The position numbers and the translations under genes are program-made. A DNA stretch of 64,000 bases from positions 37,386,001-37,450,000 of the forward strand of contig OZ336885.1 of NCBI GenBank assembly GCA_965287045.1, given 5' to 3'. Within the stretch, counting starts at the first letter, position 1, and each line of letters starts with the position of its first letter. This DNA is from Carcharhinus amblyrhynchos (taxonomy: Eukaryota). Shown here one piece after another: positions 1 to 64,000 of the stretch. The notes beneath the pieces were generated by a model. That model was not told where the DNA came from and made no database searches. It saw only the letters and a list, made by a program, of their open reading frames with translations.

Positions 1-135
1 ACCTGCATGCCCTTCTTTTTTAGATACTGAGGAACTGCCACTTGATCAAGAACTCACAGGAAAGCCTCAAGTCCAAGAAGTCAAGACACTAATGAAACAT
101 TCTCATGGCCATTAGCTTTGGTACTGCACCAAACA

Positions 136-310
136 TGGAATCATAGAACCCCTTCAGTACAGAAGGAGGCCATTCGACCCAATGAGTCTTGTACCAACCA
201 CATTTCACCCAGCCCCTATTCCCATAACCCTACACATTTACCCTACTAATCCCCTTAACACTAGGGTCAATCAACATGGCCAATCAGCCTAACCTGCACA
301 TGTTTGGATA
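136..310 (-). mobile_element. HE1/V-SINE-like SINE, 3' part (CR1-type tail)
   Basis: Reverse complement of the SINE tail (atcatagaaccc...gaaggaggccattcg...ggccaatcagcctaacctgcacat) seen in many other copies in this window. Confidence 0.85.
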
Positions 311-319
311 CACAAGTTT

Positions 320-1320
320 TAGAGAGTATTGGAAAGGCAGGTTGTGCATGCAATGAAACATCGGGCACAAGTGGGCTGAAATTAGCGTGGAAAGAAAGGA
401 TAGTGTGGCTGTCAGCTTCCCAGAGGGTCAAGTCACACACAGGTTGTGCTGCTGAAGGCTCAGATGATGGCTTCAGTGGGGCTGATGGGCCTGTACCTAA
501 AATGTTTGGTGCATTGGCAGGGCTGCCAGAAAACTTGCTTATCGTTACCAAAGAACAGAGAGGAGCCCAACTCTTTTCTGGCACAGGATTTTGCACAAGA
601 GTTTGGAACTCATCTTTTCCAGTGGAAGATTGTGATCAACTCATTAAAAGCATTTGTGGGCCCCAGCGTGATGCAGTGTCTAGTGGTTGATATCTCAGTT
701 TCCATCTCAGCATAAGCAGAAGGCACTAAACATCAATCTGTAGTAGTGAAAACTCAGACTCAGATCATGGTGTGTTGATACCTAATACAGTTTCCCACGT
801 CCCCTCGCCCCACAATCTGCTCTGATTTACAAGCTAAAGATGATATAAATGTCCACTGAGTGCATACTTACCTCTGTTGCCATGCCGATTCAACCTGTAG
901 CTGACATCATGGCTGCAAATACCAATGCTTGAAGAGGCTTTCAGACTCTCACGGCGTTTCAGTAATCTCAATTCTAGCTGATATTGCTGCTGTGCCACCC
1001 AAGGGAATGGCGGTGTTTCCATGGAGGCCAACCTGCTGTCCTTTCTCAGGATGACTGTAGTTGTGCAATTTCCTGGTGCCCTTACCAGCGCCTGTCAACT
1101 GATAATGCCAGATTGCTGCCATCCATGCTGAGGTGTAGCTGTCTAAAGCAGGGCCTCCATGGTCCATCAGTTGCTTCACGGCATATTGCAAGTTCATTTC
1201 CAATTTGCTCTACTGAAAATCAGAGGCCTTCCACCAGCCATGTTGCAGCCACTGGACAAATGCTGCATTGGAGCATTAGGACAGGCAAAGCAAGCACTAA
1301 GGAATGCACAAGCGTAATTA
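320..1320 (-). mobile_element. Highly degraded Nimb/I-clade LINE ORF2 C-terminal region (post-RT/RNase H)
   Basis: Frameshifted minus-strand translations give LRLC..., GGRPLIFSR..KLEMNLQYAVK and ETPPFPW. These resemble recalled I/Nimb motifs (LRLCxGAF...GExPLxLRR..L.YxxK, then PPW before RNase H). Many stops. Confidence 0.45.
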
Positions 1321-2426
1321 ATTGACTATTAATATTAGATGGCTTTTCGGATAAAGTTAGTGTGGGTTGTTTGTTCTGTGGTGGCTTTTGTTTCAGCATT
1401 TGGAGTCAAGGAGGAACAGTGATGGTCTATAACAAAGGGGTGGCTCCTTTAAAGAACTCATTTTGCGCCATGTCTAGGACTGCTTTTCCTGTGAGCAGCC
1501 AGTGCTCGTGCTGGCTGCTCACAATCCCTGATTTCAGTTCAGGTAAGAATGGGCACATGACAATGATCTAGGGATGGCAAAAAGTAGTTTTTGAACACTC
1601 TCCAACTACTATGCTGGGAATGTGCATGTGGTTGTTGGACAAGGACAGAGTTGAGCTTGCTCGAATGGACCTCTACCATCTACTGTCAAGCTTCGCTGAT
1701 GAGGAATAGCTACATGACCAAGGTACTGTAGGGAGATGAATACCTATGGAATTGTAGCATTCCAAGTTCAAGGACTAAAAGCCTTCATGATTGGAAAAGG
1801 GGATGGGAGAAGCCTAGCAGAGAAAGACACAATTAGTCAATGTAAAAACAGCATTTACTGCATTTTATGAGCACCCATATGTTAATTAGACAACCGATTT
1901 TTAAAATCACTGAGTTTATAAATGGCTTCCATGCGCTAAATGAACACCAGGGCTAGTTATTGGTGCTGACAGATGTTTGCTAATGAATAACATATACAAA
2001 AGGGGTACATATCCTACTCTTACCACTTTTACATTACATACACTTCAGATTTTTCATGTTTGTTTTTATCAGGGGAAAATTGGAGTTAAATGTATAATGT
2101 AAATCTGAAATGTATCAGCTCTGACTTCTCCAGCTCACTATCCCGACCAGAAAAATTCTACAAGAAACAAACATCCAAGTGCAGTAATATACGCGTGTAT
2201 AATTTCCATCTACTTATGAATGAATAAATTACTGTGGTCTCAATTAGGAATAAGTAAGGTAACAAAAGTGTGGGGCCCCTGTTGTGTGATCAAAACTGAA
2301 CTGAAACAGTCAGGACGCTTTCTGCTTATTTAAGAAATCATAAAAGACCATAATATGCTTGGATGTGCTTTCAACATATACATATATATATAGATCACAC
2401 ATCGTTAACTATTTTGCTCTCTTTAG

Positions 2427-2541
2427 ACATCCTGTACAGACATCAACTGTGTCATAGACGAGGAGAAAGATAGCACACTCTCCAGCATTTGGCAATAAAA
2501 CTTTAAAAGTGGTTGCAATGAACTGGACACTATTCATTTTG
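2427..2541 (+). other. Candidate exon (UTR-like or non-coding)
   Basis: Acceptor ttttgctctctttag at 2412-2426 and donor gtagga at 2542. All three frames have stops, but the segment ends in ATG-AAC-TGG-ACA-CTA-TTC-ATT-TTG (MNWTLFIL). Confidence 0.25.
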
Positions 2542-3374
2542 GTAGGAAGAATAAGGAGGTCAGATACACAATTTGTAATGTAATAACTGGCCACAGTTCA
2601 GGACCTTTGCCCAGTCCCACAGCTATAATTGAATTTTCGGTATGTTTGACAATGTGTTGACTGGTGTCTCAGCATATTGTGCTGTTCAGTATTGTGACTC
2701 ATGCTGGAATAATTTCTTCTTTTGTAACTGGCTTACTGTTACTAGCTTGTAGCATATATATCTGCTAATATTTGGTAAAAGGTTTCTCCAAAAGCATAAA
2801 ATGGATTAGCGTTAATTACATTAGAGTCAATCAGCTAATGAAGTTTTAACCAAGAATCTAACTTAGGAACTTTCGGTTTGCATGGCTTAGGCAACACTTC
2901 ACACATAAAGGGAGTTAGGGTTGCATTTTAGAGAATCTTAACTCAACGATAACTTAATCCTGCTACAAAATTCAAGTCTGCCAAAAACATGAGTCAATTA
3001 ACTCTTACCATTTCCTGTGCTGAAATTGTAATTCTTGGCAACTTTATTTTCAACATCAGCAATGGTTTGGCTTTTGTTCTGAATGATTAGACTGGTGTTG
3101 AAGGGTATCAATGCAAGTATTATTTTTCACAGAATTGGACAGTGTTGGTAGAAAAGAATTGGGAATTTTGTGCAGGTTTGTAAAAGTGTGCTGTGAAACT
3201 TATATAAGTTTGTAGAAGTCAGATGTTTTTACAGATTTCCTGTCACACCAATACTAATGTTGAGTCCTTTGCTGTTGAAATGATTCAAGAGTAATTGTCA
3301 GTCAACCTATTTGTATTCATAATTGGCCTGGTGGTTCAGCTCACCTCCCAGCCTACAGGGTAAATTCAATGATG

Positions 3375-3680
3375 CTATGAGAGAATCCCTACAATGCAGA
3401 AGGATGCCATTCAGTTAATTGAGCCTGATAACAATTCCACCCAGGCCCTACCACCGTAACCCCGCATATTTTACTTTGCTAACCCCCGTGACAGTAAAGG
3501 ACAATTTTACATGGCCAATCAAGCTAACCTGCACATCTTTGGAGTGTGGGAGGAAACTGGAACACCCAGAGGAAACCCACTCGGAAATAGGGAGATCGTG
3601 CAAACTCCCCAAAGACAGTCATCCAAATTGAACTCAGGTCTCTGGCATTGTGAGGCAGTAGTGCTAAGTACTATGCCACA
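3375..3680 (-). mobile_element. HE1/V-SINE-like SINE (CR1-type tail)
   Basis: Full head (gtggcatagtacttagcactactgcctcaca), V-core (gggtttcctctgggtgttccagtttcctcccac) and tail on the minus strand. Confidence 0.9.
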
Positions 3681-5013
3681 ATGATGTTTATTTTCTTGCT
3701 TTTATCCCCATTCTTCTTTTTATGCCAGTAATCAAATCTGGTTCAGCATGTAGGTTGAGTGGATAGCAAGATATACAGATTAGGGGCATCCAAGTCTCAT
3801 AATCTGGACTCTGCTGAAATGGGTGATCTCAATGCAGCAATACACATGACACAATTGGCCTCAGTATCTTTGGTTGAGGAGAAAGTGGAGAGGGAAAAAT
3901 GAAGTGGCAATGAAAAACTTAAATTATTCTAGTTGGCATTCCTGCTTCACCTTACACCTGATCTGATACTGTCCTTTCTCTATTCCAATATGTATATATA
4001 TTATCCTGCTGTTTAAATAAAAATCACCTTCCAAGCCAACTTCATAGCACAAGATACATTTGGTTGAAAATCTTCATCTCATTTGCTTTCATGTTTCCAG
4101 AATATTAACTCCAATGTTCTTTCATCAATGTTTCTCATCATTTTCTAAATGAGTCAGTGTTCTGGTCTCATCTTTTTTCTTGGCAGCTCATTGCAGCTAT
4201 TGATTACTATCTAGGGAACGAAATACTTTCTGATATCTATCCTTCATTTATATATTACCAACCTGTCTTGTCTTGTCCTGCTTTTCTAGTGTTTTGGTTT
4301 ATTTTCACTATTTGTTTTGATGTCTCTTTTTCAAGACTAAAGCCCTATCTAATGAAATGTTCCTTCATAGCTTTTCCCTCCTCTCTTATTCTGTCTTAGG
4401 CAATCTCTTAGCATTGAAGATAATTACTTCCATTCCAGTTTGATAGTTCCAAGATAGGTGATAAGTCCAATGCGTGATCTCAGACTCCCACACACACAGT
4501 AAGTGGTGCTTGAAGGATTGGGTAGATGAGTTGTTTGCAGGTTTGTATACTCCCTTTGCTGTCTCCATCTCTGCTCTCCAAGTTCTCAATGAAGTATCTC
4601 AATGTATTTGGTGCTTTCCCAAAAGAGCCATCCCCCATTTTAGCTGGTCACAAACCACGGTCTCCCATAAGTCGGTGGGTATGTTTCACCTCAGGAATGC
4701 TTTGAGGACAGCCTGAAGGCAGGGACTCCCTTCCTGGGAGTCTCCTGCCAGAGCCAGGTTCTGAGTAGAACAATTGCTTTGGGAATCTACTGTTAGGCTA
4801 CCAAATGACATATCCTGCCTAGTGGAGCTGGTTTTTCCATGATGAGCTTGGCAGAGGACATTGCTGTTGGACTGCCTTTCTTCCCATCCAGAGCATTTTG
4901 CTTCATCCATGCAGGCATATATCTCTCTGTCGTCAAGAGACTAAATACTCTAGGTGATCACAGGTGGCCTGAGGGACAGAGGAGTGCTTGTCTTCAGACA
5001 ATGGGGGCTTGGG

Positions 5014-6000
5014 CATTTATATAGATGATCTGGAGGAGGGAACCGAGTGTATGGTGTCGAAATTTGCTGATGACACCAAGATTGGTGGAACGGCAAATTG
5101 CGCGGAGGGTGTGGAGAGTCTGCAGAAGGATCTAGATAGGCTGGGTGAATGGGCCAGGAACTGGCAAATGGAATTTAATGTTGGCAAGTGCGAGGTGGTC
5201 CACTTTGGTAGGAATAATGGTATGAAGGACTATTACTTACGTGGCGAAAAACTGCAGCAGGCGACGGTGCAGAGGGACCTCGGGGTCTTTGTGCATGAGT
5301 CGCAAAAACCCAGCCTGCAGGTGCAGCAGGTGGTCAGGAAGGCTAATGGGATGCTGGCCTTCATCGCGAGGGGGATTGAATATAAAAGTAGGGAGGTCTT
5401 GCTGCAGCTGTATAGGGCATTGATGAGGCTGCAGCTGGAGTACTGTGTGCAGTTTTGGTCGCCGCACTTACGCAAGGATATTTTGGCCTTGGAGGGAGTG
5501 CAGAGGAGGTTTACTAGGCTGATGCCGGAGTTGAGGGGGTTGAGCTATGAGGAGAGGCTGAATAAACTAGGCTTGTACTCGTTAGAGTTTAGAAGAATGA
5601 GGGGAGATCTCATTGAGATATATAAGATGATGAATGGGATGGATAGGGTAGAGGTGGAGAGACTCTTCCCGCTCAGAAAGGACAGTAGGACTAGAGGGCA
5701 CAGCCTCAAGATAAAGGGGGGGGTGGTTTAGAACAGAGTTGAGGAGGAACTTCTTCACTCAAAGGGTGGTGAATCTCTGGAATTCTCTGCCCGTTGAAGT
5801 GGTGGAGGCTGCCTTGCTAAATATCTTTAAGACGCGGGTTGATGGGTTTTCGATAAGCGAGGGGATTAAGGGTTATGGGGAGAGGACGGGAATGTGGAAC
5901 TGAGCCACGACAGATCAGCCATGATCTTATTGAATGGCGGGACAGGCTCGAAGGGCTAGATGGCCTACTCCTGCTCCTATTTCTTATGTTCTTATGTTCT
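5014..6000 (+). mobile_element. CR1 LINE, 5'-truncated young copy (ORF2 RT C-terminus + 3'UTR)
   Basis: ORF 4988-5731 has KFADDTK, YCVQFWSP and LGLYSLEFRRMRGDL. The element ends in (TTCTTATG)n at 5981-6000 and is nearly identical to 16474-17712. Confidence 0.97.
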
Positions 6001-6589
6001 CTTAGGGCACTTAGTTCCACCTCTGAAGATAAATCATCAGCCTTTCTATTACGATTCAAATAGTAGATACTGCTTTGACTACTCAATCATCCAAGGTCAG
6101 ATGCAGGTGCTGGGCCCCATAGGGTTCAGACATCCTGAGGACAAAGACCATACCCAGCCAATGCATCAGAGCCATAAATGCAACAGCCTTTCAGAAAATC
6201 AAGGTGCGGGGAGTGTGGGGGAAGGGTGTGTTGGGGTGGGGTGGGGGGTTTGGGGCAGGGTGGGGGGGTGGGTCGGGGAAGGGGACCTTGTAGAATTTTC
6301 CATCAGCATGCACCTAGATGCATTGAGATTCACAGGGTAATATTAATAACCACACTCACAAACTTGAATTTGATGTAATTAATCAGAATGTTTATTAAAC
6401 TGCATTTGACATTATACACATGTTTCAACCATTGACTGTATGGTCTCTAAAGGTGAGATATTCAAATGCACATGTTTTACTGATGGCCTTTTCACCTTGC
6501 AATCATGGGAACACAAAAATGATGAGGGTTTTCTATGACAGTCAATAACATCAGTTAGGGAGGGAATGTGTTGGTTCATTGTTCCCCTG

Positions 6590-7560
6590 TACTTGCCCCT
6601 AATTAAATGCTTGTGAGAGAGTCAAGTATCTCCTTGACACGTGTGCCAATGTCCTGTTGTCTGGTCCACCAGTACCACCTTTCTTGAGTGGCACCTCCTG
6701 ATTATTCTCCATTGAGGATGTGGTCAGCTTAGCATCTTCCTCTGGCTCTAGCGATGCACCAAGTTGTGCAACGTACAATAAATTATAATGATATGTATAC
6801 ATTTGAGTATAGGTAGTCTAGGGTTCCCCTAAATCCACCGAGGCATTTAAACCTCATCTTCAAAAGGCTAGTGACCACCACGCATAAGGTGGTGGTTATG
6901 TCCTGCTTGTGTGCTAGGGTTGTGTACAGGAGACAGAAGCCATGACTTCAGTGGATGCCATTTGTTTTCTCCACGATCCAGCCACAAAGGCACTTATGTG
7001 ACTTGAAGAGCTGTGGCAACTGGAACTGCCTTAGGATGTAGGATTCATGGCAGCTTCCAGGGAACCTTGCGCATACACTTGCACAAAATGTTTTGATCTT
7101 TGACTGTCACACATCCAGTCAATGACCATCTGCGCTTTGGAAAATCCAGCCATGGCTGTAAAGCCAACAGCACTCTTGGCCTGACTGGTTGTGAACTTGA
7201 TACTTGATGTATTGACCCGTCCGCCTTTAACCCGAAAGAACTCCCCCCACCCACCAGTCCGCCTTTATGGCCATAACCTCGCTGATGCAGTGATGGGCTG
7301 CAGAAGAGAGGTCATGTAGATCACCGAATGATCCCTGGAATGACCCACTGACATAGAAATTGAGTGTCAATTCCACATTTAAGGAAACAGCCATTGGGTA
7401 GCTTCAACTCCTGTTCCATCATTCCACAGATCTCTGCCACCTCTTTAGAAAGGCACATTCTGCTAAGATATTGTGATTGGACATCTTAATGAAGCTGGGG
7501 CCTCTGCCAGTACATCCCTTAAGCCATGTAGCATCTCCTGTGACCCGGCAGCCTTTAATG
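6590..7560 (-). mobile_element. PIF/Harbinger transposase relic (HARBI1-like)
   Basis: Minus-strand translations MAVSLNVELTLNFYVSGSFQGSFGDLHDLSSAAHHCISEV and ARFPGSCHESYILRQFQLPQLF match Harbinger DDE transposase motifs. Frameshifted. Confidence 0.85.
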
Positions 7561-7704
7561 ACCCATGTGTCCTTTTTGGTCACGTCTCATGGCTTCTTCT
7601 GACTGCTGGAACTCCCCTTGCCACTGCATGTCCATTCTCTGATCCATTTATCCCCACATTCTGCATAGACATAGCATTCACTACCTTGACACGCCTAGTG
7701 ATCT

Positions 7705-9780
7705 TTACATACAAACATATAAGGGAGGAGCAGGGGTACATCATGCAGCCCCTCCATTATTCCACCATGTAATAGGATCATGGCTGATCTCGTTTACCTC
7801 AACTCCGCATCCCGCATATTTCCAATAACCCATCGCCCCATTGTTACCAAGAAACTATCTGCATCTGCCTTAAAAATATTCAAAGACTCTGCTTTCACTG
7901 ACTTTTCAGGGACAGAGTTCCAAAGGCTCACAAACCCCTGAGAGAATTTCTTTTGTTTCATCTCTGTTTTAACTGGGCAACCACATTTTCAATAAGTGAC
8001 TCCCAATTCTAGATTGTTCCACAAGAGGAAACATTCTCTCCACATTCACCCTGTGAAGACCCTTCAGGATTTTTTCATGTTTCAGTCAAGTCACCTCTTA
8101 TTATTCTAAACTTCAGTGGATATGAGACTAGCCTATCAAACCTTTCCTCATAAGACAATCTGCCCATCCCAGCTATCTGTTTGGTAAACCTTCTCCGAAC
8201 TGTTTATAATGCATTCACATCCTTCCATAAATAAGATGATCAATTCTGTACATGGTACTCTAGATGCAATTTCACATGTGATCTGTATTACTGGAACATT
8301 GAGTCATACAAGAAGAAAAGGCCCTTTAGCCCATCGGGTCTGCACTAACAATAACTATCACTAAAGGCGCACTAATCCCATTTTCCTGTACTTGTCCCAT
8401 ATCCTTGAATGTTATGATATTTTAAGTGCTCATCCAAATTTTTTTTTATAGGTTGTAAGGTTTCCAGCCTCCACTGTCTTCCTTGCCTCTACTACCTTTC
8501 CAGGCAGTGCGTTCCAGATTCCCATCACTCTCTGTGTCAAAAAGCTTTTTATTAAATCCCCTCTGAATCTCTTGCCCCTTACCCTAAAACTATGCCACCT
8601 CATGATTGACCCCTCTACCAAGTGGAACAGCTGCTCCTTGCTTACCCTGTCCTTGCTTACCCCTCATAGTCTTATTCATTTCAATCATATTCTTGAAAGA
8701 AAACAATCAAAGCCTTTCCGATCTCACCTTATAGCTCAAATGCTCCTTCGCAGGCAACATCCTGGTGAACCTACTCTGTACCCCCTGCTATTGCTATCAC
8801 ATCCTTAACCTCCCTATTTTTGTATCCGTTTTCCCTTGCAATAAATGATAACATTCTATTAGCTTTCCTAATTACTTGCTGTACCTACCTACTAGCCTAC
8901 TGTGATTCAAGCATTAAGACATCCAGATCCCTTTGCATCTTAGAGGTCTGCAATCTCTCACCTATTAGAAAATAAGCTTTGTTTTTTTTGTGGAAATGGA
9001 CAATTTCACATTTTCCCATAACATATTTAATTTGCCAGATCTTTGCCCAGTCGCTTAACCTATCTCTTTGTATCCTCCTTATGTCCTCTCTACAACTTAC
9101 TTTCCTACCTATCTTTGTGTTGTCAGCAAATTTGGCAACGAACCCATCCATTCATTCATCCAAGTGGCTTATATAAATAATAAAATGTTGATGTCCCAGC
9201 ACTGATTCCTGTGGCAAGCCACTCATTACATTTTGTTGACCTGAAAAATACCCATTATGCCTACTCTCTGCTTCCTGTTAGCCATACAATCATCTATCCA
9301 TATCAACATGTTATTTACTATGCCATGAGTTTTTAAAAATTGAAACCAATGCATCAACTAACTAGACACTTCTTTTAAGTTCTTGGGATGAAGTCCATCA
9401 GGATCTGGGCTCTTGTCAGCTGGCAGCTCCAACAATATACAGTGCCACTTCTCTGGTGACTGTAATTTTCCTGCATTCCTCCCTCCTTTCCATTTCATGG
9501 TTTATGGCTTTTTCTGGGTTGTTCCTTGTGCCCTCTATAGTGAAGACTGAGGCAAAGTACCTTTCAATTCATCTGCCATCTCCTTGTTTTCCATTATCGA
9601 CTCTCCAGAGCCAATTTCTATAGTACTGTGAAAACTCACTTTGTTACCTTTTTTCTTTTTTATAAGTATTTCTAGAAACTCTTACTATCTGTTTTAAATT
9701 TCTGGCTAGCTTTCCCTCGTAGTTCTTTTTTTTTCTAGTTATTAATCTTTCCATCATCCTTTGCTGTTCCTGATATTCTT
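7705..9780 (-). mobile_element. Old CR1 LINE fragment with a second CR1 3' end nested at ~8300-8800
   Basis: Minus ORFs 8897-9151 (KFADNTKIG...GKCEIVHF) and 8430-8621 (RVRGKRFRGD...TQRVMGIWNALP). Two separate 3' tails at ~7705 and ~8300. Confidence 0.9.
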
Positions 9781-10461
9781 TGGCTCCTCACTTTGTAGAG
9801 TGTGGCTTATTTGGGACCACACCTTGCTGCCAGGTTCACTGACCCTGATACTGCTGGCTGATTTCTTGCCTTGTTTCGTTTTGCAAGCCTCTGACCCTCT
9901 GTGCTTCTTGTATGCCCCAGGAAAGATTGCAAGTACCAGGTAAAATCCTGCACCATTGCCACCTCAATTATGTAAAGCACCTTCCTCCCTCCATTCAGTC
10001 AGCCATCGACCTGCCATGCCAGCTGCATTCGAAAAAAATCAACCGATGGTGAGAAGTGGAGGGGAATCCTGGCTGGTGCAGACTGGCACAATGATACAGG
10101 GCACCCAACCTCCATTCCCGCCATCATAAGGCAGGTAAAATTCTGCCTATTAACTCTGTTTCTCTCTTCACAGATGCTGCTGAAGTTACTAGTATTTCCA
10201 AGTTTTTAGTACATTTTGAACACATCACTTTTATTCATTACCTTTCATGTGTTTTGTTCCAATTGACCTTCACAATAAGTAATAACATTGGTTGCAGGAT
10301 TATTTAAATCCTGTTCCTTCTTTTCCTAACCAGTTTTTCTGCACCTATGTTCTTGCCACATCTCTTGTCCTGAGGGTGTAGATCTGCTACATGGGGAGGC
10401 ACACATCTCATTTCTGTTGGATAACAGTCAGGGGTAGGAAGCCTGGCCAATTCTCCAATTC

Positions 10462-10580
10462 TAATTTGATTTGATTTGATATTATCACATGTATTAACAT
10501 TCAGTGAAAAGTATTGTTTCTTGGGAACTCTACAGACAAAGTATACCATTCATAGAGAAGGAAACAAGAGGGTGCAGGAA
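10462..10580 (-). mobile_element. Rex1/Babar-type LINE 3' end
   Basis: (TTTGA)n terminal repeat followed by sequence similar to the 3'UTR of the Rex1-like copy at 50955-51405. Confidence 0.6.
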
Positions 10581-10608
10581 GAGTGGCACTGGAGCCAACT
10601 GTAGTCCC

Positions 10609-10641
10609 ATAATAATAGTATAATAATAATATAATAATATA
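10609..10641. repeat. Imperfect (TAA)n microsatellite
   Basis: ataataatagtataataataatataataatata. Confidence 0.8.
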
Positions 10642-11319
10642 GTGCTGATTGAGATCACTTCACTCAGCACAGAAACCTAAATGCATCCTGATTTGTCTAG
10701 CCTAGTTAATTTTTGCCTACATGAGCCCTAAAATTTTACTTTAACAACAACATTTTTCACAATGTAGCTTCATATTTACCAAAATTTGAATGTGCTGAAA
10801 TAAATGTCTGACAAGAATTGCAGCTTGGAGTGGAGCAATTAAATTTAAATAGCACATTAATCACAAAGATGTAAGAAGACACCTCTCCCCCGTATACCAC
10901 CTTACAGCTATGGAATTTCTGAAGCTGACTATCTTGCAGCCATTTAAATTGACTCTGCCAGCTATTTTTATGTGTGAAAATAGCAAGCACAGTCAATTTA
11001 AATGCCCACTCCTCTGTTCAGCAGTATTTTTAAACATTGTAATAGCTACAAATTAATTATTAAGAAAAATGAACATAAATATGAGGGGAGAGTTTCTACT
11101 TCGATGCAATCAGAAGTTACACTCATTTGGAGAACTCTGTTTTTATCCTGAGAGTTGCTGCTCAAACTTATTTGCATTTCAGCAGATGCAAAATCTGTCA
11201 GAAACCTGTGCACTAAAATGTAGTGTTAAAAAAACCTTAGTAAATATTCCAATATAGGTGTGGTAACTTAGTTTAGTTTTCAACAGCTAAAAATGGGTCT
11301 ATCACCAAAGCATTATCAT

Positions 11320-11612
11320 GGGTGGCATGGTGGCACAGTGCTGTCTCACAGTGCCAGGGATCCAGGTTCAATTCCTGGCTTAGGTCACTGTCTGTGTGGA
11401 GTTTACACGTTCTCCTTGTGCCTGCATGGGTTTCCTCTGAGTGCTCCGGTTTCCTCCCACAGTCTGAAAGGTGTGCTGGTTGGGTGCATTGGCCATGCTA
11501 AATTCTCCCTCAGTGTACCTGAACAGGCATGAGAGTGTGGCAACTAGGGGACTTTCACAGTAGCTTCTTTGCAGTGTTAATGTGAGCCTACTTGTGATGA
11601 ATAAAAAAAAAT
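11320..11612 (+). mobile_element. V-SINE-like SINE, alternative tail (type B)
   Basis: tRNA-like head and V-core, then aattctccctcagtgtacc...cacagtagcttc...gcctacttgtga followed by an A-rich end. Confidence 0.9.
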
Positions 11613-11749
11613 CTTTAATCACAATGTCAATCTGTGGGTAACCGGATTTTAAATTATGGAAAAGAGTTGGGGAAAATAAAACCATTTTCTATTTGTCAGC
11701 TTCTTTGTAAATTATAACAAGTACTTGCAAACAGCTTTGAAAACTTGCT

Positions 11750-12810
11750 TTTATTTTGATGTGGAGTTTGCTGGTTAGGCCAACATTTATGACCCATCCC
11801 TTGTTGCCCCTGAGAAGGTCGTGGTGAGCTGTCTTCTTGAACCACTGTAGTCACTGGTATCAGTAAATCCACAGTGCTATTAGGGAGGAAGTTTTAAGAT
11901 TTTGTCCCAGTGATAATGCAGGAACAGTGATATATTTCCAAGTCAGCATGGTGACTGACTTGGAGGGGAACTTCCAGGCGGTGGTGTTCCTATGTGTCTG
12001 CTGCCCATGTCCATCTATATGCTAGTGGTCATGGTTAGAAGGTGCTGCCTAAAAAGCCTTGGTCTTAGTAGATGGTAAATACTGCTGCCGTAGTCTGTCG
12101 GTAGTTGAAAGAGTGAATGTTTGTGGGAGGGGTGCCAATTAAGTGGGCTGCTTTGTCCTGGGTGGTGTCGAGCCTCTTAGTGTTGTTGGAGCTGCTCTCA
12201 TCCAGGCAGAAAGAGAATATCCATCACGCTCCTGACTTGTGCATTGTACATTTTGGACAGTCTTTGGGGAGTCAGGAGATGAGTTCCCAGCTGCAGGATT
12301 CCTAGCCTTTGACCTGCTTGTGAAGACATAGTTTTTATATGGCTAGTCCAGTTCAGTTTCTGGTCAATGGTAAACACCAGGATTTTGATAGTGTAGGATT
12401 CAATGTTGGTAATGCCATTGAATGTCAAGGGGCAATGGTTGGATTCTTTCTTGTTGGAGATGGTCATTGTTTGGAGCTTGTGTGGTATGAATGTTACTTT
12501 CCACTTGTCAGCCCAAGGCTGGATATTGTCCAGATCTTGCTGCATTTGGACATGGATTTCCAAAGAGTGTAAATGGCGATGAACATTGTGTAGGCATCAG
12601 CAAACATCCCCATTTTTGAACTTATGTTGGAAGGAAGGTCATTCATAAAGCTGCTGAAGATGGTTGGGCTTAGGACACTATCCTGATGAACACCTGCACT
12701 AATATTCTGGAACTGAGATGTCTGACCTCTAGCAACCACCACCATCTTCCTTTGTGCTGGGTATGACTCCAACCAGTGGAGAATTTTCTCCCTGATTTCC
12801 CCTTGATCCA
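11750..12810 (-). mobile_element. Jockey-group (CR1/L2-like) LINE, second family, RT C-terminus and 3' end
   Basis: Minus ORFs GVHQDSVLSPTIFSSFMNDLP...MFADA and QQDLDNIQPWADKWKVTF...IDQKLNWTSHI. Confidence 0.9.
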
Positions 12811-13599
12811 AAGTTTGTGAGGGTAGTTAGGACAATGCCCAATAGTGTTCTTATTCCTAAAAGAACTAGCTTAATTTTCAAAGCCTCCTCAAAGGCCTGT
12901 AAACAAATTCCATTAGCAAAAAGCACAATGGTGATTAACTGGCCTGCCCAGTTTTGTTGGCATGTGCTTGGCTTAAAGAGCAATATTTTTTAAGCTAATC
13001 CAAAATGTTGCATAAACTCAATTTGCTTTAAAGGTAATTTGCACTTATAATTTATGATCATTTGCACAATGTTAGGCAAATTGCACCAAAAATAAGTGCA
13101 AATGAATGAAAACTACCTCCATTTTTTTGTAGTTACAAAAGATATACTGAAACAGATACGCAGCCAGTTTTCCATTCAATTAAATTTTAAAAATATTAAC
13201 AATTAATCATCATGATGGTAGAAAACAATAGCCCGTAATTTCTTCAAACCTTGCACCCTAGTAGGAGCACATTTGCAGCTTGAAACACCATTCTAGCAAA
13301 TAAATTAGGGTGCAAGAGATTTATGCTGTTAAAAATACCATGGCATGATTTGCTGGGAGTAGCTGCACGGCTCCACTAACTGACAATAGTGTTGAAGGCA
13401 AATTTGCAGAATGGAAACTGTTTTGATCGCTGTTGCCATTTAGACCATTAAAGAATAGTGCTGGGGTTTGGCAGTGGTGTGATTTATTGCTTCTAGATCA
13501 GTTCCTTTAAACATATTTCCAATACTCAAATAAATTATTTATCATCAGCTTCAGCAATGGCAGTTAGGTCGGAAACATTGCATCAGCCGCTGGAAAACA

Positions 13600-13840
13600 G
13601 TCTCAGCATGTGCTCAGAGAAACAATGTTTGCTTTATTTAATGTTATTACTGTACTTGATCTTGCAAGCTTTGGCAGAAGAGTACGCTTCTTCTGTGTCA
13701 TCAAAAAAACATCTTGATTTGACCTCAAATTTGGAAATCCTGATTATCATCCGCCTCCTCCTCCATTCATCTTTCCTTCCAAGCTTTCTGCTTTTCTTCC
13801 TGCTCATTACTTCACATCCATGAAACTTGCAACCCACTTC
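13600..13840 (-). mobile_element. Harbinger transposase N-terminal relic
   Basis: RRRRMIIRISKFEVKSRCFFDDTEEAYS resembles the RRR..YR.R.SFLDMTEEQC start of HARBI1-like transposases. Confidence 0.45.
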
Positions 13841-14382
13841 TCATGTGCACCATTTTCATAAATAATTCTATTTCACATTAACCTAACTTCTCACTAACTG
13901 CTTTAGTTCAATAACGTAAATACAAAATCTGTAATTTATACATTGCGTGTAATAATATTTGCTCCCTATATCTGATTATAACATTAAAAATAATCAAATG
14001 TACAATGCAATTTTCATGTTACAATTATCGGTTTCACCTTTATATACGATTGAACAGAGCAAGTCAGTTGCACTGGGTTATACTGCCATTGTACAACTAA
14101 ATGATTAGGAAAAGTTGAAGTCTGCATATGTTTTTTTCTCTTTTAGCACCCTCCTGTTTTTCTCACTTTTTTGAGTTTTTTTTTTAACTGCTGTCATTTG
14201 CGTCTGGTAATTGATTAAAGTGATCATCCTTCAAATGCAGCCTGACATTGGATATTGTGCAGCGTTCAGGACTAAAACATGTATGAAGCTGGTTCTTCCA
14301 TCCATAACCTGGGGATGCAGAGGTCAACAATAGCAGTCCTATGACTCACGCAGGTACAAGCATGTCTTACATTGACTAATTG

Positions 14383-14497
14383 GCATTGTGGCTAACACTG
14401 CTGCCTCACAGCGTCAGGGACCTGGCTTCAATTCCTGGCTTGGGTCAGTGTCTGATCAGAGTTTGCACATTCTAACCATGTCTGCATGGGTTTCCTA
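14383..14497 (+). mobile_element. V-SINE 5' fragment
   Basis: ggcattgtggctaacactgctgcctcacagcgtcagggacc...gggtttcc. Confidence 0.8.
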
Positions 14498-15647
14498 TTT
14501 GAACTGGAATTAAGCCCCAGTACCAGAGATTGAAAAGAATGTTTTAAAAGACTGCAACTTTACATAGCTTTTTCAAAGAGAGGATAACAATGGATGAGTT
14601 TGTGGAAAATCAATCAATAGTAAGCAATAGCTGATTAACTCTGTTGACCCATCATTTGGATGAATCCTGAAGCTTAAAACAGGATTTATAAGATGGTACT
14701 TTGACAACCTAAATTGTGTGTATTTCTGCAGCAATCTAACACATTTTGGCCTCATGGTGAAAACAGTATATTTGGACAGGGGAACATTTGGTACACTTGG
14801 ACCAGGGTTGGTTTTGATGATGTTATTTACAGCTGGATATCAGTAGTGGGGTGATTTGTAGTGGGTAATAGGGATCTGAATTCTGCTGTTCACATCATTA
14901 TGAGTTAGAAGTTGGTGTAGTTGTTTGTCATTCTGATATTTTAGTGGCAGTTGCTTAATTGGCTGCACATAATGCATAATGAGTATCTAGTAATTTGCAC
15001 AGTTCACCTCAGCAATTTTGCTAACCTAATTTACGTAACAACAGCATTACAGAAAACCAGCGTGAAGGATTTTGTTTTGGGTAAAAGACTGAATAGTTTA
15101 AGCTATGTTAGTGCAGGCATGGAGTGTACCTTTGACAGCTTTCAGAGAGCTGTGCACTTCAGGAATACATTGCGAGCTGGTGAGTTTGGTGTCTTAAGGG
15201 GGAGCTGGATCAGTTTTCGGCTATGTCAGTTGTCATCAAATGCAAGGTTTTTAAATGCGATGCTTGGCCTTAGGGCTGGACTGATTTTGATTACCTGAGA
15301 GGTCAGAGAGTAATTTTGCTGTGTTTTTAAATGGCTATTGGGGTGTGTGGTTTTTGGGGTGCAAGGGGTGCAGTACTGGGGAGGATAAGAAGTGTTATAC
15401 CATGATAGTCCAGTCATTGCGGTGCACAGCTGGCTTGATGGACGAGATGGTCATTGCTAATGTTACTACCTACTAGATGCAAAAAAAATGTGAATTCCAG
15501 AACTGATTTTAGATTCTTACTAGAACTGCCTAAGATAGTAAAGTCTGGTGTTTTGCCAATCAAAGTTTGCTGTACAAGTTACAGTATGTTTCGAACAGTC
15601 CAGTTATATTACTAATTGCTATTGATGAAGAACACTTTCAGCTTCAT

Positions 15648-15962
15648 CATAAAATCATAGAATCCCTACAGAAGGAGGCCATTTGGCCCATCGAGTCTGT
15701 ATCAACCATAATCCCACCAAGGCCCCATCCCCATAACCCCATGCATTAACCCTAGCTAGTCCTCCTGACACTAAGGTCAATTTAGCATGGCCAATCCACT
15801 TAACCTGCACATCTTTGGACGGTGGGGGGAAACCGGAGACCAGAGGAAATCCATGCACATACAGGGAAATTATGCAAACTCCACACAGACAGTAACCCAA
15901 GCCGGGAATCAAACCTGGATCCCTGGTGCTGTGAGGCAGCAGTGCTAACCACTGTGACACCC
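15648..15962 (-). mobile_element. HE1/V-SINE-like SINE (CR1-type tail)
   Basis: Full-length copy ending in (TTCTATGA)-like repeats. Confidence 0.92.
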
Positions 15963-16419
15963 ACAAATACGTAGTACAGAATCCAGGTACCTTGACTTGG
16001 TTGCAAATAAGGAAGACATTTGCTGGCATCTGAAGCAAGGAATCAGAGCCAAGTAATTGCGGTCCTCACTTTTGGATAATTTCTTGTGAAGCCCATCAAG
16101 GAAGGTAAAAGTCTAAATTAGCAACTCCTCCACTTTTTTGGAGGTGAAATTTAATGCATTTAATATGGTCATTATCCTTCTCCATTTACTCTTCCTTAGT
16201 TCCAAAACTGGAAAGCACTCTTTTACTGTAAACAGAGGTGTAGCCAAGGGAAAGTGGACTCATGTGGAAGTGTCCAAGCCAAGGCATTACCTTGCCTTTG
16301 GAAGTTAATTAATGTATTCAGCAGCTAGGGAGGCAGAGATTACACCTAGTCTCCTGAGATCTGTCTACCTCCATCCTTCAAAAAATATGGACACCTTGTG
16401 ACTGAGTTGGGTGAGACGG

Positions 16420-17985
16420 TGGCACAGGGGTGGCATGGTGGCACAGTGGTTAACACTGCTGTCTCACAGCTCCTGGGTGGATAGAGGAGAGCCGGTGGAT
16501 GTGGTCTTTCTTGATTTTCAGAAGGCGTTTGACAAGGTACCCCACAAGAGGTTATTGCAGAAGGTCAGGGGGCATGGAGTTGGGGGTAGGGTGTTTGCGT
16601 GGATAGAGGACCGGTTGTCAAATAGGAGGCAGAGAGTGGGGGTCAATGGGCGCTATTCGGATTGGCGGATGGTGACTAGTGGAGTGCCCCAGGGGTTGGT
16701 GCTGGGGCCTCAGCTATTTACCATTTATATAGATGATCTGGAGGAGGGAACCGAGTGTAGGGTGTCGAAATTTGCTGATGACACCAAAATTGGTGGAAAG
16801 GCAAATTGTGCGGAGGGTGGGGAGAGTCTACAGAAGGATCTAGATAGGCTGGGCAAATGGGCCAGGAAATGGCAAATGGAATTTAATGTTGGCAAGTGTG
16901 AGGTGGTCCACTTTGGTAGGAATAATGGTAGGAAGGACTATTACTTACGTGGCGAAAAACTGCAGCAGGCGACGGTGCAGCGGGACCTCGGGGTCCTTGT
17001 GCATGAGTCGCAAAAACCCAGCTTGCAGGTGCAGCAGGTGGTCAGGAAGGCGAATGGGATGCTGGCCTTCATCGCGAGGGGGATTGAATATAAAAGTAGG
17101 GAGGTCTTGCTGCGGCTGTATAGGGCATTGGTGAGGCCGCAGCTGGAGTACTGTGTGCAGTTTTGGGCGCCGTACTTACGCAAGGATATTTTGGTCTTGG
17201 AGGGAGTGCAGAGGAGGTTTACTAGGCTGATGCCAGAGTTGAGGGGGTTGAGCTATGAGGAGAGGCTGAATAGATTAGGCTTGTACTCGTTAGAGTTTAG
17301 AAGAATGAGGGGAGATCTCATTGAGACGTATAAGATGATGAATGGGATGGATAGGATAGAGGTGGAGAGACTCTTCCCGCTCAAAAAGGATAGTAGGACT
17401 AGGGGGCATAGCCTCAAGATAAAGGGGGGGGGCGGTTTAGAACGGAGTTGAGGAGGAACTTCTTCACTCAAAGGGTGGTGAATCTCTGGAATTCTCTGCC
17501 CGTTGAAGTGGTGGAGGCTGTCTCGCTAAATATTTTTAAGATGAGGGTTGATGGGTTTTTGATAAGCGAGGGGATTAAGGGTTATGGGGAGAGGGCGGGA
17601 ATGTGGAACTGAGCCACAACAGATCAGCCATGATCTTATTGAATGGCGGGGCAGGCTCGAAGGGCTAGTTGGCCTACTCCTGCTCCTATTTCTTATGTTC
17701 TTATGTTCTTATCCAGGTTTGCTTCCTGACTTGGGTCACTGTCTGTGCAGATTTTTCATATTCTCCTGTGTTTACGTGGGTTTCCTCTGGCACTCCAATT
17801 TCCCCCCACAGTCCAAAGATGGTTGATTGGACATACTAAAGTAACCCTGGGTGTTCCGAGATGTGATAGGTTAAAGGGATTAGCAGGATAACTAAGTGGG
17901 GATAGGGCCTGGGTGGGATTGTTGTTGGTGCAGTCATGATGGACTGAATGATCTCCTTCTGCCCAGTAATGTTTCTATGATTATG
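16420..17985 (+). mobile_element. HE1/V-SINE-like SINE split by a CR1 insertion
   Basis: Head at 16420-16473 (gtggcacagtggttaacactgctgtctcacagctcc). It resumes at ~17713 (ccaggtttgcttcctgacttgggtcactg) and runs to its tail at ~17985. Confidence 0.88.
16474..17712 (+). mobile_element. CR1 LINE, 5'-truncated young copy (RT domain to 3' end)
   Basis: The ORF has VFLDFQKAFDKVPH, SGVPQGLVLGP, KFADDTK and YCVQFWAP, and the element ends in (TTCTTATG)n. Confidence 0.97.
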
Positions 17986-18319
17986 AGACTTAATTGCTGC
18001 TTTTTACATCATGGTCATAGATATGAATCTTGATAACTGTGTATTCAGAAAGCATTTGAATATTGCTTGACTGACAAAAGTTTCTGTCCGTATAGGCCAT
18101 TGAGCATCTAGGAAAAAATTACATGCTATCCATGGATGCAGTTTTCATTTGCCTTTGCACTTGAATAAACCCTTCCACTCCTCCATTCAATGCTTGGTGC
18201 TTTGACTAGTTAATTCCTGTTTCCAAGGATAAAAACGTGATAAAGTTTTGTACACTTTCAAGCATGGTATTTGCCATTTGCTTGCCGCACGTGCATACTA
18301 CAGATTGTCTGATTTAAAA

Positions 18320-18730
18320 AAAATTCATTTGTGGGGCACAGGCGTTGCTGACTGGCCAGCATTTATTGCCCATCCATAGTTACCCTTGAGAAGATGGTGG
18401 TGAGCTGCCTTCTTGAAATGCAACATGCTGTGGGTTGACCCACAATGTTGTTAGGGAGGGTATTCGGGATTTTGACCCAGTGACTGCAAAGGAACAGCTG
18501 TCCAAGTCAGGACGGTGAGTGGCTTGGAGGGGAACTTGCAGGTGATGGTGTTCCCATTTATCTGCTGCCCTTGTCCTTCTAGATGGAAGTGGTCATGGGT
18601 TTGGAATGTGCAGACTAAGGATCTTTGGTGAATTTCTGCAGTGCCTCCTGCAGATAGTACACACTGCTGCCACTGAGCACCAGTGGTGGAGGGGGTGATG
18701 TTTGTGGACGATATGACGGGTGCAATCTGA
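18320..18730 (-). mobile_element. Jockey-group LINE 3' end (same family as 11750-12810)
   Basis: Shares ggccagcatttattgcccatcc...gagaagatggtggtgagctgccttcttgaa with that copy. Confidence 0.85.
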
Positions 18731-19079
18731 CAGGCTTGCCTTACTGGTCTATCAGCATGGCGAGCTGGGAAGATAGTGTTCGAGGCCAAACATCTGATTC
18801 GCACTGGGCGTGAATCAATTTTATATATTCCCGGCCCTGTTGTGTTGGCAAGAACAGTTTCCTGCCCAGAAAAGGCACAAAGCCTATTAGTATAGAATTG
18901 ATTTAATTTAAATGCCATTAGTGAGTCTGAGATGGCTGCTTCCGCCCTCACCAGCAAGACGTCACACTACTAATGGAGACCAGGCATCATGGCCACGCTG
19001 GGGTGATTGCAGGCCATTGAATCCCTCTGGTGGTCGGTGTCAGGGCTGTACAGTGCTTACCAGGTGAGTTACTGGAAAA

Positions 19080-19790
19080 AAATGGATCAACAAAGGGACT
19101 TGGGAGTTCTGGTTCACGACTCTGTTAAGGTTAACCTGCAGGTTCAATTGGCAGTTAAAAAGGCAAACTCAATGTTAGCATTCATTTCTAGAGGGTTAGA
19201 ATACAAGAGCAGGGATGTGCTGCTGAAGTTGTATTTGGCTCTGGTTAGACCCCATTTGCAATATTGTGAACAGTTTCAGGCCCCATACCTAAAGAAGGAT
19301 GTGCTGGCCTTGGAGGTTCACAAGAATGATCCCAGGAATGAAGGGTTTGTCATATGAAGAGCGGTTGAGGAGTCTGGGTCTATACTTGATGGAGTTTCAA
19401 AGGCTGAAGGGAGATCTAATTGGGACTTACAGAATATTGAGAGGCCTAGATAGAGTAGGTGTGGAGAGGATGTTTCTACTAGTGGGAGAGACGGGAACTC
19501 GAGGGCACAACTTCAGATTGAAGGGACGTTCCTTTAAAACAGAGATGAGGAGGAATTTCTTCATCTAGAGGTAGTGAATCTGTGGAACTCATTGCCACAG
19601 AGGGCTGTGAAGGCCCGGTCATTGAATGTCTGTAAGACAGAGGTAAATAGATTCTCGATCAAGCGTTACAGGGAGAAGGCAGGAGAATGGGGATGAGAAT
19701 CATATCAGCTGTGATTGAATGGCAGAGCAGACTCGATGGACCGACTGGCCTAATTCTGCTCCTATATCTTATGGTCTCATGATTCTTATT
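19080..19790 (+). mobile_element. CR1 LINE 3' fragment
   Basis: QRDLGVLVH...LVRPHLQYC and GLSYEERL...FKTEMRRNFF, then a typical 3'UTR. Confidence 0.92.
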
Positions 19791-20508
19791 TTCATTAAAG
19801 GGAAATGAGAATTTAAAATAGAAGCATAAGCAGATAATAAGACTTTAACTTGATATTAATGAAATACACAAAAGCAGATCCATGATAACTATTGCAAATA
19901 AGGAGGCTGGAGGAAGTCATAGCCATGGTGAGGCCATGAGTGATCCAAAAGCCAAGAGAAGGAGACATACTCTGGAAGATGAAAACCAAAAACTTCAAGG
20001 AATATAGACTAATGAATTTTTTTTGTGCTCACTGAAACTTGTATGAGGCCTATTTGTTTAACTTGTCATCAGGCATGTTCTGCTTTTAAGTGCAGTAATC
20101 TAGAACACCATTACACAACAACCCAGTGAAAATTACCCAGTAACCTAGGGAATAGTGAAATTGAGCAACTTGCTGCTTCATTCAAAAGCCAGTGAAAAAA
20201 AAACACAGATTGCGTTCCATTGCAGGATGTTCTTCAGAGGCATCTATTGAAATCACATGGATTTTGGCAAGACATAAAAAGGCACTTAGTGATCATTAAG
20301 GAGTGTTTTCTGGCTTATGCGGAATTTCTGTAAGCCAATTTTAACAACAAAAATGCAATCCTAAAACAAATAAAAGGCTGCAACTGTCTGACATAACAAT
20401 AACGAGAAGGGCGGAGGAAATTGGAAAAGAAATCCAGCAATGATTAACTACAGATCTTTGGGCAACTTCTTGTTTTATTGTAGCGGTGAATGAAAGCACA
20501 GATATATG

Positions 20509-21608
20509 GGGGGTGGAATCGTCCCAAAAAAAATTCTAAGTGCCCCATTTGTGTAAAAACTGGGGTAAATCCCATTGCTTTTTTCAGCAGGACTACCAAA
20601 ATGAATCTCCCACACTCTGTGCATCACAGAGAGCCCCAGTGTGAATCCAGTTAAAAATCAATATTCCCACAGGAGAGGCCAGCTTAACAGACCACAACGC
20701 ATGCACCGCTCTTTCAGCGCTGAGATCAGCGCATGTGCAGTAGCCCGCACGGTCAGTTTCCTGGCTGCTAGTCAGCCCAATTGCTGGCCTTCCGGATGTG
20801 TTGGGGCTAGCCCTGATCTCCTCGTTATCCCCTCAACCCGCCCTATCCCCTCCCCGTCATTCCTGATCTCCCGACACTCCAATCCCTGGCCTCCCTCCCT
20901 CTGTCACGGATCCAAGGGCAGCAGGATCTCCCTCCACCCCCACTGATCTCCTCCTAAAGGCCCCACCTCCTCTGACCCCACCCCCTTGGCTTTGTCTGAT
21001 GCCCAGTGGGCAGTGGCAAGGAGCGTCGTGAGCATTGCCGTTTTGTTCTTTGGGCAGTTCCAGAGGGATAGGCTGGCTGGCAATGCCCAAGGGACATCCC
21101 ACCCATTACCCCGACCCTCTGGGGGAGGCGGGGGGGGGCATCCATGGGCCCTCTTCATGCCAGCTCCCTGTTTGTGGAGAGCTGTTGTAAACCCCACTGG
21201 AGTGGAAACACTCCTGGCAGTGGGGGGGGAGACTTCAGTCTGTTTCTCTGTTTTCTTTTCCCAATACTTTATTGTTAAGGCAATGGAAGCAGAGTCTTTG
21301 AATATTTTTAAGGCAGCGGTGAATAGATTGTTGGTAAGCAAGAGGTTGATAGGTTATTGGGTGTCGGCAGGATGCAGATTTGAGGTGATTAACAGATCAG
21401 CCATGAGCTTATTGAATGGCAGAGCAGGGTCAAGGGGCTCGCTAATGAACATGTACATAATTTATTCAGCTCCGCAGCGATTTCTGGCATGGAGCTGACG
21501 ATGCTGGAGATCTGTCAGCCGGAAGCACGTGGAGGCAGCGGCGCCCAGCGGAAAGCCTCCTACATGGCTTCTGTCTATATCTCCTGGCCTGGCTGGGAGA
21601 ATCAGCCC
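20509..21608 (+). mobile_element. Harbinger-type non-autonomous element (MITE) with a nested CR1 3' fragment (~21270-21440)
   Basis: Degenerate TIRs ggggtggaatcgtccc ... gggagaatcagccc and a GC-rich interior shared with 39788-40517 and 46330-46680. Confidence 0.6.
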
Positions 21609-21937
21609 GGTGATATCTCACAATTATGTGTCAGGATTTGTCTCCCCAAAGAAGTATTTTGTCGTGAAGAACTGTTGTATTCAATACCTTTGAAAGATCA
21701 AAACAAAAGGCGAAAACACATTGACTGCCCTCCTGGATTAATTTAGCTGAGAATGACCTGGATTGGATGGATGTCTGTGTGCACCAAATATGTGAGGGAG
21801 GGAGGATGGATTAATCAACCTGATGAGAAAGTGAGAGGAAGTTAGCAATTTCACCATCTTTCACTGCATTAAACAGCAAGAAGCACCTGTAGGTAAAATA
21901 AAAAATAGTGAAATGAACGGCGTCAAGCAGTTTTTTT

Positions 21938-22240
21938 TCATAGGATCCCCACAGTGAAGAAAGAGGCCATTCGGTCTATCGAGTCTGTACTGACCACAGT
22001 CCTACCCAGGCCCTATTCCCGCACTCCCTCATATTTATCCTGCTAATCTCCCTGACACTAAGGGGCCAATCAACCTGACCCACACGCCTTTGGACTGTGG
22101 GAGGAAACCGGAGTACCCGGAGAAAACCCACACAGTTATGGGGAGAACATGCAAACTTCACACGGATAGTGACCTGAGGCCGGAATTGCACCCAGGTCCC
22201 TTGCGCTGTGAGGCAGCAGTGCTAACCATTGTGTCAATGT
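21938..22240 (-). mobile_element. HE1/V-SINE-like SINE
   Basis: Head, V-core and CR1-type tail. Confidence 0.92.
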
Positions 22241-22974
22241 GCCACTAATAATTAGTTGTAAAGATGATCGATTTTCTAGTTTCAAGAGCACTGAATCACA
22301 GGCCATTTTGAGCATCACTCAAACTGTATGAGACAGAGCATGGTGACTTAGTAATGCATAGAGTGAGACCATTATCTTGTGGCAGGGTTTTTGAAAGATT
22401 TTTGGGTCCCTTCCCTTAGAGCTGTGAATTTCTTGAAAACAAGGGGAAGGAAGAGAGAGACTTGGAAAATCCAAGGTGGATAATAAAGCCGGTATTTTTG
22501 GTCGATATCACATGCTATCTGAAAGCTTTAAATCGCCTTAAATCTCCAATTGCCAAGGGAAACAGAAACTTGCCAATAACATGTTGCAAGATCAAAACAA
22601 GATTACAACATCATTCATACCTGACACACACTTTGTTGACTTTCCAAAACTCAGGACAGTCACTTCAGAAAATCCAGAGCTGTTAAAACATTTCACATAC
22701 ATTTGTGTACACCAGTGGAATTTTTTGGTCCCTCCAAAGGTGATCCCACTCCCTCTTCCACAGGGGGTTTCCTGGCTACTGGATGGGCAAGCCATGCAAA
22801 ATGCTGTAGACATTGGCAGGACTGGAAGATCCAGCTGGTGGCCAGTGGTGAGCCACCTCCACACCAGAAAACACAATGTGGGGTAGGTGGGGGGCAGAAA
22901 ATCACAAGCATCGTATGAAAACAATTGCTGTCATATATTTGTCAGTATGTATACCTGAGAATCTACCTTTTCGA

Positions 22975-23180
22975 TAATAGGACGTGTGAATAATGAGCAG
23001 GAGTTGGCCATTCGGACCCTCCAGCTGCTCTGCCATTCAATAAGGTCATGGCTGATCTCACAGTTGCCTTAAATCTGAATCCTGCCTGCCCCCAGTAACC
23101 TATCACCCTTTTCCTTACCAAGAATCTATCCACCTCTTTTTAAAAATATTCAAAGATTCTGTTTCCACTACCTTAACAGT
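22975..23180 (-). mobile_element. CR1 3'UTR fragment
   Basis: gagcaggagttggccattcgg...ccattcaataaggtcatggctgatct. Confidence 0.8.
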
Positions 23181-23599
23181 AAGTATTGGGAAAAGAAAAC
23201 AGAGAAATAATTGACCAATGAATATTTGGATTGCCTTACTAGGATTGCAATGATGGACACAAATACTGCATGAATAAAATTAGAGAGCAACTGACACACT
23301 TTCACTCTTCCAATTTGAAAATAAGTTTTGCATTATTCAACTTTTTAGACGCTTACTTGCATTGGTGCGTTTTAATTCCTTATAGTTCCCTTGTTATTGT
23401 TTTATAAATCATGTACTTTTTAAATTGTATATTTGTATTTTGATGTTTTTGTTATCCGTTTCACTTTGTAACATTGCATCGTGAAGGTGTAGGAAGTAAT
23501 GATAAGTTAGGAGTCAATGTGGCTCTGATTTTGCAGAGTTTTTGCTAAACTGGCACTTGCTTGAAAAATAGTGAAGATCACTGTCCCAAAGAGTATGGG

Positions 23600-24210
23600 T
23601 TTCTCTGTGTAGAGTGTCAGCAGTAGCTTAGTTGGTAGCACACTCACCTCTGAACCATTTGCTTTTTGGGTTCAGGTCTTTCACTGCAGCGGCACAATGG
23701 TTAGCACTGCTGCCTCACAGCGCCAGGGATCTGGGTTCAATTCCAGCCTTGGGTTCACTGTCAGTGCGGATTTTGCACATTTTCCCCTCATGTTTGTGGG
23801 ATTCCTCCGGGTGCTCTGGTTTCCTCCCACAGATCAAAGATGTGCAGGTTAGGTTGATTGGGAAGTTGACCCATAGTGTCAGGGGGAATAGCAGGGTAAA
23901 GACGTGGGGTTAAGGAATAAGGGACCGAGGTGGGATTGTGGTTGGTGCAGGCTTGATGGGCCAAGTGGCCTCCTTCTGCACTTTGGGGATTCTATGATTC
24001 TAAGTCCCTCACTGAGGATTAAGCACAAAAATGTAGTTTGACACTCCAGTGAAATACCGAGGGAGCATCTCACTGCTGGAGGTATTATCTTTCGGAAGAG
24101 GCGTTAAACCAAAACACCATCTGCCTCTTCGGGTGGATGTCAAACATCCCATTGCATTCTTATGAATAAGTGCTGAGAGTTTTCTCCAGTGTCATAGTAA
24201 ATACTGCTTT
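23600..24210 (+). mobile_element. Ancient DeuSINE/SacSINE-like element interrupted by a V-SINE (23688-24002)
   Basis: Deu-like segment gacactccagtg...gagggagc...gttaaacc...ggtggatgtcaaacatcccattgca on both sides of a full V-SINE copy. Confidence 0.65.
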
Positions 24211-24934
24211 GACGTGTTGAGTGGTTGTGAAAAACACAGTGTCAGCGTTTCTTGTCTTTCTACCTGAGGAAGAAGTCATTGGGGCATCTTCAGAATTTGG
24301 AGTGAATCAGGAGTGGATTTGCACGAGAAATTAACTAGTGGCTCTCTTTAAGGTGCAGTTTACAAGACACTGTCTACAAGACACTCTGAAGCATCTTGGG
24401 AGATGTCATGCTGAGTTCCTGGGTTCACAGACTCTTCTGCAGTTTGTGCTACAGAAGGTTGACATCACTGAAGCTAAAAGTGGATCTCTTGTCCCTGATG
24501 CAAATATGGACCTGAAGTTAACCAGTAACCCAAAAGATCAGCAGGCAAAATGTCACTGCACCTTTAGATCGGGTTAAAGCCTGAATTATCCCTTCTCCCC
24601 CTCCCACCAGTTCTAATGGGTGGCTACTGATGGCAGCCATATTTTTGCATTTCATATTTTTCTAAACAATTTACCTCTCTCCTATCATGAAGGAGCTAGC
24701 TCTTGCTGGATGCAGTTCAATGCATTCCAAATACCTTTAAATTGAAACAGGTTATCATCATGTGTGAGACTAGACAGTGAGCATCATCAGTTGTGGGAAT
24801 AATGGACTGAATCATATTAGGCACCAGATTCCCAATCGACTCCTAACAGGATGGGCCTGGGAGTGCCTGTTTCAGGCAATAGTAGCTACTCCACACCTAT
24901 TTAACAGACTGGGAGTGGAAGTTTTGCTAATAAA

Positions 24935-25215
24935 GAATAAAGTTTATTTATTCATTAAAAGTAGGCTTACATTCACACTAGAATGAAGTTACTGTGAAAA
25001 TTCCATAGTTGTCACACTCTGGTGCCTGTTTGGTTACACTGAGGGAGAATTTAGCATGGCCAATGTACCTAACCAGCATGTCATTCAGACTATGGGAGCA
25101 AACCAGAGCACCCAAAGGAAACCCACGCAGACACGGGAGAACGTGCAAACTCTACATTCCACGGGCAGGAAGGCCAAGCCAGGAATTGAATCCGGGTCCC
25201 TGGCGCTGTGAGGGC
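24935..25215 (-). mobile_element. V-SINE type B
   Basis: Reverse complement of the type B tail and V-core. Confidence 0.88.
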
Positions 25216-26639
25216 TTGAAACAGATAGCCCAACTGAGAGAGATGCTGGTGGGTAGATTCCAGCATTTCAGGGCAGGACGACAGAGGTGTTGGCAAGGTG
25301 GTGGTGGTGGGGGGTGAGGGGGGTTGGAGGGAGGCTGGGGTTGGGGGGAGCTCGGTTGCTGAGGGGTTGCGGTCTGAGAGGCTATGAGTGTAGGGGAACT
25401 TGGGAGTATAAGACCTTGGTTGGAGAAGGGGGACATTCTGATGGGTCCATTGAGGAGGAAAGACGCCGCCTGCTACCAGCCTGTGCAGAGGAATCTGCCT
25501 ACTGGCTGCTTAGCGAGGACCTCTCCCTCTGCCACTTAAACCCGAGCAGCGTTGGGATGAGGAGATTAAGTGTGCATTAATTTCCACTTAATGGTCTCAT
25601 TTGGCCCATTGGCACAAATTAGAACAATTGTGGTGGTGGCTGATGGGCTGGGGTGGGCAGGAAGGCAATGGCAGGCTACTTGCTGGATTCAATGAGTCTC
25701 AAACCTGTAGATGGAGGAGTGCAAAATGCACCCCATTATATCTAAGCACAATCTGATCCTCACTTGGCATCCAAGCATGCGCATTCTTTCAGGGGTTAGT
25801 CCATAGGAAGTCGTTGGTCACAATCCTAGCCTACATTTCTTACCTTTGTATTCCACTCCAGCCAAGAATCACAAATCCAGAAGTTTTGTGCAAAATGAAC
25901 CTCAACATAGCAACTGCGTAAAATAGTAAATCACAATAGATAAACTGATTCTCTAAAGGGATCATTTTGGGTGCCACATAATGTAAAACGATGGAAATGA
26001 AATTCAGCAAAGGCATATAACAGCTGAAGTACCCAATATTGCTTCCTTTACAGTCTGGGAAAAGGCAAAACTCCAACCTCCAGGATTACCTCCTTAGATG
26101 TAAAGTACAAACTTGCTTCACACATTTGTTCTATATGTAAATTGAAATGGAGCTGCATTTCTTTTCAGTTATTTTTAAATAAATGTATTATTGTGCTAAT
26201 TGAGGTTAAAAAAGTCAACTCTTATCCTGAGATGAATCGATGTAATTTTGTGTAAAAATCTGAATAGGCTCACAGCCAGTCATGCAAAGGGATTAAAATA
26301 CTATCTAAGTAGCTTAGTCAAAAGGAAAACTGCTATTGGGAACAAGATTTGACATTGTTCTGTTTGGTGCATTACAAAGCCACAGTGAGACTGTTTTTTG
26401 TAGGTGGGGGAGGAAACAAAATCCTTAACTGTCATCTCTCATCTCTACAGCCAGACCCCAATCTGCTCATTAACACCTCCCAAAATGATCATCATCTAGA
26501 GGGTAATATACAGGTTTTCAACTATTTCTTTAGATTGCATTCCAAATGCCTTTATATTACATTTGTGTCATATTATATTTACCATCAGCTTGTACCATTC
26601 ACTCCTGCCCCCCCAACAGGTTTCTGCCCTTCCTGTGGG

Positions 26640-26935
26640 TGAGACAGTGGTTAGCACTGCTGCCTCACTGTGCCGGGGACCCGGGTTCGATTCCCAGTTT
26701 GGGTCACTGTGCGGAGTCTGCACGTTCTCCTGGTGCCTATGTGGGTTTCCTCCGAGTGCTCTGGTTTCCTCTCACTTTCCAAAAGACATGCTGGTTAGGT
26801 GCATTGGCCATGCTAAATTCTCCCTCAGTGTACCCGAACAGTCGCCAGAGTGTGGCAACAAGGGATTTTACAGTAGCTTCACCGCGTTGTTAACGTAAGC
26901 CTACTTGTGACAATAATAAATAAACTTTAAACTTT
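26640..26935 (+). mobile_element. V-SINE type B
   Basis: Full copy ending gcctacttgtgacaataataaataaactttaaacttt. Confidence 0.92.
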
Positions 26936-26939
26936 AATA

Positions 26940-27285
26940 ACCATTGCTCGGTTGGTAACGCTTTTGCTTTTGATTCCCGAGGTTCTCTGTTCAAGTCATA
27001 CTCCAAGACTTGAACATAAAAATTAAGGCGAAAACCCCAGTGCAGTTACTGAGGAAGAATTGCACTGTTGGAAATGTGTTAAAATTCCTGAAGGATCTCA
27101 GGTCACTATTTTGATTGCTTTAATTAGTATCGTAAAAATAGATGGATTGACATTATCACATTGCTGTTTGCTGTATTTCCTTCATCACCACAACAACTAT
27201 ACTACCAAATTACTTAACTGGCTGTAAAACATCTTGAAACATCCGGTGATCATGAAAGATACTATATAAATGCAAGCCTTTCTTT
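26940..27285 (+). mobile_element. Ancient DeuSINE-like element
   Basis: gctcggttggtaacgc...ttcaagtcatactccaagacttgaacata..., with an L2-like end gatactatataaatgcaag. Confidence 0.6.
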
Positions 27286-27371
27286 ACCTCCAAAAGTCAC
27301 CGGTTTAATTTTCACGCACCAAATACATGCCAAAGCTTCCATTATGATGAAAAAGAAGTCGTGGAAGTAGG

Positions 27372-27678
27372 ACAGCACAGTGGCATAGTGGTTAGCACTG
27401 CTGCCTCACAGCACCAAGGACCTGGGTTCAATTCCAGCCTTGGGTCACTGTCTGTGTAGAGTTTGCACGTTCTCCCCATGTCTGCATGAGTTTCCTCCTG
27501 GTGCTCCAGTTTCCTTCTACAATCCACAGATGTTCAGATTAGTTGATTGGCCATGCTAAATTGCCCCTTAGTGTCAAGAGGTTAGCAGGGTAAATAGGTG
27601 GGGTTGTGGAAATAGGGCCTGGGTGTCATTGTGGCTGGCGTACACTCAATTTGCCAAATGGCCTGCATTTGCACTACA
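27372..27678 (+). mobile_element. HE1/V-SINE-like SINE (left member of a tail-to-tail pair)
   Basis: Head and V-core present; the tail ends at ggcctgcatttgcacta. Confidence 0.9.
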
Positions 27679-28005
27679 ATGCAAAAGCAGCCATTCAGCC
27701 CATTGATTCTACAGCGACTCTGACAAAGTATTTTACCTATGACCTCTCCCTCACCTATCCCATAAGCTCACACAGTTCCCATGGTTATCCCCCTAATTTA
27801 CTCATCTTTGGACACTAAGGGTCAACTTAGCATGGCCAATCCACCAAACCTGCCCACGTTTGGGCTGTATGAAGAAACTGGTGCACCCAGAGGAAATCCA
27901 CGCAGGTACGGGGAGAAGGTACAAATGTCACCCAAGGCCAGAATTGAACCAGGTCCCTGACATTGTGAGGGAGCAGTGTTAACCACTGTGCTACCGTGCC
28001 ACCCT
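27679..28005 (-). mobile_element. V-SINE-like SINE (right member of a tail-to-tail pair)
   Basis: Minus-strand head at ~27960-28005, V-core and tail abutting the left copy. Confidence 0.88.
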
Positions 28006-28605
28006 TGTGCAAACAATGAACCAGGCAACGCCAGCTGACTGATTCATTTAGGCAGAAAAATTGATTGAGAACCTAGGTCTGAAACTTAAAAATGTAGTCT
28101 CTAATGTGTTAATTGATCTCAGCCAGGGCAATGATAGAGTTAAAATTACCTTCAGGGCCTTTTAGCTTGGTAAGTATTGACTTGATCTCCTGCCTATGAT
28201 TATAGTATCCAAGATAATAGAAATAGTTTACTGAAATTCACTATCAAGTCTCCCATATGTGAGCAATCACCAGATTTGCTAAGTCACTTGGTGTCAGTGG
28301 AATGAGAATGACCAGAAGGAAGTTGACAACTTCAGGAGACAAGGGTTGCCGAGCAAATTGGAAAGAATAATAAGACTAGATACTGACAATTGCCAAGTTA
28401 TTCTTGGAGGGAACAATAGCTGAGCACGATCCAGGCATCATTCACATTTCATAACAAACACTAAATATTACCTAACACTCTAAATTGATTCTTCCCTCTC
28501 TGGTTTAATTATTCTCAGGTTAGTTGTAGCACCTAACTTCTTCAGAGGCTTTGATCAAATGGGTTTAACAGTGTTTGAATTTTTCAGGTGGCTTTGCAAT
28601 ACACT

Positions 28606-28933
28606 TCATAGAATCATAGAATCCCTACAGTGCAGAAGGAAGCCATTCGGCCCATCCAGTCTGCACTGACCACAACCCTACCCAGGCCCTGTTCCCATAA
28701 CCCCACATATTTAACCTACTAATCCCCCTGACACTAAGGTCAAGTTAGCACGGCCAATCAACCTAACCCAAACATATTCGGACTGTGGGAGGAAACCGGA
28801 ACACTTGGAGAAAACCCGTGTAGACATGGGGAGAATGTGCAAACTCCATGCAGACAATGACCCGAGGCCAGAATTGAACCGGGTCACTGCTGTGAGGCAG
28901 CAGTGTTAACCACTATGTTATGATGCCACCCTT
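28606..28933 (-). mobile_element. HE1/V-SINE-like SINE
   Basis: Full length, with a (TCATAGAA)n end on the plus strand. Confidence 0.93.
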
Positions 28934-29002
28934 GGGTAGCTCTGATAAGTTCTCAGGTGACGTATTTATATTCATTTGATAATGTGCATTTTTTCAGCCT
29001 AT

Positions 29003-30283
29003 TGTTATGAACGAAGTATATTTACTTGTGTGTTAAGAAATGTAAAATGGTTTCAGTTTCATTTAGGTTGTGAGTCTATGATGGAGTCTAAATAGATTCC
29101 TGACTAAAGGTCAGGTCTTTTGGGTTTGTTCACATATTTTCATTAGGTTTTACAACCACTGAAGTTTAAAGGCAGGATTAGAAGTTTAGTGATTTGTGGA
29201 GAAGAAAACACAAAGTAGAAAAAACTAGACACAGATACATAACAGACAGGAGTTGAGAGGGAGAGATTTCAGTGTGTGTCAGAGAATGAAGACAGGAACT
29301 TTCAGCTCTCTGAGAAGAAAACATTGGGACGTTAATTAACTGAATAGGCAGTTATTGAACTCGGTGAAAAGATCAGTTTAGCTGCTGGAAGACAAAGTTT
29401 GGAGTTGGGTGAAAAGCATCGAGTGAATGCTCAGGAATGCAACGGAAGGAAACTGTTTCTAGCTATGCCAACTCCCAAGTGAGAAGACTTTGTGTGTCAT
29501 TTAGTGGTAACTCTTCACTGGTTTGCATGTCTGTAAAGATATTGCTGGGGTATAAGAATAGTGTAAATTTGAATCTTGTGTTCATATTGAAACCTTTCCA
29601 AGCCTTTTAACATAAGAACATAAGAACTAGAAGCAGGAGTAGGCCATCTGGCCCCTCGAGCCTGTTCCTCCATTCAATAAGATCATGGCTGATCTTTTTG
29701 TGGACTCAGCTCCACTTACCTGCCCACTCACCGTAACCCTTAATTTCTTTAATGTTCAAAAATTTATCTATCCTTGCCTTAAAAACATTCAATGAGGTAG
29801 TCTCAACTGCTTCACTGGACAGGAATTCCACAGATTCACAACCCTTTGCATGAAGAAATTCCTCCCCAACTCAATCCTAAATCTGCTTCCCCTTATTTTG
29901 AGGCTATGACCCTTAGTTCTAGTTTCACCCACCAGTGGAAACAACTTCTCTGCTTCTATCTTATCCATTCCCTTCATAATCTTATATGTTTCTATAAGAT
30001 CTCCCCTCATTCTTCTGAATTCCAATGAGTATAGCCCCAGTCTACTCAGTCTTTCCTCATAAGCCAACCCTCTCAACTCTGGAATCAACCTACTAACATT
30101 TGATAGTTGATTTTTTTTGATTAATAAATAGTTTATTCTTTGATTTAAAAGTTAGCAGACATTTGTGAATTTGTTCACTAACATTCCTCCACAGTTTCTA
30201 AAAAAATAGTTAGGATCTGTCAAGCCAGGTTTCAATCTGGGATCTGGCATGTTCAGCATTAACATTAGTTATTAATCGTTACA
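29003..30283 (+). mobile_element. Solo LTR (Gypsy/ERV-like) interrupted by CR1
   Basis: Termini TGTTATGA...TCGTTACA, flanking CTAT/CTAC (4-bp TSD with one mismatch), and AATAAA at ~30123. Confidence 0.65.
29609..30092 (-). mobile_element. CR1 LINE 3' fragment inserted in the LTR
   Basis: ORF 29789-30088 IPELRGLAYEERL...GRNFFMQRVVNLWNS, (AACATAAG)n end, and TAACAT on both sides. Confidence 0.95.
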
Positions 30284-31109
30284 CTACAGTTCAGCACCAA
30301 TTTCTATATTTCTACTCTAAAATTGTCTATTTGTTACTCTGTTAAATGGCTCTTGGCTCCCACTGAAGCAAATGGCAGTCACAATGCAACCCTACTGAAT
30401 TTTAACAGAGGACGCCAGGAAGATTTTTTTTCTAACCAGTTTGTTCAGTACCTAGCCTGAGAACCAACAACTTTTACATAGGACAACTGCAGGCCAACCA
30501 ATCTGCAGGGGAGCTCACAGTACAGATCAAGCCTAATATAAAAGACTTTACCCAGGCAGAAGACATTCAACTGCCGAACATGAGCCCTTAAGTCAGCTTG
30601 ATGTTAACCTTATAACCCATTTTCAAAGTCTGCTCACACTGTTTTATCCAGTGATAAGGAAAATTCTGATTTTTTAAAAAGATATGTATATACTATTTAT
30701 ATAGATGTAAAATATCTGACTGGGGGCTAAGATGATTAAGATGTAGCTAAATCCTGCTCACTTGTGTCCTGCTCTTAATGCTGGAGTAAGCTTAAATGAT
30801 CTGTGGTTAAGCTTTTCTTTGTTAAGAGCTGCAGTTACTGCTAATTGTTTCTGTTCACTGACCCTTTGATGGTTTGGATTGGTGAAGTTAATCTAACTAA
30901 CATTAACAATTTATTTCAGTTATTTGCTCAATGACTTAATAGTCCAAGGCAGAGATAAAAATAGTCTTTTGACTATTTTGATTTTAGATCATTGAACCTG
31001 CTCAGGACTCGAAGTTTTGGAAGCAATTTCTGTCATAAGCCATTGCAGGGTCAAAATGATGGAGGCTCCACTCTCACTTGCTCAACAGGAAGGGCGAATT
31101 TATGGAAGC

Positions 31110-31420
31110 CAGCATAGTGATTCAGTGGCACAGTCGTTAGCACTGCTGCCTCAGGGACCCGGGTTCAATTCCAGCCTTGTGTGACTGTTTGCACATCCTC
31201 CTCATGTCTGCAAGGGTTTTCTGGGTGTGCTGGTTTCCTCCCACACCCCAGAGATGTGTGGATTTAGGCTGCTTGACCATGATAAATTGCCCCTTAGAAT
31301 CAGGGGGACTAGCAGGGTAATTATATGAGGCTAAGGGGATAGGGCCTGGGTGGGGTTGCTGTCGGCTCAGATTCAATGGACCAAATAGCCTCTTTCTGCA
31401 CTGTCGGGATTCTATAATAT
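31110..31420 (+). mobile_element. HE1/V-SINE-like SINE
   Basis: Head, V-core and CR1-type tail. Confidence 0.88.
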
Positions 31421-32194
31421 CCAATTTTCCAGATTCTTGAACCTTGCTGAACGGTGGCATGATTCAGAAATTTCCTCACTGGAGGAAAAAGTGTACTGGC
31501 CTTTGTGTCTGCTTCTCCAATCTGAGTTTCCATTGAGAACATTCTCCACTGTAACCCTCTCCTACAAAATTGACCATGCTATGTGACGTTAATGGCTTGC
31601 ACATGGGCAATTAAATGATGCCTGTGTGTTGGCTTTTTTCTCTTTTTATTAATAAAACCATTTCCTTTATTCCAGTGACAGAATCCTAGATTTGGGGTTT
31701 CAGTAATATAAATTTGGATAGCTGACACAGCTTCAGCACAGTCCCATGATCTGACTGGAGGAAGCAGTGAATGCGAAAACATTTTGAAGGGGAGAGTAAA
31801 TGAACATGACACCAGCCATTTTGATTTTAGATCCTTGAAATTGCTCTAACACCCTGGGCTGGGTTCGTCTGACCTCACCCATGGCTGGGATTCTCCAGTC
31901 CCTCTGCTGTGAATCGAGGTTTGGCTGAGTGCCAAATTTTCCATTCTCATTGGCAGCGGTGGCTGGAGATGCATCATTGGAGAATTCCGACTCAAGTCCA
32001 AACTCAGAATTTGGATTCTCATTCTGAACTGATGAAGCAATTTGTGACTCTCTTCACGGTGGAATAGCTGGATAGCAGTTACCGTCTAAACTAATTTCTG
32101 AAGAATAGCCAATTAGGCAATGTGCTGGTGAACAAGATTAAACAGAACAAATCAGGGTCGGACAATCATAATGTCAAAATCAGTTCAAGAGATT

Positions 32195-33278
32195 AACAAA
32201 AGAACAAAGAACAAAAAACAACCCAGCACGGGAAACAGGCCCTTCAGCCCAACGAGCCCGCGCCGCCGCATCCTCCTACACCTACCCTGCCCTGTGTGTA
32301 TGTGAGTGGAACCCCCAATTTAGCCAGATTCAGGGGAGAATAGTATCAATTTGGTACACCGATCAGCCTAAGAGCACATCTTTGGGGTGTGGGAGGAAAC
32401 TGGAGCACCCGGAGGAAACCCACGCAACCACAGGGAGAATGCGCAAACTCCCACAGACACAGGCCCAAATCCATGTATCTGCACAGCTAGCAGTGATAGT
32501 CACTGAGCTGTTGCGGCGCCTGTCTACTGGTCCAGAATTAAGCACACACACCGACATGAAGTACTAGGCCACTCCCGGAACCTCCTAGAGCAGCCCACGC
32601 ACGACCCACCGTGTGCATGCCCCTCGTTTGACAACAAGGTGGACCGACACCTGCGGAATAAAAAGACAAGAACGTTAACATGTAATTCTACATTTCCAGT
32701 GTCGTCCCGAGGCTCTGACCCTATTTAATACCTTCTACTATAACCCTCCATCCTTGTTTCGCTCATGTGTCTAAGTAAACCTTAAACAAGTCCAACATGC
32801 CTGCCTCCACCACCCTACTCGGTAGCGCGTTCCATACCCCCACGACTCTCTGCGTGAAGAACCTTCCTCTCACATCCAAATTATACTTCTCCCCCCTCAC
32901 CCTTAGATCGTGACCTCTCGTAATTGTCCCCAATCTAGGGAACAGCCTACCACTATTGACTCTATCTATTCCCTTCAGTATTTTATATACCTCTGTCATG
33001 TCCCCACTTGATCTCCGACTTTCCAAGGAGAAGAGTCCCAGTTTCTCCAACCTTTCCTCGTAACTCAGTCCTTCCATGCCAGGCAACATCCTGGTAAACC
33101 TCCTCTGCACCCTCTCCAGGGTCTCTACGTCCTTCCAGTAGTAAGGTGACCAGAACTGGACGCAGTACTCCAAATGCGGTCTAACCAACGTTCTGTACAA
33201 CTGAAGCATTAGACGGCAGCTCCTATACTCTATACGCCTTCCTATAAAGGCTAGCATTCCATAAGCTTTCCTCACATC
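32195..33278 (-). mobile_element. CR1 LINE 3' portion with a long 3'UTR containing a V-SINE core
   Basis: Open ORF 32763-33293 (LVRPHLEYCVQFWSP...RFFTQRVVGVWNALP), V-core at ~32372-32460, and a (TTCTTTG)n-type terminus at ~32195-32220. Confidence 0.85.
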
Positions 33279-35741
33279 TATGGTATTGTGCAAAATACTT
33301 GGAATTTTCCTTTTCCCTTTCTTGTTGCCTTGCCCTGGGCTAGTTATGAAACCCAGGCTAAGATCAGTTAGCTCAGGACAGCCCAGTAATCAAATCTATG
33401 GTCTGCAAGAGTCCGCTACTTTCTGTTTAAAAGTCCTCTACTTTCTGTTCATTAGCGTTCAATGAATGAAGAGTGCCCAATCTGATCTAAATTGCACTGC
33501 CATCATTTGTTTTATTCTTGTCTCTGCTGCTGCTACTTACTTGCTTTGCGAAAGTTTAAATGTAATTACTGTTACAAGAGTTTTCAACTTAGAGAAGAGG
33601 AGCGATCAGATAGATAGATGTACAGTGGGCTGAGTGAGATGTCTTCACTTATGGGAAACAGCAGGGAAGTGAGCCTAGCTAAACTGCTCTTGCAGAGAGC
33701 CGGTATGGGTTCGACAGGCCAAATGGCTTCCTTCTGTGCTGTAACCAAGCTATGATTTTGTAATTCTCTGAAAACTTTGCTGCCCTCAGATTATAATCAA
33801 CAGTGTAAATATGTTGATATTATTGAAACATGATGTTAAATAACCGGTAGGTTAAAGCTGAACAACTCAAAAGAATTAAATGACAATTTGCTTGCAATGC
33901 TCTGAGAATCATAAATACAAATTTGATCTTTTATGCATCTCCACAAGCCACCTCTTTTTCCATGCTGGAAGCCACCATTTCAAGAATAATTACCCTACAG
34001 TTTCATTAGCAATGACATTGTTAGACAAGGTCAAACAAAATGCCTCTCCTTCCTTCTGCGTATACAATGATGTTGCACAAAGCCATTCTTTTGTTTCCCT
34101 CTTCCCCACCCCCATAAATATATATGCACACACACACACGCAAATGTAAGTAAAAAGCAGGCTCAGCCACATTATCAATCAAGTGTGGAACTAAATTATG
34201 GATTTTTGGTGAAAATTAAAAATTGTACTCATCAAGATTTTATCTATGTTCGTTTTCAACAAGTTGATGACATAGTTCAACACAGCAACCATTTATCTCT
34301 AGAAAACCTTTGCTTTATATTTATTTGCCTTTTCTCCAACGTTTATTTATTTTTCCTCAGGAAGCTATAATGTTGGCCATGAAGTGACAATTGATCCTTT
34401 TTTTTAAATGAGTAAAGTTTCTGTTAATGAATATTTGATGTGGCATGTGAGTGAACCTACTGTGCTGTGGGTTAGTGTGGAGGAAATTGCAATGGAGTTA
34501 ATCAGATCTTTGGAGGAACTCCTACACATTTGGTCAGTGTGTATTTGGGTATCTTTTGCTTGGGCTAACTTTACATACGAGTGCAGATAGATAGATACTG
34601 AGATAATTAGGTACTCACTAAGTGGCTAATACTTAGGATAAAGGGTGTAGTCACTTTAAGATTATTAATCTGGTTCAACAGTATTATTGTTACTATTTAT
34701 ACTGGACACAAGATGCCCTTTGCTTTCTGTGATGGGCAGTCTGATGTGGGAGAAACTCAATATACATTTGACGATAAGCTATCTTTGAGAAGTAGCTATT
34801 GTGACACAAAAAGCTTTTATTTCATTTTACTTCACAAAAAAATTGTTCCAAAAATTGGATGTGAGGTATAAGCAACCCAACCCTTTTCCAATTATTCAAT
34901 TCAACTATAATCTTCAAAAAACAAAGAAAAGACTTTTTGTTTGACTTAAACTGTACACATCGAATCTCCCCTAGGCTCCTCTTTTTCAAACACAAGAGTG
35001 ATCTTTGTGGCCTTAATGCCAGGGAGCTGATTACTTGCCTCCTTTATCCTGCACCAGCATCAAGAAATCTTGATTAAACAGAGAGACAAGAAAGACAGTG
35101 AGAATGATAAGCAATTTTCAGACAGGATTGTTAGCTGGCTTATACATACCAAAGGCCGAGCAAAGTGGAAAATTGCAATCCCCCTTTATTTACTAAACCT
35201 CCTCATCCCATCCAACGTTTGTATCAAATCCTGCAATGAAGTATTGATTTTTGAGGCTTCTTGTGGAATGAGAAGACCAGGAAATTACTGGTAGGTGAAT
35301 AGAAAAACTTTGTTAGGGACAGTTGTGTCCTACTGAGTATTGCTTCCTGTCATTTGTAGTTTTGTTGATGGTCTTGAGTGCTCAAATTAGTTCAGGCAGG
35401 AAACTGGAGGAAAATAAAAATCAGATGTTGAAAGAAAGAAAGAGTTAAAACAAGCATAAACAAAATCATTGATCTATAATACACTTAAACTGTGTTTCTC
35501 TGTAGTTTAATTCTTTTGGCGAGTAAATGTAATCTTAAATATATATAAATATATAAAACAATCAGAAATTTAAATTTAAGCAATGCCATTATTTAGTTCT
35601 CTGATGTGAATCAGTGTAAAACCAAAATTATCTTAATTTTATTGCCCCCATAGACCAAAATATATGTAATTCATTGGCCATTATTTGTTATCAATTTATA
35701 ATATCAAGGACTTGCATCTAGCAAAATTCTTTCTTTTGCAG

Positions 35742-35793
35742 TAAATATTATGACATGATCAGATGGCAACTGGAATCTTGAGTTTAGCAGCTC
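35742..35793 (+). other. Candidate exon (possible 5'UTR + start codon MATGILSLAA)
   Basis: Strong acceptor ttctttcttttgcag and donor gtaagt. ATG at 35763 (cagATGG). It lies in a ~3 kb stretch with no repeat I could recognise. Confidence 0.4.
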
Positions 35794-37344
35794 GTAAGTA
35801 CCTCTTAGTCCCTTATTTAGTTTTAAAAACACACAATTGTTTTCTCATAATATAACAATTAACCTTTGACAGCCTTTCAAAAACATTTAGTAAAGTTCCT
35901 TCAAACGTTTCTGTGTCAGTACAAAGTAATAACATCTCTTAGGACTTTCGGTAAAAGATAGCAGAGTGTTTTGGTTACATTACGCCATGTTTTCAGAACT
36001 TATTCATGCTGTTACCTGGAGCTGTCCTAGTATAATTTCTTCCAGCCAGGTGCCAGCTGGAATAACTTTGAAGCTGCCCTATTTACACAGAAAGACACAG
36101 TGGGATGACTAGTTTGCATAGTATACCCCAATGGTATCAGTATACATAGGCACCCAAGTAAAGATTTAGAAATTGGCTTTTATCATGCTGCAATGCGCTT
36201 TGGTGTACAGGGCTTCCAGTCAGTTTTCAATTGGATATATTAGTGTAAAATCAACATGGAACTGGGTCTGGAGGGATTTTATACTAGCTTTACATCTGCA
36301 CAGTTGAGTTGAAAGGAATTATGTCATTATATTTTGGCTAACTCCACTTTTTTGGTTCAACAGATATGCAGGAAGAAATAAAACAAAAAAAATTAAAATA
36401 AATTGAAAGCTTAGCTCTGAGGATTGAGATTATTAAGGATATAGAATATTTTGAACACTGCATTGATTACAGAAAAATTTCTTTAATGAAGCCTCTGCCG
36501 GAATCAACAAAAAAAAGTTATAATGGGAACATTGTAATGCTGAAGTTTGTTATAATGGGGTTCTACTTTATTCTGTAATTTACTCAAAAGCGAAAATAAA
36601 CTAAAACATGTGGAGTTGCAAAATACAACCTCATGTAGTGTGTGTAATTTGGGCTGCAAACATCCACAGCATATTGTGTGTCTTCGAAAGAAACTGCTAC
36701 TTAACTGGAAATGACAGATAATTGTAGATAATTGTGCTCAGTTACAAAAAAAATGAATGCACTGGGAGTGTAAATAGAAAATGTTTGGGATTTTATTTTC
36801 CAGTTTCATTTCAATCAAAAGAAACATTTCCTTATCGGTATTTTTAAATTGTGCCAGTGAGGGACAACAAAAGAGACTCTTATGAAAATTATGTGCACTT
36901 AACTAAACGTTTGCACTGACCAAAGTATCTCAATAAAGCATGATGTGCTCACACAAAAGATAAAAAAAACTTGATAGCCCCACTGATGTTGCAAACTTAA
37001 TTTCATTTAAATCAAATTAATCTCATTTAAGTCTATGTTGCATTTAATAGGATCATCTGCAAAAAAATAGCTTCCAACAGTAAAACTGATAAGAAGGAAT
37101 GAACAAATATGCATTTATTTAATGTCCTTTGTATTCTCAGGACATTTCAAAGCAATTTGCAGCCAATGAATTACTTCGGAAGTTGTAGTCAATTTTGCAT
37201 TGTAGGCATACATGAAAGACAAGTTAAGCACCGCGAGACAGCCGTAAGATAAAATGTCAATTAGTCTGCCATGGAGTTGGCTAAGGGATATTGGCAAAGA
37301 CACTGAGAGAACATCTCCTCCTTGAATAATATGGAACCTCTTAA

Positions 37345-37803
37345 GGGCTGGAATTTTACCGCCTCATCCGCTCAAGGCTCATAAGGTCCAAGGCCAACAG
37401 AGAATGTCATAGAATCATAGAAACCCTACAGTACAGAAAGAGGCCATTCGGCCCATTAAGTCTGCACCGATCACAATCCCACCCAAGCCCTACTCCCATA
37501 TCCCGACATATTTATCCACTAATCCGTCTAACTTATAAATCTCAGGACACTAAGGGCAATTTTTAGCATGGCCAATCAACCTAATCCGCACATCTTTGGA
37601 CTATGGGAGGAAACTGGAGCACCCGGAGGAAACCCACACAGAAACATGGAGAATGTGCAATCTCCACACAGACGGTGACTTAAGCTGGGAATCGAACCCA
37701 AGTCTCTGGAGCTGTGAAGCAGCAGTGCTTCGTGCCGCCCACCTGTCGTTCTGTGAGTCTCGCCCGCCCTGAATCTGGGGCAGGCGAGGCGGTAAAATTC
37801 CAG
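37345..37803. mobile_element. Short Harbinger-type MITE with an inserted V-SINE (37407-37740, minus)
   Basis: Perfect 18-bp TIR pair ctggaattttaccgcctc (37348-37365) / gaggcggtaaaattccag (37786-37803). Confidence 0.8.
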
Positions 37804-38619
37804 TATTTGTGTCTGATTGGTTTAATCACTCATTAAAAAGACAGTAGCTTCAACACAAAATACTGCTATGTTTTGAGCTCTAATTCTGAGTTGGTGCCTG
37901 AAACCATAACATTCTGACTCGCATGACGAGAGTACCACCACTGAACCACATTGATCCTTCAGGCTTAGCTCTTGTAACAAGGGGTAGTGATCATCCTGAG
38001 GTTTGTGAGGGAGCAGCAGAGTAGGAATGGGGGTATTGGTACAGAAATGAATGAGGTAAGGGCCGGGATTTTCCCCTCCCATTCGCTTTGAGCAGGTGAG
38101 AGCCGAAAATATCGAGAAGATCTCATTCACACTTCACATCAATGTGAATGCAAGACATGATTGGCCCCTCAGCAATCAGTGGTGGGCCGCATGTCCTGCC
38201 ATTCAACTTATGTTAATTTGCAACAAATTAACATATTGTTATTGGACCCAAACGCCAGAATTATATCCCTGCGTCAAAGTGCATCAAAGGCAACATGATG
38301 GTAAGGGTCTACTGGAATAGAAAAGGGAGATTTCAAGACAAATTTTCCTTTCACTTTTCCTTTTTATGTCTTCTGGCAAGGGAAAGAGATGTGGGGGCGG
38401 GGGGCAGTGGTGCTGGAATGGGTGAGATGGCTTATAAAGCAGAAGTGAGAAGAGGGCTGTGCTGGAGTGTGGGCAGGTGGCAGCTGGTGGTGGGGTGTGC
38501 CAGTGAGAATGGACATGGAGACAAAGAGGGGAAAGTGGTTCAGATGGAGGAGTCCAGGGGATCAAACAATGATTCCTGGAGGACATACAGAAGGAAACAA
38601 AATTGGCTTCAATGCAGAA

Positions 38620-39535
38620 GGAAAAGGGTGTTGTAAAGGGTTATTTCTTAAACTGGAGGCCTGTAACCAGCGGTGTGCCTCAGGAATCAGTGCTGGGTCC
38701 ACTGTTATTTGTCATTTATGTTAATGATTGGATGAGAATTTAGGAGGCATGGTTAGTAAGTTTGCAGATGACACCAAGACATGGTTAATGATAGGGTATT
38801 AGGGAAAGTTATAGAACAAAGAGATCTAGGGGGTACAAGTTCATAGCTCCTTAAAAGTGGAGTCACAAGTAGACAGAGTGGTGAAGAAGGCATTCAGCAT
38901 GCTTGGTTTCATTGGTCAGAATGTTAAATACAGGAATCGGAATGTCTTGTTGAAGTTGTACAAGACATTGGTAAGGCCACACTTGGGATACTGTGTACAA
39001 TTCTGGTCACCCTATTTTAGGAAGGATATTATTAAGCTAGAAAGAGTGCAGAAAAGATTTACTAAGATGCTATCAGGACTTGATGGTTTGAGATATAAGA
39101 CGAGGCTGGATAGACTGGGACTTTTTTCCATAGCGTATAGGAGATTTAGGGGTGATCTTATGGAGCTCTACAAAATAATGAAGGGCATAGATCATCTAGA
39201 TAGTCAACATTTTTTTTCCCAAAGGTAGGGGATTCTAAAACTAGAGGGAATAGATTTGAGATGAGAGGGAAGAGTTACAAAAGTGTCCAGAGAGACAATT
39301 TTTTCACGCAGAGGATGGTGAATGTCTGGAACGAGCTGCCAGAGGTAGTAGTAGAGGCGGGTACAATTTTGTCTTTTAAAAAGCATTTAGACAGTTTCAG
39401 GTTAAGATGGGAATAGAGGGATATGGGCCGAACACGAGCAATTGGGGCTAGCTTAGCGGTTAAGTATAAAGGGCAGCTTGGACAATTTGGGCCGAAGGTC
39501 CTGTTTCTATGCTGTAAACTTCTATGACACTATAA
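38620..39535 (+). mobile_element. CR1 LINE fragment, internally deleted
   Basis: [10 protein letters not shown] and KFADDTK, then ORF 38857-39228 (LVRPHLGYCVQFWSP) and the 3' tail. Confidence 0.92.
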
Positions 39536-39787
39536 AGAGTTGTTGATAGGAAGAGATGGTGAGGGTTAAAGACGGCAATGTGAGCTGGCAGATTGGAAGG
39601 TAAGGGTCCTGTGATGATGGGTGAAGTGATCCTTTAAGATGCTCCTTAAACCTGTGTCTGTTACTAAACTTTTGATCATGTGCCCTAATATCTCCTTATG
39701 TGGGCCAATGTCAAATATTCCTTCATTACCCTTCTGTAAAGCACCTTGAAATATGTTATTACATAAAAAGCACAACATAGATACAAA

Positions 39788-40517
39788 GGTCGGGATTCTC
39801 TCAAAATAAAATTAAGTGCCCAATGGATGGGAAAACAGGAGAATTTCCTGCCTGTTTTTTGGGCATACTTACCAGAACGAATTTCCAACACTCTAGTGCC
39901 GTAGAGTGGTTCAGTCTGAGAGGCCCGCAACAATGTGCTGAGCAGGCTACTCCGCATGCACCAGTCTGTCAGCGGGGAGATCGGCACATGCGCACTGGCA
40001 TTCCCCCCACCTCCTATGCCATTGCCGGCCTTGCGATTGCTGGCTTCCCAATCACTGGCCCACCGGAACATCCCTGGGCCAGCCCCAATGTTCCCCAATG
40101 CCTCCTCCCCCCCCCCCCACCGATGGCAGCCCCAGTCGCTCCCTCACTCCCTCCCTCATCGATCCCACTTGTGAGTGGCAGCAGGTCAACCCCCCACTAA
40201 AGGTCCTGCCTATTGTATGCCCTGCCCATTCTGGTTCCATCCCCTTGGCACTGCCCTGTGACTTGTGGGTAGTGCCTGTGTGTCTCTTGAGCAGTGTCAG
40301 GGTGCCAGGCTGGCATGCCCAAGGACCACCGCTCCTTTGCCCCCGACCTCTGGGAGGGGGGCGGGGGAGGCCTCAGTGGCCTATGTCCTCACCAGCAGGG
40401 TGAGATCTCCTGTTCCCTGTTAGTGGAGAGCAGTTGTAAACCCTGCTGGAGGGAACCACTCCTGCTGCTCAAGCTGCACAGCAGACTGGGAGAATCTCAG
40501 CCAGGGAGAATCTCAGC
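39788..40517 (+). mobile_element. Harbinger-type MITE
   Basis: ggtcgggattctctc ... gggagaatctcagcc (right end tandemly duplicated). Same family as 20509-21608. Confidence 0.65.
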
Positions 40518-41851
40518 CAGGTTATTGTCATATATACAAATAATGGCATAAATATTGCCTGTGGAAGCTCACATGGTTAAAACGTATTTTAAAGATACTG
40601 TTTTCATGTGACATCAACAGTTTTACATAAAAGAAATGGCATATTTGTCTTTGTTTTATACCTTACCCTTGGGACATTTTATCACATTAAAGGCACTGTA
40701 TAATATAAATTCATCGCCTTTCAATCCTCATGATGAGATCTGGTTTCGCAGGTACCAATAACCCTCCTGTTAAATCAAGAGACTATACTCTTCATTGGTA
40801 AGTCTGATTAGCATTAGATAGCTCAACTGAAGGGGGCATTATCATTATCTTCAGTGCTAGCCACATTCACTTTCTACCAGGGATCATAAGATAAGTAATC
40901 AGGAGCAGAAATGGCGCTTTATTTTTGCCCCTCACCTGAGCCCAGGAGCTCTTTGGCCAATTTTGCACCCTCAGATCCTCCTGCAATAGCTAAGATCAGG
41001 TAAATCAGTATGGGTCAGTTGAGCTTTGTAATACTGTGACCATATTCTTGTTCCAAGATGTTTGTTAAACTATCCTGATGGTTGCGCAAACAGTGGATGA
41101 GGGCCCAATTCCGGTTCTAATTGCAGCGTTAACTTCCGAACAAATTTAATTTACATCTGTTATCCATATCAAAAAACTGTGACAAGAAAATAAACCTTGC
41201 AACAATAATAATGATTCTCTGGAATGCTGAGTCCAACTGAAAGCTTTTGCGGATTTTGTTCTTCAGATTTTTATACATGTCAATTTTGTCCCCTTCTTTT
41301 GACTCTACCAAGCTAAAGTTCAATGAAACTGGACACCTTCTGAAACGTCATCCAAGTGACCATTATTTATGTGCAAGCCTTGAGGGTGAAGATTAGTAGG
41401 AATCACTGACGCACATGATTCTTTGCTCACCTAATTTTTGTACACACTTCCAACAAGGATTGGTCATCACAGATCAAGAGGAGGCTCAGTTTACTCTTCA
41501 TAATTTAGGGGCAACAAGGTCAGATGTGACACCCCGGTCTTTGACACAGCTCGTTCACCCAGACCAAGAGCTGGATTGGATGTCTTAGACACTCACTAGC
41601 TGAAATCATTGGACCACCAGGGGAGCTCAAGCTGCTTTTTCTTGCTACTTGAGCAGTCAAAACGCTCGTCAGCTATTTCAACTGAGATTGTAATTGGAAT
41701 CAGACACTGCCTGTAATAAACAAAGATGAAATAAAAGATCACTTCACAGTAAATTGCACCATTGGCATCAGCTGCCAGGAACTCGAGTGCATTTTCTGCT
41801 CAGAGAGCATCAAAAGGACAAGCAAAAATTAAAGATAAAATTGTTTGTTCA

Positions 41852-42140
41852 GTATGGTGGCACAGTGATTAGCATTGCTGCCTCACAGCACTAGGGACTT
41901 GGGTTCAATTCCCGCCTTGGTTCACTTTCTGTGCATGTTCTCTCTGTGTCTGTCTGGATTTCCTTCAGATGCTCCGGTTTCCTTCCACTAGTCCGAACAA
42001 TGTGCTGGTTAGGTGCATTGGCCATGCTAAATTCTCCCTCAGCGTACTTGAACAGGTGCTGGAGTGTGGCGACAAGGGGATTTTCACAGTAACTTCACTG
42101 CAGTGTTAATGTAAGCCTAGTTGTGACTAATGAATAAAGT
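41852..42140 (+). mobile_element. V-SINE type B
   Basis: Head, V-core and type B tail. Confidence 0.9.
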
Positions 42141-44184
42141 AGAATTGTTTTACTAGTACAATTTGAACTTCTGTTATCCTACTGATAGAATCAGATGCAG
42201 ATACATACACTGAATTGAAAAATATCAATTTGCTAATTTTCAGTTGCTCCAAATTAATTACACCTGCTATAAAAATATCAGAGAAAAAAATCATTGCTTA
42301 TAATATAGATAACCAGCTTTTTACAACAGTAAATAGCAAGTGACTTGAAACTGGATACAAAGAGGCAAATAGGAGACCAAGTTAGAAAACTGAATTCTAA
42401 TGGGGAAGAAAGCTATTGAAATGCCTAATATACTGTGGCCATTTTATATATTTGTCCATGTTTTCCTAGCCACTGACAAGAAATATTCATTCACCTGGAC
42501 TATATCCAGTTTAAAAAACAAATAACCCTATTATTTCTGTACATAGTTTCATTTTTTGCAATGATCAATATGCCATCATAACCTTATGTCGTGTCCTTAA
42601 GTCATGAAAGAGATGGTAAACTGTACAAATCAAGCCTTATCTATTTTTTTGATTTTAAAAAGTGGACCTTGCTGAACCAAAACGTGACTGCTACAGATCA
42701 CAAGATTCACAAATTGGCTACTGTTTCTGGAAATTTTCCACAGTATTTACTGGAAAATGCTCAACCCTCATCTCATGCCTCTCATTATGAGGACACATTA
42801 CAATCAATGAAACCAGGGACCAGCAAATAATCTGGTTCTTAACAAAGGGAGAACCATCAAAACCTGTTATACCTGCAGAGGCTTTAAAATTTATCTCTTA
42901 AGGTAAACAATGGATTTTAATCAGAGCAAGGGAAACTGCTTGTTAGCTTGCAACTGACATATTAATGGACAACAAAGCATCAGCATCTTGTCTTTGGACA
43001 GTTTAAATATTGCACTTCTAGACTTGCAAATCAGTCTGCTGTTTAACTCCAGCCTGCAAATATCAAAGTAGGACTCCATGCTGGCCAGCAGCCTGCATCA
43101 AGTCTAAGCCTCCTGGAAGCCTAATTTCTCTGGAAAATCCCTGTCACCGGCTGCTGAACAGACTAAGAGTACAATATACAAACCTCATCTCACTGCGTCC
43201 CCATCAATGTTGAATGAATTCTCAACTCCTGCTTCAGTTAACTGAACCCACCTGAACTGTAGCTCTTCCATGAAGGAACCCACACTTGACTCTGACTTTC
43301 TGGATTCTGGTAAGCACTTGAACTGATACCCATACCTGTGGTGCTGATTCTTTTCAAATTATTCTTAATTATAAAAACCCCTTCGTTCCTATCTTCTTAT
43401 TGTGTGCTTGTGTTTCGTAACCCTCTAAAGAAGGTTGAATAAAGAGAGATAAAATTGATCTAATCTTTCTCTTATAAGGGTGAACTGTCTTGGGCTCACC
43501 CACAAGAAGAAACTTCCTTTCCATGTCCACGTTGTTGAAACCATTCAGGATCTTATATACTTCAATCAGCTCACTCTTCTAAACTCCAGTGGAAACAAGC
43601 CCAGCCTGTCCAACCTGACACTTTAAAAATTGGCCTTACAAACAGTGGATGGGTTGGGGAAACGCGCCACAGGCTATTTCAAAAAATTAAGCTCTTTTTT
43701 CACGGGCAGACAGTGAGTGACTGAAGGAATTCAGTTTTCCTTCTCTCCTGTGTCTGCAATGCTGAGGAAACATTCTAGTGATGGCCTCAAGAAATGCTGC
43801 ATTAATGGAGGTACCATCCCTTCAATGAGATCTGTGGCCTTATCTGCCCGTCGAGGTGAATGCTAAAGAAACATCCCCCCCCCAATCCCTCCCGCCCCCC
43901 TGCCAAATCCCCCACACTCCCAACATTATTTCAAAGAAAGGCAGGCAATTCACATGGTTCTTTCCTCAATAAATTAGCATTGCCAACTGACCAGGATTTA
44001 CCCCAAAGTGTCCAGGAATTAAAGATTGATCCTCTGGACGCTGCTGAGCCTGCGAGAAACTCGGAAAAGAAAGTCTCAAGAAAATTGTGCTTTCTTTCTT
44101 CATTTATTTATACACTTTTGTTTATTAGTTGTAAGCATATTGAAGGCGAGGGAAACATATCCTCCAATGGAGTAAAGTTTTTTT

Positions 44185-44480
44185 TCTAATATCACAAGTA
44201 GGCTTACATTAACACTGCAACGAAGTTACTGTGAAAATCCCCTCGTCACCACACTCCGGCGCCTATGCGGCTACACTAAGGGAGAATTTAGCATGGCCAA
44301 TGCACCTAACCAGCATATCTTTCAGACTGTGGGAGGAAACCAGAGCAGCCGGAGGAAACACACGCAGACATGGAGAGAATGTGTAGACTTCGCACAGAGA
44401 GTGATCCAAACTGGGGAATTGAACCCAGGTACCAGGTGTTGTAAAGCAGCAGTGCTAACCACTGTGTCACCATGCTGTCC
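44185..44480 (-). mobile_element. V-SINE type B
   Basis: Head, V-core and type B tail on the minus strand. Confidence 0.9.
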
Positions 44481-44839
44481 TAGTAACAGTAGTTAGGAGT
44501 CTTTTTGCTCTCCAACTGGTGTGAATTGGTAATATGCAGAGAGGATGAACATGTTGGTTAACAGTGGTGAGGGAAGGGGAAGGAGGGTAGAGTGGCAGGG
44601 TGCTTCAGAGAGGAGATTATCTGACCAGCCATTCAGCTATTTTTGTGGATCCAGATGGAGAAGGAATGCTCACCCCTTGGCTCAGCAAAACATTCAGTGT
44701 GTTTGGCCTTGTCTCTCTCTCTCTCTGTTTCACCTTACATCCCTACCTCTCAAAGACCTAAATGGAGGCCGAACTAACATTGAGCTTGATTGAAATTTAT
44801 CAGACCCTGAATATAGAGCAGCATTTGGATTTTTTAAAA

Positions 44840-45110
44840 ACGTACTCTTCCACGGGATGAGGGTGTCTCTGGCTAGACTAGCATTTATTTGTCTTCCCTA
44901 ATTGCCTTTGCGAAGGTGGTGACGAGCCATTTTCTTGAACACTGAGTTCATATTGTGTAGGTACACCTACAATGCTGTTAGGAGTTAGTTCCAGTATTTT
45001 ACCCAGTAGCAGTGAAGGAACAGCGATATATTTCCAAATCAGGAGGAAAACTTGCAGGTGGTAGTGTTCCCATGCATATGCTGTCCTTGTCCATCTGGGT
45101 GGTGGAGCTC
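44840..45110 (-). mobile_element. Jockey-group LINE 3' end
   Basis: Same terminus as the 11750 and 18320 copies. Confidence 0.75.
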
Positions 45111-45978
45111 ACAAATTTGATGAATTTCCCTCGCCTCCCCCTTATCCCACTTATCCTTTCAATTGCACCCAATTCCCAGCCACCTGCATAGATTCCCCTG
45201 CTCCTTCCATTCCCCCATATCCTCCTATGCTCACTTACCCAGTATCCACTATGGGCAAATTTTATGAGCCCCATAGTAACATTAGAAAGTCTTTGAAATG
45301 CTAAGGAAGCTGTCAAATTCTTAAATAGCCATTCAAACTCCCCTTGAAAAGAAACATTTCTTTTAGGAACACGTAAGAAATGACAATTAAACAAACAGGC
45401 ATTTATAAACCACTTCAAAAACATAATCCTCATAGGGACTCGTAACACTATCAATCCAAATGAAGCTTACAGTCCTCTTAATAACTGTACAAACAACCCT
45501 TGTTGAGCTGAATCCATTTCAAGGGGAGTTTGAAGCTCAGACATGTATTCATAATAAGAGTTCATTGCATAACTAAGAACAAAATCTCAAAGCTGAATAC
45601 ATTAAAACCTTTGAAGCAGCCTGATTAGGTGGCCATCTCTTCCATTGATAAAAAATGGCTGGGCTGTCAATTAAAGGAGTCATACATCTATTGAGTTATA
45701 ATTAAGGCTCAGCTGATGTCAATCAATGTGGATATCAAACAATAGTGTCAAATTGGCACATTGGAACTTGAATCACAATACTGTTGATTGCAGAAATACA
45801 TTTTATCCACTGGGTAAATACTTTAAGGCATTGGACCACTTTCACAATTCTGGTCAATTTTATGGTCGCCTACCTTTTTAGAACACAATTGCGTCTTCAA
45901 TTACCACATTAAAACATGCTTAAGTCATTATACAGCATTAAAGTATGGCATGAGGTGTGCAAAGCCATTTAAACTTAC

Positions 45979-46188
45979 CTGTTAAAAGGTTCCTGGCTCC
46001 AGAATGAGCTTCTTCCATGGATCATGACCTCTCCAATTGGGAGCGAATGGGATCGCCTTTATAAGCCACCCAAACCTTCCAGACTTTATGAAAGTTGTGG
46101 TGGTTTTCAAATCACCCCCTCAACAATAGAATTGCCAGGATCAGTATTACTGAGTGCAGAGTTGTGATCCAGATCTTTATCTTGTGTC
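45979..46188 (-). other. Candidate minus-strand exon (non-coding/UTR-like)
   Basis: Minus acceptor tttcctctgtcctctgctactttcaag and donor CAG|gtaagt. Stops in all frames. Confidence 0.3.
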
Positions 46189-46329
46189 CTTGAAAGTAGC
46201 AGAGGACAGAGGAAATGGGGTCAGGAGTCTTGAAATCATGTCTGCCACCCCTCTCCCCTGTCTCCCCCACAAGATGTGGGTTTGTTACTCGTCTGGATGA
46301 CAAAACCCAGCTAACAGAATCCAACTTTT

Positions 46330-46680
46330 TTTGAGAAGTTGTGGGGGTGTTGGATGGGCAGCAATGGGGGGTCACGGGGCTGGCCAGTGATCGGGTTGGC
46401 CAGCGATTGGGAGGCCGGCAATGCGGGGTCACTGCGCTTGCACCGATCTCTGCACTGACAGATCAGCGCCTGCGCAGTGACCTGCTCAGCGCTATGCTGC
46501 TGGCCTCTCCAGCGGGCATAGACCACGTCCCTGATTTTCAGAGTGAATCTCGCTAGGGCACTCTGCAGTGCTTGGAGTGTTGGAGATTCATTCTGAAAAT
46601 CACGCTGAAAAAACCAACAAGTGTTACTCCGGGTTTCATGTGAATTCGGCACTCTGAATTCTTTTGGGAGAATTGACCCC
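46330..46680 (-). mobile_element. Harbinger-type MITE fragment
   Basis: TIR-like end cttttgggagaattgacccc; interior homologous to the 20509 and 39788 elements. Confidence 0.6.
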
Positions 46681-47049
46681 CATAAATTCATCTGATTTAA
46701 ACTTATCTGAAGGCCAGTTTCATGCCTATTGCTAAAAACCAGAACTAAAGAGGTTTTGAAACATTTGCTCTAAAATACATATCCAGCTGCGGTCAAGTGA
46801 GTGGTAAGGAGCTAGGAAAAATTAAAATAAAGTTTATTTATTAGTCACAAGTAAGGCTTTACATTAACACTGCAATGGAGTTACTGTGAAATTCTCCTAG
46901 TCGCTACACTCTGGCTCCTGTTTGGGCCAATGCACCCAACCAATAGTGTGGGAGGAAACACACGCAGACACAGAACAAATGTGTGAACTCCACATAGTAA
47001 AAAGTCTGACAACACCAGGTTTTAGTCCAACCGATTTATTTGATAATAG

Positions 47050-47089
47050 ACTCACAAGCTTTCGGGGTTAGTCCCTTCGTCAGGTGAAT
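47050..47089 (-). ncRNA. Minimal hammerhead ribozyme (mirror copy in left arm)
   Basis: Exact reverse complement of 47220-47259. Confidence 0.8.
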
Positions 47090-47219
47090 GGAGAGTTCTG
47101 GCCTCAGACAGAGCATATAAAGCACAGACAGTTTAGAGATTACTCTCTAGAGACTAATTTAGAGAGTAATCTCTAAACTGTCTGTGCTTTATATGCTCTG
47201 TCTGAGGCCAGAACTCTCC

Positions 47220-47259
47220 ATTCACCTGACGAAGGGACTAACCCCGAAAGCTTGTGAGT
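47220..47259 (+). ncRNA. Minimal type I hammerhead ribozyme (PLE-type)
   Basis: ATTCAC-CTGACGA-A-GGGACTAACCCC-GAAA-GCT-T-GTGAGT: stem I, CUGANGA core, stem II, GAAA, palindromic AGCU stem III. Predicted cleavage after 47253. Confidence 0.8.
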
Positions 47260-48969
47260 CTATTATCAAATAAATCGGTTGGACTAAAACCTGGTGTTGT
47301 CAGACTTTTTACTGTGTTTACGCCAGTCCAACGCCGGCATACCCACATCATGAACTCCACATAGACAGTGATCCAAAGCGGGAATTGAACCCAACTCCCT
47401 CGCGCTGTGAGGCAGCAATGCTAACCACTGTGCCATTGCAGTATCTCCCACCATTTATCTCTTTCCTATCCACAGCAACCTAAATCGTCAACTACAGCCT
47501 TGATGGAAAATTCCTGAGGTATCTCAGCCATTTACAAAATCACCAGTGAAGCTGAATTTCACTGAGAATTCAGATCTCTCACAATCAATTTCTAATTTGA
47601 TTCAAAATGATCCACCGGGGGTTGTTTCAATGAGATTTTAAGAACAATCTACAAAAAGGCAGAATTTCACTGATTTCTCCTTGGGAAAGAAATGTGTAAA
47701 GAACTCAGAAGTACCCTCCCCATTTGTGGTTTATTGAGAAATTTCTATAGCATGTCTTATCTCTGCTTGTGGTATGCAAAATTATATGTTCCTGAATGCC
47801 ACTTATTTCATCATGGGGTTTGATTCTAAAACTGAAATGAATTGGGAAAAGGAGGAAATAGGATGTTTATTATATGAAACCAAAGTCTTGTTGGAGAGAA
47901 AAACAGTAATTCTCAGGGCAGATATTCCTGGAAGAGAAATGGCAATGGCTGTTTTATCCAGTGTTTATTGTTTGGTTTATTCCTTCACAATCTCCTTAAG
48001 TGAAAATGTTGGAGTGTTATCATTTACAACAAAGTGGCAACCAGGTGACAGGGCAATGTCTCCCAGTGTGTTGTGGAAGAGTTAAAGTATTCACATGAGA
48101 ATGTTGACTGAGGGTGGTCACCATCTGTGTGAATTATTTGAGGTCTAATATCATCCCCATGATTTCCCCCTAAAGGGAGAGGAAGTCGGGCAGCCTCAAG
48201 TGCAATCATAAGGGATGACTTCCATTTCAGAGGAAAAGTAAATAGGCCGTTGATAGTGCTTTGGAATTAGCTTTCTGTTGGATAGTTTTTTTTTTGGTTT
48301 ACTCTCTTAACCAAACAAAGCCCATGGCTGACGTGAGAAGTGTCAGTGTGCTGCTACTGCTCTTCCAGTTTCAAATAAAACCAGCATTGGCCATCCAGGA
48401 GATGCATGTGGGTTACAAGATTCAAGGTAAATTTGATCTCTCGTGTATTTACAATGTATCAAACCAAACCAGGAAATGGATTGGTTAATAAGAAGTAATT
48501 ATCCTTAGCGCGGGCGTGAGGAGGGCCGCTATATAGAAGTGCTGAATTTCAAATTCTGGCTGCCTTTGGTTACTGTGCAGCATCATTAGCTGGAAACTGT
48601 TTATAAATAGATTTTGTTGTTTGAAATCTTTTATGTTGAATTTGCAGCCCTGATTAATCTCTGGTTGCGAATCCATATCAAGCATTATAATTAGATGCTC
48701 CAGTTCCCTTTGAGCAACTAAAAATTAAACAGCACATGTTGCTTGGTACTTGTGGTGACATAAAAAAACGAGGAACATGACATCATTGCAACCAACCAAT
48801 GTTATCTCAGATGCAACATGCAATATTGAGCACATCTGTAACAGGGGGTCACAAAGTTCCCAAATGTCCTCAAGTAAATAGGTGCTCAGTAGCAATAACA
48901 ATTACCGTTTCCAATAGTTGCACAGTAAGAAGTCTCACAACACCAGGTTAAAGGTTTATTTGTAGCAAA

Positions 48970-49006
48970 CACTAGCTTTCAGAACTGGCTGTTCCTTCAT
49001 CAGGTG
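48970..49006 (-). ncRNA. Minimal hammerhead ribozyme in Penelope pLTR
   Basis: Minus strand CAC-CTGATGA-A-GGAAC-AGCCA-GTTCT-GAAA-GCT-A-GTG. Confidence 0.75.
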
Positions 49007-49352
49007 GGGGGGGAGTTCTGATCACAAACAGGGCATATAAAGACACAAACTCAATTTACATGTATAATAATTGGAATGTGAGTCTTTACAGCTAATCAAG
49101 TCTTAAAGGTACAGACAATGTGAGTGGAGAGAGGGTTAAGCACAGGTTAAAAAGATGTGCATTGTTTCCAGACAGGAAAGTTAGTGAGATTTTGCAAGTC
49201 CAGGCAAGTTGTGGGGGTTACAGATTGTGTGACATGAACCCAAGATCCCGGTTGAGGTCATCCTCATGTGTGCGGAACTTGGCTATCAGTCTCTGCTCAG
49301 TGACTGTGCTGTTGTGTGTTATGAAGTCCACCTTGGAGAACGTTTACCTGAA

Positions 49353-49779
49353 GATCATATACCTTATATTAAGTTGATCTTTCTCAACACCCTAGCTATG
49401 ACTGTAATATTACATTCTGCACCCTCTATCTCCTCAATGAATGGTATGCTTGGTCCGTATAGCGCGTAAGAAACAATAAATCAAATCAAAATCACTGGAG
49501 AGCAAAAAAGCTGATCATAACTTTATCTTTCCTAACCCAGGGATGTGGAAGCTAATTGTTACATCCACAAGACGCACCCTGGATGAGATCAGTTCATTCA
49601 GGACAGATCAAGATGAAATCTTTGACTGTCATGATCTGCAGTTATTTGGATCAGAAATTCACTAAAACACTGGAGGAGAGCATCAGACCATTTTGACTGT
49701 AAAAGTCCCTCTCAGACAGAACAGCTTTCTTGGAAAATGTGGTGGTCATACTTGGAGACGCTGTAAATAACCCGAGGCT
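49353..49779. repeat. Inverted duplicate of 50659-51097 inserted inside the Penelope element
   Basis: Aligns end to end with the reverse complement of 50659-51097; about 25 substitutions and two small indels by manual count. Confidence 0.95.
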
Positions 49780-50954
49780 AAATGCCTGTGACCACTGAAG
49801 TGTTCCCCAACAGAAGGAGAACAGTCTTGCCTGGTGATTGTTGAGTGGTGTTCATTCATCTGTTGTCATAGCATCTGCATGGTCTCCCCAATGTACAATG
49901 CCTTCGGACATTCTTTCCTGCAGCTTATCAGGTAGACAACATTGGCCGAGTTGCAAGAGTACGTACCATGTACCTGGTGGATGGTGTTCTCACGTGAGAT
50001 GATGCATCTGTGTCGATGATCCAGCACGTCTTGCAGAGGTTGCTGTGGCAGGGTTGTGTGGTATTGTGGTCACTGTTCTCCTGAAGGCTGGGTTGTTTGC
50101 TGCGAACAATGGTCTGTTTGAGGTTGTGCGGTTGTTTGAAGGCAAGAAGTGAGGGTGTGCGGATGGCCTTGGCGAGATGTTCGTCTTCATCAATGACATG
50201 TTGATGGCTCGGAGAAGAGGACGTAGCCTCTCCGCTCTGGGGAAGTACTGGACAACAAAAGATGTTTAACCTGGCGTTGTGAGACTTCTTACTGTGTTTA
50301 TCCCAGTCTAATGCCGGCACGTCCACATCATGACTCCAATTGTTGCAGTCAGCAACTCCCAAATCACAAACAGCCTGACAAAAGAAACGGGCAACATTTT
50401 TCAAGGCTGGAATGCTAATTCCTACCAGGATATGACCGCAGTATGTTTGAACAAAACATCTTTGTTCATAATAACTGAGATTTAATTTTGCACTGATCAT
50501 TTCGTTCTTGTGAAGTCAGTAATATTTGCAGTCTGTGAGGAAATCTTGAAATAAAAGCAAGGTCAAGCCAATGCAATTCATTACAAGTTTTAATGCAAGT
50601 ATTTAAAGAATTACATTAATTAAGAAATGAAGAAGATAAGCAACTGTGGCACAATAACAGCCTTGGGTTATTTACAGTGTCTCCAAGTATGACCATCACA
50701 TTTTCCGAGATAGCTGTTCTGTCTGAGAGGGACTTTTACAGTCAAAATGGTCCGATGCTCTCCTCCAAGAGAACTTTGTTTCAGTGAGTTTCTGATCCAA
50801 ATAACTGCAGATCATGACAGTCCAAGATTTCATCTTGATCTGTCCTGAATGAACTGATCTCATCCAGGGCATGTCTTGTGGATGTAACGACTAGCTTCCA
50901 CATTCCTGGGTTAGGAAAGATAAAGTTATGATCAGCTTTTTTGCTCTCCAGTGA

Positions 50955-51405
50955 TTTTGACTTGATTTATTGTTTCTTACGTGCTATACGGACCAAGAAT
51001 ACCATTCATTGAGGAGATAGAGAGAGGGTGCAGAATGTAGCGTAACAGTCATATCGAGGGTGTTGAGAAAGATCAACTTAATATAAGGTATTCGATCCAT
51101 TCAAAAATCTGATGGCAACAGGGAAGAAGGTGTTCTTGCATTGATTGGTCCATTTCTCAGACTTTTGTATCTTTTCCCTAATGGGAAAAGGTAGAAGAGA
51201 ATATGTTCAGAGTGCATGGGGACCTTGATTATGCTGGCTGCTTTTCCAAGGCAGAGGGACATGTAGACAGAGTCAATGGATGGGAGGCTGGTTTGCCTGA
51301 TGGATTGGGCTTTGTTCACAACCCTTTGTAGTTTCTTGCAGTCTTGGTCAGAGCAGGAGCCATACCAAACATCATAGGATGCTTTCTATGATATATCTGT
51401 AAAAG
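50955..51405 (-). mobile_element. Rex1/Babar LINE 3' end
   Basis: SLPSIDSVYMSLCLGKAASIIK.P.H....F.LFPLGKRYKSL; terminal aataaatcaagtcaaa on the minus strand. Confidence 0.85.
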
Positions 51406-51819
51406 TTGCACCAAAGTTGTGTGATCTGTAAAAGTGATCGATCCCTGTTTGGAAAAATTGACTAAGTGTGGTTATGAGCTGATGAGAGTACTAGACCTAG
51501 TTGGGGCATTTCAAAAGACTTGTAAATATTAAGGAATAATGCTACTGTACAAATGAAATGCTATGTTTGTCAAACTGCGTGATCTGAAACTTTTGAGTTA
51601 CTTCTCTTCCCATCCTCTCTCTCACTCTTGCATTCATTTTCTATCCTCCTCCCTTCTTTAAAGGCACAACTTGCGCTGATGTACAGGTCCGCTAAGTTTG
51701 ATCTCTGATACCTTATCCAAGAGTCCATTCTTCATAAATGAACCTACACATGTCGTGCCGGGAATGATCTTCTACCACAAGGGGCAACACTACAAAGTTC
51801 TCTCGGTCCTCAGTATGAT

Positions 51820-51980
51820 AGCAAATAAAGACAGAAAATACTCAGCGAGTCAGGCAACATTTGCGGAGAGAGAAACAGAGTTAACTTTCCAGGTCAATGA
51901 TCTTTCATCAGAATGGACAAAGGTTAGAAATGTGATAAGTTTTAAGTAAATGGGGAAAGACGGGAAAAAGAGCAAAAGGG
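51820..51980 (-). mobile_element. pLTR fragment of another Penelope-like family with a degenerate hammerhead
   Basis: Minus strand ttctgatgaaagatcattgacctggaaagttaactctgtttctctctcc; the same tail motif occurs at ~10150-10200. Confidence 0.6.
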
Positions 51981-52189
51981 AAGGCCTTGTGTCATAGATC
52001 ACAGCAAGGACCCTGGCACAGTAGGAGTTCTGAACGCACTGAAACCCTGCGTACTGAGAGGTCCCGACCAAAGTCCGGCAGTTCTTCATTGCTTGGCAGT
52101 ATTTATTTTGTCACACATTTTGAAATGGATTGAGAAAATGAAGAAATAAAACGTCTATTATTTCTTCATAATCTCCTTAAACACTTAAT

Positions 52190-52880
52190 TGACATTCAAT
52201 GGCATTCTCATCGCTCAATCCACCACCATCAACATCCTGAGGGTTATCATTGATCAGTCATATAAATACTGAGGCTGCAAGAGCAGGTCAGAGGCTGGGA
52301 AATCTACAGTAAGCAACTCACTTCCTGACTTCCCAAAGCCTGCCCTTTACAAGTCACAAATCAGGAATGTGTTAGAAACCTTTCCATTGCCAGGACGAGT
52401 GCAGCTCCAACAACACGTAAGAAATTTGACTCTATCCAGGCAAAGCAGCCTGCTTGATTGGCACCCCATCAACCAGCTTCAACATTCATTCCCTCCATCA
52501 CCAATGCATAGTGCCAGCAATGTGTACCAGCTACAAGATGCACTGCAGAAACTCAGAAAGGCTCTTCAACAGAACTTTCCAAACCAAACCTGCAATCTCT
52601 ACCAGCTGGAAGAACAAGGGAAGCAGATACATGAGAACACCACCACCTGCAAGTTTCTTCCCCCAAACCACACACTATCCTGACTTTGGAAATTTATTGC
52701 AGTTCATTTGCTGACACTGGATAAATTCCTGGAACTCCCTACCTTGCAGCACTATGGGACCATTTACGCCACCAAGCCTCCAGTGGTTCAAGACACAGCT
52801 TCTCAAGAGCAATTGGGGATGAGCAATGAATGCTGGTCTAGCCAGCAGCATTCATTTCCCATGAACAATTGAAATAAACA
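52190..52880 (+). mobile_element. Jockey-group LINE 3' fragment
   Basis: Homologous to 11750-12810 (IGTPSTSFNIHSLHHQ...). Confidence 0.85.
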
Positions 52881-52916
52881 CCACTGGGAGGCAGTGGCTG
52901 CTGGTGGTACTACAAC

Positions 52917-53057
52917 CACAGTAAAAAGTCTGACAACACCAGGTTTTAGTCCAACCGTTTTATTTGATTGTCAAATAAATCGGTTGGACTAAAACCTGGT
53001 GTTGTCAGACTTTTTACTGTGTTTACGCCAGTCCAACGCCGGCATGCTCACATCATG
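52917..53057. mobile_element. Miniature palindromic PLE insertion
   Basis: 51-bp arms 52917-52967 / 52971-53021 (one mismatch), 3-nt loop, near-identical tail to the 47 kb element, and 14-bp TSD GGTACTACAACCAC (52906-52919, 53058-53071). Confidence 0.93.
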
Positions 53058-53389
53058 GGTACTACAACCACCTGAGGCCACTGATCACCATGGGCTCAGA
53101 TGCAGTGTTAGTTTGAGAGGGGAGGGGTGAGGGGAGTGGGGAGTGGGGATGGGGATGGGGACAGTGGGGGGAAGTCACAGATGAGAGTTGCAGGGAGGGG
53201 TGTTGACACCAAGTGCAAAGATTTGTTCTTAGCGGACCCCCTGCTCAAAATGTCGGGTTCCTCGGTCAGTGAAGAAACAAAAGACAAGTTTAGAGGATGT
53301 GTGAATGGCAGAATGAAGCACAACTTCTGCCTAAAAAGAGAATCAAGAGAAAAAGAAGCGTAAAACCAAAACCTGAAGACAAACAGGGA

Positions 53390-53815
53390 ACATAATGGGG
53401 GCTGAGGTTATGTTCTGAACTCAGTGTTGAATCCAGGAGGCTTTAGACTGCCGAATGGAAAGATAAGGCACTGTTCCTCAAAATTACGTTGAACTTGATT
53501 GTAACATTGTCAGAAGCCAAGGACAGAGAAAGGCATGAGAGCAAGAGGGAGAATTAAAATAATAAGTGAGGTAAAATCAAGGTCTTGTTTGCAGACTGAA
53601 CCAAGGTATTCTGCAAAACAGACATCCAAACTGTGTTTGGTCTTCCCAGTAGAGCGCAGATTGCACTATGAGCAGTGAATACTGTATACTAAATTGAAAG
53701 AAATACATATAAATTATTGTTTCACCTGGAAGGAGTCTTTGGGACCTTGGATGCTGAGGAGAGAGAAGGGGAAAGGGCAGGTGATGCATCTCCTGCCTTT
53801 CATGGAAAGGTGGTG
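53390..53815 (-). mobile_element. Old Penelope-like GIY-YIG fragment
   Basis: Degenerate TCPF.S...IQGPKDSFQVKQ.FICISFNLVY...C..C.L...G.T motifs on the minus strand. Confidence 0.7.
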
Positions 53816-53824
53816 TCGTACGTT

Positions 53825-54150
53825 TGGGCGGCATGGTGACACTGTTGCCTCACAGCTTCAGGGACCTGAGTTCAATTCCCAACTTGGGTCACTGTCTGGG
53901 TGGAGTCTGCACATTCTCCCCATGTTTGTGTGGGTTTCCTCTGGGTTCTCCGGTTTCCTCCTGGAGGAAAGTTGTGTGGGTTAGATTGATTGGACATGAT
54001 AAATGTCCTGATTTGTGATAGGTTAGAGCAATAAGCAGGGTAACTAAGCGGAGATAGGCCCTGGGTGGGATTGTTATCAGTGCAGACTCAATGGGCCGAA
54101 TGGCCTCCTTCTGCACTGTAGGTTTCTATGATTCTTTCTATGATTCTAAG
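53825..54150 (+). mobile_element. HE1/V-SINE-like SINE
   Basis: Head, V-core and tail ending ttctatgattc. Confidence 0.9.
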
Positions 54151-54289
54151 GGGATTGAGGAATGAAGAAGAGTGACATAGACAGAATGGTCCTTTGGCTG
54201 AAAGGGATGGGGTCTTGGGATGGGAAGATGCATTTGCTGTCACACTGGAAGTGGTGCCGTGGCAGAAGATGGTTGATCACATCTCAGCC

Positions 54290-54840
54290 TCGTCTCCACC
54301 TTCCTGCCTCTCTCTGTAATGCTACTCTCTGCTACTAGTTAAAATCCTATGTATCTCCTTCTTAAAATTGTTTAGTATTCCAGCGTCCACTGCATTCTGG
54401 GGTGGGGTGTTCCACAAATTCATGATCCTCTGAGTGAAGTAATTCTTCCTCATTTCTGTTTTAAATCTGCCATCCCTTAGCCTAAAATTATGGCTTCTCA
54501 TTCCAGAATTTCTAACAAGGAGAAACATCTGCTGTAATGTCTACCCTATCAATCCCCTTCAGCAATTTATATACCTCAAGTAGATCTCCACTCATTCTTC
54601 TAAACTCCAGCAAGTATAGGTTTAAACTGTTCAAGCTCCCTTTATGAGACAAGCTCTTCATCCTTGGAATCAATTTAGTGAACCTTCTCTGAACAGCCTC
54701 TAATGCATTTACATTTTTCCTCAAGGAAGGGGACCGAAACTATGCACTGTACTCCAGATGTGCTCTCACAGTGCTTCCCTACTTTCATATTCTATTCCAT
54801 TAGCAATGAATGACAAAACTCCATTTGTCTTTCTTATTAC
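54290..54840 (-). mobile_element. CR1 LINE fragment
   Basis: ORFs 54322-54528 and 54512-54724 (ALEAVQRRFTKLIP, FKTEMRKNYFTQR). Confidence 0.9.
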
Positions 54841-55169
54841 CGGCTGACTTGGAGCTCCATGTAACCTTATATAGCACACACTGGCACAAGATATTGAGAG
54901 ATACTCAACCAAGCCATCTTCATGAGGTCATTGACCTTCCTCTGACATTGAGACCATATGTGCCTCACCAGCCCAACACTGTTGACTTAAGCAACTGCTT
55001 CCTCTCAGGCAGCGAGTGTTCTTTTTGTGTTTCTCCTCTTCCTGCTGGATGGTACTAGCTGTTCACATCAGTTTCTCACTGCATGGAGGAGGGCTCTCAG
55101 GAAGTCATTGTTAAATTGAGGGGCTGGATTGGCCTTTCTCCCCCTCCCCCTGTTTCAATGGTTTGACAT

Positions 55170-55692
55170 GATCACCTATTATAGAAAGGATATTATTAAG
55201 TGCAGAAGAAATTTACCAAAATCCTACTGGGACTTGATGGATTGAGTTATAAAGAGAGGCAGGATAGACTGAGACTTTTTTCTCTAGAGCGTAGAAGCCT
55301 GAGGGGCGATTTTATAGAGGTCGATGAAATAATGAGGGGCACAGATCAGCTAGATAGTCAATATCTTTTCCCAAAGGTAGGGGAATCTAAAACTAGAGAG
55401 CATAGGTTTAAGGTGAGAGGGGAGAGATACAAAAGGGTCCAGAGAGGCAATTTTTTCACACAGAGGGTGGTGAGCATCTGGAACAAGCTGCCAGAAGTAG
55501 TAGTAAAGTTGGCTACAATTTTGTCTTTTAAAAAATGTTTAGACAGCTACATGGGTAAGATGCGTACAAAGGGATATGGGCCAAATATGGGCAATTGGGA
55601 TTAGCTGAGGGGTTTAAAAAAAAAGAGGGCAGCATGGACAGGTTGGACCGAAGAGCCTGTTTCCATGCTGTAAACCTTTCTGACTCTATGAC
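55170..55692 (+). mobile_element. CR1 LINE 3' end
   Basis: ORF 55200-55604 (GLSYKER...NFFTQRVVSIWNKLP) and 3' tail; same subfamily as 38620-39535. Confidence 0.92.
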
Positions 55693-56939
55693 TCCATCTC
55701 CACAAATTCACGATCCTTTGAGTGAAGTAATTTTTCCTCATTTCTGTTTTAAATCTGCCACCCCTTAGCCTAAAACTATGGCTTCTCCTCTATGGAAAAC
55801 TTCTTTATGATCAGAATCAATACCACTTCTTCTCATTGGCAAATGCAAGACACATCAGACATCACACATACATATTTACCTTCGAGGCCATCAAATTTCC
55901 TCTGTTCCAAAAAGTTGTAGAATGTTGCTGAGTGCAAACATTTGCTGGACCCCTGACACTGACCTGTGCCAAGGGCCCTTTATATTACTGACCTTGATCT
56001 CTTTCCAGGTCGTAGTCAAAGGCTTTGGAGGCCAGACGTCCTGCTCTCCAACATTGCTTGGGTGCAACGTTCACTGACTATAGGAGTCAAACCCACCCTC
56101 TGCTTGCAATTGGATCAATTTGAGCTTTTTGGGGTACGTTTCAATAGCGGGAGAAGTCAGAAGGCTGCCCACTTTCCAGTGTGGGTCCCAACCATACCCC
56201 TCCTGCATTGGCACATATTATTCAGACTAATGTTTTAGGTCTGTGACCTGTCAACAGAACTGGGAATAGTTAGAAATGTAATAGATCATGAGTGAGTGCA
56301 AGGTGGACGGATGGGAAGAAGGACAAAATTGAAGGTCAGTGTATGAGTGGAGGGTAGGTCAGATAAAATAATAAAAGGATTTCATTGTACAAGTTCAAAG
56401 GGAGTGCTAATGGGCCAAGTAGCAAAACAATACCTATGGAGGTAAAAATGGCAGGATCCAGAATCCTTGCAGTCTGAAAACATTGTAAAGAATATAAGAG
56501 AAAAAGGAGGAAAAATCAAACTTGGAGAAGAAAAACAAAACGAAATGGGAGCGGAAGTGACAATCAAAATTTGTTCAACTCAATGTTGAGTCCAGGAAGC
56601 ATAAAGACCTACATATCCGACAAAAAGATAGGTATGGTTAGAACTCATGTGGGTAACCATCACAATATCTTACATTTGGAGGAAGTGAGAGTAGTTAAAG
56701 GACAATTTGTTCAATGTGAGAACAAATTCAGCCAGGCAGAGGAGTGGTGGATGAAGGCTGGTTAGGCCTCCATTCAAGGAAGCAGTGGTGAACCCTCAGA
56801 TCATCCTGATGCAGCATGGAGGTAGAATTTGGACACCTATGGTAAAGAGGTTCTAGTTGTGGCCAGGAGATTGGAAACTGCTAAAAGGGCATCAGAAACT
56901 GCTAAAAGATTCAGGGATGTGACTCTATGATCAGATATG

Positions 56940-57285
56940 TGTATATGTTTCAGTGTACACCATCTGCTAGATGCACTGCAGGATCTCAACAAGACTCCTC
57001 AGACAGCACTTTCCAAACCCACAACTACTACCATCTAGAAGGACAAGGGCAACGGATACATGGGAACACGCCCACCTGGAAGTTCCCTTCCATGCTGCTC
57101 ACCACCTTAATTTGGAACTATATCACCGTTCCTTCTCTGTCACTGAGTCAAAATCCTGGAACTCCCTCCCTAACAGCACTTTGGGTGTACCTACACTAAA
57201 TAGCTGCAGCAATTTAAGAGGTTCACTGCCACCTTCTTAAGGGCATTAGGGATGGATCCACATTCCATGAACGAATATAAAAATA
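56940..57285 (+). mobile_element. Jockey-group LINE 3' end
   Basis: Homologous to 52500-52880. Confidence 0.82.
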
Positions 57286-58512
57286 AGGAATCAATGGAGC
57301 ACAGAGGACAATTGTCATCACTTGTACTTTCACTATAGCTGAGATCAGCTAACACATCATACATTCACAGCAGCGAATTGGGAAATTTTCTCCACTCTTC
57401 CTGTGCCAGTTCTTTGAAAGAACCTTTCAATTAATCACACTCCCTTGCTCTTTCCCCATAGCCCTGCAAATTGTTCCGCCTTGAATATATGTCCAATATT
57501 GATCAAACATTGAACCTGTGGAATCTAGTCTCTATGGTTCATTGCACCACACTGTGCTGAACCAGTGACGGAAATTTCTAATAAAATGAGGTCTTTAGTA
57601 CTGCTCAATCTGACAATACGTTTGGTTAAAACGATTAATCTTATTCTAAGTAACACACAGGAAGCTAGATTCCTCTGATTCAAATAGCCTACCTTTGAAC
57701 CAAGTATTTCAGAATAATGGTGAATGTATCTTAATGTTCTCTTACAGTCTCCAGGAAGTTTGATTTACATCACAAATAACTCAGAACAGCAGGAAATTTC
57801 AAAGGCCTCTTTTTTGGCAGACTCACTGTTTAAAAATTTTTTAAAGAACTTAGCATCATCTCTGTGAGTGACAGAATGAGTAGCAGTGAGTATTATAAGT
57901 GGATTATTCATGACTGAAGTCAAATTACTGGCAGCAAAGGTTCCAAGGTAAATATTATTGAAACAGTAATGATTTTTTTCTCAATTATAAAAACCCATAG
58001 ATGCTGAATATGTTACTGAGGAATGAGGAAGACAAACAACTGAAATAATATGCCATCTTTGTTGTCTACATGTCCCATGAGAATCAAAAAGATAGCCGCA
58101 GAAATTGGGTATACGTTTCTACATTGGAATGTCCAACTTTGGAACTTTCTAGAAAGAGGTTTTGTCTTTTAATAAGTGGAAACTGCTCCAGAAGTTAATA
58201 GTCCCTAGTTTCGCAAACGTCACTAATCTTCCCTGCAGATCAACCGCACATATTGATATACATTCTTTAATTAATAAAGGACTTAAAAACAATAGGGGAA
58301 CATGTTGGCCTCATGTTTAAACATCTCACACACAAGCAGTAAAACATGTTCCATCCACAGCAGGAGGGTGCATTATAAATCAGGTGTTTTGTGAATGGAA
58401 TGAACTAATTGTTTAGACTGAATGTTTTAACCCTGAAAACATAGCATTAACTGTTAGAAACTTATTGCAGCAATAAAATGTCTAGACAGCAATTAACAGC
58501 CTTTTTCTTCAG

Positions 58513-58572
58513 ATGTTTTTAAGAGTGCCATCGGTGTCTGTTCACTGCTCCCTGGAAGGGCCAGAAAAGATG
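58513..58572 (+). other. Candidate 60-nt exon
   Basis: Branch-like ttaac, acceptor ctttttcttcag and donor gtaatt. Open phase-1 frame VFKSAIGVCSLLPGRARKD. Confidence 0.4.
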
Positions 58573-59741
58573 GTAATTTGTTTTATTCTTGAAGGTGTAA
58601 TATTTCTTTTCCTGTGCTTCCTGTTGGGTTTTATTGAAATGCACAATGAAATTAAAAGGCATTGTATTGCCTTTATTTTTGCTCTTCTTTCAATAAAATC
58701 TACCGAATCATTTCACTTTTAGATCTTAAGTGTCACTGTGATGGTGTAATCCTATCAATGATTCTAAACCTAACTCGGATCAGGTAGAAAGTGACACTCG
58801 AAGAGTAATTGACAATCTAATGATTTAAATCAATGGAAACAAAGAGGATGTGGAAATTACACACTTACGTAAGGACTGAATTTTATTGGATGATTTGCAG
58901 TGAGTATCCTTCCAACACAAAGTTGTAATGCGGATGTTATTGTTGCATTTTTTATTCTGTCTAAATGTCATGTCTTGAAAAAGAAATTCTCCCTTTGTCT
59001 TCTTTCGATATCCATACCATAGTACAGGCTTAAACTAGACTCTGCCAGCACGCAGGTCTACCAATGCAATCTGGTACAGGGTGCTAATATATAGAGAGTG
59101 ACTGGAAGATGGGAGATGGAGCTAGGACCAGAGAAAGGGACTGAACTTCTCATTTTCCTTTCAATAAGTTCCTGGCCCAATTTATAGCATAAGCCAAGTC
59201 AGAAACAGACCTAAATTTGTATCTTGTTGTCCTAAGTTGAATGCACTGCGACATTCTTCCACCTGCATGTTTACACTTCCAGTATTCCTAAAATATAAGT
59301 TGCGTTTGAAATTCATGCTGCCTGTAAAACAAAAGAACTTGCATTTATTTGACGCCTTTCACGACCTTAGAGTGTCCCATAGGCCTTATAGTCAATGAAG
59401 TGATTCAAAATGTTGTCACTGCAATCATGCAGAGTAATGTGTCAGCCACTGTGCACAAAGATCACGTGAACAGCATTGAGATTAATTCCCCAATCGATAG
59501 TGCTGTTGTTTGAAGGATAAATGTTGGTCAGGATGGAAGGGAGAACTTCCCCACTTTGCCTCTCGAGAGGTGCCTTGGGAAGCTGAAATTTCTATCACTG
59601 TTGCAACAAGAATCTGATTAAATCTTTCCTGATAGAATCTGGAATTTCATATTAAAAATATTTACATTCCAATCATTTCTGCCTTTGAAAATATATTTTT
59701 GCTTTACTTGAACTACTGCAAAAGGAACAAGAAGGATTGTG

Positions 59742-60660
59742 CTTGCCAGCTCTGGTCAGATGTATTCCTGGAGGTTTCATCACATGATCTCCCGTCCGCA
59801 ACTACGTACTGCGCATTTTTTGAAACAATAAATGAAACTTTCAAAGAAATGTGAAAGAAATTGTAATGACTCTGTTTCTCCCAAGGAGTGTAAAACAGTG
59901 TCCAGAATGTTGATTTACAATTCCAAAATGAAGCAAAGAATGACAGTCACAGGCCAAAATACATGTTACAGCAGACAAAACTCTCTGTGCAAATGGAAAT
60001 AGTGAACAGGAAGGAACTCCCCTTTTATTCATGTGTTTGAATGCCGAATGAACTACTAGTTGCTGCATCGTTGTTGTTGAAGTAAATAATAGGCTTTCTC
60101 TGTTGTTTTACTTATCGAATTCCTGGTTCATTCAGAGAGGATTGAACAAGAGTTTTGGGATTTCAATCATAAAAAACTCCATTGAAATCTTCCACAAACT
60201 TTATTTGGTACTTAGAGTATAAAGCAATATTGTTTGACGCAGATTTTATAAACAGAGCTTTTCTGTTGATAACCATCGGGATGGCAAACATTGAGAAAAA
60301 TATTTGTCCTGGCTGGACAGTTGATCCGTGACGTGAATTGATATGAGAAATGTACTTGTAACTTGAGAAAAAAGCTGAACAGTAAAAATTATGGCCACAG
60401 CCCATTTCACCTTGATTTATGTATTTACGCGTTTGATCCTACAATGGCTTCTTGTCACTTAATCGTGTAAAAACCTGAGTTCACAATGTAGCAAATTAAG
60501 ACATTAATGGATTCAAGTGCATATATTTCACTAACAAAAAATACATAAAAATCACTTTCTCAGTATTGCTTTTTTCAGAAAATTTTTCTTGGATTTCGAA
60601 AGTCCATTTTTACAGAGAGCCTCTTTTTTTAGTGTAATCAGAATGCAACCGGAACTCTCA
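59742..60660. mobile_element. Possible old hAT-type DNA transposon remnant
   Basis: Starts with a TIR-like ttgccagctctggtcagatgtattcctggaggtttc, followed by AT-rich degenerate coding-like sequence. Family inferred from recall. Confidence 0.35.
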
Positions 60661-60675
60661 CTAGTTTGTATATTG

Positions 60676-61505
60676 GGGTGACATGGTGGCACATTAGGAC
60701 AGAGTTGAGGAGGAATTTCTTCACACAAAGGGTTGTAAATCTGTGGCATTCCCTGCCCAGTGAAGCAGTTGAAGCTACCTCATTGAATGTTTTTAAGGCA
60801 AGGATCGATAGATTTTTGAACAGTAAAGGAATTAAGGGTTATGGTGAGCGGGCAGGTAAGTGGAGCTGAGTCCACGAGAAGATCAGCCATGATCTTATTG
60901 AATGGCAGAGCAGGCTCAAGGGGCCAGATGGCCTACTCTTGCTCCTAGTTTTTATATTCTTATTGGTTAGCACTGTCGCCTCACAGCATCAGGGACTCCA
61001 GCTTGGGTCACTGTTTGCACGTACTCCCTGTGTCTGTATGGATTCCTCTGGATGTTCTAGTTTTCTCTGAAAGACCTGCAGGTTAGGTGTGTTGACCATG
61101 CTAAATTGCCTCTTAGTGTACCCGAACAGGCAGTGGAGTGTGGCATCTAGGGGATTTTCACAGTAACTTCAGTGGGTGACAAGGTGGCACAGTGGTTGGC
61201 ACTGCTGCCTCACTGCACCAGGGACCCAGGTTTGATTCCCATCTTGGATCACTGTGCAAAGTCTGCACGTTCTCCCCACGTCTATGTGGGTTTCCTCCTG
61301 GTGCTCAGACTTCCTCCTCCCATAGTCCAAAAGAGGTGCTGGTTAGGTGCATTGGCCATGCCAAAATTCTCCACCAGTGTACCCTAGCAGGCGCCAGAGT
61401 ATGGCGAGTAGGGGATTTTCATGGTAACTTCAGTGCAATGTTAATGTAAGTTTGTGGCACTAATAAATAAATGCAAGCTTACTTGTGACTATTAAATAAA
61501 CTATA
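60676..61505 (+). mobile_element. Nested cluster: V-SINE type B containing a CR1 3' end (60693-60963) and a second V-SINE B (61172-61470)
   Basis: SINE head gtgacatggtggcac interrupted by a CR1 end (RTELRRNFFTQR...), resuming at tggttagcac. The second SINE sits in the first one's tail, whose remainder follows at 61471-61500. Confidence 0.88.
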
Positions 61506-61610
61506 ACCTTTTTTTATAATTATAGAGAAGCAGAAATGTAAATTGGTTAGAAAATATCTATCATATACCACATAATGCCTTTGAACCAGCATAATACATT
61601 TCTCTTTAAG

Positions 61611-61818
61611 TACTATTATGGAACATTTGCTGCCATGGAAGGTTGGGTTTGCATCAAAAATATTGGTATACGGTCTGTAGTGCCCTGATGAACTTCACCT
61701 CAAAACAGAAGAAGCATTGGAAGAAAAATTATCGTTTTCCCCCAAGCCCTTTTGAGCAGCTCACATTGGTATCCATGGAGACTCACCTACCTTCTTGTTT
61801 GCAAACGATGCATTCCTG
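61611..61818 (+). other. Candidate exon
   Basis: Acceptor atttctctttaag and donor CTG|gtaagt. One frame is open across the 208 nt (LLWNICCHG...LQTMHS). Confidence 0.35.
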
Positions 61819-63465
61819 GTAAGTAAATAATTCAATGTTAAAGCTAGGCACTCTGTTTCCACCCATGGTTAACACTGCAGGCCAACACAGTAGAGAGCCA
61901 TTAGTCAGAATTCCTCTTCCTGATCACTATCCACTGGAGAGTATACGTATGCGCCTGTGCATTTTAATTATGGATAGTATCAGGGTCAGCTATGGTTTCC
62001 TCCATGGTTGAATAGCTTGTTGACACTCTGAGGCTTGGTTCTTACATGAAGAAGGATCACTTTGGTGAGCTATCACAGAAGTGCCAATAACCTAGCAAAG
62101 GTAGGTAGCGACCGCGTAAATATAACCCAGCAACAGCAAGGGCTATGGAAAGAGGAGTATCCATGGTTTATGCACTGGTTTTAAATTTTGTACGTACCAT
62201 TTTTTTCTGGGGCTCTATTCTTTACTGATATCTTTCTGTGAAAGATCTTGAGAAGTTTTTCTATTCTAGAGATCAGATATATAAAACAAGTCTGTTCAAA
62301 GGAAGGGGAAAAGTAAAACTTGGTCTCATTTAAAAAATTTTAAGTGCTAAGTAGTGGTTTCCATACAACAAGAAACATGTCGTTATCCATGAGAGGAGAC
62401 TGCAGATTTTCTTATTAATAAATGACAGTTATGTTATGTCACCAGGTTGTGACTTGTGAATGTTAAGCAAGCTCTTGCCTGCTTTTAGTGTGTGCCTCAT
62501 TAACGACAAGATTCACCATTATTAAATTAGTCTCTGGAGCAAGGCAGCTTGGAGTTGAAAGCTAGAACCTTCAATTTTATCCCTTCATGTGCTAATTGTA
62601 TATTAATTGTATTTAATTGCAGGCAGGTGATGGAAATTAACTGGTCATTCATTTGCACTCCAATAAATAGGAATGGAATGAAAGTATGGTTGGATTAGGA
62701 GTTGTATGCTTGTGATGTGTAACAGTAAATCAATGTTTATAGCAGTGTGCAAAGATTGGCTACAGTTTTGATCCTTCATCCAAAATGTAACTCCATAGAA
62801 CATTCCTGATAGGGATTAACCAATCCACCCTCTATTTTGATTTTGATAGCTGGTCTATTTAAATGCGTGAATTCTGTACATTTTTTTACATAGCTAAGTA
62901 CATGTGGGTCCATCCATTAACCTAAAGGGCTGATTCTGAATGACCTGCACCCAGACTTTTGGGAGCATAACTGCATTTAGTCACTACATTGCCCATGTCA
63001 AAGGGTTGGTTTTTTTTTTGAGTGAAATGAGTAGCAACTTTTGGCACAGAATGCTCCTTCCCCTGCACCCTATCCCTGGCTGAGCCCCGATGTCATCATT
63101 TTCCATGAAAGGGAAGGAAGTAGATTACGTTCTTAATAAAGCAAATAGGAAATACATGGAAATGGCAGAGACCTGGTACAACCAGCTCTACATTCTTTTT
63201 CTGAGCATTCTGTTGGTCTCCTACTATAATCTGACAAGAGATTGACAGAACCCCTGAGGAATTTTGGCTTCAAATATGTCTTAATGAATTTTAATAATTG
63301 ACACTGAAGCCATGCAATACGGCAGCTATTCCATCTCATGATCAATTAAGATAATTGTAAATGAGAAGCTTCTTTGAGTGCTTCCTGTTTTAAAACAAAT
63401 TGTAACATGAAGCTATGTTTGAGAATGAAATACAATGCCATATTTTTATTAACTGTAAAATTCAG

Positions 63466-63654
63466 AAGTGGCAATTTAATAAACGACTTTCTCTGGCAAA
63501 TGAACTTTGTGCACGGACTGGAGAATATGGATTTAGATGTCAAACCCCAAGTTAAGCAAACATCCAGTATAACTCACAATTCAGAAGGCATCAAAGAAGA
63601 TGTGTACGGCTATAACATCACCAAACAGTCTAATATTTACCCTTCCTCAGAATT
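63466..63654 (+). other. Candidate 189-nt exon
   Basis: Donor gtaagt at 63655, weak acceptor aaattcag with an upstream ttaac, and open frame SGNLINDFLWQMNFVHGLENMDLD...IYPSSE. Confidence 0.35.
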
Positions 63655-63769
63655 GTAAGTGTTTTGGGTCTTGCCAAGGGAAGGTGGGAAGCGAAGGTTT
63701 GAGAGGCAATGTAGGGAGGGGATCCTCGGCAGGGGGTTAACATCTTGGAGTGGAGTGGAGACTTCTGAT

Positions 63770-64000
63770 GCATCCAAGGAATCCATTAAGGAAAGATCCA
63801 TTTCTGCCCAGACTAAATGTACCAAAGCATTTCCCTGGAACATTATAAAACAAAATATGATACCAAGGCACACCCGGGGATATTTTGCCAGATGACCAAA
63901 AGCTTGATCAAACAGATAGATTTTAAGTGGTATCTTAATGGAGGAAAGGGGTGCACCGAGACAGGGAGGATAAATCACAGCTTAGGGACTTATGCAATTG
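63770..64000 (-). mobile_element. L2/DeuSINE-type 3' tail
   Basis: Minus strand cctttcctccattaagataccacttaaaatctatctgtttgatcaagcttttggtcatctg; similar to 39620-39785. Confidence 0.6.

Follow-up and report, generated by a model that had tools for sequence, protein, structure and literature searches.

Within the DNA analysed here, a window of 64,000 nucleotides from Carcharhinus amblyrhynchos, there is a perfect palindrome with a hammerhead motif on each strand, and this raises the question of whether such a structure spreads as a palindromic unit of its own or is left behind by the insertion of some larger element, and in what way its mirror half was made. The preliminary description of this DNA claimed exact 154-bp arms, a 10-nt loop, a 37-nt tail and a 14-bp TSD, a minimal hammerhead motif on each strand, an origin from inverted repeats (pLTRs) of a Penelope-like element (PLE) and a read-through RNA folded into a long stem. 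All these points were confirmed: the measurements were reproduced on recomputation, the hammerhead core pattern was found once per arm, other copies have the sense arm leading into an ORF with RT and GIY-YIG domains, and the computed fold of the read-through RNA of the insert is a single long stem with an MFE of -313 kcal/mol.

Positions 46996-47149 and 47160-47313 are exact reverse complements around the loop GAGACTAATT. The element-derived part of each arm comes to only 149 bp (47165-47313 and its mirror): the initial 2 bp of the left arm are the final 2 bp of the TSD, and upstream of 47165 the family copies read on differently from the focal copy. The focal insert consists of the last 186 nt of the element (47165-47350), a tail-less mirror copy and a 20-nt non-element apex, which looks by eye like a scramble of neighbouring arm sequence (Table 1). 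The outer end of the inverted arm sits at the position usual for the sampled family copies, and all three CpGs of each arm are intact.

Table 1. Features of the focal insertion and its host repeat (window positions)
Feature	Position	Strand	Basis or remark
Host repeat, high-copy, with tRNA-type A/B-box-like motifs, split by the insertion	46830..47441	-	Read by eye, and copy number
Left TSD	46984..46997	+	TGAACTCCACATAG, 14 bp; final 2 nt (AG) also fit the element end
Inverted arm: antisense copy of the PLE 3' repeat (pLTR) without tail	46998..47144	-	Exact reverse complement of the right arm
Minimal type I hammerhead motif, minus-strand copy	47051..47088	-	Mirror of 47221-47258
Apex, 20 nt, non-element	47145..47164	.	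5-bp palindromic extension around the 10-nt loop
Sense arm: 5'-truncated 3' end (pLTR) of a Neptune-type PLE	47165..47313	+	Comparison with family copies
Minimal type I hammerhead motif	47221..47258	+	Stem I UUCAC/GUGAG; core 47226-47232 and 47246-47249; palindromic AGCU
One-sided tail, 37 nt	47314..47350	+	In tandem copies continues into the first ATG of the ORF
Right TSD	47351..47364	+	TGAACTCCACATAG; initial 3 nt (TGA) also fit the element continuation

The focal palindrome is a 5'-truncated insertion of a young, abundant Neptune-type PLE. In longer copies the sense arm runs into an ORF with RT (PF00078, E 7e-10) and GIY-YIG (PF01541, E 3.4e-5) domains, and the full unit, measured in copy L132, is 3,025 bp long and carries both. 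The C-terminal position of GIY-YIG in the ORF is that of EN+ PLEs, and the other characters of their insertions were found as well, namely a pLTR in tandem units, a one-sided tail of 30-40 bp, a TSD and an adjacent inverted truncated copy; in tandem copies the tail reads on into the ATG of the next unit. The linker of the ORF in L133 has the form CX4CxxC, with a Cys pair within the GIY-YIG core. According to the available text of PMC8557442, a CX2-5CxxC linker before GIY-YIG marks Neptune and Nematis and is absent in Penelope/Poseidon. By this mark, which is shared with Nematis, the parent would be assigned to the Neptune type, and an alternative label, Poseidon, was dropped owing to the same CX4CxxC linker. 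The close protein relatives come from sharks, and shark and turtle relatives have the same domains.

Exact matches in the 2.9-Gb genome number 7,744 for a 29-nt stretch of the tail, 16,084 for a 34-nt motif that ends next to it and 32,797 for a 26-nt arm-end motif. The focal 186 nt differ at one position from copies L032 and L077 and at two from the ORF-bearing copy L079. The focal copy is one among thousands of short broken-off copies of an ordinary PLE and was most likely dead on arrival.

Other traces of such elements occur in the same window. A second, smaller palindromic insertion of the same family at 52906-53071 has arms of about 50 bp, a tail and a 14-bp TSD (52906-52919 / 53058-53071), and the hammerhead is absent from it. 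Older copies of related PLE subfamilies were found at 48921-49360 on the minus strand (endonuclease end and a hammerhead with diverged stem II) and at 50000-50330 (a short sense end with tail beside an antisense ORF fragment). Just upstream of the focal insertion a GC-rich stretch contains two short inverted repeats, 46427-46482 (23 nt, 83%) and 46532-46602 (20 nt, 95%), which probably belong to another repeat.

As far as tested, the palindrome is not an assembly artefact, because its TSD is intact, the same architecture recurs in most sampled copies (77 of 96) and the tail-TSD-SINE junction (47330-47425) is reproduced without a difference in a contig of run X1. A contig of run X4 shows the same junction with one difference, and 9 of the 492 bases of its flank (1.8%) depart from the assembly. 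Among the contigs listed, none runs across the apex or the whole palindrome, and none from runs X5 and X6 contains the junction. Since X4 also holds the junction, the focal insertion is older than the split of the assembly and X4 haplotypes. The young age claimed in the preliminary description holds, but 'very recent' has to be toned down, as the junction is shared with a haplotype whose flank has diverged to the extent given above.

The repeat split by the insertion, a putative HE1, is present in very many copies. Its A- and B-box-like motifs, recognised by eye at 47435-47425 and 47391-47381 on the minus strand, would form a promoter that aims into the insert, but transcription by polymerase III would likely end at four consecutive T some 60 nt inside it, ahead of the second arm. 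No exon of a host gene was recognised among the 39 ORFs of at least 110 aa in the window, which gave just three RT fragments and three chance matches below the cutoff.

To characterise insertions of this family, two samples were drawn, both from the first 31 Mb of one contig, which contains segmental duplications. The first included the first 100 of the 7,744 tail matches (contig 1, 0.3-30.8 Mb), of which 96 were classified; three segmental duplicates were left out, and one tandem insertion was counted without its second unit. The second was composed of 52 new loci from matches to the 34-nt motif; 43 were kept, and the nine left out were one mis-fetched locus, two duplicates, one tail-less copy and five complex or tandem cases. 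An adjacent inverted arm was found in 77 of 96 and 36 of 43 copies, respectively. A TSD of at least 10 bp accompanies 74 of the 77 inverted-arm copies of the first sample, and the TSDs of the family measure 11-16 bp with a mode of 12-13. Among the remaining 19 copies of that sample, four have a separated or rearranged inverted arm. Apexes lie at any depth, from about 17 to more than 2,500 nt, and both arms end in the depth zone of the focal copy in just 4 of the 77 unbiased copies. Tight palindromes make up 48 of 83 sampled insertions, and a whole hammerhead is present in both arms of 25 of the 83, these fractions being derived from the samples alone. Palindromes are routine by-products of insertion in this family.

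Several particular features of the copies may be mentioned here. The 5' ends are most frequent at 100-119 nt ahead of the tail pattern, where two 10-nt bins take up 27 of 139. This peak lies immediately upstream of the hammerhead and about 25-30 nt downstream of a TATA-like motif (47188-47194 in the window), and is possibly the RNA start of a pLTR promoter. Arms ending, as the focal ones do, about 155-176 nt before the tail pattern have the longest scrambled apex inserts, of 17-52 nt (L032, L077, L103, L117, L124). Seven solo arms end at the second of the two fixed points considered below, with neither tail nor adjacent partner (L200, L205, L213, L222, L224, L228, L240), and may be insertions primed solely at that site or broken pairs. 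Five copies (L051, L066, L120, L123, L157) reach the start of the ORF by running 5-15 nt beyond the usual 3' end, which makes the first start site less than strict.

The focal apex has a single match in the genome at up to two mismatches. Taken together with the frequency of inverted arms in both samples, the free choice of apex depth and the common haplotype of the two arms, this indicates that the mirror half is likely made anew at each insertion. In LINE-1 twin priming, the second target end primes on the same RNA and leaves an inverted 5' piece joined through microhomology. In our opinion, a related process probably gave rise to the focal copy: a truncated PLE insertion, with a mirror arm formed when both cut ends of the target primed reverse transcription on one RNA from start sites about 37 nt apart. 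That PLEs as a group insert by programmed two-site twin priming, in which a dimer cuts both strands, priming occurs at the tail end and the tail start and the products are joined head to head, is a broader proposition, which we favour only slightly over its negation.

According to this model, the endonuclease, probably a dimer, would nick both strands 12-15 bp apart, and one target 3' end would prime at the end of the tail and the other at its start, with 1-4 nt of pairing each. The first enzyme would usually displace the second cDNA and recopy the same RNA, so that both cDNAs would often stop at one RNA end; if it halted at the second site, a plain inversion with a tail-only arm would result. 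The cDNA ends would be joined head to head via microhomology or after short locally templated additions, and the apex may be closed when one of these ends folds back, a possibility to which the 5-bp palindromic extension of the focal apex points. For the focal copy the best fit is such a hybrid, with twin priming first and closure by fold-back. The steps are read back from genomic footprints, with no intermediate seen; what the genome displays directly is the parent element together with its TSD, an apex found only once, a fixed outer end of inverted arms and a common arm haplotype. End joining with templated inserts is a trait of polymerase theta.

Two fixed points 35-40 nt apart are the main footprint. 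At its outer end the inverted arm stops 12 to 0 nt ahead of the tail pattern in 66 of 69 copies; for the 3' end of the element, 71 of 74 copies give +28 to +36. In the part of PMC11167929 available, an in vitro study of Poseidon, two RT start sites bracket the tail, both strands are cut and extended, and a dimer is predicted; the match between these start sites and the fixed points favours two-site priming, with the reservation that the element studied there is Poseidon, not Neptune, and that no strand difference in the use of its start sites was observed. Microhomology is raised equally at both outer junctions of our copies (1.81 and 1.72 nt against null values of 0.74 and 0.73; n=53, exact TSDs), and at the left junction it would be expected from end joining as well. 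The two arms of an insertion were copied from one template, since in the variable stem II block they agree within two edits in 35 of 36 copies, a likeness that amounts to 18.6% when different copies are compared.

The rival that survives best is self-priming, close to the idea put forward in PMC3846280: the 3' end of the single first-strand cDNA would fold back and be extended along its own strand as far as protein bound near the tail, before joining the second target end. In our estimation it is rather unlikely, although a number of observations suit it. Equal arms, within 5 nt, were counted in 25 of 77 copies against 3.6 expected by permutation, which snap-back explains directly and twin priming accounts for only if both cDNAs stop at one RNA end. 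The focal apex has a 5-bp palindromic extension foreign to the element, as is natural for fold-back, and apexes occur at short natural palindromes and scrambled inserts (overlap in 38, blunt in 7 and insert in 32 of 77). Shared arm haplotypes are also accommodated, as is the single tail, counted by hand as exactly one in 36 of 36 simple head-to-head insertions among the first 100 matches of a tail-independent pattern, the tally leaving out duplicates, five complex or tandem cases, one further match and about a dozen solo tail-less arms.

Against self-priming, the inverted arm is frequently the longer one, and fold-back of the first cDNA cannot exceed its template. With a tolerance of 5 nt, 113 insertions divide into 55 with a longer inverted arm, 23 with a shorter one and 35 with equal arms (p=0.0004); the inverted arm is more than 20 nt longer in 30 and shorter by as much in 15, with the largest excesses being 1,069 and about 2,500 nt (L113 and L053). 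The bias is weak in the second sample taken alone (17 vs 9), and later deletions in the sense arm could also yield longer inverted arms. In the tandem insertion L132, enclosed by one TSD, the inverted arm differs from the distal 3' unit at 6 of 690 positions and from the adjacent unit at 23 of 693; snap-back would need a 2.9-kb loop here, and this is the one exception among the 36 copies to the sharing of stem II between neighbouring arms. Long inverted arms with a tail-only partner (L035, L066, L084, L230) represent the non-duplicating inversion expected from twin priming when the first enzyme halts at the second site. Self-priming also gives no reason for a stop at the second RT start site. 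The fixed outer ends, L132, the length bias and the tail-only partners favour two-site twin priming on one RNA.

The identity of the arms has also been ascribed to ongoing arm-to-arm repair or conversion. We regard this homogenisation, put forward in the preliminary description, as very improbable. The sample conditioned on the tail appeared to support it, with tight palindromes four times more uniform than spaced arms (12 mismatches at 4,079 sites against 102 at 7,751), and the presence of the junction in the run with a 1.8% different flank would agree with it. The signal failed replication with an unconditioned tail, where 54 mismatches at 4,123 sites (1.31%) in tight palindromes stand against 66 at 4,246 (1.55%) in spaced arms (p=0.36) and CpG decay in tight palindromes affects one arm at 10 sites and both arms at none. 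Moreover, arm mismatch follows the age of the tail (2.4% vs 0.66%), and the focal element sequence has no private base among the 30 copies compared. On average the two arms mismatch at 1.05% of sites in the first sample, and no mismatch at all is seen in 12 of the 27 whose arms measure 80-220 bp, so zero divergence is common; youth and chance suffice for the focal copy.

Spread as a unit, in the form of the non-autonomous palindromic (MITE-like) ribozyme family proposed earlier, is the weakest explanation and can be set aside almost entirely: although nearly all of the 366 bp can be matched at 86-96% in at least 40 places, L013 and L019 have a common apex and L005-L008 are identical, the look-alike list is ranked by likeness to the query, apex strings are distinct in 23 of 23 closest look-alike places, L005-L008 have common flanks and a common TSD and are therefore segmental copies, and few unbiased copies have both arms ending in the focal zone. 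The 23 places remained after four opposite-strand duplicates and three segmental copies were dropped. Each look-alike comes with a TSD of its own, and both its arms carry a stem II variant of its own; between L013 and L019 there is just one base of difference, located outside the join, and the join is common to both. No second copy with the focal apex and a different TSD exists in the 2.9-Gb genome, and no dispersed copies were found that combine the same apex and length with different TSDs. The appearance of a fixed apex comes from ranking bias of the top look-alikes and was ruled out by the apex depths of the census. With no fixed loop or arm length among the copies, these palindromes are one-off by-products. 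Nor is the insertion a non-LTR retrozyme: as described in the accessible text of 10.64898/2026.07.22.740005, those are likewise short, non-coding, hammerhead-bearing and PLE-derived, and they propagate as head-to-tail tandem monomers, whereas the focal copy is a single head-to-head insertion, a one-off stub.

The hammerhead core CTGACGA...CGAAA has exactly two matches in the 64-kb window. The type I fold includes a stem I of 5 bp, a stem II of 3 bp and an AGCU palindrome replacing stem III (-7.5 kcal/mol), and the cut is predicted after U47253. With its core boxes, stems I and II and palindromic stem III position, the insert carries a putative minimal type I ribozyme. The search with hammerhead models advised in the preliminary description gave no Rfam hammerhead at E<=10, yielding only miRNA-type hairpin matches below the gathering score, and the ribozyme call accordingly depends on the motif and on family covariation. 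In 84 motif-complete family copies, a stem II of at least 3 bp is kept in all 84, with 19 different sequences, and at least 4 of the 5 pairs of stem I in 78. The hypervariability of stem II, all 19 sequences of which are paired, compared with 97-99% identity in the remaining pLTR, looks as if block mutation or structural selection had been acting.

Cleavage by the hammerhead has no role in setting the insertion end, as 3 of 139 sense arms start within 3 nt of the cut site, and the cut was ruled out as the source of 5' ends. The two motifs appear to be passengers of the pLTR; they lie on opposite strands, so a single transcript carries one, and they would not form a cis dimer. In the modelled read-through RNA, the hammerhead is buried inside the 154-bp stem. 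A Dicer/ADAR substrate, as suggested in the preliminary description, would be such a hairpin if transcribed and accompanied by small RNAs or editing. The portions available of PMC4209133 report no cleavage by a single minimal motif and note motif pairs on opposite strands, 100-700 bp apart. The metazoan PLE hammerheads described there share with ours the core boxes, the extra nucleotide after A9, G10.1-C11.1, the palindromic 15.2-16.2 and a very variable stem II; the putative ribozyme of the focal copy differs in a stem II of 3 bp and in H17 = U. In the Anolis carolinensis Poseidon system, as far as the main text of PMC11167929 goes, the hammerhead cleaves only with protein and is dispensable for insertion.

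The structure of the locus is already known in kind. The accessible parts of PMC3846280 and PMC8557442 describe in EN+ PLEs the head-to-head inverted pLTR, the junction palindrome, the 30-40 bp one-sided tail, the short TSD, tandem units and, in the parent, a Neptune-type linker and CCHH-type GIY-YIG; against them there is no difference in kind, and the present family stands out as very numerous with mostly small insertions, so its junction rules can be counted. As far as its available text shows, PMC3846280 reported inverted pLTRs with junction palindromes, an optional tail and a TSD and proposed self-priming, and PMC8557442 called the mechanism of inverted and tandem PLE ends unresolved. Poseidon of PMC11167929 shares the two RT start sites bracketing the tail with our family; it belongs to another clade and its ORF starts inside the hammerhead, rather than at the tail end, and the main text does not link the second start site to inverted arms. 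LINE-1 twin priming, mentioned in the part seen of 10.1101/2024.12.14.628481, has in common with the present model priming by the second end on the same RNA, an inverted 5' piece and microhomology. The second site is variable in LINE-1 and the inversion is without duplication, while in the focal PLE the site is fixed and the region is usually copied twice. No twin-priming model for PLEs was found in the literature searched; one may be in print in the subscription journals, most of which (with older PLE papers) lay beyond the search, or in supplements, which did likewise.

The locus itself is ordinary, and its value is that of a data point in a large young family with countable junctions. The footprints give a concrete model of PLE insertion that can be tested in the existing in vitro system. 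If two-site twin priming is true, the constant size of the TSD, the presence of a tail on one side only and the inverted pLTR would all follow from a single rule, and such PLE families would turn out short perfect palindromes by the thousand. Long double-stranded RNA would arise from the several thousand palindromes of this family, provided that many of them are located in transcribed regions.
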